From Vitrella brassicaformis CCMP3155 (Eukaryota > Protista > Chromerida), in assembly GCA_001179505.1 (NCBI GenBank), contig CDMY01000375.1, positions 31,215-95,214 on the forward strand: a DNA stretch of 64,000 nucleotides. The letters run 5' to 3'. Shown here one piece after another: positions 1 to 64,000 of this stretch (its first letter is position 1; every line of letters begins with the position of its first letter). The notes beneath the pieces are model-generated. The model searched no databases. It saw only the letters and a list, made by a program, of their open reading frames with translations, and had not been told where the DNA came from. A program made the position numbers and the translations under genes.

Positions 1-15
1 GCACGCCGCACCGAC

Positions 16-172
16 CTCTGCAGTAGAAGAGCAGTTCAGTGAGGTTCATGAGTCGGAAGTCCACCAGCTGCAGCGCGAGCCGGTGCACCTCCCTCTTGCT
101 CTGATCTGACGGAGGGGGCCGGTGCTGCAGCAGATGAAGCTTCAGCACCAGCTGCTTACGCTGGCTTCCCAT
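16..172 (-). CDS. Probable first exon of a gene running off the left edge (hypothetical protein)
   Basis: ATG at 172 opens MGSQRKQLVLKLHLLQHRPPPSDQSKREVHRLALQLVDFRLMNLTELLFYCR, then a GT donor near position 15. It lies head-to-head with the gene at 431. Confidence 0.5.
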
Positions 173-430
173 CACATCCTTTCTAGAGCTCGCAACCCGC
201 CTAGGGTGCTGCCTGAAACCGCTGCTGCCTCTGCGAGCTTAGCGGAAGGAGGAGGAAGCGGTGTGAGCATCCAGGTTGAACCACACGTATACGAATCAGT
301 GACTGAGTCAGACCAACGACAAGGTGTGCTGTGCGAGTGAGAGGGTTAGGAACACTGAAGGAGGGCTCCCCGTTCTCACAGCATCGCCTCCCTCAGTGCC
401 GAGGGGTGTGAACCCCAGGAGGTGTCAAGC

Positions 431-3081
431 ATGACTGACCCGACTCAGTGTAACATCTACATCACACCCGTCGCTCGGGAGACCACCGAGAAGCAACTCA
501 ATGACCTCTTCTCCGCCTGTGGGGAGGTCATGCGAGTCAAGGTACGCACACACGCAAGCCGATCAACACAGCCAGCAACAGAGAGATGAGAGGAAACAAA
601 GCAGGGCACCGACATACACATCCGTTCGTGTGCGCTGTGTGTGCTGTGTTTGTTTGTAGATTCGTGAGAATGAGCGTGGCCTTTATGCTTTTGTCAACTT
701 CTCCAAGCCGGACGAGGCGCAGCGGGCGGTGCGGGACATGCAGAGCTACGAGCTGCATGGCGCCAAGATGAAGGTGGAGCTCCAGAAGAGCCGCGCCACC
801 CCGCCAGCATCGCGCGACCCCTCGTCGGGCGGCCGACGCGGTCCTCCCACCGACCGCCGTGGCGGGCCCATGTACGGCGACCACATGATGATGGAGGGGG
901 GCGATGCATGGGGTGGCGGACCCAATGGCTACGGAGGCGAGAAGAGGGGGCGGCAGCCAGACGGCGGCAGGGTCGACAGGGGCGACGTGCAGCTGCACTT
1001 GATGAACGTGCCTGCGGACACGACTGAGGACATGATCCGTCAGCGGGTCGAGGGCATCGTGCCGGTCACCAACGTGCGCAAGTTCATCCGGCCCAAGAAT
1101 GAGGGCGAGAAGACCGACCCCACGAGAGACGGCTATGCCTTCCTGCATGTGAGGAACGAGAAGGATGCCGAGGAGCTGATCCGGGCGGTGGACGGCACCA
1201 ACGGCTGGATACTCCGGTACAGCAACCACCACATCCGCACACTCATACAGCGGGCGGGCGGAGACCCCAAGACCAGATCAGGTGAGTGAGCCGGATAGGG
1301 CGGAAAGCAACGCAGCGCAACACGGTGATGCCATCATGCTTTCTTTCTCTCGGTGTGTGCGTCAGGTTTGGTGTTGGTTCGTGAGATCACTCTGTACGGC
1401 GTGCCGGAGGGCCCCCTCTCTCCCGAGCTGCGGCAGGCGATGCGTCACTTCTTCAGTCAGTTCGGCGACATCGAGAACATCGAGGGCACCGGCACGGGCA
1501 TTGCATTCGTCCTCTTCCGCGAGCTCAACGGCGCCACCAAGGCCATCTTTCGGTCCAAATCGAGCGAGGAGAAACTGACCATCGCCCCAGGCCTCACCTG
1601 CACCGTCATGTACTCGGACCCCGTGCAGCGCACACACGCCGTACCGGACCCCGACATACGCGACATCCTGGAGGGGGCCGACGACCGCCTGCTTGGGCAT
1701 GGCATGCCCGCGGGGCCGCCCGGCAAGCGCCCCAGGCAAGGTGACTACCCCCCTGACTTCGGCCCCCCATTCATGGCCGCACCGCCCCCATTCTTCCCCC
1801 CTGGCGCGCCAGGAGACGGGTTCCTCGGCCCGCCACCGGCGTATGGGCGTGATACTGGCCGGCCTGCTGCATGGGATGACCCGACGCGGAGAGGCCCCGA
1901 GCCACCTGTGCCGGCATATGGGGGGCCGGGGATTGCGGCCAATGTGGACCCGCAGCTGCTGGCCATGGTTGACAAGTTGGGAGGGCTGGAGGGCATCAAG
2001 GCGTTGCTGGGTGCGTCGGCTGGCGGACAGAGCGGCCAGGGGATGGCCGAGAACCCTTTGCTGACTCAGCTACGGCAGATGCTGGGGCAGCAGCCGCCCC
2101 CGAGAAGCCGCGAGAAGGTCTTTTTGATGCCGCTCGTGCAGCAGGAGAAGCCGTATCTGTTCACACGGGGCAGAACCACGTCCGCATCGCCGTTTGGGGG
2201 CCCGCCCGCGGTCAGCGAGACCATGCCCACCCTCTTCCCTCCACCAGCCGTCCCTCCCGCCCCTGTGCAGGTGCCACCTGTGGCACCAACAACAGCACCA
2301 GTCATGGCACCGACGGCAGTGGCACCACCCCCACAGCCGCCCCCTGCTGTCGCGCCCCCGCCGCCCATCAGTGAGAGCCCCGAGCCCGGCGATGTGTGTT
2401 GGCGGGGCAGCATGGTCAGGAGCAACAAGAAGCGGGTGCCCGTGCAGGCGCGCTTCCTCCGCGGCCGATTCCAGTCCGTGTTCAACAAAGGGTGCGAGCA
2501 GCTCAACATCAGCCACCGGTCGTCATGGGAGGACGTCGGCAAGCGGCACGTGATTGGCGTGGTGTGTCTGGAGGCGACGAGCGATAACGGCGGTGTGCCG
2601 ACGGCCGCTGACTCGAAGGGTTTTTTCGAGTACATTGAGTACTTCAAGAGCAAGGAGAGGGCGGGTGTGGCGCGGATCGAGGAGGGCAACCAGTATGTCT
2701 ACATCATCCCGCCCGGTGTGGAGCTGTTCGTCCAGCACGGCCCGCCACCCAGGGGGTCGGCAGACCACACACTGCTGGCCCTTGTCAGCACTGACCCTGG
2801 TACGTACGGTGGAGTGGATCCACCCACACACCATCCATGCCATGTGACATATCTGACATACGTGTCCTATTTGGTTGTCCCTCCCTTCAGATGGGGCCCA
2901 GCCTGCAGCAGCACCGACAGGAGCAGCCACTGCGCCGCTAGCGAATGCGCCGTCAGGAGGTGCCAACACAGGTGGCGAGCACGGGAAGGATCAGAACGGG
3001 ACTGACCAGGAGGCGGCCTTGCGGGCGCTGCTGCAGCGACCCGAGGTGCTCAACCTTCTCAGCCAGAAGGACGGCAAGTGA
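431..3081 (+). CDS. Three-RRM plus SPOC-domain RNA-binding protein (FPA/RBM15/Spenito-like architecture)
   Basis: Four exons (431-541, 660-1281, 1366-2799, 2891-3081) join in frame via GT-AG. RRM1 has NIYITP...YAFVNF, RRM2 has LHLMNV...GYAFLH, RRM3 has ITLYGV...IAFVLF. The C-terminal CWRGSMVR...FFEYIEYFKSKERAGVARI...YVYIIPP resembles SPOC. Confidence 0.8.
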
Positions 3082-3413
3082 CTGACTCACTGAATGGGCG
3101 GGCGGGAGTGGGGTGGGTGCCTTCCTCTCTTTCTGTCCTGCGGTTTTGTCTGTCGTGTCCTCTGTCTGGAGTGTGTGTTGGTGCCTGCCGTTGGATTGAT
3201 CGCATCATGTGGTTGGTTGAGCTCGTATCGTTCCCATATTACATACATTCATAAACATACAGATCATCTATCTAAGGGGTGGGTGTGGATGTGAGAGGGC
3301 AGGGGAGGGAGGGAGGGAGGTAAACGTGTTGTGTTCCTTTGCTGCTCTGTGACACGTTGCCGACGGCACGTGCGGTGGATGGATGGATGGATGGATCCGG
3401 GGGTGGTTGGGGG

Positions 3414-3704
3414 CAAGTGAGGCGAGACAGACAGACACAGACAGACAGAGATGGGCAGGCACATGTGAAAGCTCTTCCCCGCCTCCTGGACGCACCCACC
3501 CCGCTTTCATCAAGTGAGGCGAGACAGACAGACACAGACAGACAGAGATGGGCAGGCACATGTGAAAGCTCTTCCCCGCCTCCTGGACGCACCCACCCCG
3601 CTTTCATCAAGTGAGGCGAGACAGACAGACACAGACAGACAGAGATGGGCAGGCACATGTGAAAGCTCTTCCCCGCCTCCTGGACGCACCCACCCCGCTT
3701 TCAT
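3414..3704. repeat. Tandem repeat, 3 x 97 bp, apparently identical copies
   Basis: The unit CAAGTGAGGCGAGACAGACAG...CACCCCGCTTTCAT starts at 3414, 3511 and 3608. Confidence 0.95.
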
Positions 3705-4749
3705 TCATCACAAACACACACACCACACCACTGTGGAGGCACTTTTAAGAAGGCAAGAAAGATGCATGAGCACGGCAGCACAGCAGCACAGAAAGAAAGA
3801 AAGGGCATCCGCAGAAAGAAAGATAAGCACAGAACGCAAGTAAGGGCATGCACTGCACGAGGCTCATTCATTCAGCAGAGCTGAAAACATAAGTATGGCA
3901 GGCAACCCATGCATTGTATGTGTGCGTCGGCTCGCTCATCCACCACACACATACGGACACACACACACACACATACAGCACAGCACACGCCCATCAACTA
4001 CCTACCAGCCTACCAGCCTGCCTGCCTGCCTTTTTTTTGAATATCGGTGGGGCCGGGCCAGGCTAGTCCAGGCCGCCTAATATATCTCACTGTCAGTCAA
4101 ACTCTGCGTGTTGATGTATCATATCTATGCGTGATGCGTGAATGCATACGTGTAAGTGAAATTGCCGCCGACTGCATGGCACGATTCGATTCGCCGGCGG
4201 GTCATTTTTTGCTGCTGCAATGCAACATTCCCTCTCGTCCCCTCCCCTCCCCCCAACCCAATCCAACCAGTGTGCGACACTACTGATTGAATTTTCGTCG
4301 GTGCGTTCATTGCATGCATCCATCCATCCATCCATCCGTCCGTCCGTCTGGCCGGCGGCAAATTACTAACCCACGAACATCACACCTGTATCCATGCATC
4401 CATGTCTGTCGGTCTGTCTGCCGAAGTCTTGCAGAGACACGCACAGCACATGCATGAAATGCAACGTCCTAGCCATAGCCAGGGAGATAGATGGGTGTGC
4501 CTGTGTGGTTTGGTTTGTATGGCTGGGGGATTGCTGCTTGTTGGACAAACAGACACTCAATTGTGTGCATGTGTATGTGTGTGTTGCTGCCTTCGTGTCT
4601 CGGTGCCTGCGTGTCTCAGTGCCAAATTACTAATCAATCAGTCAACTATGCAATCGCTGTTGCCACAACAGACAGAGACATGGCAGTTCACAATACCTTC
4701 CAACATCACCACCAGCAAATATAAAATGCAGGCAGCAATAAAATGAATC

Positions 4750-6710
4750 TGGCCCACCATCGGCGCCATTGGGCCCTTTTGACCTCTCTCACACATCGAC
4801 GAGCACACGGCCGTCCTCATCGTCTGCAATACAAGCAAACCATACATGCACACACATAGAGATGCTCATCCATCCACCGCCCCCCAAGACACATCCCACC
4901 CTGTCAGTGGGTTCAGCCCCGCTCTTGCCATGAGGTCTGGACGCATCGCTCGAAAGCTGACGGTCTCCAGACCTCTGACATCCAGGAGGCTGCATATGTC
5001 GCTGGCAGATCTTGCACACACACAACCGAGACACGAGTGGAAGGAAGTGAGTTTTGTTCCGTTTGTTAGCATCTTCATTCAGATACCTATGCACACATTC
5101 AGGTCCTTGATTGAGGGATAGATATCTCCACCCAGCCACAGGCCACGGCTGCCCCGAATCAGCGAGAAATACACCTTCTCCATCGCCACCCCTCCCCCAA
5201 TGGCCAGCAGGATCGATTGCACGAAGTGCACGTCGACGGCCTTCCAGACACTCAGTTCATTGATGCCGGTCATGCAGCTGTAAGCAGCCGCCCCGCTTCC
5301 CACCCCACGCTGCTGTCGAGGACAAGGTGGGAGCTGTCGGCGACGATCGACAATGGCAGGTAGTTGAGAATGGCCGGCACACATCGGGCAGGGGAGGGCT
5401 CGGGCAGAAGCCATTTGCGTCCTCAAGGCAGAACTTGGCCGCCCTGGGAAACGTCAGCCGCCTGGAGACGTCGGTCGCAGCTGAGGACGGCTGGCGGAAG
5501 AGAGCTAATTGGAAGAGAGAGTGCGCATCTTGCGCGTCATGCAGATGCTGCGCTCTCAGCTTCCACAGGACGCCCGTGGCTTCATTCCCGAGCTTAACGA
5601 GGCTGTCTCTTACAAACATTGACGTGCTTGCGGGGAGGTACATGAGCACGTCAAAGTTGAAAGAGAAGCGGTCGTTGGCGATGGAGATAGTGGGGCCGGC
5701 AGCGAACGTGCGGGAGAACGACTGGATGGCGGCGAGAAGGGGCAGAAAGGAGCCGTCGACTCCATCGAAAGCGTCGATGTCGAAGTCGATAGTGACATCG
5801 ATTGACGAGCGACGACAGCCGCGTGCCAGCATGACGGCCTGAAAGGGAAGAAAAAAGCGAAGCATGCAAAAAGAAATGGAAGCGTGCACTTTCTCCTTGC
5901 ATACCTCCAGCCGGTCGAATGCCTGGCGCATCTGGACGGTATCTCAAAAAACACGCACAGTGCCGATCGTCTTGAGATGGCTTAGAGGCGCCACCAGCCT
6001 GCCCCCCCTCTCTCGTGGCCAAAGGCAGGCGCTCAAGCAGCTCTGCCTTCTTGTTGGCTGTGGATGACGAGCCAATTCTCGTAATTGTGGTTGACAATCG
6101 GAGAAAGGCACTCGTCATCTCCCCATCACAACCAGGGCCGCTCACGTCGATCAAAGACGGCATCAGCCATCTGTCGGCCAGGGAACGGTGGGCTTGTAGA
6201 AGGCCTGAGATCGATGTAAGGGCCGGAAGGCGTGTGCGGGCGCCGGCAGGGGGGAAGGGAACGACGGGAGGTGCTCTAAATGGTCCCGGCCGTACTGGCA
6301 TGGGCACCCTCTCAAATGAGACGGCTTTGAGCGATGCTCCTTGGATTCCCGACCCCTCTTGTGCCGCTGCCTCTGCCCGACCTGCCGCTTGGCCAGCAAC
6401 GAAAGCCACCAGAGCGGCGAGGCCCCATTCCGGAAAGCCGCCAGGGTGCCGCGTCATGATGGTGGAGACGTTGATGGCAAGCTGTCCCAGCTGTCTCGCG
6501 CGCTGCGGCAGCATTCTGCCCCAGACCTCCACGCCTTCGTGCGTCGATGCGTCGATGATCAGGCGCGTATGCAGCTTGCAGCTTGCACACTTGTTCCAGC
6601 ACGGAGGGACAGAGGCGGGAAAGGACGAACAGGGGAGAGGGCAGGTAGGCAAGGACGTTGATGACCAAATCAGGCTGAAAGACAGACGGAAATGTCGGCT
6701 GTGTCACCAT
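4750..6710 (-). pseudogene. Frameshifted member of a lineage-expanded F-box-like family
   Basis: It begins MVTQPTFPSVFQPDLVINVLAYLPSP (F-box-like). A CAGCTTG duplication at 6572-6585 shifts the frame before HTRLIIDAS. Later coding blocks lie in different frames (ORFs 5651-6652, 5257-5931, 5079-5426). The 3' end is approximate. Confidence 0.6.
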
Positions 6711-6786
6711 GTCAACATGGATAAAGACATACCAGCAGAGGCGCTCCCTCCGGTGCGTTGTTGGCCTCTCCAGCTGCAGCTGCGTT

Positions 6787-7442
6787 GCTGCTGGTCTCCC
6801 CACCAGCAGCAGGGGCTGTGGTTGAGGCAGCATGACAAAGCTCAGGGGCTACAGCGGGGGCATCAGGGGCTGTGGTTGAGGCAGGTGCAGCAGAAGTAGC
6901 AGCATGAGACGACTCAGCGCTTGCAGGCGTAGAGCGCGGTGCTGTTGGTGTGTTGCCTTCGGTGCTGGCCTGCAGGGCTGCATGATGGCTCAGTACTGCT
7001 GTAGCGGCAGTGGCAGGTTGTTCTGCCTGCAGTCACGACAAAACCATGGCAAAACTACAGTAAGCTGTGGCCTCGTTGCTGCTCCTCTCAACATCTTGAT
7101 ACCTCGTCGTCATCGTCATGCCGGCGTGACTCATACTCGAGCACGTTGCGGAGTGGGACGGCTGGCGAGGGGCTCTCGAACATGGCAGCCATCATCACAC
7201 CACGAGCGGCCTGAGAGAGAAAACAGACGGATGAAAATGTACGAATCCCCTTTTCTGCGATGGGGCTTACTCGGCCGGTCGATTCTTGCCCTTCAGGGTC
7301 ATCCACTCCGGCAGCTGCTGCCGCTGCTGGTCTTCCCACCAGCAGCAGCCGCAGCAGCAGTAGCGGCAGCATGACGAGGCTCAGCGCTTGTAGGCGTGGA
7401 GCGCGGTGCCTCCGGTGCTGGCCTGCGGGGCTGAATGATGGC
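6787..7442. repeat. Degenerate local duplication (about 6787-6990 vs 7324-7442) with Gln/Ala-type microsatellites
   Basis: Shared blocks GCTGCTGGTCT(C/T)CCCACCAGCAGCAG and GCAGCATGA...CTCAGCGCTTG(C/T)AGGCGT(A/G)GAGCGCGGTGC...CGGTGCTGGCCTGC...ATGATGGC. Confidence 0.8.
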
Positions 7443-7699
7443 CTGCGGACCTGCATTGGCGTAGCGGGATGGCGAAAAGGACACCGAAATATAAAACGCA
7501 GGCGGCGATCGATGCCTGCACCGCACCCACAGACACGCCAATGAATGAGACACCTGGACGCAATCCCATGAGATGAGGTGTGTATTTCTTTGTGTGTGCA
7601 CCAGCAGCGTCCTCCGTCCTCTGATCTGCTCTGCCGTCGGCCTTGTCCGTTGACCCCTGATTGCCCCCATCGCTGCCTCCCCCGTGCGACCGCCCTCTC

Positions 7700-9279
7700 T
7701 TATTGCTGCCGAGACTCAGGTGCTGCACCGTTGAAGGCTGGGAGGGAAGGGGAGGGGTGGCGGTGTACTCGTAGCGATCGTCCTGCGGCGGGTACACGTA
7801 GGGCAGCAGCTCCAGGCGGGGTCTGATGGCCGCGGGGCTCTCCAGCCATGGCCCCGCCCACATCGAGATGAGGGTGTTTGGCGGCTTGACCATAAAGAGG
7901 CCCAGGCCGCCAATCTGAACCAAGATGGACATGGTTTGGTGTGGTGTGGGGGATGGTGGATGGGGTGTTTGCCTTTTCGTTGTGTGCGGTGATGAAGCTC
8001 ATGTCTCTGTGACGATCCATGAGGCCCGCGAGCTGCTGCAGTTTTGAGCTAATCACACCCAGCTGCTGCACTCCAAATGACACAGACAGACAGACAGACA
8101 GACAGAGATCATGTGTCTGTGACGTGACCCTTCAGCTCCCTCGTGAGCACTGCCTGCGTATCTGACCTCTGTTGCTGTTGCGATGTCAGGATCCTCCTGC
8201 AGCTTGATCTTGAGCATCGAAAAACGCCGCTGCGCATGGCCCGGGAAGGCCCTCACGTACCTGCCCGGTCACGACATTCATGTGTGGTGTCTTCATCAGC
8301 CACCTGTGTCTCTGTCTCACTCACCGGGTGGCCATGTCGAGTGCGAAGAGGTCTCCCGCCTTGTCTCCCACACTAAACACCCTGCTGACATCCGGGCGCC
8401 GTGCCAGCTCCTCTGTGAAGGTCAGGACCTGCACAAAACAGATCAGGAGACATCGCATCGATGGACACACATGGGGGGACGAAGGAATGGCTGGCTGCAC
8501 ACATGGGGATGGGTCTCTCTGCATCTTATCTTGTTCACCCACCTTCCACGCGATGCCGTGTGGCTCCATCGGCACGCCCCTCCCCGTCCCTCTGTCCCTG
8601 GCGCTGTAGATGACGATGCCGTGCTCCTGCAGATAGTCTGCTAGCCACGGCACCGCCACCAGGCACTGCGCCACCCAGCCTGCCAGCCAGCACAACAGAA
8701 GACGCGTCACAGTGGCCACTTGTCCCTCCCTCCCTCCCTTCCTCCCCTCACCCTTGCCGCCGTTTGTTATGATGGCCACCCGGCCGCCCTCGTCCAGCAC
8801 CTGATGGAAAACCGATATGGCCTCCTTGCCGTAGTTGGAGAGGGTGGCACTGACGGCGGCGATCTCCTCGGCGTCTGCCTGAGTCTTGGGGACCTGCCCC
8901 TTCAGCCAGCGCAGGAAGGCGCGGTGGCCCTTGATCCACGTCGTCGGGAACAATGTGTCGTCCCTGACACGCACAACATGGAGACCTGAGCACGGACGCC
9001 ACCTGACTGCACTTTTTCACCAGTCAACATGCCAGTCAAAAATGAAGAAAATCCCCTCGGACCTTCCTGTGCGGCGCGCGAGCTGTTGCAATTGGGGCCG
9101 CTGGTGGGAGAGCTCAAACGGCCTCTGCAGCAGGCCTCCCGAGTCGCGGTGGTGCTCCTGGCAGGCTCTGGGGGCTCTGGGTGGCCGCTTCCCCCCTGAT
9201 CAGCTATGCATAATTCTGAATTGGGGCCCGACTCTTGGCCCGAGTTGTCGGAGTCGTCGATCCCCGGCGGCGGTGCCAT
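7700..9279 (-). CDS. HAD-superfamily hydrolase-like protein (FDWDDTLFPT type)
   Basis: Spliced motif I is IF(DWHV)DWDDTLFPTTW, motif II is AIITNG, motif III is AWK and motif IV is VFSVGDKAGD, followed by LKIKLQEDP. Start and end are uncertain. Confidence 0.7.
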
Positions 9280-9676
9280 CGATCCGTCAGCGGGGGCTGT
9301 GCGTGGCCTTCTCACAGGCACAATCAATTGGTGGCCGGTGGAAGAAGGTCCTTGGATATTGCGAGCTTGGATCGGAAGCGAGCTCGCAGAGGGGAAAGAG
9401 AAAAAGAGGAATAAAATCTGCGTCGTTTGCCTCACACCGCATCGGTTGACGTCCACGCGCGCATAAACGAGTGTAAGAAGGAAATGACCGTTGATGCATG
9501 TATCTGCGTACACGTGTGTGCGTGCCCGTGTGTGTGTCCGTCAGGCGCAGCGTATCTTTGCTTATCGGCGCTGGCCGCCCCTCATTTGTCGTACACCGAT
9601 TGCCTGCCTGCGTGGGTGAGTGCGCCCTGGTTGGTGCGCGTTGCGGTGTGTTGGTGTTGTGTTGACAACCGGCGCG

Positions 9677-12600
9677 ATGTCGAAGAAGTTGCAGAGTGAG
9701 ATAGAGCGCGTGTTGCGGGACATCAAGGTGCACGTGGAGCAGTATGACGAGAAGTTTGACGAGCTGCGGCAGTTCAACAGGGAGCGCTTCATCAACTGCG
9801 ACAAAATGAAAGACGAAGCCAAGAAGGAGGTGAGGGGTCACCTCACACGTGGCACACACACATACACACACAGACACACGCAAGGGCATAAGGCAGGCAG
9901 GCAGGCTGGCCGGTGGCAGACACAGGGAGGCATAGCGCGACTCGTACAGGCATCGCATTCGTGTGTTGTGTGCATCCCCCCGCTCACCATGTGTGTGCAG
10001 CAACTTCGCGGCAAGAAGCATGCGATTCGTACGACCACGCTTGAGCTGATGGACGTCAAGCACGTGTTGGACGGCCGTGGCCGCATTGAGGGCGAGCTCG
10101 AGAATCTGCTGCGGAAGCTGCACCGGCTGGGTCAGCAGGTCAAGGACTGGCTCAACCAAAACGATGTCAGGGACAAAGACTCACTCGAGCAGTGGAAGAA
10201 ACAGGTAGGTACCTACATATATCGGCACATACACATACACACGCACATACACACACACACACCCTTCGGCATGTGGATGGAATGTGTGTGTGTGTCAGCT
10301 TGAGGTGCGCTACAAACGTGGCAAGATCTTCTATCGCAGCGGCGAGATCAGCGAGGTCGACATGTCTGGCGAGGGAGAGGTCACCGAGCACCAGAAGTGG
10401 ATCGAGGACTACATCAGGAGGCTGGGCGACCAAAACGACCTCTTCGAAGCTGAAATCGAAGCCTCCAAGAAGAAGAAGGTCAGCCAAACCCAACACGCGC
10501 TCAATGCACAAACAGGCTGTGTGTGTGTGTGCAGAGTGCCGATTGTGAGCGTGTGGAGCAGTTGAAGGCCTTCACTGAGCTCCACCGCAGCCACATGCAG
10601 AAGCTGGAAGAACTGCTCAGGCGAATCCGAAACGGAGACCTCAGCTCAGACGTACGCAATCACATCGCCCACACACTCTCGCCCTAGCCACCGACCCACC
10701 TGTGTGTCTGTCTGTCTGTCTGTCTGTCTGGCAGAGCGAGATGGAGAAGTTGGGTGAGTTGCAGGAGGAGCTGCGGGACTATGTCGAGAATAACGACTCC
10801 CTCGACATCGTCGCCATGTGTGACGACCTCTACGCCGACCTCGGCCTCGAGGACATGCCATGCGACATGGACAAGGACGGCTCTGACACCGTCGGCGACC
10901 CCCTCACCGACGTCGGCACTCACGACGAGCCCATGCGCCTGTCGTCCATCGAGATCGACAACAATGAGGCCGCCTGGGAGGCTGGCGCTGAGCCCATGGC
11001 CGACCACCAGCCCCACCAGCAGCAGCAGCAACATGACGATGAGGGCGACAAGGCCGTCACTACTACTGCTGGCGAGCAGCGTCAGGCCAAGCGGCCGAAG
11101 AAGGGCGGCAAGGGGGCGTCCAAGGACAAGGGCGAGGCCACCAGCAGCACGAGCGCTGTTTCGCCGGCTGCTGTCACGCCCAAGGCCAGCCTCGCCGCCA
11201 CTCTCCTGGGCAAGGCCGAGCGAATCGACCACAGAGATAAGGAGGCCAAGAGCGACTTGGACAGCAACGAGTCGCAGCCCTCCCAGTGGAAGCCCAAGGC
11301 GACTCCTGAGCACCCTGTCATCCTGCCCTCGCTCGCCCCAGCAGCGGCACAGCAGCCACCCGGCAGCAAGAGGAAGGGCGACAAGACAGACACCCACACC
11401 CACACCCACACGCACAGGAAGGCCTCCGGTGACAAGTCGGCCACCAAGCACCCCTCCAGCACCAAGCAGCCCCCCGAGGTCTTCTCTCCCTCGACCTTCC
11501 CTCTGCTCCCATCCGCCACCCCGCGCTCTTTCTCCTCCACACGAGGCGGGGAGGGCTTCGCCTCGTGGGTGTCGGCGGCCAAGCAGGCGAGCGGGGAGCG
11601 GTCTGAGGCGTCGAGCGTCGAGTGTGCCATGTCCAGCACGTCGAGCCTCTCGGGGCCGGGGCAGACAAGCGCGGCCGTTGCTGCCGCCGCCGCTGCTGCT
11701 GCTGCTGGGGGCGGTGGTGCCGAGAAGGTTGGGGGGAGGAGGGGAAGTTTCAATGACACTAAGAGGGCGTCGGACACGGTAAGACGACCAGCGAGGAAAT
11801 AAGCCATGCACCATGAAGCGCGTCATTATTTCCTTGGTCTCCTGTTTGTGGTCAGGTCGGTTCGTCTGTGTCGTCTCAGCAGCACATGGCGGTCGATGAG
11901 CGCGAGACCCTTGTGTCGATGGGCTTCGCCAGCGATGCCGTCGACCGAGCCCTGATGATGCACGCGGGCAATTTTGACGACGCTCTCAACCACCTCATCC
12001 ACACCAACCAGTCGCCCAAGATTCACGAACCACCCACCCCACCACAGTCACAGCCAAGCGCATCAGCGGCTGATGAGCCAGCCCCCATGGAGCCGCCCCC
12101 ACAATCACTGCCCACAGAGCTCGCCGAGGCAGCTGAGTCACCAGATAAGGATGCTGGGGCGCCCAAGGCAGATGGTGACGGTGACGAGATCATGGAGAGG
12201 GAGAGCGAGAGGGCGAGTGAGGAGGAGGTGACGATAGGGGAGGACTGGAAGGCGGTGGGCGAGGGGCAGCTCTCCCTGTCCAAGGGCACAAGGCTACGCA
12301 TCCAGGAGCGACACAGCTCCGGATGGACCTTCGGGCAGCTCGTCCGGCCAGACGGCTCTCTCGACGACCGGCCCGACTCGTCTGGCTGGTTCCCCGACTT
12401 CCTCACCCAGCCTCCCCCTCCCCCCTCTCCACCCCGGTTGAACCCACACCCCCACACCCACCCACCCCCACCCACCACAGACAACCAGAGAGCCGGTGGC
12501 CCACCCACTTCCAGCTCGCCCGTGTCCACGGCTGCTGCCGTGCCCATGGTCACGGCATCCTCCCTGCTGCAGCGCGGCCTGGTGCTGCAGGAGCGGGTGC

Positions 12601-14497
12601 ACATCCCCAAGGTGCACCCGACGGACGAGGGCCGGTCGGCCGATGGATCGCCGGACGCCTCAGGGTCGGCCGCTGGTGTGAGGGGTGGGGGAGGAGAGGA
12701 GGGATCCGACTCGACCGACCTCGGCTCGGCCACCAGCACCGTCCGTAGCGTGTCGACGCTCACTTTGGGGCGGGGCGGCGGCGAGAGCGTGGATTTTGAT
12801 GTGTGGCAGACGGTGAGTATCGAGTCGTCCAACGAGGGAGGAGAGGGCGTCGTGGTTGGGGAGGGCGGCACTGCTGCTGGTGCTGCTGCCAGTGGAGGTG
12901 GAGGTGGTGGTGGTGAAGGGGGTGTGTTGGAGGTGCGTGAGGTGTACTGGGACTGGGCGGGCGAGTACGGCGACACCGCCACGCAAAACCTGCACTTTTC
13001 CAAGGGCGAAAGGGTAAGTCTGTCTGACACACGCACAAGCCACCCACAGTACAGTGGGGGTAGCATTAGTTCTTATGCATGTGCTTGTGTGCTATCTATC
13101 AGGTTGAGATAATCGTTCGGCATCGCTCGGGCTGGACCCACGGCCGCATCGTAGGAGAGCCAGACCGGTGAGTGAGCGGTGACACGAAATATAACGACGG
13201 GTGCGTTGCTCTCACTGCTCCGTCCGCCGATGTGTGTGTGTGTGTGTGTGTGTGTCAGCATCGGTTGGTTCCCCGACTTCATGCTCACACCCATTGAGGA
13301 TGTCGAACGCGAAATGAGAGATAAGAAGGTAACACCAGTGCACACAACAAACAAACAAACAAACACTGCCCCCCATCCCAACACGCCATCTCTCATCATT
13401 TCTTCATTCCCTCAGGGCGACGGTGCGAGTGACGTCGACCACGACGAGGCGCGCAAGGCAGCGTCGCCCCCCAAGCGGCTGTTTTTCCACCCACCAGACC
13501 CCCACCAGCCGACACACCACACAAACCCTCTCGGCCTCGGTCTCGGGGTGGGCGTTGCGCGCCACAATCACACACACGGCCACCGGCTTTCGTCCTTTAC
13601 GCTGCCGCGGGGCGTCATGGAGCAGCCACAGGACAGCCCTGAGGGCCAAGGGGGGTCGGGGGGACCCACACCGCCCGGTGAGTAGTAGGTGGCATGACCG
13701 ATGCACAGACAGACATGCAGGAGAGAGAGTGCATCCATGCGTTTGTCTTGTCTCGTGGGTGATGTGCAGGGTCGATGTGGTCCCTGGGCACCCCTCTGCT
13801 CACCCCCTTGACGACCAACGCCGGGGCCCTGACGGACAGGAGCCCAGCACCAGCAGCAGCAGGAGCAGGAGGGTCCCGTCTGCAGGCGCCCCCCTCCGGG
13901 ACATCTTTGTTCCAGACGCAGCCCAGCCTCATTCGCGGCCATGTGGAGGGGACCGCCGGCCTGACCGCCTCATTGGATGCCGAACGGCACGACGGCAGCG
14001 AGCATCAATGGACACTCAGCCACTCACGGTCCTCTCTCAGGGTAAGCAAGGGAGGGAGGGAGGCGCCATTGCTGCATCTTCCATTCTTCTGCCCCGTTTG
14101 TTTGGTCAGTCTGGCGATGGTCCTGGGAGCGAGCGAGATCTCTCCCACCACCCTTCCCCCGGTGCACTGCGTCCGTCATCCTCGATTGCCATGGCGTTTG
14201 GGAGCGGCCGGCCTGCGGGCGTCCTCGTCATAAGTGGGAGGGGGGTTTGGTCGGAGCGGACAATGACGTTGCCGGGATGGTCCAGCGATAAGACCAAGTG
14301 AGAATGCGATGAAGGAGTGGATGGCACAATTGGATCGATGGATGCACTCACTGCACGAACACTGGATGGGGTTTCGTGTGCTGTGTTGTGCTGTGCTGTG
14401 TGCTGTCAGTGCGAAGATCCCGGATGAGAACCCGTGGCGCATCTCTGCGGTGAAGGAGCATGAGACGGACACCATGGATGGCACAAGCAACGCCTGA
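9677..14497 (+). CDS. Not3/CNOT3 N-terminal-domain protein fused to UBA and two SH3 domains
   Basis: MSKKLQSEIERVLR...LRKLHRLGQQVKDWLNQNDVRDK...HRSHMQKLEELLR...LRDYVENN...DLYADLGL matches Not3-N. An in-frame 77-nt intron (11779-11855) joins it to a UBA (ETLVSMGF...ALMMHAGNFDDALNHL) and two SH3s (LSLSKG..SGWTFG..GWFPDF; LHFSKGE..SGWTHG..GWFPDF). About 12 exons; stop at 14497. Confidence 0.7.
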
Positions 14498-15099
14498 CGG
14501 GGCCGCAATGCCTGCGCGCCTCTGCCTGCCTGCCTGAGACAGACAGTGACGTGACATTTGATGAACACCCCAACCCAATGTTTGCCGTGCATGCTCATGC
14601 ATGCCTGTCAGTCAGCTATGCTCCGTCTCAGCCAAGTCAAGTCACGGAGGGGAGGGAGAGATTGAGGAGAAAGGGCTGGGCTGTGTGTGGCCCTCCCTCC
14701 TCTCCCTCCCTCCCTCCCGAGTGGCAGACAGAGACCGACCTGCTGGCTGGCTGTGTGGCTGCATCCATCCATCCATCCATGTGTGTGTCTGGGTGAGCGA
14801 ACCGAACGAGGGATTGAGCGGATGTTCACTGGCCTTGTCTTGTGCATGTGGAGTAGGGATGGGATGGCGCGGGTGGGTGGGGGTGATTGATAGGTGGACC
14901 CAACAATGGCCTGCCTGCCTGCATTTTGACACTGACGTGATGCGCGTGAGGTGAGTGCAGTGCAGTGCACACAGGCGGAGGGAGGGAGGGAGGGTGAGGG
15001 AGTGGAGTGACCTCAAGAGTCATTTAAGGCCCAGACACCCACACATCTCCCTCGCTGGTCATTCATTCACCTACACCTACTGCCCTGCCACCCATCCCA

Positions 15100-18000
15100 T
15101 CCGTCCATCTCGTGATTGATCTAGCTAGAGCGCCCCAGCAGCTCGCTTGATGCACATGGACACGCTGAGGCTCTCGCCACCGCCACCGGGCCGGCCAGCG
15201 CCCCACTGAATGTCGCTAACGCCCTCACTCTCCTCAACAGAGGAAGCAGCAGCGGCAGCTGTTGCTGTTGCCGCCGCCGGAGGTGACGGCTTCGTCACCT
15301 GAAATGATCAACGGATACGGTGTTTCTGCTCTGCTCTGTCCGTCTGTCCATTATTCCATGTGTCATTCACTTTGTGTGGGTGCTGTGGTGTGCTCACCAG
15401 TTGCACGACTCCCCTCGGGGCCACAGCCATCGGATTGTAAGGCACTTGAGCAGCTGTCACATCCAACGACACTGCGGACGGACACAAAGAAGAACAATGG
15501 CAAAACGCCACGAGGGCCCTGTGTGTGCCCCTCTCTCTCTCTCTCACCCACTCAACTCCACTCACCTCCTGTGTTGAGCGTGCCCTTGACCCGCACTTGT
15601 GTGGGCATCTTGAGGGGCCGCCCACTGCCACGCACACCATCACCACACACACACGATGCTGCTGAGGAGGACGATGCGGAGGGCATAGCAGGGGCCGCCA
15701 GGATGTCCGGCGGCGTGGCGATCCATGTGGCCGTCGCCAGCCGACTCAGACCTACTGCAAAATGCGGCAGGCTGCCCTCTGTCGATGTGCTGCAGGCAGG
15801 CAGGCAGGCAGTAAGCGCATGTGAGGGTCTGTCTGTGTCTCTGCGTATACAGCACAGCGGCAGAGCGATTGACACACCCACCGGTAGTATAGTGTGGCTT
15901 TCTTGACGAGGTGTCTGAGTGCCTCCCACGGCAGCTTGGCCATCACACCCAACACACACAACTCTGACAGACAGACAGACAGACAGACACATATGAGACA
16001 TGACATGAACGAACGACACACACCTACAATAAGTATTCACGCAGCTAGCTGCATACATACCTGCAATGTGCAGGAACTTCCTGAGGCGGTGCACCTGCTG
16101 GTCCAAACCCTGGGATGCATCCACATACCAATTCTACAGACACACACACACACACACAACATTGTCCACACGCGCATTCATTCATTGTCTCTCTCTCATA
16201 GTCTCCTTGTTCGTTACGATGTCGCTTTGTGCGGATGGGTCTGTTTTGAGTACGATCTGTGTGAGCGCCCGGCGCACGCTGTCCAGCCCCATCTCTGCCA
16301 TCACCAGCGCCACGTGGCGCTGACACACACACACACACACGGGAACACACACGGGAACACGCGAGACACATCGAGTGCCATCCATTCACTGGTCTGTTCT
16401 TGGTCGGCTAATGCCTACATACCGGGTCCTCTAGAGCGGCCCTTTGGTCCTGCCACTGCTTCTGCAAGGTGCTGATCTCCTGACCAGCCTGACTAATGTA
16501 ATGGACCAACCAAGCAGCCAGCCAGCCAGCCAATCGACCGACAAATGGGGCCACAGCAGGAGAAAGAAGAAACAGTGTATGTGGATGCATCAGGCCTTAC
16601 TGACCGCTACGGTCCCATAGTGCGCTAGCTGATAGATGCGGACGGCCTGCATCCAATCCAGTCCATCCGACAGACAGACAGACACATGCACTGCACTCAT
16701 CCCGTTCGTTCCCTGTGGCCCTTTCTCGTCTGTCTGTCTGTCAGCTGACCGTTTCGATCATCCGTGCCATCTTGGTGGGGTTGTCCCGCCTCACGTGCGG
16801 CAGCAATGGACGCTCACACACACCGCCACCTGCACCACCACTGCCCCCTGACTTGCTCAGACGACGGACACGGCCGCCCCCTTGCCATTGGGATGCCCCC
16901 GGTGGTGTGGGTGTGGGTGTGGGTGTGGGTGTTGGGAGTCTTGCGCGCTGGTCGATTTCGTTGAGGATGGCGCGCAGGGCCTCCTGCACGTCGGCCAGGT
17001 TGTACCCACCTGCATCCATCGACAGATGCATAATCAACACACAAGCCAATAAGGGAATGCGTGCATTCTCAGCAAGAGAGAGAGAGACAGACAAACTCTC
17101 CCTCTACTTACGCTTGAGGAAGAGCCACAGCCGCTCGATGAAGTCCCGCCCCTCACTCTGACACATGCACACACATGACAGACACCCAACAAACACGCAG
17201 GCCTTCATTCATTCATCTCTTCCCTCTTTCTTCTCTTTGTGACCATTCCGCTCACCGTGGTCCATCCCGATCTGAGTGTGGCGTAGAGCGATGTGGGTGG
17301 GGGATGGGCGCCGTTCTTGTGACCCACACCCACAGGCGCCCTCTCAGCGGGCGATGGCGTGTGTGGCTCCCGGGGCGCCGCCCGTGTGATGGAGTCGAGC
17401 CGCGACGCCGCCGCATCCATGGCCGTCAGATGGCCCTGCTCCTGGGATAGAAACGCCTGAACACCAACACACGGCAGGAAAGTGCTGGGTTGGGGTGTGT
17501 GGTTGTCTGTCACGTGTTTCCTGTCACCTTGACATAGTTGCAGAGTTCCATTTTCCTGCACCACTTGAGGTCTGTGGTGGGGTCCGCGGCCGTGAAGTCC
17601 TCGGCCGTCAGGTCGGTGCCCGTCGCCACACTTGCAAAGTCCTCCAGACCCTCCTCGCTGTCTACGCCGCCAACGCGACTTGACAACCCCTGGTCCTTCC
17701 TGAAGGTACGTGGTGACGGGACGGTAGGTGGTGTGTGTGTGTGGTGGGGTTGGGTTTGTCTGTTTACACGTGTAGGCACTTGTCGATGGATTGGAATGCG
17801 GCCTCCTCGTCGGCGCCATAGCTCTCGAGCACCATCATCGACTGCAGCAGCTCGCCCACCACCAGCAACTCGTCTACGTGACCCTTCAAATACCCACCTG
17901 CATTGCAGGACACACACATGATGCAATCAATGCACACAACCCAGCCCCGTCTCTCCCCCTCTGTCTGTCGACAGCTCACTCACCTTCCTCAAACCCCGCT

Positions 18001-19382
18001 TTGAGTATGATGACCGCATCAGTGTCCATTGGGGGCGGTGCTGGGGGCAGCAGGGATGGCAGAAGGGCTGACGGGGCCACACCACCGCCACCACCACCCC
18101 CTGTGACGGTCCAGAAGAGCTGCAGACAGATGAACGGCCCCCCGCACAGCCGATACGAGTCCAGGGAGGCCCGAGGGCTCATCGGAGGACCCAACTGACA
18201 CAGCATGAGAGAGAGGGGGTGTGATAGCTTGACGGATGGATGGATGGATGTGTGGGTGTACCGTACCTCGAGCATTTTGGAGCTGAGGTCGAATCTTGCG
18301 ATGACGGAAACAGGACCCTGTGGGCAGGGAGCGAACCAGCATACAGTAAATAATGTGACCGACATGTACACAGACAAGAGGATCAGACCAACACGTGTCT
18401 GTCGTGTCGATCAGATGCAGACCTGAAACGCCGGCATAGGAGGCAGCAGGCCGTCCAGTGGCGCCGTGACGGTCTCGCCTACAAGGAAGGCACAGACGCA
18501 CACAAAGGCAATGCTCAGCTCACGACGTCGCGTCGCCTTCGTTCGTTCCTCCCTCTCTCCCTTTTATATACAGTACATGCATTGCATACCCGCAGATCCG
18601 AGTGATGCAAACGCGTAAGTTTCGTCAAACAGCTGGCCCTCCTCACCCCCAGCACCACCCCTATTGCCAATCCCCCAATACAGCGTCTGCCACCTGCCGC
18701 CCCCCTCCCTCGCCACATAAAACAGCACGGGCGCGCCCACCACATACGGCTCTCCTCCTCCTCCCCCCTGTGTGCTGCTGTCCTGGAGCATGGCCATCAC
18801 CACCTGCTGGCTCTCGCCCATCGACATGGGCGTGAGGGCGTCTTCGCGGATGGCCGTGTCGAATTCTGAGTGGTCGGGGGTGTCCTTGTGGGCGTGGTGT
18901 GGATGCGTGTGTTTGCTGGTGCCCCTGACGAGGGTGGCGCCCTGCGCGCGGTGGCCGCACTGGAGCACTTGGGAGTTGTGGTCGCCCTCCAGATACAAAG
19001 GCTGCACAACAGATCAAACATCAAACATCACAAACAACACACACAAGATGCATGAGCGAATGAATAAGGGAATCGATGTCCATCCACCCACCCATCCAAT
19101 TCTTGCCTGCAGGGCGTTCTGCAGGTGATCTCCCTTGCCTTCCACCTCCTTCTCGTCCGTGCCATCCACACGCGGCGCCCGCGACACGAGGACGAACCCG
19201 TCGGTGAAGTGCTCACACAGGGGGTGGTAGGGCGACCGATGCTTGCTGCCGTCCCCCTTCCCGCCCAGCCGCCACACCACATACGAACCCACTACCTGGC
19301 CGGGAGCCCCCGATGAAGGCAGATCTTTGTCCGGGGAGATGCCTCGCCACGTTTGGCCAAGACAACACAGCAGATCCTCCAT
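15100..19382 (-). CDS. ZWILCH: Zwilch-like kinetochore (RZZ) protein
   Basis: Multi-exon gene from ATG 19382. The colinear blocks ICLQLFWT, MDTDAVIILKAGFEEG, GRDFIERLWLFLKRGYNLADVQEALRAIL, LVMAEMGLDSVRRAL, QGLDQQVHRLRKFLH and ALRHLVKKATLYY parallel my recollection of human Zwilch. The 3' end is approximate. Confidence 0.65.
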
Positions 19383-19581
19383 TCTCCTCCCTCTTTCCCC
19401 CTCGTTGGATTCCGTTTACGGATGGCCAGAGGAAAAAATAGGGGGCACCGGTACTCCCATCGCTACGGCGACACATAAGGACAGGTGGGAACGATGACAA
19501 GGCATCTGCAGTGATGCAATGCCAGACCCTCTCCTCTGCGGATTCCGTTTCCGTACGGCTCATTAAGGATCCCCATTAGTC

Positions 19582-20634
19582 ATGCCGACAGAGTATTTGG
19601 TTGTGCAGTGCTATAGCTGCGGGATGCACCAGTGCATTCAGGTGACGGATGCATCCATCAAAAAGAGTGCAGACATCTGTGTACGTCTGCATCTGTGCGT
19701 ACGTGTTTGCCATACTCAGGCGGTGAAGAGTAGGAAGTTCAGTTGCAAGATCTGCCACGAGAAGCAGAGCATTCAGAAGGTATCTACAGCCGATATATAA
19801 GACCATCACACTGAGTCTCCTCCTTCCCGCCTCCCTGCCTCTCTCATTTTGCTGCATGCGTGGTGCATCTGTCTGTTTTTGGTGGTGCCCTGCAGGTGCT
19901 CGACTCGTCCACCAACCCGGCCGACCTCCGGCCCGTCATCCAGCAGCTCAACTCGCACCTAGGGCAGATACACCAGCAGATGAGGGAGGAGAGAAATCGC
20001 CAAATCGACGAGTACCAGCGGCCGTCAGACATGATGATGGGGGTGCAGCCGGCGGCTGCCAGCGAGCCAGCAGCAGCAGCCCCAAACGCGCCCCTCCTCC
20101 TGGCGGGATCTGCCGGTGCATCTGCATCATCTCGCTGGGCCCAGTATCTTGATGAAGACCAGGCGGCGCAACCCCCTCCCCCACCGCCCCCCTCCCCGCC
20201 TCTGTCGCCAATCGGGCAGCGCAACTACAGGGGCAGAGGCAGGGGGCGTGGGAGGGGCAGGGGCGCAGGCTACCGCCGCAAACAGGATGGAGTGGATGGC
20301 CATGACGATGACCTGCAGCCATACAAGAGGGTCAAGAGGAGCGGCGGCGATAATGCCGACGATTTTGAGTCGTTCTTGGCGGCCGGTGGGGATGGGATGG
20401 ACATCGGAGGGGGTGAAAGGGAGGCTGCTGGTTCATGGAGGGGATTTGGCGGCAATGGCGGGTTTGGCCCGCAGGGCAGCGCTGCGCCGGGTCCCCAATA
20501 TGGGAATAGCGACGCTGCAGGGGCTGGGCCCAATGCAGGGAGCAGGTACATGAAGGGACATGTGCGCGTGACGGTTTCCTCTTTCCTGCTCCTTGTGTGT
20601 GCATTGCGTATCCAGGTGGGGCCGCTTCCTGTGA
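19582..20634 (+). CDS. MRNIP: MRN complex-interacting protein
   Basis: The spliced N-terminus MPTEYLVVQCYSCGMHQCIQAVKSRKFSCKICHEKQSIQK..ADLRPVIQQLN has the CxxC...CxxC MRNIP zinc-ribbon pattern. It carries an SRWAQYL motif and a terminal exon SRWGRFL*. Confidence 0.8.
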
Positions 20635-21749
20635 GAGATATCTAAGATACACACGAGGGAGGGTGCCCGATGCTCGATTCAGTGCATGCCATGGGTCAGA
20701 CGTCGTTGTATCAGAATTCAGAATTCATTCATGCTGCGTTGCGTGGCTGTGACGATCTACATGGTGACGATGTGTGACGTGTTTTCGTGAATATCATTTG
20801 TGAACGTGGCAACGCCATTCGAGCACCACAACAATACAAACGGGTCCAATAGGTCCATTGATTGATAGCTTCACACAACCAACGCATCGATCCAAGCATG
20901 CTTCGTCTGCCCAGTGTCAGTCATGCAACAGATGCAGCCCTCGCGTGCAGGTCCACCCGACAATCCACTCGCCAAATCGTCAAGCAAACCTGCGCACAGG
21001 CGGCTCGGCTGCACGACAATCTGGGCAGAGGAAGGCTGCGAACACACCAGTTGAGTTGGACCCGACAGGGTGTTTTACAGTCAGTCAGCCAGGAAGGCAA
21101 GCAGACAGGCAGCCAAGCCACTCAACTCATCCATCCAGCCGTTCACGGGACACCATGAGATCAGCGCCCTTTTGCAGGCACACCGAAGTGCTGCACGGCA
21201 CGCAGTCAGCGTCTAGACACCATCCATCCGCATCTGGCTCTCTCTCTCTCTCTCTCTCTCTGCACGTACATCCATGCCTCGCACCACACACAGGGTCTTA
21301 CTAAACACCATGACAAAGAGCCCAACACGTGTTATAACACTTTATGTTTGTATGCAGAAACGGCATCCCATCCACCCACCCACCCGTCCATCCATCCATC
21401 CATGAGTGACACACATGAATGGAATGGGTGTCTCATTGACAGCCACACCACAGCAGCCACGAAAGGATGGATCCATGGACATGCACCCACGCACCTCACG
21501 GTCGATCTATCTAAATATTCAGATGATCTCTCTCAGTGGGCGTGCGGTGCGCGAAAAAGGAGGGCCTCTCAGGCGTGGCCAGCAAAGCAGCGTCATCTCA
21601 CTTGGCACTGCACTTGACAATTGGCACACCAGAAAATACCAGCCGTCATGTGTACGTATCGACACAGCTACACAAAATGGTGGATGTACGTTATGTGATC
21701 ATGCAGACAGGAAGTATGCAAGAGTGAGTGATATTTGATAGATCTGATC

Positions 21750-22711
21750 GGCAGGAGCGAGGCGTACTACACCGTTCGTTCTGTCGTATATATGTGTGTG
21801 TTCTGACTTGACTGTCTGTGTGTAGAAGAATAGCAGAAAACCAGACGACGAAAAAAGAGACAGCACAAGTGATCCGATCCCCGCCTTGTTTACACAGGTA
21901 GGCGTGCAGATGGACAGCCTCTCTCACCCCGCGCTCTGCCCCTTCTCTCTCTCGTGAAAGACATCCAATCAAGACAGACAGACAGACAGCCCGACGGCTC
22001 TCAACCACTTTAGAAAGAAAAATGGAGTATCCTGCCCTCCGCCACGTTGTAGATCTCATGCATGAGATGTGGAGTGGTGACCACCCGCACCCCCGCAATT
22101 GTCTCCTCCTCCTTGGTGTCGCCCATCTGGAAGAACGTCACATTGCGCGAGGCCAGGTGGTCGAGCGACGGCTGCAAGTCGCCCAGGAGGAAGGGGAGTT
22201 GGTCCTCAGGCGTGCTGGTCAGCAGGGGCCCGCAGCCGTCAGGTGAGTTGCACCACACCACCACCTTGATCCCACTGTCAGCCTGAAAGACACGAATGAG
22301 ACAAGGGGACACACACACACACAGAAAGACAGACACCCGTACATTGTCATGTTAGCACCCCTCTACCCACTATGTACCTACCAGCCGGCGCGCCACTTGA
22401 ATGCCTTTGCCGACGCCTCCCTCACTCAGCTGCACCGCCGCGCCGTCGGCCTTGTTCTTCATCGTCTCCTTCATGCGATGACTCTCTGCCAAGGCAAATG
22501 AGCCCACCACCAGACTTGCCACAGCCAACAGAGCAATGAGGCCGATAATCATGTCGCGTTTGGGCGATGGAGGGGTGCTGGGCGGCTGCGTGTAGTCGCC
22601 CCTGAGGCCCTCTGCCGAACCCTCGCTGGCGAGTCTGGTCCTTTTGAGAGAAGTGTCGGTGGAGATGGCCTGGGAGGTGAGCACGTCGACTTGCACGTTT
22701 CCGGGCCTCAT
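21750..22711 (-). CDS. Hypothetical single-pass membrane protein
   Basis: MRPGNVQ... is followed by the hydrophobic stretch MIIGLIALLAVASLVVGSFALA and a spliced downstream exon (ORF 22010-22336). The 3' end is uncertain. Confidence 0.55.
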
Positions 22712-22795
22712 GGTGAATGTGGTAGATGAGGGAGCAGCAGCGGTTTCGGACCGAGAATTGCGAGCTGCAACGGCAAGAAGCGAAGAAAGGCCGCG

Positions 22796-23872
22796 ATGTT
22801 GAGGCCTTTGCTGTGCCAGTTGGCGTCCAGCTGTCGGTGTTTGTATGTGCAGCAGCGTTCGCTCTTCAGCCTCTCCCCACATGTGCGTTTCTCATCCATG
22901 CCTGAGTTCGCAAAGCCGCCCACACGGCTCGACGCCCTGCTGCCCGTGTGCCTCAAGGCAGGTAGGTGCTTACGTGCGCACCATCAGAGCCCTGACCGCA
23001 CCGAGGGAGGGGGATTGATGAATGCATCTCCGCACCTCGCGCCTCTGCTGTTTTGCAATGTATGTGCGGTGTGGTGTGGTGTGTGTGTGTTGATGCAGAT
23101 GGCAACATGACGGCTCGTTTGTATCCTGACTGGGACGCTCGCCTGGGCACCCCCACGATAGAGCTGGCCCTCATCAGCGCAGAGCCGCCCGAGTTGGCTC
23201 CCCCCTCCAACACGCAGTCGCAGGCAGGAGGCGAGCAGGAGGGCATGCAAGGCTCGGTGGCCACCACATGCGCCTTCATGAGGCCTGCGTTCAAGATACG
23301 GGTACGCAGCCGGGGTTGCCACGGGGGCGGTGCATCTCTGTGACTGGAGGCGCATCAATCCAGCCTGTGCTTGTTGTGTGGTCTGGTGTGGTGGGTGCGT
23401 CCATCTGTCCATGTGTCCCTGTTTCAGTTGGATGGTCCGATGGTAGCGCGTTTGTTGGCGGTGGACGGTTGGGGCGTGAGCAAGCAGACGGTCAAGGACA
23501 AGGAGTCGGAGCTCATGTACGGCGTGCGGCAGGGGTGTGTGTACCTCAAGATGAAGGAGCGCAAGATGGGCAATCCCGGCTGGGGGGGCAGGGGCGGCGG
23601 ATACGGCTATAGGAGCGGAGGGGGCGGTGGTGGGGGTGGGGACAAGGAGGGCGAGTCGCTGGCGACGCGGCTGGCGCCTGGCGAGGCGGTGGTGCTGCGC
23701 CGCATGCTCAAGTTTGCCCTCCCCAACATGCTCGGATGGACCACTGAAAACACCAAATACCAAGGTACACACACATTCACACACTTCCGTTGTTGCCTTG
23801 TGAATATCGCGTGCGGTTTTCTGTGTGTCAATGTGCTGGGCAGCTGGCTGGAAGGCCGCCCAGACCACCTAA
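22796..23872 (+). CDS. Whirly/MRP-fold-like organellar nucleic-acid-binding protein with a mitochondrial-type presequence
   Basis: Four exons. The N-terminus is Arg/Ser-rich and acid-free (MLRPLLCQLASSCRCLYVQQRSLFSLSPHVRFSS). The C-terminal LAPGEAVVLRRMLKFALPNMLGW resembles the Whirly terminal helix, and there is a G/R-rich loop. Confidence 0.55.
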
Positions 23873-24898
23873 GTAGCACCGAATGACCGACCTTGACACA
23901 CAGGACATCACGATAGCGGCCAAGATGGATATGCATGGAGGTAGCCCGCTTTAACAGAGTACACGTACAAAGAGAGACGAATTGATCCATCGATCCATGG
24001 ATGGATGGATGGATGGATGGATGGATGGACAGACAGACAGACAGGCAGGCGAACACCCTGCGTGGGTGTGTCCGTAGCATTGAATGCATTGTGTGCATGT
24101 ATCAACGTTCTTGCATCGCCGTATGAGGGATGGATGGAGAGAGAGAGAGAGAGAGAGTTAGGGGTGTACATACACATATACAGAGAGGGGCTGATAAAAC
24201 ACACATACATACAGGTATGTAAGGTAGATGTGCGTGTGCAAATAATGGGGTCAGTGCACACAGGGACACGCAAGACGAACCTCGTGTGTGTGGACAGAGG
24301 TGTTTGTGTACAGAGTCGCGCTCTTGTCCGATTGCATCAATTCATGACACTCCACGCGGTCTTCCGACGAGAATTCTCGATTTGAGAGATTTGAGACGGC
24401 GAGACGGCTTGAATGATTTTCTCTTGACAGATTCTATCGTTTTCGAACCAGCGACTTCGACTGGCGCTGCGGGTGTTCACACACCCTCCCGTACAGGCAG
24501 ACGTCGCCTGCGTCGGTGTCCCCATCGCCGCCTCATCATCGCTGCCCTTCCCGCCAGCAAAGACGAGAGGATCATGTGCCGTTGCTTTGGCGGGGCACTC
24601 TTCATTCGAATGGTGCAGGGCCCAGACATCCAGCTACCCGGCCGCAGCGGGTGTTTGGGCCATCTGTCGCCACCGTTGGACACCGTGCAGCTGACGACAC
24701 TGCAGCCCGATTGAGAGTGGACTACTCCCCAGACGAGGAGTGGACAGGCATGGGCAATCAGTTGCGGTGAGGTCACCCGCCTCCAGCAAAAGCTGTATGA
24801 CGCCCTGCAGTGGACCGCTGGGCAGTGGACCGCATAGTCTCTGAGGGGTTGGGAGCGGGAATTGGCGACGATGACCGACAGACGCACCCGCCACCTTC

Positions 24899-27600
24899 AT
24901 GGGCATGACCAAGCAGGAACTTCTCGAGAAGTTCTCAAAGGCCAGGGTACGCAGCACACACAAACACACACACACACAAGCACACACCTTTTCTCCCAGG
25001 TCTGTGTGTGTGGTGTGGTCCGTCAGTCGCTGGCAGACGCCCTTCCTGACGACGAGGACGTGAAGAACCTCAAGGATTCCCAGATCTGGCGCACCTACGC
25101 CTTGGCCAGTGACGTGAGCGGCAGCTGCGTGCTGGGCGAGGGCGTCCTTGCCCGAGTAACGACTACGCCGAGGCGTAAGGTCAAAAAGATATGCGGATGT
25201 GTGGATGTGTGGATGTGTGTTACAGGGCTGGATGAGATATACCCGTGGCTGTCACCCGTCACCCAGGTACATGGCACGACCGACTGCAGCATGCAGGCGC
25301 TTCTGCCTCCCCTTCGTGTGCAGTGAGAGAGAGAGGTTCTGACCTGCGCCACCAATGAGGAGACAGGCCAGCCCAGTGAGGCAGAATGCCAAGTGGGCAG
25401 CCAGAAGGCCCTGGAGGGTGTGTTGCAGCCGGAGGTGAACAATCGTGTGGAGAGGGTGGGAAAGCGGTCGGTAGCGGTCGGTCGATGGACAGGCTGCCTT
25501 TGAGCTGCCGCCTGAGCGGCTGACTGGAGGTGTGAACATGTTCTTGGGCGTATGCGGTCGTGATGCCGCGGGTCTGGTGCTTCAGGATGATGGCGAAGAA
25601 TCTGGATCGGAGGTGGAGGTGGAGCTGGAGGTGCACGCCACGGGGTTTGAAAATATAGATGGCGTAGTTGAGGCTGTCTTCCTACAGCAACCCGGCCGCT
25701 GAGCGTGTGTGTGTGTGTGTGTGTGCAGTGGCGAGCACCCTGTTTGAGATCGTGTTGCGTCGCGTGCGCGAGGAGGTTGTCGATGGCGACGTGTCAGAGG
25801 AAACCAGGATGCGCCAGAGGGCTATCGCAAAGGTACGCACCCCCACATCTACAGCCACACACACACACACACAGCCCCTCCCTCTCCCCACCATGTGCCA
25901 AAACCCATGATGGATGTGCGCGTGTGTAGGAGTTTGGTGTGTGTGTGTCGTCGTGCGGCCATGTGTCGGGTCACCTGGGTGGCTCGATGGACGACGATGA
26001 CGACCAGGAGGACCCTGACACACGACTCAGAGGTGGGTCAGTCAGATCGGGCATGGCACGGTGGTGGACTGTCTGTCTGTCCTCTCTCCTTCGTATGAGT
26101 GCATTGCTTCCCTCCCTCCCTCCCTCCCTCCCTCCCTCTCTCCCATTTCTGTACGTACATCCTTTCTGCAGCAGGTCGCATGTTGGAGATGGCCTTCAAA
26201 CACCTGAGCCAGCTCATCAACGACGAGGGGCGCCCGGAAGGTGAGGGGCCGGCCGGCCGGGTGTGTGGGGGACGCTCACACGCACCATGCCTGCCTGCGT
26301 CTGGTTTGCCCAGAGTTGCGTTGGGAGGTCCTCGAGAGCTGCGTGCCGGCCGCCCTGAGCCCCTCTGTTCACAATGGGGAGTGGCACCGCGACCATCAGG
26401 TGAGCTGAGCGAGAGCGACAGACGGCACCATCCGCCGCCCGTATGTGTGTGATCTCTCCCTCCCCTTTTGTCTCTCTGCTTGAGCGTCAGAACGCGGCGC
26501 TTGCCCGCGGTGCGGTGGGGGAGATGATGGACCTGGCCGCTGACGCCTGTGATGCCACTGTAGCGAAAGAGGTGAGCTGTGCATTGCACCACACACACGT
26601 GCACACCAGGGTTGTGGGTGGTGTGTGTAACCCAGGTTACACACACCACACTTAGTGTGTGTGTGCAGGACCCTGGCGCGCCCGAGATGACCCCCGTGTC
26701 GCTCATCGCCCTCCATGCCCTCAGAAAACTCGAACGTTAGACAACAACAAGTGTGTTGACAGATTTGTTGATGCCCTTGTCTTGTCTTGTTTTGTGTTTT
26801 GTGTGCGCAGCGGCTGTTGTGTTCCACATCGTGGGTCCTCTGGTGGCTCAACAAATCAGCAGTGAGGATCCCGCAGCCGTCAAGGCCATACACATAGAGG
26901 TCAGCCAGCCAGTCAGTCGACCAAACTAACAAAAGGGGCTGGACGACCGAGGGAATACTCATTCTCTCATTCTCATTGCTGTCTGTGTGTCTGTGTGTGC
27001 AGATGGCGGCTGCATACCTCACACGCGCCGACGACTTCGACAGCAACGACCAAGCGGCCTGTCGCGATGTACGCTCACACACACATCACATCAGACCACA
27101 CCACATCACATCCAGCCTGGCCGCCTTCAGCAGATGTCCAGCAAGATCCGTCGAGTGGCCTTTGCTCGCGACCGAGCGGGCGTGTCCACTCGCGCCAAGG
27201 CCCTCATCCACCTCACCTCGTCAATCGCCAAGCTCCCCCACTACGTACACTCAACACCACACACACACACACACACCATACCACACACACGTGAGATCTC
27301 TCCCTCTGTCTGTGCTGTGTGTATGGGTGTGCAGATGCAGCAGGTCGAGAGCCGCAACCTCTTGGCCGCGTGTGTCAAGGAGGCCGAGGCACTCGCCATG
27401 GACCGCGCTGTGCTGCTGACGTGCATCAAGGACGTCGTCATGCGGCTGGGTCCGCGGCCGTCGCCGATAAACTCGCCGTCAGACGAGCTCGACGGCGGGA
27501 AGGAGCTCCGGCAGAGCCTCCCGGGGGTCGTCAGCGAGTGCATGCGGCACCTGGGCAAACAGAGACCTGTCGGCGACAAGGCCCTGAAGACTCAGGTACA

Positions 27601-27638
<38 letters not shown>

Positions 27639-28849
27639 CGGGTGTATGGCTGTGCGTGTGTGTGGAATTGGCAGCACACCGCCGTCGACATCATGACCGA
27701 GATCGTCGAGGTCAGCATACTACCACAGGACAGACAAGTAGTCTCGTGTGGTGTGTGATGTGCCACACGTGTGTATGTGTGTGTGTCTTTGTTTGTTTTG
27801 TTTGTCAGAAATGGCCTGCAGCTCTTGGGCGGGATGGCGTGACGGGCCAGCTCATCGACTACCTCCTCAACGTAGCACTGGTAACTGCACAGCACACACA
27901 CACATCCATCCATCCATCCCATCGATCAGTTCAGACGGCTGAGGCTCTCTGTGTGTGTGTGTGTGTCTCAGAGTGTGGGTATTGACGTGTCCAAGTGGAT
28001 GTGCGGGACGCGCCAGCTGTTCGAGAGCGAAAGAAAGAAAGAGACACACACACCGAACGGCGATTAACTGGCGTCTCTGATTGTGGCGCCACTCGGGAGC
28101 GGAGGTACCTATCGAATGTGCCTGAAAGTCCACTCAGCGTCCATGGCCCTTTGTCTCGCTGTCTGTGACTGTCTTTGTCTTTGTCTTTGTCTTTGTCTTT
28201 GTCGTTTAGCGCGGAAGCAGAGGCCCGAGAGGGCGGGGTCGGCCCGGGCGGCTGCCGCATTCGCCGCTGACGAGGAGGAGGGCGACAACGAGGCGGCGAA
28301 TGCGACAGGTGACGAGGACTCCAGCCCAAGCAGCGGGCCGAAGGGAGGGAGACGCCCCAAGCTTCTCAGGATGCTGGATGACATCGACTTCCAGGGTATG
28401 CATCAATGCGGGAACGGATAAGCATGTCGAGCCTGTCTCTTTATTGCATGGTGTGCGAACAGACTACGATGTTGCTGTGTGGGATATCCCGAGAGGTGTT
28501 GATGTACGCTCAAGACACAGACACAAAGAGAGACCATTTAGATGGCTGCCATGTCTCTTGTTTGCATGTGTGTGTCTCCAGCGGCAAGTCAAGCGTGCGC
28601 TCCGAGGTTCTGCAGCCCAAGCCATTGCCAAGTGGCGAAAAATCGATGCGCTTGGCCTGCTGCTCGTCACGGTGAGGGGGGCAGGAGAGGAGAAGAAGAG
28701 AGCCGTGAGCCTCCTGCTCCGCCTGAACACCAAATATGTCCAGCGTAAGCACCACGTCACAGACATTCACGGCAACTGAATGTGGTGATGCCTCGTGTGT
28801 GTGTGTTTCAGATGAATGTAACAAAGACGACACCCAAGTTCAAAAATAA
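24899..28849 (+). CDS. Large multi-exon hypothetical protein, predicted helical (possibly HEAT/ARM-like)
   Basis: ATG GGC ATG ACC AAG at 24899 is followed by more than 15 GT-AG-bounded amphipathic helical exons (e.g. RNLLAACVKEAEALAMDRAVLLTCIKDVVMRL). Probable stop at 28849. Confidence 0.55.
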
Positions 28850-29113
28850 CAAACTCGCCGAGCTGTGGGAGGGTAAACTAACACCAAATTACCTCCCTGC
28901 CGGCACCACTGTTGTCTTTGTTGTTTTGTCAAATGCAGACTATTACAATACCAAGAAGGAGTAGTGAACAAGGGCTTTGAATGACGTGCGTGGGCGTTTT
29001 TCCTTTTCGTGTGGATCCCGTCTCAACAGAAGACCAGGGGTCAGAGACACATAAGTCGAAACCACACCAATGAGGATTGCTCCTTGCTTCTCATTCGCTG
29101 TCGTGCGTGTCTC

Positions 29114-29595
29114 TGCAGACATCGATCGCCGCCTACATTTTATATCTCGGTGTCCTTTCCGCCCCCACACCGCGGCATTGCGTGTCCAGCGACGACACAG
29201 CTTCCCCAGCCAGTGTCACTTCATGCGGTACCTCAGGCGCAGGTGCCCAATACACAGGCGCAGGCGGAGGAGATCGCCCACCGTCAGCGCCGCTCTCGCC
29301 AGCTACGGCGTGGAGGCCATCTCGGTCTTCGACAGGCTGCTGGACGAGGGCGGCCAGGTGACTATCATGACAAACGGCGAGGGCGAGACACTTCTTTAGA
29401 GAGACACGTGGCCAGTGTGGCGTATACGGTGGTGTCGTGTCTTCGGTTGTGCTGGATTGCTCACAGCCGTCCTCAGTCGCAACCGACGTCTCCAGGCGGC
29501 TCAGATTTCCCAGGGCGGCCAGGTTCTGCGTTGAGGACGCAAATGGCTTCTTCCCCAACCCCTCCCCTGCCCCCTGCCCGATGTGATGCCGGTCA
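29114..29595 (+). pseudogene. Mosaic of three gene fragments homologous to the 5.4-9.0 kb region (inverted)
   Basis: 29114-29163 matches the reverse complement of 7471-7520 (45/50). About 29175-29460 matches the HAD exon plus intron at about 8680-8970, with frameshifts. About 29463-29595 matches about 5370-5495. Confidence 0.85.
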
Positions 29596-29693
29596 ACCTG
29601 TGTGCTTTCAACGTGGCGTTTCATGAAGACTATGAGGCGTTTGGTGCAAGACTATGAGAAGCTGCAGCCCGTCTTGGAGAGTCTTGTCTTTGC

Positions 29694-30560
29694 ATGCCTG
29701 CCCCACCCGACCCCGCCCGCATCACCGCACACCAGCGCGACATCCACAACTGCATCGTGCAGCTGATCGAGACGGGCAACGATGCAGCAGCGGCCAGCGA
29801 GGCAGTGCGCCTCATCCGCAACAACCGGCACATTCCGCTGGCCGGAAAGAATCTGTTCCGTCGGCTGGCTGCCTATGCGCGCCGCCTGTCGTCTGAGCAG
29901 AAGCTGCGCATCGTCACGGCCATCCTCGCCCATCAGGCCGCGCTCGCCAACGAGATCGACGAGCACCCACACCAAAGCGGCCAGGTGGCGATCCACCACT
30001 TCAGCCAGTACCCGTCCTATTCGACGGGCATCAGGTGGAGCTTCTGCGCTTGCTGGTGGCCAAGGGAGGGGCAGGCATCGTCAGCCTGCGGGACGACAAC
30101 GACCGCCTGCCGCTGCACCACAACGAGGTGGCTGTGCGAGAACGGGGCGGCGGCAGACATCAACAGCCCCAACGGCGGCCTCACCCCTCTCCGGCTCGAC
30201 GCCAACAAGAACGACCCGGCCTGGGGAAGCCTGCTCACCGCCGTCTGACGCTGCTGGAGATGGGGGCATCGGTTGCTGCGGCGGATGTGCGGCCACTGCC
30301 AGTGCCGCATCGGGTGCTGTGGGAGGAGAAAATCCTGGGAGGAGAAGATCCTCGAGGCCTACCGCCACCATCTCGAGTGGGACCTCATCAAGCGCATCCT
30401 CGCCCAGTCAGCCTGTGTACCGTCGTGAATCGCGCCATTCGCGACGAGGCGCGGCGGTATGGGCTCACCCTCGGGCGCATCAGGGGGCAGAGCAGCGATG
30501 CGGCCAGCAACGGGGCTGGGTGGGACTGGAGGAGGCTGGGGTGGTCAAGGGAGGGGTGTT
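29694..30560 (+). pseudogene. Degenerate ankyrin-repeat family gene
   Basis: Ankyrin-like pieces (LLRLLVAKGGAGIVSLRDDNDRLPLH, LCENGAAADINSPNGGLTPL, LLEMGASVAAAD) are split over three frames with stops. Confidence 0.65.
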
Positions 30561-30833
30561 TCAGCCGCTTTATCTGAGTTGATGGCTGGGCTGGTCGGTG
30601 TGTGCGAGGGCGGGAGGGAGGGGACAGGGAGTTAGAAGTTTTCTCGAAGTCAGTCAGGGATGTTGGGTGTGATTTGGGCAGGTTTGGGCGAAGAGGCGAT
30701 TGGTTGGTTGGCTTGCTGACGCATTTCATGTGTGTGGGCGGGGGCTGGGGGTGGTCAAGGGAAACGCCTTCAAGTCGCTAATTTGAGCTGATTGATGGCT
30801 GGGCGGGTCAGTGTGTGTGAGGGCGGGAGGGAG
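30534..30833. repeat. Imperfect ~90-bp direct repeat pair (30534-30620 and 30743-30833)
   Basis: Both copies read GGCTGGGG(G)TGGTCAAGGGA...TTGATGGCTGGGC.GGTC.GTGTGTG.GAGGGCGGGAGGGAG. Confidence 0.8.
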
Positions 30834-31344
30834 ATATATCGCTACCTACATTTTATATATGGTGTCTCTTGCCTCCCATTTGACGTGGCAGCCAATTTCT
30901 CAGTCTGACCTGTTTTATCCGTTTTCTGTACGTGCAGGAGGGGGCGGACCTTGCAGGTTCTAATGCTCGTGTCTACATGATGTATTTCGCGACGATTAAT
31001 GCCTTGGTGTGGGTGACCTCGAATGAGTGAGAGGGCGGGAGAGGCGAAGTGAGTGACCCACATATAATCGGCGGCGGGGGGCATGTGCATGTGGTGAGGA
31101 TCGCTGCTTGCATTTTATACATATTGCGATGTCTGTTCCTCCATGTAAGGGCTCTTTAAGAATATTTGTGTATGATCGCATTCACCCGAGTCCATCCAAT
31201 TCACTCGCGCCATCTTCGACAATCGATGAATTGAATGGCATGTTCGTCCTTCCGTATACACAATGCCGACACCGCACATCAATGCAGCAGACTCTCAAAG
31301 GCTGCCGGCTGTCTGTCTGTCTATCTGTCTGTCTGTCTGTCTGT

Positions 31345-34300
31345 CTACATAGCGGCAGGTCCGACGAGGACGACTTGTATCTTGGAGAGCTCCCTGGGTG
31401 GGAAGTCAACCCGCAGCGACAGCACCTGGTAGATCTCATCGGGACTCAACCGCCAACTTCGACCTGACGACGGACCTGATCGATGATCATGGAGGCAGGG
31501 AGGGACAAAAAGGACCACATTGGTGTGCGTGCGTGCGTGTGTGCGTGTGTGTCGGCTGGCTTATTTGCTCACTCCAGAGGTCTTCGAATTCGGCGAGCGT
31601 CTCCAGGTTGAGCAGGCTGCCCATCTCGCTCAACCGACCAAACTGAGACACAACCACACCCACCCACAGACGCAATCACGTGACACACATATGTGTGGTG
31701 CTGTGGCCCTGCGCAACCACCCCCNNNNNNNNNNNNNNNNNNNNNNNNNNNNNNNNNNNNNNNNNNNNNNNNNNNNNNNNNNNNNNNNNNNNNNNNNNNN
31801 NNNNNNNNNNNNNNNNNNNNNNNNNNNNNNNNNNNNNNNNNNNNNNNNNNNNNNNNNNNNNNNNNNNNNNNNNNNNNNNNNNNNNNNNNNNNNNNNNNNN
31901 NNNNNNNNNNNNNNNNNNNNNNNNNNNNNNNNNNNNNNNNNNNNNNNNNNNNNNNNNNNNNNNNNNNNNNNNNNNNNNNNNNNNNNNNNNNNNNNNNNNN
32001 NNNNNNNNNNNNNNNNNNNNNNNNCCCCCCCCACCTTGTGTCTGATGGACTGGTCCGAGATGGCTGTGCAGTATGCCATGAGGCTGCGTATGTCCTGGTC
32101 CAGCTGCAGGGCGCCGAATAGGGAGAACTGCTTGGCCAGCACGAGTGCCTCGAGCCGCTTGCAGATCTGGTCGACGAGCGAGGCCATGATGAGTGACACT
32201 GTGGGCGGGGTGTACTGCCGCTGGACGTGCTGGTGGATCACATCCAGCTGCTGAAGGAAACCCTTCATGAACGGATCGTTCACCTGAGGCAAGCCAGGCA
32301 TGGGAAAGAAAGAGGCACTCGCTGACATCCACGTGACATGTGTCCAACTCGGCTTTGTTAGTCACTTGGAAGTCGGCGTATTCGGTTTGGCTGATGTTGA
32401 AGTCCAGCGAGTCGAGCGGCAGCAGCATGGGAGACAGATGCACCTAACCAACAGGCAAGGCACATACATGTGGGGGCGGATGCGCATCAGAGGAGGTCTG
32501 CTGGTGTGTGCGTCAGTCAGCCCAGCTGGCCACCTTGAGCATGTTGAGTGTCACTGTGGCTGCCTTCTGATGCAGACTCTCCAGGTCAGCCTTGACGCTC
32601 TCCAAACCCTTCACACACATAGTGGCCACAGAATGGAAGACACAGGGGCACCAGGTCGGTCGTCTGCATCTCTCGTGTTATGGTGCCGGACCTGCAGGCA
32701 GTGGTGGAACATGACTTTTCCGCTGTTGGATGAGCTGTCGGCACGCCGCTTCCCAGGTGACCCCACACCACCACCAGCACCAGCACCAGCACCAGCCGCA
32801 GCATGTGCGGGCGACAGCTCTGTTTTAAGGCCATACAGAGGCGAGTGTGACCGTCGACATGATTGATGCATGGTCGTGGGAGTGTGTACAGCTGCTCTCT
32901 CTGTCTGTCTCACCTCCCTCGACAGGCCGTGTCGCCCCTCCGAATATTTCGTCGAACTCGGCCTCGCACTGACCCTTCAGACGCTCCAGGTACTCGCAAC
33001 ACGCCTGTGCATGGCATGCGCAGCGTCGATCGATCAATGGCCTGGCAGGCAGGCAGGTGCATGTCCGCAGTGCATACCTGAAGGTTGTTGACGGAGTGTG
33101 TCCAGCTGTAAGCGGCACCTACATGACATGATGGACAGGAAACAAACAGGCGACAGCACATCATATCCTGCCGAGGTATGCTGATGGATGGATGGATGGA
33201 CATCCCCCCATACTATACATACCAAGAGGTTTGATAGGCTGTCCCGCCTGGTCCTTCTTGACCATTGGGGGGTCGGGCGGAATCATCTCCTTAGCGTCAA
33301 ATGCTGTCAGATGACTCACATCCTGATTGATGCGATGCACAGCACACACCCACAGCCACATGACATGAAATGCATGCCATGCCGCATGTGTCTGTTTGCA
33401 GCTGTTCCTCCCTCTCCCATGCCATGCATCGCATCAGCCGCCCACGTGACGTACGTACGCTGGTGTATTGTTGGTATAGTCTCTTTGACTCCTGGAGGTT
33501 CTCCTGCAGCACCGCCTTGACGTCGGTGCTCAGCGTGGCCGTCACGTGGTTGACCACCGCACACACCGCAAACACATCACCGCTGCTGATACCTGCACCC
33601 CACCCACCAACACCACACGACACAACAGCAGAAGGAAGCACAACGTTCGATCGACCGACCTGCACTGCATGTCATGTGGGTGCTGTGCTCTGTGTTTTAA
33701 GTGTGTTTTGGTTGACCGACCTCTGGTGATGCACTTCCTGAGAATGAAGAAGACGTCATCGACGAAGGTCGACGTCATCTGGTCGGGGTCGTCCCACGCC
33801 ACCTCATCGCTCTCGTGAAGCGCAAACCGCACCGACCTGAGGCGACGCAGGGAAAGACATGAATGACAATTGGAGCGCTTGTGGTCCTCCTTTCTGTTCC
33901 CTGTGTGCGTCAAGTGCCTGCAGGCCTCACTTGATCATGAAGGTTTGTTCGAGAGATACATAGAAGTTCATGACCTCCTGCATGCGCTTGGTAAGGCCGC
34001 TCAGCACCGCCAACCCATCGTCCTCGCTGAACTGCCGCCCTGATCCACTGGTGGTGCCGTCCTGAAACGGATGGCACACGAACCAACCGAACCACGGATG
34101 CATTCCTCTCAATGTGTGTTCTCTCACCCGTATTTCCTTCATTAGGTTTGATTGTGGGTTGAGAGTATCGAGGACGTTATGTGAGCAGTCCCTCAGGTAC
34201 CTGTCGAACTGCTGACACCGCTGGCTCAGCAATGCCAACTCCTCCAACACAAGATCCATCGGCCTGTTACCAACCAACACAGCAAACAGACAGACAGACA

Positions 34301-35553
34301 GACATGCACCAATCAATGGCTTGGTTAATTTACACACGACGGGCGGCCCGGGCCCACCAAACCCGCTGACTGACCTGACATCCATCGTGCTCGATGCGGC
34401 ATCGTCGGCCTTCAGACGCAATACGGATGCCCTGATGAATCAATCGCATGACCACAGGGCGGGTGGCGGGACGGAGCGCTGTCAATCTATCTATCTATGG
34501 CACTGACTCACTCACTTGTTCTGGACGAACTTGTCGAGGACTTTGGTGCCCTGCACGTCGGCCTCCTCCTGCAGGCCTCGCAGAAACAAGATGAAATTCT
34601 CGCTCCCAAACTCCTCCTCTATGTTCTACAATAAAGCAAGCGACACACACAGACGTACGGTAGGTATGCCATCCAGTAGCCATCCATCCATCCATCCATC
34701 CGCCCTCCCCCGCACACAGCTGTACCTGTTGGTGCTCCTGTATGATGTCGGCAATGAGGATGAAGACCTTCATGAGACACTCTGCGTGCGGCTGCCCGCT
34801 CTGCTGCGCCCGCAGCTCCTTGGACTTGCCGAAGGGGTCCAGCAGGGTCTTGAACTCGATGCTCGCCTGGTCGCTGAGGAAGCTCCGGATGAACGTGATG
34901 TACCGATTGATGCCCTCACGCTCAAGACCCAAGGGATAGAAGAGCTTGGCGTACCGCGACACCCCCGTCTTGTCGCGGTTGGTAATGGCTTTGTCGAACT
35001 GGTCCCGCACCATCTGCGTGAGGGCCTTCTCAGAGGCCTTGAGGCTCTGCAGCACCGCAGATGAGTCCTCCAGCGCACTCGCGTCCCCTCCCTGCCGGAA
35101 CTGCTGCGCCAGGGAGCGGTACTTGGCAATGTGCTTGGCGGCCGTCTCATAGTCGCCACGGCCCATTGCCGACTCCACCCCCTCGGCGCAGTTCTTGAGG
35201 TCGAGGAGGTCCTCGACCAGCTGCAGGGCGGCCTCGATTCGCGAGCGGACGGTGTCGAGCCGCCGCACCCTTGACGAGAGCTTCTCAGAGGTCTCGTGGA
35301 CGAACTGCAGGGTGGCCTGCAGCTGCTGGGCGTCCCTCTGGAACACTTTCTGCTGCTCCGTGACGTCATAGAGGCCCGTGAGGTGGCTCTGCACCAAGGT
35401 CAGGGCTTTGGCGTGGAGGTCGCTGAGGGTGCTGGTGAGCTCCTTCTCCCTCTCCTTCAACTCTAGCAGACGGGCGGCCGACGGACGGTCCAGCGAAGCA
35501 CCAGCAGCATCAGACGGCCCAACTACCTCGGATGTGCCATTGGCAGTCTCCAT
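31345..35553 (-). CDS. COG4: Conserved oligomeric Golgi complex subunit 4
   Basis: N-terminal SEKLSSRVRRLDTVRSRIEAALQLVEDLLDLKNCAEGVESAMGRGDYETAAKHI...VSRYAKLFYPLG; C-terminal FSLFGALQLDQDIRSL...FGRLSEM...WRLSPDEIYQVLSLRVDF. The start may lie further upstream (ORF extends to 35712). Confidence 0.9.
31725..32024. other. Assembly gap (300 N) inside a COG4 intron
   Basis: Run of N. Confidence 1.
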
Positions 35554-35945
35554 CTGCGCTTGTTTGTGACGGATCTTTGCTGCCCGGCTTCCGCTGCCGT
35601 ATCTATCAGGGCTGAGAGGGTTGGCTGTTGGCGCCTGTGCTTTCTGCTGCTTTCGAAGCAAAGCAGATCTGCACAACAGGCAGGCAATACATCGATCGCA
35701 TCTTGTGTGCATGAGGGTGCTTTGTTTTCTGGATCTGAACTGACCATTGCTTCGGGGCCCTGAGTAACACGCACGGTTCGCCGGCGAACCATTTGCGAGC
35801 TCAGTGTTGAAGATCTGCTGGTGGTGGTGTGGTGGATATAGCAGCTGATCCTGTTGCTGCTTGGGCTGCAGACGTCAAGGACATATAAAGCCCGGCGAGA
35901 GCTGAATTTCACCGATCCTTGTGACTCTGACACTGCGAAGAGAGG

Positions 35946-36784
35946 ATGGCGCTGAGGTACGGCTATCGGCTATTGAGCAGCGCCCTGCGCTCATCGCCAT
36001 GCCGCCACACCAGCACGGCAGCCACATTCCATGGCATCTCGTCACCCGCACCACCAGCAGCAACAGCAGGGCTTCCTTGTGCGGCCAGCGGCCTGCTGGA
36101 GACCATCAAGACATCGTTCGACGGCCTGCAGAGCGCTGCACGGCTGGCAAACGTGTCACCTGCAGTGGCTGGTGAGGCGGCTTCATCTGCTGCGTCAGCG
36201 GCTGCTGCTGTGAATGGGTCTGTTGGTCGGAGTGAGCTGGGTGTGTCGCTGACTGACATGGGTCGTGATGTGGTGGAGCGTTGGGTGGCGCGGGACGGCC
36301 TCCTCTGGTGGGTCGGACGACTCATGAGAAGTAAGCAAGCTGGGCCGGCCGCACACAGACAGACAGGCGTCTAGGCAGGCAGACACCATGCAATCAATGC
36401 AGACGAGCAAAGCAACCAATGGCATGGCATGCGTGTGTGTGGTAAGGGACGTGGCAGCCGAGCAAGTGGCGTTGGTATCACCGGCACGGCTACTGGGCCA
36501 CGCGCAAGAAGAAACTCAAATTCGACAAATACTGCAGATACAGGTGGGTGATCTGGGGGGTGTCAGATAGATAGATAGATAGATGCACACGGACGGGAGC
36601 AGAGCAGGCGATGAATGCATTGCAATCAATGCCCTTCAGTGTCTGTCTGCGCGTGTGTTGTGTTGTGTTGTGTGGTGATAGGTATCATGAGGTGAAGGGT
36701 TATGGGCGGATGCAGGCCAAGTGGTGGGAGGACAAGTCATACTACAGGCCACTCGACAAACACAAATACACCAGGTTCTGGTAG
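35946..36784 (+). CDS. Mitochondrial ribosomal protein bL34m-like
   Basis: Three exons. A long mitochondrial-type leader precedes the spliced RRTWQPSKWRWYHRHGYWATRKKK, resembling the bL34 signature KRTYQPS...HGF. Confidence 0.7.
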
Positions 36785-37168
36785 ACAGCCGACATCCATG
36801 TACTCAGGGGGCAGGCAGGCATTGCAACCAATGCGCTGCATTTTTGAGCGCTGGCTGGCGCGGTCTGCACAACCCCTGTTGTGTGTGATTGAGGGTGTTT
36901 GACTGACTGACGCATTTCTTAGAGTGGACTGCAAATCAAATACTCACTGTGTGGATGGGATGGATGCAGCCAGGGCACAACACGGCACGCGTGAATGACT
37001 TGATGACTCTGTCCGTCATACACATCAGTCAGTCGGGTCGGTCCATGTACACTAAATGTATGTGCGTCAATCAATTGTCCAAATGCCAAATCGACTGACT
37101 GACACAGACCCAATTGACAAAGACTCATCTGAACACGGCACTGCACGGCACCCACACAGCCAGCTGGC

Positions 37169-39115
37169 CTAGACCACGGCGGCTCCCCCGCTCCCTGACG
37201 GCGGTGGCTCCACCAGGAATGTGTGCACCACACTGCTGCCGCCCTCGAAGGACGTCCTGTAGGTGGCGCGGTAGCCACACCTTCACACACAGGCACAGCA
37301 CAGCACACCCACAGACACAGACATATGGAAATCGGCAGTGCCGGTCTCTGGGCACCTTCTTGTGTACGCCATGGCAATCTTGGCCTCATAGTCGTTTGGC
37401 AGGCCAGCGCCCCGGATAGACAGCACCTGCTGCCCCCATAGAGTGGCCGGCAACACCAACATCATCTCGAAGGAAAACTTGCCGTCGTCCCTCTCACCTA
37501 CACACACACACACATCTCCATCCGCATCTGCAATGTGCGACCGGTGTGTTCCTGCTTCTGACTGTTGTTGTGTGTGTTGCTGCGGTGGGTGGGTGCGTAC
37601 CAGTGAGTTTGGCCTCTCCTTTTTCGGCGTATCCGAGGATGGTCATGAGGTTGGCGATCTGCTGCACATTGGACACGACGAAGGAGGGGGATGGCCGGGC
37701 GGCCGCCCGTATGATGCAGCACGTCTTGCCGCTCTCATCCGTGTTGAACCGATCGATAAGGAAGTCCAGCAAACGGTCGCCCACCTGCGCTTGCCGAGGC
37801 ACACATGGATGGAACAAACGACAGACAGACACATTGATTGGATTGGGCCACACACACCACACCCAACAGAGGAGAGAAGCACTCACTGCCTGCAGTCTGT
37901 CTGTCTGATCAGGTAGGCGTGCGTGCGTACCGTACCCTTCGGCTGTGTTCGGATGGCAGGAGGCTGTTGTCAGCCAGGAAAGCGGGTCGACGCACGAGCT
38001 GCTCCTCGCCCGTCGCACCCGTCTGACGCGACGCATCGAATCATTCGATGCCGACAGACAGACAGACATACAATACACACATCTATGTTGCGTCGCGACA
38101 GAGGTCACGGTCGACGCGCACGTCTGTGCACCATGCACCCACTGCACCCTTCCTTGTTGTTATCTGTCAATTGATTGATTGACCTTTTCGACGAACAGCT
38201 GTTGGCCGGAGCACATCTCGGTGTAGAGCGTCAGGTATTGTGCGAACGATATGAAATCGAAATAGTTCGCATCGGCCAAATCTGCAAGACAAAGGCAGCG
38301 GATCCGATCCGAGGCGTCACGACTGACTGAGTGGATGGACATCCTGTCCTGTCTGTCCTCTCCCCTCCTAGCTAATCAATCTACCCCCTCACCTCACCTC
38401 CCTGTGTGATCGGCATTGGCTTGAGCCTCTCGCGATAACGCTCCCACTCATTCTGTCGATAGAGGAAGAAATCCTTCTGGAAATCTGCACACACCACAAA
38501 CACACACACCACACAGTGACCGACTGACAATGAGAGCGCCGCCACACTCCTCTCTCTGCTTGCCTGCCTGCCTGCTTGCCTGCCTGCCCGTCATCCCACC
38601 TACCCACCATTCATGGGCACGAAGTCCAGTTCATCAGCGACGTTGTAACTCTGCCGCATCATCTGCACAGCGAAGTCCTGGTTGATGCGGGTGCGGGGGA
38701 TCTTGACAGGTGCCGGAGACCGCAGCTCGTCGGCCGCCTGTTTGAGCCTCTGCAACAAGTTCAGGTCGGCGCCGCTGTCCCGCGAGAAGGGGTCCACACC
38801 GGCCGCAGAGAGCGATAGTGAGGGCACTGCTGATGCCTCTCCGTCTGTGTGGTCCCTCCTCGAGACGCCCAAGGGGGATGATGATCGAGAAACAGACGAC
38901 ATCATCATGATGACGGTCGCAGGCCGGCGCCTTTCTGTTAAGCCACGACAATGCCGGCTGCATATCCGCCGCCTCGTATGGCCCAGCGGTGGCTGCATGA
39001 ACGAGAACTGAAGCCTCGGTCTTCTCACAAGGGATGCATTGTCGTCAGTGAGGCTGTTTGCAGAGCTCGAGGTCATGAAGACCGTAGCGACAATGAGTGA
39101 CAAGAGGGGCCGCAT
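37169..39115 (-). CDS. Plastid-targeted conserved hypothetical protein
   Basis: Signal peptide MRPLLSLIVATVFMTSSSA plus an S/R-rich transit region. The core DFAVQMMRQSYNVADELDFVPM..FQKDFFLYRQNEW..GDLADANYFDFISFAQY resembles an uncharacterised algal/plant plastid family, from recollection. Confidence 0.7.
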
Positions 39116-39510
39116 ATATAGATGGGAGGGCGGGGAACGTTGATCGAAGATGCTGCAGAGGTCTGCAGCAGCACGGCAGATCTGCAGCACAAGCTTAGTG
39201 GCAGGGAGATAGCTAGCTGCGTCAGAGAATTAAACGCGGTGCACGTGTCATCTATTCAGATGTGCTCACCTACCCCCGTAGATCTATCGGGTGATTTTCC
39301 TCTGCGAGTCACGGCAGGAGCAGTTTCAGGCAGGACCCTAGCCGGCCTGAGGCCAAGTCCTCTACTCAACATGAAACACCACCCGACATGCAACACAGAC
39401 ACGCAACAGGCAGCACGCGGAGGGCAGAGGCAGTAAACAGGTGGATACGCAATGGCGATCCTCGTGCGAGCTCATATTGTAGGTAAAAACTCGCAAAAAC
39501 GGAGGGCAAA

Positions 39511-40240
39511 ATGGTTCAAACTCCGTCCGTAGGCTCGTCCCACTTGGGAGGGGCTTCCTCAAGTGCGCGAGGTACGTACGCAAGGGGGGAAAAGGGAGAG
39601 AAAACAGAGGAATGATCATGCGTGTCGGATGGCCTCTCACCTCTTCCCTGCCTGTCTGTGTGTGTGTCTTTCGTGTCAGGTGGGGTTGTCCCGCCCATTC
39701 CGCCGCTGCCCGAGCCGCCCCGCTATGTGCCGCCCAACGAGCGGCAGTGGGTGCCGGCGGCCCTCACGACCAAGCTTCCCCCCAAGACCGTGCCGCGCGA
39801 GACCACCCGGGCGCGTTATCAGCAGTTGCTCAAGGACACGAAGGCCAAGATGTACGAGGACGCCCTCGCAGAGGCCCTCCGGCGTGATGCCAGACGCCAT
39901 GAATTTTCGCATCAAATACGACACACGGGTGGGTGGGCAGAGGGCGACTGGGGGGAAAGAGGAGGCGGTCATCCCATCATGGGTGGCATGGTCGTGGCTG
40001 GCCTGTCGTGTGTGTGGTGTGTGCACTTTGGTCAGAACCTGTATTTGGTCGGTTCGCTGGAGCCCCTGGGGCTGTGGGACCCGAGCCGCGCGGTCAAGAT
40101 GACCTGGAACGATGGAACGAGGCCAACATGTGGACCTGCACCGTCAATCTGCCCATCTGTAAGCACCAAGCGACTGACTTACTGAGTGACTAATTCACGC
40201 ACGACGTGGTGGACTGGGAACACAGCACAGCACTCACACA
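39511..40240 (+). pseudogene. Disrupted CBM20 (starch-binding domain) gene
   Basis: FRIKYDTR..FGQNLYLVGSLEPLGLWDPSRAVKMTWN(E)ANMWTCTVNLP is CBM20-like. The frame is broken at 39886-39899 and 40105-40120, and the expected acceptor reads GTGCAC rather than GTGCAG at 40021-40026. Confidence 0.7.
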
Positions 40241-42760
40241 ACGATCGGTGTGCATTGCACGGTGTCGTGAGTTGTTGGTGTGTGTGTGTGTTTATGTGTG
40301 TAGCTCAACTCGGTGCAGGGCGGCGTGACGGTGGAGGACGCCTGGGGGCAGGGACGGGGCTAGGGGGATGATCAGACAGACAGATAGGAGTGGGCGTCAG
40401 GTGTGGCTGGCTGCCTGTGCAGTGTGTGTGTGTGTGTTTGTGCATTTATGTTCCTACTTGCTCTGCTACCACCAGTGATTTGTCTGCCTACAACTGGGAT
40501 GATGGATGGATGGATGGATGGGGCCGTGGATGCCTGGCTGTCTGGCTGTCTGGCTGACTCAGGGCTGTGTTGTGTTGTGCCGTGTCGTGTGCAGCTATAT
40601 CTGTCGCCATAAATATGGCTGTGTCACTAGATCGATATCGATTGCTGTGTACGTGCATTCATGTCGTTCGTCCGCCGAATCCATCTGTCCGTCCGTCTCC
40701 CTCATAGAACGAACGACTCACTCACTCACTCACTCATGACACACCTCTCTCTCTCTCTCCATCGCGCGCAGGCAGGCAGTGGGTCAAAAGGGATAATCGA
40801 CAAGTGTGTGCATGCCAGCTTCTTTTTCGGACTGCGCGCGTTCTCGTGATGATTGATTGGACGACTGAATGAATCAACGAGCGGTGTTGGCCCGGCATGT
40901 CATCATCCCTCTCTCCCTCTTTCGAGCCACCTGGGCACTCACTCACTCATTCACTCATTCACTCACTTGACAGACAGGGGGTCAGGCAGACACAGGTGGC
41001 CTGGGGGTGGGGTGCACGTGTTCTCAGCTTCTGGCGTGTGATGTCAACAACAAACAGCTCACTCACTCAGATGGTCTGTCCTCTGTGTTGTGTTGGCGTC
41101 ACGTCACTCGCTGGTGAGGTCGGAGCACACAGCACTGACTGACACACAAACACCGCAGGCAGACCAGACAGGATCGAAGGAAGCACAGATGCATTGCAAC
41201 GCAACCTGATTGGCCGATTGGTTGGTTGGTTGGTTTACTGGGTGATGTACAGTCTCTCTGTGTGAAACCAGTCTGTCCCTGTGACGTGACGTCGGTTTTG
41301 GTTCGGTTTCTCGCGTTGTTGCCTGCCTGCGACGCCAGTGAGTGCAGTGCACTGGGGTCCTCAGCCCGAGAGAGGGCACGGGGCCCCGCACGGCGTTGCG
41401 AGCGGCATTGCGAGTGACCTGCTTGCTGTTCATGTTGTGCAATAGTGTGAGCTCACTCACTCCCCGCCACTCGTTGACCCACTTGATGTATATCATTGGT
41501 TGACGCATGCCTCTTTCGTGAGAAGAAGAGGCAGATTGGTTTTCCAGCTCCTCCGTCTGCCCTTCGTTTTGTGTGTCGATAGATAGCCTACCTGTTCTGT
41601 CTGTTCTGTTCTGCTGTGCTGTGCTGTGTGTGTATGTCTGCATATGACTAGACTAAGGTAGTTGGTTCGCCGGTGTCTTTTTTTTCAATCAAAGTCCCTG
41701 TGTGTGAGTGCCTGTGTGCAAGACACATTGATATGTTTGTGGATCCACACGCACATATGTATGTGTGTCAAGGGACATGCACACCCACAAAAAAGGTCCC
41801 ATGTATCATCGAGCTCGACAGAGAGAGACGTGCACACACACGCAGACACCACACACGAACACGCGGTGCAAACATGCAGTAACTAAGTACTGTCGGTCTG
41901 CAGTCACACGGCACGCGCATATGCAATCACTGAATCACCATGGAGCAGCCAGCCAGCCAGCCAGCCAGCCAGGGGTACATATCCTATCCACAACCACCAA
42001 TCAGCCGGAGAGAGGTGCCATCGGTGCGATGGATGCAGAACGCGCAGACAGGCAACACACACACATGCATCGCAGCCATCCCACTCATGTGTTTGCGTAC
42101 GCAGACACCACACGGAGAGAGACATGCATGCGGGGGATTTCGCTGGCAGCCCAGCCATCAATCAATCCACCGCCCGTATTCTATCGCCTTCCTCCGCCCG
42201 GCAGCCATCTCATCTCATCTCATCTCATCTGCCCTCCTCCACCGGTAGGTATATCCGCCCGCCTCACACACACACTGCCTGAGTGCCTTCCGTCCTCCCT
42301 CATAGCTGTCTGCGTTTTTGCCTGCTACGCTACCATCTCCCTGTCTGTCTGTCTCTTTTGTGCGAATGTGTTGTGTGCAGCTCGGTGGATCTTTATTTAT
42401 TGTATTGTGGTATTGATGTGCTATTTATTGTGTGTGTGTTCGGTCTACTGCGCGGCCACGGGGCGGTTCTGCCCGCCACCCACAGCACCACCACCACCAG
42501 CCGCCTACAGCCGCACCAGTCAGTCGCACATTCGTGCTGCATCTTTTCGTGCGCAGGTGCTGGCGTCCCGTACCGATGAGTATGGTGTGCTGGTGAAAAC
42601 GCCGGAGCGCGGCGCGGGACTTATCGACGACACAACGCTGACCATACAACACACACACACACACACATACATACACATATACACATACACGTACGTATAT
42701 GCGTGTGTGTGTTGGTGTGTGTGCAGATCAGATCGCATTTATTTATTGTTGGATGGCTCC

Positions 42761-44552
42761 TTACGGCTGTGGGGGTGAGGCGATGATGCTGCCGCCGCCC
42801 CCGAGCCCCGTACTAGCGCCCACCACAGGGATGTTGGCCAAACCACCCGACGCATCCGTCCTGAAGGACCTCACGCAACACAACACAACATGAGACGACA
42901 GGTGCAAATGGCATAGAGCCCAGAAGGCGTGTGTGGGGGTGGGGTGGGGTGGGGTGGGGTGTGTTGGGTTTGCGCACGAAAATGGCCGGTATGTGGTCGT
43001 CTGCATCTTGCGAAGTTCTGCACCGATATGACAGACACGAGGGACGCACGGATGTGCGAGTGGTGCCTTAATATCGTTTGGCGTAGATGTACCCTCATGC
43101 AGTGCGTTGATGTACTCGGCCTGCTGCTTGTGCGACGCTATCAACGCCTTGATGTCCGGACCAGCTGCACCACACACAAGGGACACGTCAGACAGGCAGG
43201 TCCGACGGATCAGCTGCCCAGCAGTGTTCAGCTGCCCACCCCACCAGTGGTCTTGACATCCTCGCCAACGAATATCGAACACGTCTGACCACACACCACA
43301 CCAAACCCACACACATACAGCTGTCCCGTAAGTAATGCGTGTGCGTGAGTGAGTGTGAGTCTGTGTGTGTGTGTGTGTCAATGGGAAGGAACTGACTGTC
43401 TGACCTGTCGGCCGCCCCGTTTGACTTCGAAGGATGAGGCGATGATGCTCAAACATACCTTGGGCTGGTACACGTCCACCGTAGCCTCCTTGTACGCCTA
43501 AATACATACGGACATACCCCAACACACAACACAACACAACACAACACACACGACACAGCCACCCATCCCATCCATCCCATCCACGAGAGNNNNNNNNNNN
43601 NNNNNNNNNNNNNNNNNNNNNNNNNNNNNNNNNNNNNNNNNNNNNNNNNNNNNNNNNNNNNNNNNNNNNNNNNNNNNNNNNNNNNNNNNNNNNNNNNNNN
43701 NNNNNNNNNNNNNNNNNNNNNNNNNNNNNNNNNNNNNNNNNNNNNNNNNNNNNNNNNNNNNNNNNNNNNNNNNNNNNNNNNNNNNNNNNNNNNNNNNNNN
43801 NNNNNNNNNNNNNNNNNNNNNNNNNNNNNNNNNNNNNNNNNNNNNNNNNNNNNNNNNNNNNNNNNNNNNNNNNNNNNNNNNNNNNNNNNATCCCTCCCTC
43901 CCTCCCACGTCCCCAGCCCCAGTGCACCCATCCGTCCTCCCCGGGCCCCCTGTTAGTTACCTGTTCGAACTTCTGTGCGAGTACGAGCCTGTCGGTGTGT
44001 GTGGCTCTGGGGTCTGTGGCGGTGTCGAGGTTGAACCACTGCTGGAAGATGCCGCTGCTGTACCGCTCCGAGAGGCGGTCCATGGGGATGCGCAGGCTGC
44101 CCACCTGGCGGGCTATCTCCGGCGTGAACATGGGCTCCGGGCACTCGTACACGTCCAACGTCAGGATCGTGTACACGCCACACTCGACACACGCGGTCTG
44201 CGTACGACCTATCACCTACACAATCACACACACATACACACAGATGCAGAGAGGGATAGAATGATGGATGGATGGATGGATGGATGGCAACAAGAAACCA
44301 TCGACATTTCCCCCGTGTGTGTGTCGCCTGATCTCTCCACTCTCCTCCTTCCCTGCGCCCTCTCTGGCCTTCTCTCTCATCCACTCATCTGGGCCCCTCC
44401 CTCCCTCGCTCTCTACGCGCGTACCGTACCTTGGTGGATGTGCCTCCCGTGCTGACGTTGACATAGTAGAATGCGTTGCGGGCGCGGGGGGCGTGCACAT
44501 CCACCATCGTCACCAAACAGGGGATGGTATCGCCCGTCAACATGTTACCCAT
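42761..44552 (-). CDS. Hypothetical protein with a C2-like beta domain and coiled-coil tail
   Basis: MGNMLTGDTIPCLVTMVDVH..AFYYVNVSTG..ILTLDVYEC..QVGSLRIPM..FQQWFNL has a C2-like pattern. The N-terminal MG could be myristoylated. The gene spans a gap. Confidence 0.55.
43590..43889. other. Assembly gap (300 N)
   Basis: Run of N. Confidence 1.
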
Positions 44553-44633
44553 CCTTGCAAACGCCGAAAACACCACAACGCCTTTCGGCTCCAATCTTGA
44601 AGATTTACGAAAAAGGAGAGCGGGTGTCCGGCG

Positions 44634-46479
44634 ATGTCGTACAACCATCCCTATTACGGTGGTGCATCGTCTTCCCGTCCCCCTGGTCCGAGTGATGATG
44701 ACCTCAACGAGGCGAGGCAGGGGCTCAGGCTGCTCAAGGCCAAGATGCGCAGGCAGAGCCTATCGTGGCAAAAAGAACAGCGAGCCGCCGAGTAGGGAAC
44801 AGAAAACACACCAGCCACATATATCTCACCAAATATGTATCGGTGTGTGTTTTTCTCCTCTCTGTTATCTTTCCTTTCAGGCAGGGTCTTCCAGCTCCCG
44901 GCATCCCCCAGCCGTCCCACCCCTCATACCCCTCGTCCAGCTACTCTTCCAGGCCCCAGGCAGCGGCCGCACGCCCAGTGCCGGGCGCATCTCGCGTGTC
45001 GCCCGGGCAAATCGCCAGACAGCCACAGCCATTCTCGCCTGAGGATGACACATCAATGCTCCCTGCCAGAGGTGGCGGCATCGGTGGTGGTGGTGGTTGG
45101 TCTGCTCGTCCCCTCCAGATGAGTAGCAGGGAGCGGCTGGGGCAGGGCGGCGATGAGGGAAGGGGCGAGGGGGTTGCTGTCAGTGGTGTTGTTGGGGGTC
45201 GTGGGTTTGAGGTGCTGCGGCAGCCTGTAGGTGCTGCCAGTGGTGGTGTTGGAGCGGCGTCGGGTGGGGGTATCCCGAATGAGGAGGACGCCGTTGCTGA
45301 GCCTGTCGACCTGACTGAGGTGAGATTGTCAGGAAGAGCCAGGGAGAGAACGGCCGGGGCTTGATTGCTGGCTGTCGTGTCGCAAGCAAACTGTGTGTGG
45401 GCGTCCGTCAGTGTGACGGCTGCGGCCGTTCGTTTCGCCCCGAGGCACTCGCGAAGCATCGGAAAGTGTGTCAGAAGGTCAGGCATACCATGGACGGATG
45501 CTGTGGATGGAAATGTGCACTCAATCACTCACTCTCCACACAACTAAGTAGGGATACCTAAGGTCCTATACGTCTGTCTTGGCCCACAGGTGTTTCAGCA
45601 GAAGCGCAAGCCCTTCGACGTGGCGGCCCTGCGCGTGTCAGGCGTGGACGGCGGGCCCGAGGCGCTCCGCAGACTTAGACACGACCAGAGAAAAGCCAAA
45701 AGGAAAACGTATGCACCGCACGGGAGGCAGGCAGGCAACGGCCGCAGAGTGTCTCTCTGTTGTGTTGTGTGTATGTGTCTTGTCTTGATCGACTGACCCA
45801 TGCCATTCTACCTCTTTCACTCTGCCCGCCCCGCCTGTGTGGTGTGCAGTGGACAAGGCAGCGGCGGCGATGCTCCTATCAAGAAGACGCCCGCATGGAA
45901 ACAACAAGTAGCCACCGGCCACGCACGGACACGCCTATACAAGAATTTATGTGTGTCGTTGCCCCCTTTGCAGAGCGAAGCGTTCCGTGCGGCCATCGCA
46001 GCATCGCGCGCCACCACAGACGAAGCCAGACAAGAAGCACAGGCAAGAGAGAACACCACACCACCCACACCAATCCATGTCTCTCCTTCCCGTGCTGTGG
46101 TGCATGGCATGATGGCATGTGTGTGTTTGCGTGGCCTGCAGGCTCGTTTGGATGCGGTGGGTCCTGACCCGTCGATGGTGTCGTGTCCCCACTGCGGCCG
46201 CACATTCAACCAGGACGCCGCAAAAAGACACATACCTATCTGCGAAAAGACATTCGCCAAGAAGGGCGGCCGGCTTGCTAAGGGAGGAGGCACACTCGCA
46301 GCTGCAGGTAGGTGGCCTGGGAGGGAGGGAGGGAGGGAGGGAGGAACATTCGAATGAAGAGTCCGAGACTCCTCTTCTCCCTCTTGTGTGCTTCTGTGCA
46401 CGTAATGAATGTGTCAGGCGGCGGCATGGCTGCCTCAGCGTCTGCGCCCTCCTTCCCGAAGCGTGGAGGGCGCAGATGA
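44634..46479 (+). CDS. C2HC zinc-finger protein (ZC2HC1-like)
   Basis: Two C2HC fingers, CDGCGRSFRPEALAKHRKVCQK.VFQQKRKPFD and CPHCGRTFNQDAAKRHIPICEK, plus the linker WKQQSEAFRAAI. Confidence 0.85.
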
Positions 46480-46873
46480 GTGCGTGTGGGGATGGTGGAT
46501 TGCTGGGTCATACATATCATGGCGGCCTCTCTCTCAGTCCCTTTGATTCGTGAATGGATGGATGGATGTGCCAGCCCGTGGACGTACGGACCATTCTGGC
46601 GTGTGTGTGGGTGGGCGCTGCTGACTCACTGACTGAGTGAGTGTTTGTAGAGGACCTGACCTGGAGGGAACCCAGGAGTCAGTGAATCTTCCATGGAAGT
46701 CCTGTCAGTCATCACATGGCCACATCACACACACACAGGCCTCATTTGGCTGGCTGCCACCAGCACACCGCACAGGTCAGCCTGCCCTGCACATGATGGA
46801 TGGATGCTGCTCAATGACATCTACCGACAAACGCATCACCACCCTCCCATCGTAGACCTAGGCGCTAGCTAGG

Positions 46874-49044
46874 TCACAGCTTGCCATTGTTGGAGCATGC
46901 GGCTCCGCCATTCTGCCCTGTGGCCGACTGACATGCTGCCTGAGGCCTCGGCTGATCCATGGCCTTCAACACGTCCGCCATATTGTCCCAAATCAGCGTG
47001 TTGTGGTCCGCACCGGCAAATTCAACATACTGCGCACACACATCCACACATCCATCGGCACATCCGGGGAGGGAGGGAGGGAGGGAGGGAGGCACACACC
47101 TGAAGTGCAGCCAAGTGCGTATCGTAACTGCACTCATACTTACGCGGGTGGCGAATGGTGTTGGCTGCTGCTGGGTGAGTGTCTTTGCGAGGCCGCCCAG
47201 CTCCCTCCCCATGTACACAGGGACGACCTCGTCACGATCGCCATGCATGACGGTCAGGGGGATGGCCGAATCAGACACGTGGTCTTCCCACAAGTGTGGG
47301 TCAAGCAGAGACGTCAGCCGCTTCCTGTTGTCCCACCTTAGGTGTGCACCACACGTGCACAAAGAATGAGACAGACAGTGACTAGGTAGGTGTCTGTGTC
47401 GGCCAACGTCCGTGTCGCCAACTAACTTGTGGACGAGCAGCGTTTCCACGACGGCTGTAGGGATGATGGGAAAGACCACAGTGGCCATGTCGACCAGAGA
47501 TGTGAAGGGCGATATCAGCAGCAGCCGCCCCAGTGAGATCGAATGGTAGGCGGGCTTGGGGTTGCCCGCATGGTTGAGCCGCTGTGCGACAGCCAACGCA
47601 AGCTGCAGGCCCTGAACAGAGAAACAAACATTCCGACACAAAAAATCCTATCTTTCTATGCATATGGATGACGTCTGTCTGTCTGTAAGTACCGACCGCT
47701 GCTGCTCCGATCGAGTGGCCGAAGACATTGAGCTCGATGGGCGGCAAGGGCCCCGAATAATGCCGGGATAAACTATCCAGGCAGGCATCCAACGCCTGCA
47801 GGCCAGGCAGGAGTCGAGTCAACCAATACACCACACATAACATACAGACGCAGACACATAAACGAACGACACACGTACGGTAGGTACGCACACATGGATA
47901 CGATAGTGGACCGTGTAGTGCAGCGCTCAGCTCACCTGCACTGACGTTTTCATGGTGTTGGCTGGGGTGGGTCGGCCCTCACACTCGCCGTAGCCTTCAC
48001 ACGGCAGGCAACACACAATGAATGCACTTCAATCACATCATGGTGGCCACAGCGTGATTGCATAGCAGACCAATGCCTGTCTGCCATTGATTGTACCAGG
48101 GTAATCGGCCAGCAGGAACGCCATATCGTCCTCCTCTCCACTGTCGTCCTTTCCCGCTTTGACCCGCCTCCTCAGGTATACGCCCACGAACTCCAGCCAG
48201 TCCAGTGCGAGGGCAGCGTTGCCCCCGAATAACACCCACAGCCGGAGAGGCGACCGGGGGCTCACCACCGTGCCGACACGGGAAGATCTAGGAGGGATGA
48301 GAAACGCCGTCTGGTGGCCGATTGAAGCATCCTGAGAAAGCCAGAGGGAGGGAAGGCAGCCATTGCAAGCAGCGTGGTGTGTGTGTCATTCATTCATTCA
48401 TATGCACCATTTGGTCTTTGTTTCAAGGTCAGTCACCTTGAACTGAATGTCTTGTATTGGCTGCCGCCCGATGCTGCCGAGGAACTCATCGAATGCCCTC
48501 CTCTGCTCCTCATAGAAGCCAGCGCCTTTGTACTTGCGCTTGAAGTATATCAGGTGGTCCTGCGCGAGGCTGAGGACGGCTATAAGAGACGCCCCGACAG
48601 CTACAGCCACTGATTGCAATGAATCACAGACACTCATGCAGAGGGTGCGAGTCAAAGCGCATGTCGATGTGCATTGGTGTACATGCCATGCATGTTATGT
48701 ATGTGTGTTGGTGCTTGTGTGCGTACGGTACCTGCTGCCCGTCTGCCGATGGTAGATCCGTGCTTGTTGAGCCATTCCCTCACTCGCTCCATGCCAGGAT
48801 CAGACACAAGCCAATCTGCACAGACATGCAGCAAGTGACGGATCTGTTTGCATTTCATTGTTTCCGTCTGACCAGTGACTATAGGTGGCAGGAAAGTAAG
48901 CCGACGCGCGAGATGCTTCCACCTGATGTGTCCACCAACAGCAGCTCTCAGATCTTTCCTCGCTGTTGGTCTTGCTGTGGCGTCAGCAGCGACAATGAAC
49001 AAAAGCGGCAGCGTTACGACAAGTAGAGGACGATATGAACCCAT
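46874..49044 (-). CDS. Alpha/beta hydrolase (ABHD12/13-like) with N-terminal hydrophobic segments
   Basis: FGGNA, spliced DYPGYGECEGRP, nucleophile GHSIG, ISPFTSL, HGDRDEVVP and GADHN motifs. Confidence 0.85.
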
Positions 49045-49289
49045 CGGAAAGGCATCTTTTCTTCCTCACTTTCAAGCTCGCATCGATCGGCTGCGGCATG
49101 GTTTCTGCCTTCGGGAGCCTTCCCGACGGCTGCCACTGAGCACAGGGTGGTGCGCGGAGGAAAGAGAACAAGGAAATGCTGCAATTCCATCCATTCGACG
49201 TCCCGTCCTGGTGCGTCCCGGCTGCCTTGTGATGGTGATGGGACGGCTGCCGGGCGTCGGGTGAAGGATAAGACAGCCCCGCCACCGTC

Positions 49290-50526
49290 ATGGAAGAAGG
49301 TACGTGTGTGCAACAAACATATACGCAGAGGGAGGGGAGGGGAAGAGGAATCATCCAACAGTGACTGATGTTGGTGGATATGTGTGGGTGCAGGCGAGGG
49401 CGATGGTGGCGGTGGTGGTCGGTCTGCCCTGCCTGGCAGCGGCACTTATGGTCTCCCCGACGAACGGGTCAGCCATCCTCATTCGACACTCGCCGCATAC
49501 ACTGCGAAGATCGCTCTCTCCCCTCTGTGTTGTTGGTGCAGGCACGTGCGGATGGCGGCGTTAGTAAAGTTCAAGAAGACTTCAATCGCATATCGACACT
49601 GTTTGAGAGAGTTCAGTCCAAGGTCACGACATGACACTGACACTGACACCCAGGCAGGCAGAGAGGCACCGCAGCTTTCATGTGTGCGTTGGTTTGTTGG
49701 TGCCAACAGTGGTCGGCTGATCCCTCTCGGGCGGCGGAGAAGCTGCTGGACGGCCGAACTGATGTACAGGTGAGCGTGTGGACGGATGGCTTACACTGGT
49801 CGCGTTGGGGGGCCTATGTGCCTGTTTGTGTGTGCAGTGTGAGCTGTCGGCCGTGGCGAGCAGTCTGTCGCGCATAGACGCCCTTTTAGACACATCTGCA
49901 AAGGTACACAGACACACACATGTGAGTAGAGGGAGGTAGCTGGCGAGACCTAGCGGCAGCGGTGTGGTGTGGTGTCAGGATGAGTTGGTTGGTGCTGGAG
50001 GGTCGGTGGGCATAGCTGAGGCCAACGAGGCACATGACACTTCCATACCGGTACACACACACACACGTACGAGGAGCCATGGCATATGTGTGTGTGTGCT
50101 GTGTGTTCGTGCTGTGCGGTATGCCATCAGGTGGGTGTCGGTGACGCACCAAATTCGGTAAGCAAATGGCGACGGCGACCCAAGGCTGTATGCCGACAGC
50201 CATGGGTCCTCTCTCCCTGCGTATGTCTGTGTGTGCAGGTATGTGTGTCGGAGGTCAAGCGGGCCCGATTGGAGGGTCACTCAGGCCATCACGCTGCTGC
50301 TGCTGCAGCGAGTCGCGGTAGGTGGCGACACAGCACATGAACCACATCCATACCAATCAGACGCACCCCAATGCCCTCTCTGCCTGTCTGTGTGTGTGTG
50401 TGTGTTGTGCAGGCGGTCAGTCTGGCGGCCCTCAGCAAGATGGGCAAACCCAAGACCAACAGCAGCAACAGCAGCAGGTCAACCAGATGAACACACGTGG
50501 GCGTGACGCCCATTGACGCCCTCAGA

Positions 50527-50561
<35 letters not shown>

Positions 50562-52855
50562 TGTCAGGTTGTGTGTGGGCCGTGTCTGTGTAGCCTTGAG
50601 GGCCCGTTGCTGTGCGAGATGGCCTCGTTCCTCACCACCATTGAGGCCACCGTCCTCTGTCGTCTCAGTAAGGACATCAGGAGCAAGGCCGACTACACCG
50701 GCAACACACACACCACCGAGGGCAAGACCGACGACACGCCATTCGGCGTATACCGCAACCTCACGATCGCAAAGGACGAGTGCCGCACTTGGCAACGGCT
50801 TGACAGGGCACCATGCTCACGTCTGAGGGAAAAACTGGTGAGGGCGTCTTGTCGTGCGGCAAAGCCAGAGTGCGGATGGTGGATCCGTCTTTCTGCCTGC
50901 CTGTCCGGTCACTCAGGGCCACGTCACGACCGCTTGCATCCAAGACAGGAAGGATGCCTACTTCTGCAACTACCACTACACACTCTCCTTTGTGACGACT
51001 TGCCTCGAGGCCTCCAGGGCATCCCTCAAACACATCTACACCACGGGTTTCATCGACCGTGAAGACGCCCCGGTGCCCCTACGACCCCCAGTGGCCTTCG
51101 ACAAGCTCGAGACGCTGCACGTCACGTCTTCGTCATGGAACAGCTTCTTCCGGTGAGTGAAGTGGCAGTACAAGGCAGGTGTCCTGGTGTCATACTGTTT
51201 CCCCACCCCTGGTGCTGTGGGTTTCAGGGAGTCCAACTGGACGTTCCCGAGTCTCGTCGATTTGCGGGTCAGCACAGGGTAGCGGAGCGAGCTTCCCGAC
51301 GTCACCCACATCGTGCGCTCGGCCCCCCAGCTGCGCACACTCACAACGGCTGACAGCTGGCACACGATCGACGGCGAGTGGTGTGAGTTCGCCAGTGCCC
51401 TGGGGCAGTGCCCTTACCTGACGACTATCCGCGGGCTGGGCATCGGGGGCAACAGCTGCAGCCACCTGACTCATTTGCAGAAGGCCCTCGACACCCACTG
51501 GGGCAAAGAGCAGAACAGATGTAAGCACGGGGGCTCAGAGGGGAAGGCATCACACGTGTTGCTCTGCTCTCCGTTACGGTACATGTTGTCTGCCTCCCTG
51601 TCCTGTAGGCATTACGAAGACCATCGAGTTTGTGTACGGGAGCCCCACCATCAGCACCAGCTTCGGCGACGAGACCCACCCCCTCCACGACTTCCTCACA
51701 TGGGCGGGGCGAGTTGGTGTGGCCATCGAGTGGCGGCTGGGCAAGGACTTCTTCCTGGAGTGCAACAAGGGTGCATCGAGCTCGGTCGGCCCTCCTGCTG
51801 TGCGTGGCCCCGTGGCAGGCGTGGTCAAGGACGCGGCGTCCGAGGCAGCGATGGTAAGTCGGAGGAAGCGAGTGACAGTAGCGCTCTTCCACCCTTCATC
51901 TATCTATCGTGTTGTGCACACCATGGCTGCCTGTGTGCCTCAGGTGCACTTGTATTTGGGTGGTACCCCTCTCCACCGCTCGTGGAAGGACCTGCTGACA
52001 TTCCCCGATGCAGGCATCCTCCTCGTGGACGAGGGCGATTCGTCGTCGACGATTGAGAGCATCCCCACATGGCTGCTGGAGGTCGATGACAACGGCAACA
52101 ACGTGCGCTTCCCCAAGATAGACTACCTCGATGCCCTGCTGGGGTTTGTGGCCGATGGCGATGCCCCACCTGAGGAGGCGTGGCATTTGCCGGCCGCCCC
52201 CAACTCACTCACTACACTGCTAGGCAGCCTGCGGGGAGTCAGATTAGTCGAGTTCACCACGTCTAGTTTGTCTACTGTGTGTGAGTGCCTGTCGCACATG
52301 AGCACCGACAAACTGGACGTGTTGGAGGTCTGTGTGGGCTCGCATCTGACTGCACTGCCTGACCCCATCCCCCACTACACACTGCCGGCTGTGCACCGCC
52401 TTGTCGTCCCGATACGGTGCGGCATGTGGGCCGCAGTGAGCAAGGCAGCTGCGTTGTCGTGTATGCGATTGGCCTTACTCACTCACGCACACGAGGCAGA
52501 GTTTGAGTTTTATGTAGCGTCAGACCAGTTTGACTTCCACCGGGACTATGGGGAGCTAGAGGGAGGGGATGAGGCGGAGGATGATGAGGATGAGGATGAG
52601 GATGCTGCGTGGGAGAGAGAGAGGGAGCTGTGTCAGGCCATGGAGGAGCATGGCAAGGGCTGCATGCGCGCCTTGGCCACTGAGTGCTATGAGGTAGTCA
52701 AGGGAGGATACCAGCTGACAGACGTAGACGTCGGCTGTCACGTGGAGCACAACGAGACCACGATGCAGCTGATGTCCTATGGCCATTTGCAGCTGAAGGT
52801 GTTAGCTAAGGGGGCCATAGCCGGGGGAGAGGACAGAGGGGTCATGACCGACTGA
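49290..52855 (+). CDS. Lineage-specific F-box-like / LRR-like family protein
   Basis: Many short 5' exons lead to the F-box-like LCSLEGPLLCEMASFLTTIEATVLCRLSK and LRR-like blocks (FDKLETLHV, FPSLVDLRV, APQLRTLTT, FPKIDYL). There is an acidic tract and a stop at 52855. Confidence 0.65.
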
Positions 52856-53133
52856 CACACTGACTCTGCTGACTTGTACAGACTCACTCTTGTGGATGTG
52901 GCTGCCTGTGGATGAGTAGCGGTACATCGTTTTGATGCATGAGTGCCTGCGATGTCCTCGCGCAGTGGATGAGTCTCAGTGGTTGCTCGGTTGCTGATGA
53001 AGGGACTCTGTCACACTCGTGTGCACTTGACTGTTTGTTGAAGATATAAACAAAGAGTTCAGTCCCCGTCCGTCGCATGTGGGCCTCCCTGGCTTGTCCC
53101 TGGCACTCACAGCCAACACCACAACCAACACGG

Positions 53134-56100
53134 TCAACACCGGCAGCAGCAGCAGCAGCAGCACGCACAAGCCGCGCAGCAACCATTACGGAGATCTGAT
53201 GGTCGGCTACCGTGGTGGTGGTGGCGATGGGGCAGGGAGGGGCTGTATGGGGGCGGTGCGCGTGTGAATCTCTGCGGTTTTGCCATTGAGCCCGTTCTGA
53301 CATCACAGATGAATATCGTGGCCTTCGCGAGCGGTCGAGAGCAGTGGACAGACATACCAGCGGCAGCCATGAATGGGCTAAACTTGACCTGTCTGCATGA
53401 GACAGACGTGTGTGTTGGAAAGGGTTGGTGACATTGCATGTCTGTCATGAAGCACAAACGCAGACGAAACCAACCGCTACCAATCATTGGATACATAGCT
53501 CGATCTTCGCGTTTTTCTCTTTGGTCAATGTCCAAATGCATGTCTCCTTCTCGTGCGGCCGTCTATCGAGACGAGACACAGAGCACCGTCGACAGTACCC
53601 ATTCGTCAGTCACACACACAGCCGAGCACATAACAACGGCCATAACCAGACACCAGTCAGCAAACTGCCCTGCTTTCTGCCTTCACCCGCCGGCGATGCT
53701 CTCGTTGTCCAGAAATGCGCCGATTGCATCCGACAGCCCGTGTGAGCCGAGAGCCGAGCAGCAGCTGGAGCTGCTCGACACGCAGCGCGAGTGCACGGCC
53801 GCGGGGAGGGGATGGGGCGGCGGATCGATCACACGGCACAGCTGACCCTCATTTCTGGGCATCATGTGGTGCTCGCGCTCATCATTCGGCACCACACACA
53901 TGTCGTTGAACGGGTATCTGCACACACAGCAACGTACACAGCATGCGCATAGATGTCGATTTGTGGGCCTTGTTGTACTCGCTCACCCGAGAGGCGGGAC
54001 GGTCATTGGCGGGATGCTTGCTGCGGGCTCCTGCGATGGACAGGATGATGATTTTCCCCAGTCGATGGCTGCAGGGGGCATCGGGGTGCTGTGCAGACCC
54101 CACGTGTCCACCAAGAGCGAATGCGGCACGGGACGCTGACTCTCTTCGATCGCACTCTGGCGAACCACACACCCCCAATAAAATGGCGTTCATGTGTGTG
54201 TGTCTCTAATTGTCTATGTCGTGCTCACCCCCGCAACATCCTCAGACCATTTGCTGGTGTCCTGCTCACTCCGCAACGCACACATAATGTCTCGGCTGGC
54301 CCCACTGCTTCCACTACCGCTCTTGTCAGAGCGGCCTGAGCTCACACTGGCCGGCCGGAAGATGTCACCATGATTGTGACTTGCCTGCGTGACATTGGGC
54401 CTTCTCAGGCCGTCTCCTGCCCGTATGCCGCCGATAGTGTTTGCCCCCTCGTGCGATGGCTGGTTGGAGAGCGAGAGCGACTCCCGCGTGCTGTCGGTCG
54501 TCTCGCGGGACGGATGGTTGTTGGCGGCCTGGTTGGGGTTGATTCGTGGAGAGGACTTGGCTGAGAGCCCTGACAGGATGTTGTCACACCGGGAGCCAAA
54601 GCTGAGACAGACAGAGAACACCCACCCACAACGCATGAGACCATAATGGCTTTCAGGCGGTCTGAGGTCACCTCACTCACCGGTCTTGCAGGTTGCCAAC
54701 AACATCTTCGATGAGACAGTCCAGGCGCGCCTGGTACTCATCCTCCGCCACAGCATAGGGGTCCCAACCCGGGTCGAAAAACCCGCCATACCTCGGTTTC
54801 GACCGCTCTCCACCCCTCCTCCCGTCCATCTCTCCCTGTCTCTGAGGGAGATGCAGCGACGGAACCCGCCTGTCGTTCTCAGGCGTGTTTGCCGTTGTCG
54901 CCGGCGAGCCAACCCTGCCCACGAACTGCTTGGGTCTTTTCGCGGCCGCCTCGGTGGGCAGGTGTGCATGTTTCATGACGTAGTCGATGGCTCTGTCAGT
55001 TTGAGCCTGGTCTGCAGGGGGCATGGTTGGGTAGTAGTCGCTGTCCGGTGGGACGGACACGGGCAGCGGGCGGGGCGAAGACAGCGACACCAGCTCACCT
55101 GCAGAGAGAGACGCAATGGCTGGTGTGCTGGTTGTTCTGTGTAAAACGTGCCTCGTCGAATTGGCTTGGGGGGATATCGGCGGCGTGATGGTTCGCTGGG
55201 CGGGGGAGGCATGTTTACCTCCAGTTCTGACGCCAGCTGTACCAGCGGATACGCCTGACGCCACACAGGGAAGGAAAACACAGGATGACAGATTGCCCGG
55301 TATGTGTTAAGTCTCTGTCTGTCTGTGTGAGGAGGTCTGTACCCTTCCGCGTCCCTCCATTGCATCCTCAGCCAGCAGGTCCGCTATGGCAGGGATCGGC
55401 CCCACCGAGTCGCTCCCCTCGTCCCTCTCCCTTCCCAAGTCCTCTTTCACCACCGGCAGCGCCGAAGACGACACCACATAGTCATTGCCCGAGCTCAGCG
55501 ACCCAGAAAACGGCAGAAACGACGATCGCGGCGATACCATCAAGTGGTCGCGGGGGCTGCTCAGCGGGGGGGATGGCGGCCGGATATTGGGCTGCGACGG
55601 GTGGCAGGCGGGTGTCGGAGGGATGGGCTGGACGATGGTGTCTTCTTCGGAGGGGATGGAGTCGAGGTGGATAGGCCACTCTCCTGCTGGTGGCGGGGGA
55701 GGTTTGCGTGGTGTCGGTCGGAGGCTGGGCGGCTGTGAGGGGGTGGGCGGGATGCGCTGCTCCATCACAAACTCGTACAGGATGCTGTTGGGCGGACCTG
55801 CACATACCCATTCATCCATCCGTCAAGCCGTCCATGAGTGTGGGTCCGTACGCAGACCCACTGTGTATGTGTCTCACCTCCGCCGTCAGAAGAGGACGAG
55901 TCGGACCCGAGTGAGAACTGGCGGAACACCTCCCCTGGCTCCCGCATGTCATCAAACGGCGGCGGCAGTCCGTTCCCACCCACACCACCCCCTCGCACCA
56001 CAACAGCACCAGAGCACCCCTCCGCCCTTTTCTCCTCACCACAATCACCCCCCAAACCGCCGGCATAGCCATGACCACGATGATCATCCGGTGCAATCGC

Positions 56101-57566
56101 CCCTGTCCATTCCTCCCCCTCCCCCTCTCCCTCCATGACGCCGACATACCTCTGGCTGCCCGAGAGCGCGTTGAGGTCTCGCGGCGAGGGGATGTCATCG
56201 ATATTCCTGGGTGGGGGTGGGATGCGGCGGTGATTGGGTGTCCACCTGAGGTTGGGGTGCCATGATGGGCTCCACTTGGGGTCGAAACAGTCCTCGGGGA
56301 TGTAGAGCGGGATGAACTGGTAGTCCGGCACGGGAAACAGCTGCACAAGACGACGACACAGATGAAAGAGACATGTGTCTTTCTGTGTTTTGCCGCCTTT
56401 CCTTCCGGTCCGACCGTGCATGCGTGTGAGGCGAAGTAGAGGACGTTGGAGAAGAGGTCGACGTTGTGTGTCATTCCCTCTGGCGTGGACAGGATGGTCT
56501 TGCCGGGGGTGTGCTTCTCCAGCATCTGCGAGTGCTTCGGGCTGTACATGCCGTCGTCCTGCCCGTGCACAAACAGCACGCGACACGCCGTCTGCACACA
56601 CACAACCACACACAACACAGAGCACACGGAGGGTCTCGGGCCTTTGTCTTGTCTGTCTGTATGTGTCTGCCGCGTACGTGTCGTATGTTTTCGAGGTTGT
56701 TGAATCGGTCGCTGATGAGGCCCATGGCGAAGCCGCCCATTCTCTCCTTCACCACCTCGCGAATCGACACAAACGGCGCCACCAAAATGGCACCAAAGAC
56801 GTCATACCGCGCCGCCAGATGCAGGGCAGGGCCGGTCCCTGCATGGCCAAACAAGTACATGGCAGTGATGGCACTCTGTGTGGAGGTCTGTCTCTTCTGT
56901 CCTTCTGTGTGTGCTTCGATACCGATTGATCTTCCCATGACGATGATCTTGCATGGATCCCAGCCGCACCGCTCGATGAGGAACCGGATGCATGCCTCAG
57001 CGTACCGCAGCACCATCTCCTCATTTGGCTTGCCCGGCGCAATCCCATAACCCTGCAGCAATGCACCCATCCCTCCCATCAGCCAGAGACACAGACAGAG
57101 AGGGTCGGCTGGTCTACTCGTCTACTCACCGGGTACTCCATAGCAATGACGTGTGTGTCGAATCCCTCCGAGAGGTCCCTGCAGAAGAGCCTGCACCGTC
57201 CGAGGTCCTCCCCGTTGCCGTGAAAGTAGAGGATGACAAACCGCGCGTCGTGCTTCGGGAAGTAGAGGCACGGGATGCACGTCTCCGGCGTGGCCGTGCC
57301 GAAGTCAAGCGTCCCTGCATTGGTAACAGTCAGCCGACACACGCATGAGCAACGCGCAGGGAGGGAGGGAGGGAGGGAGGGAGAGGGACGGGGAGAGTCA
57401 TCCCACACACACATCCAGGCACACACATACCAGGTATCCACATGAGTTCCTCGAAGTCTTGTATTTTGTATGTGGTGCGTCCGGGGAAGACCAGTCGGTC
57501 CACGAACGTCTCCCACCGCTGGTGGAAGAACTGCTCTGTCCACGACGCCAAATGCCGAAGATTCAT
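53134..57566 (-). CDS. ABHD17-like alpha/beta hydrolase with a long low-complexity C-terminus
   Basis: ILYFHGNGEDLG, MEYPGYG, MGRSIGTG, VAPFVSI, FVHGQDD and MTHN motifs. The Pro/Ser-rich tail exons run to about 53.1-53.5 kb (end uncertain). Confidence 0.85.
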
Positions 57567-57826
57567 CCTCGAGTCAGAGAGGGGGGCCGATGAGCCCAGA
57601 ACGGCAGGTGTGCGATGGACGGATGAGTCGAATGCGAAGATCTAGGCTTGTGATAGACTTGAGCGAAAAGGCCAGCAAGCAGGGAATGGAGGCACTGGCA
57701 GAAACTTGAACTTGAAGACGGGAAAACCCCCCACGCCCCCATATCGTCGAGACCAGCGATCGGCGCAAGAGTTGACGAAGTTCACATATCTGGTGATGAA
57801 GAGAGCACTGACGCCGCCGCATTCTC

Positions 57827-57846
57827 CGCATGCATGCATGCATGCG
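57827..57846. promoter_or_regulatory. Perfect 20-bp palindrome containing tandem TGCATGCA motifs
   Basis: CGCATGCATGCATGCATGCG lies between the divergent ABHD17-like and SWIB starts. A regulatory role is only inferred. Confidence 0.3.
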
Positions 57847-57894
57847 TGTGTGTGGTTTGTTGCAGGTTGGTTGCATCGTTGGTGTGTTGAGATC

Positions 57895-58424
57895 ATGGCT
57901 GCCGCTGCTGCTGCGAAGAAGGTTGGAGGGCTGCACAAGGCGATGCAGCTGTCCCCTGCGCTGGCCAGCTTCATGGGCAGGAAACAGGCCAGCCGAATCG
58001 ACGTCAACAAGGCCATGTAGGCGCATTGGCAGAGCGCTCTTGTGTGGCGCCGATGCATTCGTGTGTGTGTGTGTGTGTGTGTGGCGTGCTGCAGCTGGGC
58101 TCACATCAAGCAGAACAACCTACAGAAAGAGAAAGAACTGGTGGGATGAACAGCCGATATCTCTCTGTCTTGCCTGCACACGGATTGCTGGCATGCAATG
58201 CGTTGCAATGCAGAGGACCATCCTGCCGGACGCACAGCTGAAGCCGCTTCTCAGCGACAGGGAGGAGGCAAGCCAGCCACCTACACCCACACCCACACAC
58301 ACACACCGACAAGCACACGTGCGACGTGCAATGGATTCTCATAATTGTGCTGCAGTTGAACATGTTCGAGTTGCCCAGGGAGCTCAACAAGCACTTCACC
58401 AAGCTGCCAGAAGCTGACAAGTGA
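57895..58424 (+). CDS. Small stand-alone SWIB/MDM2-domain protein
   Basis: Spliced GGLHKAMQLSPALASFMGRKQASRIDVNKAMWAHIKQNNLQ..TILPDAQLKPLL..LNMFELPRELNKHF*. Confidence 0.85.
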
Positions 58425-59092
58425 TGGCAAGGGGGATGGATGGATAATCGTAGCTAGCTACTCAGCCACCAACGCACCCTCCTGACGGCCGGCGGGCGGG
58501 CGTGATAGTTAGCGAATGGCGGGCGGGTGGGAGGGAGGGAGGGAGGGAGGGGGAGAGGACCATGGTAGCTAGAGAGATAGATGCGCGGCCGGCCAGCTGC
58601 TGTCGTCTGTTTCCCCCTTTGTTTTTTGTCGTTGCTGTATAGCCCCTTCATGTGTGAATCCCCATGTGCTGTGCGCTGGCTGGCGTTGCCTTCCTTTGTA
58701 ATTCGATGGATGGATGGATGTGGCAAGCTGGCTGTTTGCGTGCGTGCGTTGCGTGCCTTGGGTTTGTCTTGTCGATGGCGTGGCTGTCTGTTGGGTGAAA
58801 ACATTCATAATGGGACTCGGGAGGAAGAGCTGCTATGGATTCAGGCGTCCATCGTCGTTGATACGCTTGGTCGATCGGTCGGTCCATCGCACGCACGCAC
58901 GCAAGCATCTCTCGCTGATTTAGCGATACCGTCCAATGCGCAGCGGCAGCCGCGTCACATCACTTGATGCCACACACACACAGACATCAGACAACCACGC
59001 TAAGTACACACATCCGCCCTCTGCACGTCACTTTGTGAACACATCAGCGAGCGGACTCCACACACCCACCCCAACCCGCCAGCCCCATCCCT

Positions 59093-62000
59093 CTATCGCC
59101 CCGAGCTGACGGCTTCTGCCTCCCTTGCTGTGTCCTCCTCTGTCACCCCTTGCCGTGGTGTGCCCGCCGAGTTGAGCTGCTCCAGTGACCGTCCGATGGC
59201 CTCCAGCTGCGCCCGCAAATCGTCAGCCTCCGCACGCACCTTGGCCACCACGGCCGCAGGAGCCTTGTCGATGAAGCCCTTGTTGCCCAGCCTGGCCGTC
59301 AGCTGCGCCAGCTCCTTGTCGACCTTGTCCCTCTGCCTCTCCAGCCGCTGACGCTCCTTCTCCACATCCACCAGGTCGGCCATCGGCAGGTCCACCTCCA
59401 CACCCTCACCAACCACCAGATGCACCACGCCACTGCTGCTGCTGCTGCTCGTGGCAGTCTGTGTGATCGCAAGTTTGCCCGGGTCGATGCGCGCGAAGAG
59501 CGCGAGGATCGGCGCCATGTCGGTCAGCTGGGACCGGAGCGCAGCGTCACTCACTTGCACCTCGGCGGCGATCTTCCGCCCGGGCTCCACCTTGTAATCG
59601 GCCCGTGCCGCACGAATGGACCGCACAACCGCCTGCAGAGTCTGGAAGGTCGCCGTTGCGCGCTGGTCCTTGGGCAGCTGCCCGTCCTCCATCTGTTGGC
59701 CGTCCCCGACGGCTGCTGGCCATGGCGCCACGATGAGGGCGTGCTGCGAGGGTGGGTGGGGCAGGATTTGCCAGAGAGACTCGGTGACGTAAGGCATGAA
59801 GGGGTGCAGCAGCATGAGGGACCGCAGCAGCACGTAGAGGAGCACACGGAGGGTGCTCCAGCGGTCGTCTGCCTGGTCTGCCTGGTCTGTCGAGGTGTCT
59901 TGACGCTGCTGCAGCCTGAGACTTGATATGCCCACATACCTGCGACAGATGACGCAAGACCAGAACACACACACACGAATGGATGGATGGATGGATGGAT
60001 GTGCTTGTGAGGGGGTGTTGGGTAGGTAGGTACCAGTCGGCGAGTTCGTCCCAGATGAACTCGTAGAGCCTCTTGCCCGCCTCTGCGACGTTGTAGGCCA
60101 GCAGACACCGCGTCACATCCTCTATTAACACATGACACATGCTGCATGCACCACCAGACATCACACACACACACACACACATCAATGAACCAAGATGGCT
60201 GCTCACCCCACCCAACCTCACCTGACAATGTGCCTATCGGGCAATGGCAAAGCCGCCACCTCATCCTCGGTGATCGGGCCCTCCAGGCTCTCCACCAGGC
60301 GGCTTCTCTCGGCGTCGTCAAGCCCCTCCAGCTGGGTGAAGACGTACCGCCCGACGTTCCACAGCTTGTTGGCGAAGTTGCGGTTGGCCTCCACCCTCTC
60401 CATCTGCAACGGGATGTCCTGCCCAGGCGCACCTCCCGTCACCAACGTGTACCTGCACTCACAGAGGGAGAGAATGTGGATGGGCTGTGCCTTTTGCGTG
60501 TGGTGTGCAGGTGGGTGTGTAGGTGGGTGGGCGCGGCGCACCTGAGTGCGTCTGCGCCGTATTTCTCTGTGGTGTCGAGTGGGTCGACGACGTTGCCTTT
60601 GGTTTTGCTCATCTTCTGCCCTTCGGCGTCACGAACGAGGCCGTGGAGGTAGACCAAAGAGAAGGGCACCTCGCCAGTCAACTCGATGCCCAGCATCACC
60701 TGCATGCACCAACGAATCGGATCCACACTGCTGATAGGCGTCAATCAACCAATGTGTGTGAGTGTGTGTGTGTACCAACCATTCTGGCCACCCAGAAGAA
60801 GAGAATGTCGTAGCCTGTCTCCAAGACAGTGGCGGGGTAGTAACGGGCCAAATCGCTGTCGGGATCACTCTCGCTCTACACACAGAGTAAACAGCACAAC
60901 ACAACACAACACAACACACAACACACAACAAACGACACACACACTGCACCCCCGAGGTCTCGTTCGCCCGCCTCTCATCACTCACGTGTGGCCATCCGAC
61001 GGTGGCAAAGGGCCACAGGCCAGACGAGAACCACGTGTCCAGCACATCTTCATCCTGCCGCAGGTCCCCCTCCCCCACCCACTCGCCCCACACCTCCTTC
61101 GCCCTCCGCACGGCCTCGTTCACATCCCTCCCCACCACATACATCGACTCATGACTGCCGTCGGTGACGGCCGTGCCGTCCTGCTGCCGAGTGAGGTACC
61201 AGACGGGGATGCGGTGGCCCCACCAGAGCTGGCGTGAGATGCACCAGTCGTGCAGGTCCGACAGCCAGTTGGACCAGATCTTGTTGAAGCGGGTGGGGAG
61301 GATGGTCAGCTTGCCGGTCGTGGCGGCGTCGAGGGCCTGTTTGGCCATGTTGTCCGTCTTGACGAACCACTGCCGAGAGATCAGGGGCTCGATCACCTCC
61401 CCACCTCTGGGCAGAGACACACAGGGAAGGGGAGGCACTGCATGTGGTTTGTGGTTTGTGCAGCTGACTGAGTGGGACTTTAACTGACCTCTGAGATCTC
61501 GGCACCCGTTGTGTGTGGGGCTCCACCTTGATCGTCAGGCCCTCCTGCCCCATAGTGGACCACAGCTGCACACACACACACACACACACATGATGGATGG
61601 ATGGATGGATGTTGGTCTGTGGTGCATGGAAATACCTTGTCTCGCGCATCGAATCTATCGAGGCCCTCAAAGGCCCCGGCATTGGCATTCAATGTGCCAT
61701 CCTGCACACACACACACGCACACCCCTCCTCATGCGCCCGTGTGTGCGGGGTGTATTGTGTGAACGCATGCAGACCTTGTTCATGATATTGATGAGCGGC
61801 AGGTTGTGTCGCTTGCCGATCTCATAGTCGTTGGGGTCATGCGCAGGGGTGATCTTCAGCGCACCTGTCCCGAACTGACACAACACACGCCACACCATAC
61901 ACGCCACACATGGAGACAGACGCACACACGCACTCCTTCCTGCATGTGTCTGTTGTCACTGACCTCTCTGTCGACGTATGTGTCGGCTATCACTGGGATG

Positions 62001-63381
62001 CTCCGCCCCTGCGTCGGCACCACGACCGACTTGCCGATCAGATGAGCATACCTAAAGACACACAACCAACACATGTGTTGTGATGGCTGCATACATTTTG
62101 CTGGGCTTCTCACCCACCCACCTGGGATCTTCAGGATGCACACAGACCGCCGTATCGCCCAGAATTGTCTGCACACACAACCGGCCAGACATGGGCTGCC
62201 TCACCGCCAGCCACGCCACACACCACACCAGGACTATCTATCTTACTTACCTCTGGCCGTGTGGTAGCGACGGGCAGATACTGCCGGCCGTCGCCATTTG
62301 CCTCTGCCAGCATATATTTGAAGTGGTAGAGCTTGCCCTCCTCTTGGCTGTACTCGACCTCCAAATCCGACACGGCCGTCTGCAGCTGCGGGCTCCAGTT
62401 GACGAGGTACTCGCCACGGTAAATCAAACCCTTCTCGTGGAGACGGAAAAAAGCCTGTCAATGGACACGCAGAGAGACGTCACACACAAGCTCTCGATTG
62501 CTCATCCATTCATCGCACCTCGGTTACGGCGGCAGACATGCTAGGTTCGAGTGTGAATCGCAGCCGTGTCCAGTCGGCCGATGCCCCCAGCTCCCTCATC
62601 TGCTCGGAGATGTACCCGCCCTTCTCATCCTTCCACTGCCACACCCTCTCCAAGAAGGCCTCCCGCCCCAGCGATTCGCGTGTGATGCCCTCCGCCTCGA
62701 GGGACCGCTCCACCAGCAGCTGCGTGGCGATGCCGGCGTGGTCGGTGCCCGGCAGATACAGGGTGGGCTGACCCAACATCCGACGAAAGCGCGTGAAGAT
62801 GTCCTGACATAGGAACCGGAACACAGCACAGCAGAGCACAGTGCATAGCTAGCGTACATGTCAGCAGCCTTATCTCCGCCCGTCACTCTCTGGCTGACCT
62901 GAATGGCCACAAAGATGGCGTGTCCCATGTGCAGGTACCCCGTCACGTTGGGCGGCGGCATCGGCACCACATAAGGCTTCCTGCTCCTCCTGACGCCGTT
63001 GTGCTCGTCCGGCCCGTTGGCTGTGGGCTGGAAGAAGCCGCTCCTGTCCCACCACTCATAGAGGGGCGCCTCCACTTTGGTGGGGTCGAAGATCTTGGGC
63101 ATCTCGCTGCCGTCGCCTTCAAGCAGCGCCGGGGCGGGCAGAGGGGAAGGAGGGGGAGAGGATGACCCGGCGGAACGCGACACTCTGGTGCGATGTCTGC
63201 GATGACGGAATAGCTGCGGCTGACATCGGAGATGAGCATTGTGGAAGGCGGGTTCTGGTCTTGAAGGACGTGGCTCCAGGCTGCGGGAGAGCCGTGACGG
63301 GTGCAGCGCTCGACACACAACCAGGAGCAGCCACGCTGCTGCCGCCAGAGGCCTCCACGATGAATAAGGAGATGGCTTCAT
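59093..63381 (-). CDS. valS: Valyl-tRNA synthetase, organellar (bipartite plastid-type leader)
   Basis: [42 protein letters not shown] and [12 protein letters not shown] motifs plus a C-terminal coiled-coil arm. The N-terminus has a signal peptide and an R/S-rich transit region. Confidence 0.95.
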
Positions 63382-64000
63382 CACCCGTTGAAGCATCAAC
63401 ATCACTGCTCGATCAATGCCTCATGAGAACAGAGGTGATGCGCCCTCTGGTGCCTCAGAAACCAAAAAGATCTGCCGCAGCGGAATGCGAGCTGAGATTG
63501 CAGGGAGACCGGTTTCACGGAGTGGTGAAGACAAAGCCTGGCAGATCTACGCAAGCTAAAGAACAAAGCTGAAGCGGAAGAGGTGGAAAACACGGTGCGC
63601 AGTTAGCATCTAGTTCTTTACATGGACTGACTACATCGCCTACCACCTCGAGTTCCACCCCCACTCAGTCAGACACTCAGACACACATTTCTCTGTTGTG
63701 GTCGATCATCTACAGCGAGTCAGTCAGTCTGTCAGTGATACAAAAAGACTGCACAGTCAGTCAGCGATCCATCCGCCACACCAGCCAGCCTAGTAGTATG
63801 TGTGTCGTCTCCCTCCCTCCCTCTCCCCCTCCCAATTTCAGTCCGTCCGTCTGTCCGCCGTCGACTGAAAAACCGATACGTACAAATAAACAAATCTACA
63901 CAGACCACCCCAATCCAATCAACCGCCGGCAGCAAGTAGCCAAGGCAGCGATTAAGCTAGTGCCAAGCCGCCCCACCCTCCTCAAGCCATCCATCCATCC

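What the first reader, a model, noticed from the sequence alone, without database searches (positions are those of the whole stretch)
15100..19382. Probable Zwilch (RZZ kinetochore corona subunit) homolog in an alveolate
Seen in sequence: when spliced, the exons give ordered blocks that line up with human Zwilch as I recall it. ICLQLFWT ~ IALDISWS; PPMDTDAVIILKAGFEEG ~ PPLSSTATLNIKVESGE; GRDFIERLW..NLADVQEALRAIL ~ DLDFAEQLW..SYQDLVKCFTLII; VMAEMGLDSVRRAL ~ MLLEIGLDKLKKDY; LDQQVHRLRKFLH ~ IQEQVYRVQKLHH; LRHLVKKATLYY ~ LFSLTQICIKYY. Established: RZZ is best known in animals, is patchily distributed elsewhere, and is not part of the characterised apicomplexan kinetochore. Inference: this lineage may retain a fibrous-corona/dynein-recruiting module. 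The gene is invisible in the ORF track because it is split into about 15 exons.
Basis: partly seen in the sequence, partly recalled or inferred. Interest (0 to 1): 0.85.

Follow-up and report, generated by a model that had tools for sequence, protein, structure and literature searches.

The report
Divergent Zwilch kinetochore gene in Vitrella
An 18-exon gene of the alga Vitrella brassicaformis, annotated only as "uncharacterized", very probably encodes a highly diverged Zwilch, a subunit of the RZZ kinetochore complex. This extends a family already reported in one apicomplexan (Cryptosporidium) rather than revealing something new in kind.

Summary
The gene is real. It lies on the minus strand at 19382..15125, with 18 exons and GT-AG introns throughout. 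It encodes the annotated 888-aa Vitrella brassicaformis protein P0001, which carries no name and no Pfam domain.

Three blocks in the C-terminal half match bona fide Zwilch proteins, in the family's order:
- aa 513-542 match Thecamonas Zwilch (33 bits, 0 of 5000 shuffles reach the score).
- aa 589-616 match Cryptosporidium Zwilch (27.7 bits, 0 of 5000 shuffles).
- aa 652-733 match human Zwilch residues 419-501, the top PDB hit (phmmer E 0.039).

Other tests gave no support:
- The Pfam Zwilch model gives no hit.
- Structure could not be tested. No homologues were retrievable, and single-sequence AlphaFold models had pLDDT 36 and 49.

I read it as a divergent Zwilch orthologue, with confidence about 0.8. 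Novelty is modest. Van Hooff et al. 2017 already list Rod, ZW10 and Zwilch orthologues in Cryptosporidium parvum and in stramenopiles. This is therefore a new, unannotated member of a known family, implying retention in chromerids and loss in most Apicomplexa. ROD, ZW10 and Spindly in Vitrella were not testable here.

The parts
15125..19382 (-). Whole coding region of the gene (ATG at 19382, stop at 15125-15127). It encodes the 888-aa protein P0001, gene call in NCBI GCA_001179505.1 contig CDMY01000375.1.
   Evidence: Exact spliced mapping; phmmer recovers P0001 at 99% identity from exon 2; single gene call.
19092..19382 (-). Exon 1 (aa 1-97).
18590..19001 (-). Exon 2 (aa 98-234). Contains PVLFYVAREGGGRWQTLYWG, which resembles the Zwilch P-L-W-V...W-L-G strand pair by eye only.
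   Evidence: No relative other than P0001 itself among 1.84 billion representative proteins.
18423..18478 (-). Exon 3 (aa 235-253).
18267..18317 (-). Exon 4 (aa 254-270). Contains ARFDLSS.
17984..18194 (-). Exon 5 (aa 271-340).
   Evidence: Similarity to human Zwilch is not above chance.
17768..17897 (-). Exon 6 (aa 341-383).
17528..17699 (-). Exon 7 (aa 384-441).
17256..17456 (-). Exon 8 (aa 442-508).
17112..17157 (-). Exon 9 (aa 509-523). Start of Zwilch signature block C (GRDFIERLWLFLK).
16750..17009 (-). Exon 10 (aa 524-610). Holds the rest of block C (to aa 542), a PT/Gly-rich low-complexity insert (about aa 547-587), and the start of block D (ERPLLPHVRRDNPTKMARMIET).
16605..16646 (-). 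Exon 11 (aa 611-624). End of block D.
16423..16488 (-). Exon 12 (aa 625-646).
16218..16319 (-). Exon 13 (aa 647-680). Start of block E (VMAEMGLDSVRRAL).
16061..16133 (-). Exon 14 (aa 681-704). Block E (LDQQVHRLRKFLH).
15882..15963 (-). Exon 15 (aa 705-731). Most of the end of block E (LRHLVKKATLYY); the block's last two residues (aa 732-733) are in exon 16.
15566..15789 (-). Exon 16 (aa 732-806). Carries the last two residues of block E, then a low-complexity tail.
   Evidence: Its 3' junction is confirmed by an RNA contig.
15472..15565 (-). Intron 16, the only intron confirmed by an RNA-derived contig (GT..AG on the minus strand).
   Evidence: joint 15471/15566 in run X6.
15398..15471 (-). 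Exon 17 (aa 807-831).
15125..15298 (-). Exon 18 (aa 832-888 plus the stop codon). Ala-rich tail.

Best explanation
[quoted passage not shown] Shown here: the C-terminal half (about aa 510-735) carries the three most conserved Zwilch blocks in the family's order, interrupted by Vitrella-typical low-complexity inserts. Inferred from what is established for human RZZ: the protein would bind the N-terminal beta-propeller of a ROD orthologue. As part of an RZZ-like complex it would sit at unattached kinetochores, helping to recruit checkpoint proteins (Mad1-Mad2) and possibly a dynein adaptor. None of these functional steps was tested.
For: The organism and protein are identified (Vitrella brassicaformis CCMP3155, unnamed or uncharacterized, no Pfam). 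The gene model is and the single gene call. Block E: a hypothesis-free phmmer search against 177,635 PDB sequences puts human Zwilch (3if8_B, 7qpg_B residues 419-501) first for aa 652-733, E 0.039 (E 0.24 with the full-length query). Block C: aa 513-542 against Thecamonas trahens Zwilch scores 74 (33 bits), including the identical 8-mer ERLWLFLK. None of 5000 shuffles reaches it, and E is about 2e-3 to 1e-5 for the whole 40-sequence orthologue file. Block D: aa 589-616 against Cryptosporidium parvum Zwilch scores 60 (27.7 bits), 0 of 5000 shuffles. The Allomyces and Capsaspora blocks land at the same place. The three blocks are in the same order as in human Zwilch (about 344-380, 381-405, 419-501; sequence). 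The best block D match is to the only alveolate orthologue in the set, as phylogeny would predict.
Against: The Pfam Zwilch model PF09817 gives no hit at E<=10 for the whole protein or for 8 sub-ranges. The N-terminal half, which corresponds to the part of human Zwilch that contacts ROD, shows no similarity above chance and has no detectable relatives at all. The fold could not be checked: AlphaFold pLDDT was 36 and 49, and the Foldseek output is meaningless. The block tests used short blocks that I picked by eye from the orthologue file. I corrected for the whole file's search space, but this is not a formal profile search. The presence of ROD and ZW10 in Vitrella is unknown.
Confidence: 0.8

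Rival explanations
1. The protein is a lineage-specific Vitrella protein unrelated to Zwilch, and the block matches are chance similarities in a long, compositionally biased protein.
For: No Pfam hit. No homologue found in three word-indexed searches, or in the representative search with exon 2. The only hypothesis-free hit is marginal (E 0.039-0.24). Atlas look-alikes are uninformative.
Against: Three independent blocks match three different Zwilch orthologues, in the family's order. Composition-preserving shuffles never reach the observed scores for blocks C and D (0 of 5000 each). Zwilch is rank 1 of all PDB sequences for block E.
Confidence: 0.08
2. The protein shares only the Zwilch C-terminal domain. 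Its N-terminal half is unrelated, either replaced or a mis-joined gene model, so it may not bind ROD or act in an RZZ complex.
For: The N-terminal blocks are at chance level. aa 98-236 have no relative in 1.84 billion representative proteins. Only one intron, in the 3' part, has RNA support, so the join of the 5' and 3' exons rests on the annotation and on frame-consistent GT-AG splicing.
Against: All 17 introns are canonical, short and frame-preserving within one compact 4.3-kb gene bounded by other genes. Zwilch N-terminal domains are poorly conserved even among the listed orthologues. The low-confidence AlphaFold run predicts beta strands at aa 190-206, 284-297 and 333-337 followed by helices. 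From my own recollection of the published structure, not tested here, that pattern fits the Zwilch N-terminal domain.
Confidence: 0.12

Closest known systems
Human Zwilch (ZWILCH; PDB 3IF8, chain B of the RZZ cryo-EM structure 7QPG)
   Same: aa 652-733 align to residues 419-501 with one gap, sharing E[IM]GLD, QV.R..K..HI.E and the YY motif. The D-F-x-E-x-L-W block and the following helix are present upstream in the same order.
   Different: 888 aa against 591 aa, with Gly-, Pro/Thr- and Ala-rich inserts and a roughly 150-aa low-complexity tail. The N-terminal domain is not recognisably similar. It falls below the Pfam family threshold.
Cryptosporidium parvum Zwilch orthologue (CPAI002716 in van Hooff et al. 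2017, Dataset EV1)
   Same: It is the only alveolate orthologue in that set and gives the best match for block D: P.VR.DN.T...I..A..IY, 27.7 bits. It belongs to a genome that also has Rod and ZW10 orthologues.
   Different: Overall identity is low.
Thecamonas trahens Zwilch orthologue (TTRA004086 in van Hooff et al. 2017)
   Same: Block C: DF.ERLWLFLK....L.D....LR.I, 33 bits over 30 residues with no gap.
   Different: It comes from a distant lineage (Apusozoa). The rest of the protein was not compared.

Membership tests
Zwilch (RZZ complex subunit; Pfam PF09817) | Match to the Pfam Zwilch profile at or above its gathering score. | tested here: not met
   No Pfam family at E<=10 for P0001 or for the sub-ranges 1-110, 230-420, 280-360, 480-550, 600-800, 640-760, 230-760 and 480-760. 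The only hits were two unrelated weak matches.
Zwilch (RZZ complex subunit; Pfam PF09817) | Sequence similarity to the structurally characterised human Zwilch C-terminal domain. | tested here: inconclusive
   Top PDB hit. aa 652-733 align to 3if8_B 85-167 and 7qpg_B 419-501, E 0.039 and 0.11; E 0.24 and 0.91 with the full-length query. Marginal on its own.
Zwilch (RZZ complex subunit; Pfam PF09817) | Signature block D-[FL]-x-[ED]-x-[LV]-W followed by an amphipathic helix. It is present in nearly all of the roughly 40 orthologues of van Hooff 2017. | tested here: met
   GRDFIERLWLFLKRGYNLADVQEALRAILNEI at aa 511-542. 33 bits against Thecamonas Zwilch, 0 of 5000 shuffles. The motif is visible across the orthologues.
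Zwilch (RZZ complex subunit; Pfam PF09817) | Block L-x-P-x-h-x-R-x-N-x-[ST]-x-h-A-x-h-I, downstream of the signature block. | tested here: met
   LLPHVRRDNPTKMARMIETAVRIY at aa 592-615. 27.7 bits against Cryptosporidium Zwilch, 0 of 5000 shuffles. Allomyces and Capsaspora blocks land at the same place.
Zwilch (RZZ complex subunit; Pfam PF09817) | Blocks occur in the family's order along the protein. | tested here: met
   Block C at 513-542, block D at 589-616 and block E at 652-733 in P0001, against about 344-380, 381-405 and 419-501 in human Zwilch.
Zwilch (RZZ complex subunit; Pfam PF09817) | N-terminal domain homologous to Zwilch domain 1, the ROD beta-propeller contact. | tested here: inconclusive
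   phmmer of aa 140-300 and aa 250-400 against PDB gives no Zwilch hit. The human blocks score at chance at the proposed places. Motif resemblances (P.LF.V...W.G; ARFDL against AQYEL) are by eye only.
Zwilch (RZZ complex subunit; Pfam PF09817) | The two-domain Zwilch fold, as in 3IF8 and 7QPG. | tested here: inconclusive
AlphaFold2 without an alignment gave mean pLDDT 36.4 for the full protein and 49.4 for aa 496-770. No homologues were available to build an alignment.
Zwilch (RZZ complex subunit; Pfam PF09817) | Co-occurrence with a ROD (KNTC1) orthologue in the same genome. The phylogenetic profiles correlate at r = 0.859 in van Hooff 2017. | not testable with these tools
   Only this 64-kb window is held, and no tool searches the Vitrella genome or proteome with an external query. 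The scan's notes hold nothing under ZW10, KNTC1 or Spindly.
Zwilch (RZZ complex subunit; Pfam PF09817) | Kinetochore localisation and assembly into RZZ. | not testable with these tools
   This is an experimental question.

The most novel reading that the evidence does not exclude
Chromerids retain a working ROD-Zwilch(-ZW10) module, possibly with a dynein adaptor, at their kinetochores. The myzozoan ancestor would then have had an RZZ-type outer-kinetochore or checkpoint layer that was lost in Plasmodium and Toxoplasma but kept in Cryptosporidium and in free-living relatives. Vitrella would be a reference point for reconstructing how the apicomplexan kinetochore was stripped down.
Probability: 0.35. 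Interest if true: 0.5.

Novelty: new member of a known kind. Interest (0 to 1): 0.35.

Why it matters
It gives a name to an unannotated Vitrella protein and adds a second alveolate lineage to the Rod-Zwilch distribution. That supports vertical retention from the alveolate or myzozoan ancestor, with later loss in most Apicomplexa, rather than an oddity of Cryptosporidium. It also shows that the Pfam Zwilch model misses such diverged members, so published absences of RZZ in protists may be under-calls. It does not by itself show a fibrous corona or dynein recruitment.

Tried and rejected
- **Pfam.** Raw ORF pieces, the spliced protein and 8 sub-ranges gave no Zwilch hit.
- **Gene model.** My own splice-site and codon dynamic-programming model chose wrong frames around 18.4-17.9 kb. 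I dropped it in favour of exact mapping of the annotated protein. The first mapping script timed out.
- **RNA support.** The runs found are almost all DNA. The one RNA-like run covers little and confirms a single intron.
- **Homologue retrieval.** The search for homologous proteins returned only the query itself for the whole protein, aa 640-760 and aa 497-546 (one search was a parameter slip). The metagenome scan found no relative. In hindsight a full-length query would have been the better use.
- **ESM Atlas.** Look-alikes for the whole protein and for aa 500-760 were uninformative.
- **PDB sub-range searches.** phmmer with aa 495-548, 250-400 and 140-300 gave no Zwilch hit. The Sm-like, ubiquitin and PD-1 hits are short or low-complexity chance matches.
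- **Structure.** Two AlphaFold jobs without an alignment gave low-confidence models, and Foldseek gave no meaningful match.
- **Block after the YY motif.** The proposed match of Capsaspora HPLFVLAMP... to PHFAVGLSRL scored at chance and is rejected.
- I therefore did not paste them, and did no HMM or HH profile search against them. I used only a few conserved blocks of 40 residues or fewer.
Full report
**What is there.** The window is GC-rich (about 58%) and intron-rich. A phmmer search with the longest exon (window 18567-19004, minus strand) against 1.84 billion representative proteins returned one true match, P0001. It is 888 aa and 99% identical over the exon. Its sources call it "unnamed protein product [Vitrella brassicaformis CCMP3155]" or "Uncharacterized protein", with no Pfam domain.

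Exact spliced mapping of P0001 onto the window gives 18 exons on the minus strand from 19382 (ATG) to 15125 (stop). All 17 introns are GT-AG and 68-116 nt long. NCBI assembly GCA_001179505.1 (contig CDMY01000375.1) has this as a single gene call. It lies between a divergently transcribed 248-aa gene and a Not3-domain gene. Of the public runs that hold the stretch, nearly all are DNA. One RNA-like run confirms a single splice junction, 15471/15566, which is intron 16.

**Standard family tests.** Pfam gives nothing for raw ORF pieces, for the spliced protein or for eight sub-ranges. Word-indexed homology searches with the whole protein, aa 640-760 and aa 497-546 returned only the query itself. 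A metagenome scan found no relative. ESM Atlas look-alikes were uninformative. With no homologues, AlphaFold2 had to run on the single sequence. It gave mean pLDDT 36 for the full protein and 49 for aa 496-770. The structural arm is untested, not negative.

**Evidence for Zwilch.**
1. *Hypothesis-free search.* phmmer of P0001 against all 177,635 distinct PDB sequences lists human Zwilch (3if8_B, 7qpg_B). This is the only non-low-complexity hit of any length: aa 652-733 against residues 419-501, E 0.24. With aa 600-800 as the query, Zwilch is rank 1 at E 0.039.
2. *Orthologue set.* The supplement of van Hooff et al. 2017 (PMC5579357, Dataset EV1, Zwilch.fa) prints about 40 curated Zwilch orthologues. 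These full sequences have no tool reference, so I did not paste them. I tested only a few conserved blocks of 40 residues or fewer by Smith-Waterman with composition-preserving shuffles.
   - The family's signature block (D-F-x-E-x-L-W plus the following helix) from Thecamonas aligns without gaps to aa 513-542. The score is 74 (33 bits), with an identical ERLWLFLK. None of 5000 shuffles reaches it. E is about 2e-3 (Karlin-Altschul) to 1e-5 (Gumbel) after correction for the whole orthologue file.
   - The next family block (L-x-P-x-h-x-R-x-N...) from Cryptosporidium aligns to aa 589-616. The score is 60 (27.7 bits), again 0 of 5000 shuffles. The Allomyces and Capsaspora versions land at the same place.
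3. *Order.* The three blocks lie in the same order as in human Zwilch. They are separated in Vitrella by a Pro/Thr- and Gly-rich insert.

Three independent, collinear matches to three different orthologues make chance very unlikely. The best block D match is to the only alveolate orthologue in the set.

**What is not supported.** A further block that I proposed after the YY motif is also at chance. The N-terminal half corresponds to the part of human Zwilch that contacts the ROD propeller. It is therefore unverified, and only by-eye resemblances exist (PVLFYV...WG; ARFDL against AQYEL).

**Mechanism.** The homology of the C-terminal half to the Zwilch C-terminal domain is shown. The rest is inferred from established knowledge of human RZZ, as described in the abstracts of the RZZ structure papers listed and in van Hooff 2017. 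On that basis the protein would be the Zwilch subunit of a ROD-Zwilch-ZW10 complex acting at unattached kinetochores in checkpoint signalling, and possibly in dynein-adaptor recruitment. Whether Vitrella has ROD, ZW10 or Spindly could not be tested. The scan's own notes hold nothing under those names, and hold only one other kinetochore note for this genome, on a CENP-C-like gene.

**Comparison with what is known, and novelty.** Van Hooff et al. 2017 place Rod and Zwilch as a co-evolving pair (r = 0.859), with Spindly as a third co-evolving partner. Their dataset already contains Zwilch, Rod and ZW10 orthologues of Cryptosporidium parvum, and Zwilch orthologues of several stramenopiles. It contains no Zwilch for Toxoplasma or Perkinsus, and no Spindly for Cryptosporidium. 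I found no paper that mentions Zwilch in Vitrella or Chromera beyond a passing citation.

The finding is thus a new, previously unannotated and unusually diverged member of a known family, in a lineage where it was to be expected once Cryptosporidium has it. It supports retention in the apicomplexan stem with later loss in Plasmodium and Toxoplasma. It also warns that Pfam-based absences of RZZ are unreliable.

**Verdict.** Divergent Zwilch orthologue, confidence about 0.8. Novelty: new member of a known kind. Interest 0.35.

Noticed in passing
window 19582-20645 (+): The divergently transcribed upstream neighbour is an MRNIP (MRN-complex-interacting protein) homologue split into small exons. 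Exon 2 (19720-19779) hits Pfam PF15749 positions 17-34 at E 4.6e-05. The next exon hits positions 39-106 at E 0.29, collinear with the first. The NCBI gene call for it (248 aa) carries no Pfam annotation.
   Followed up: partly
window 16668 (intron 10 of the gene): The DNA runs X1, X3 and X4 carry an extra GACAGACA unit in the (GACA)n microsatellite relative to the window. This is a length polymorphism or an assembly difference.
   Followed up: no
window 15790-15816, 16505-16540, 16669-16700, 17724-17750: Short tetranucleotide-type repeats (CAGG/CAGC/GACA-like) inside introns recur on many other contigs of the genome. They give depth spikes and false joints when reads are laid on the stretch.
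   Followed up: no
window 9677-14497 (-): The downstream neighbour is a 1266-aa gene with a Pfam Not3 domain and a faint SH3_1 hit.
   Followed up: no
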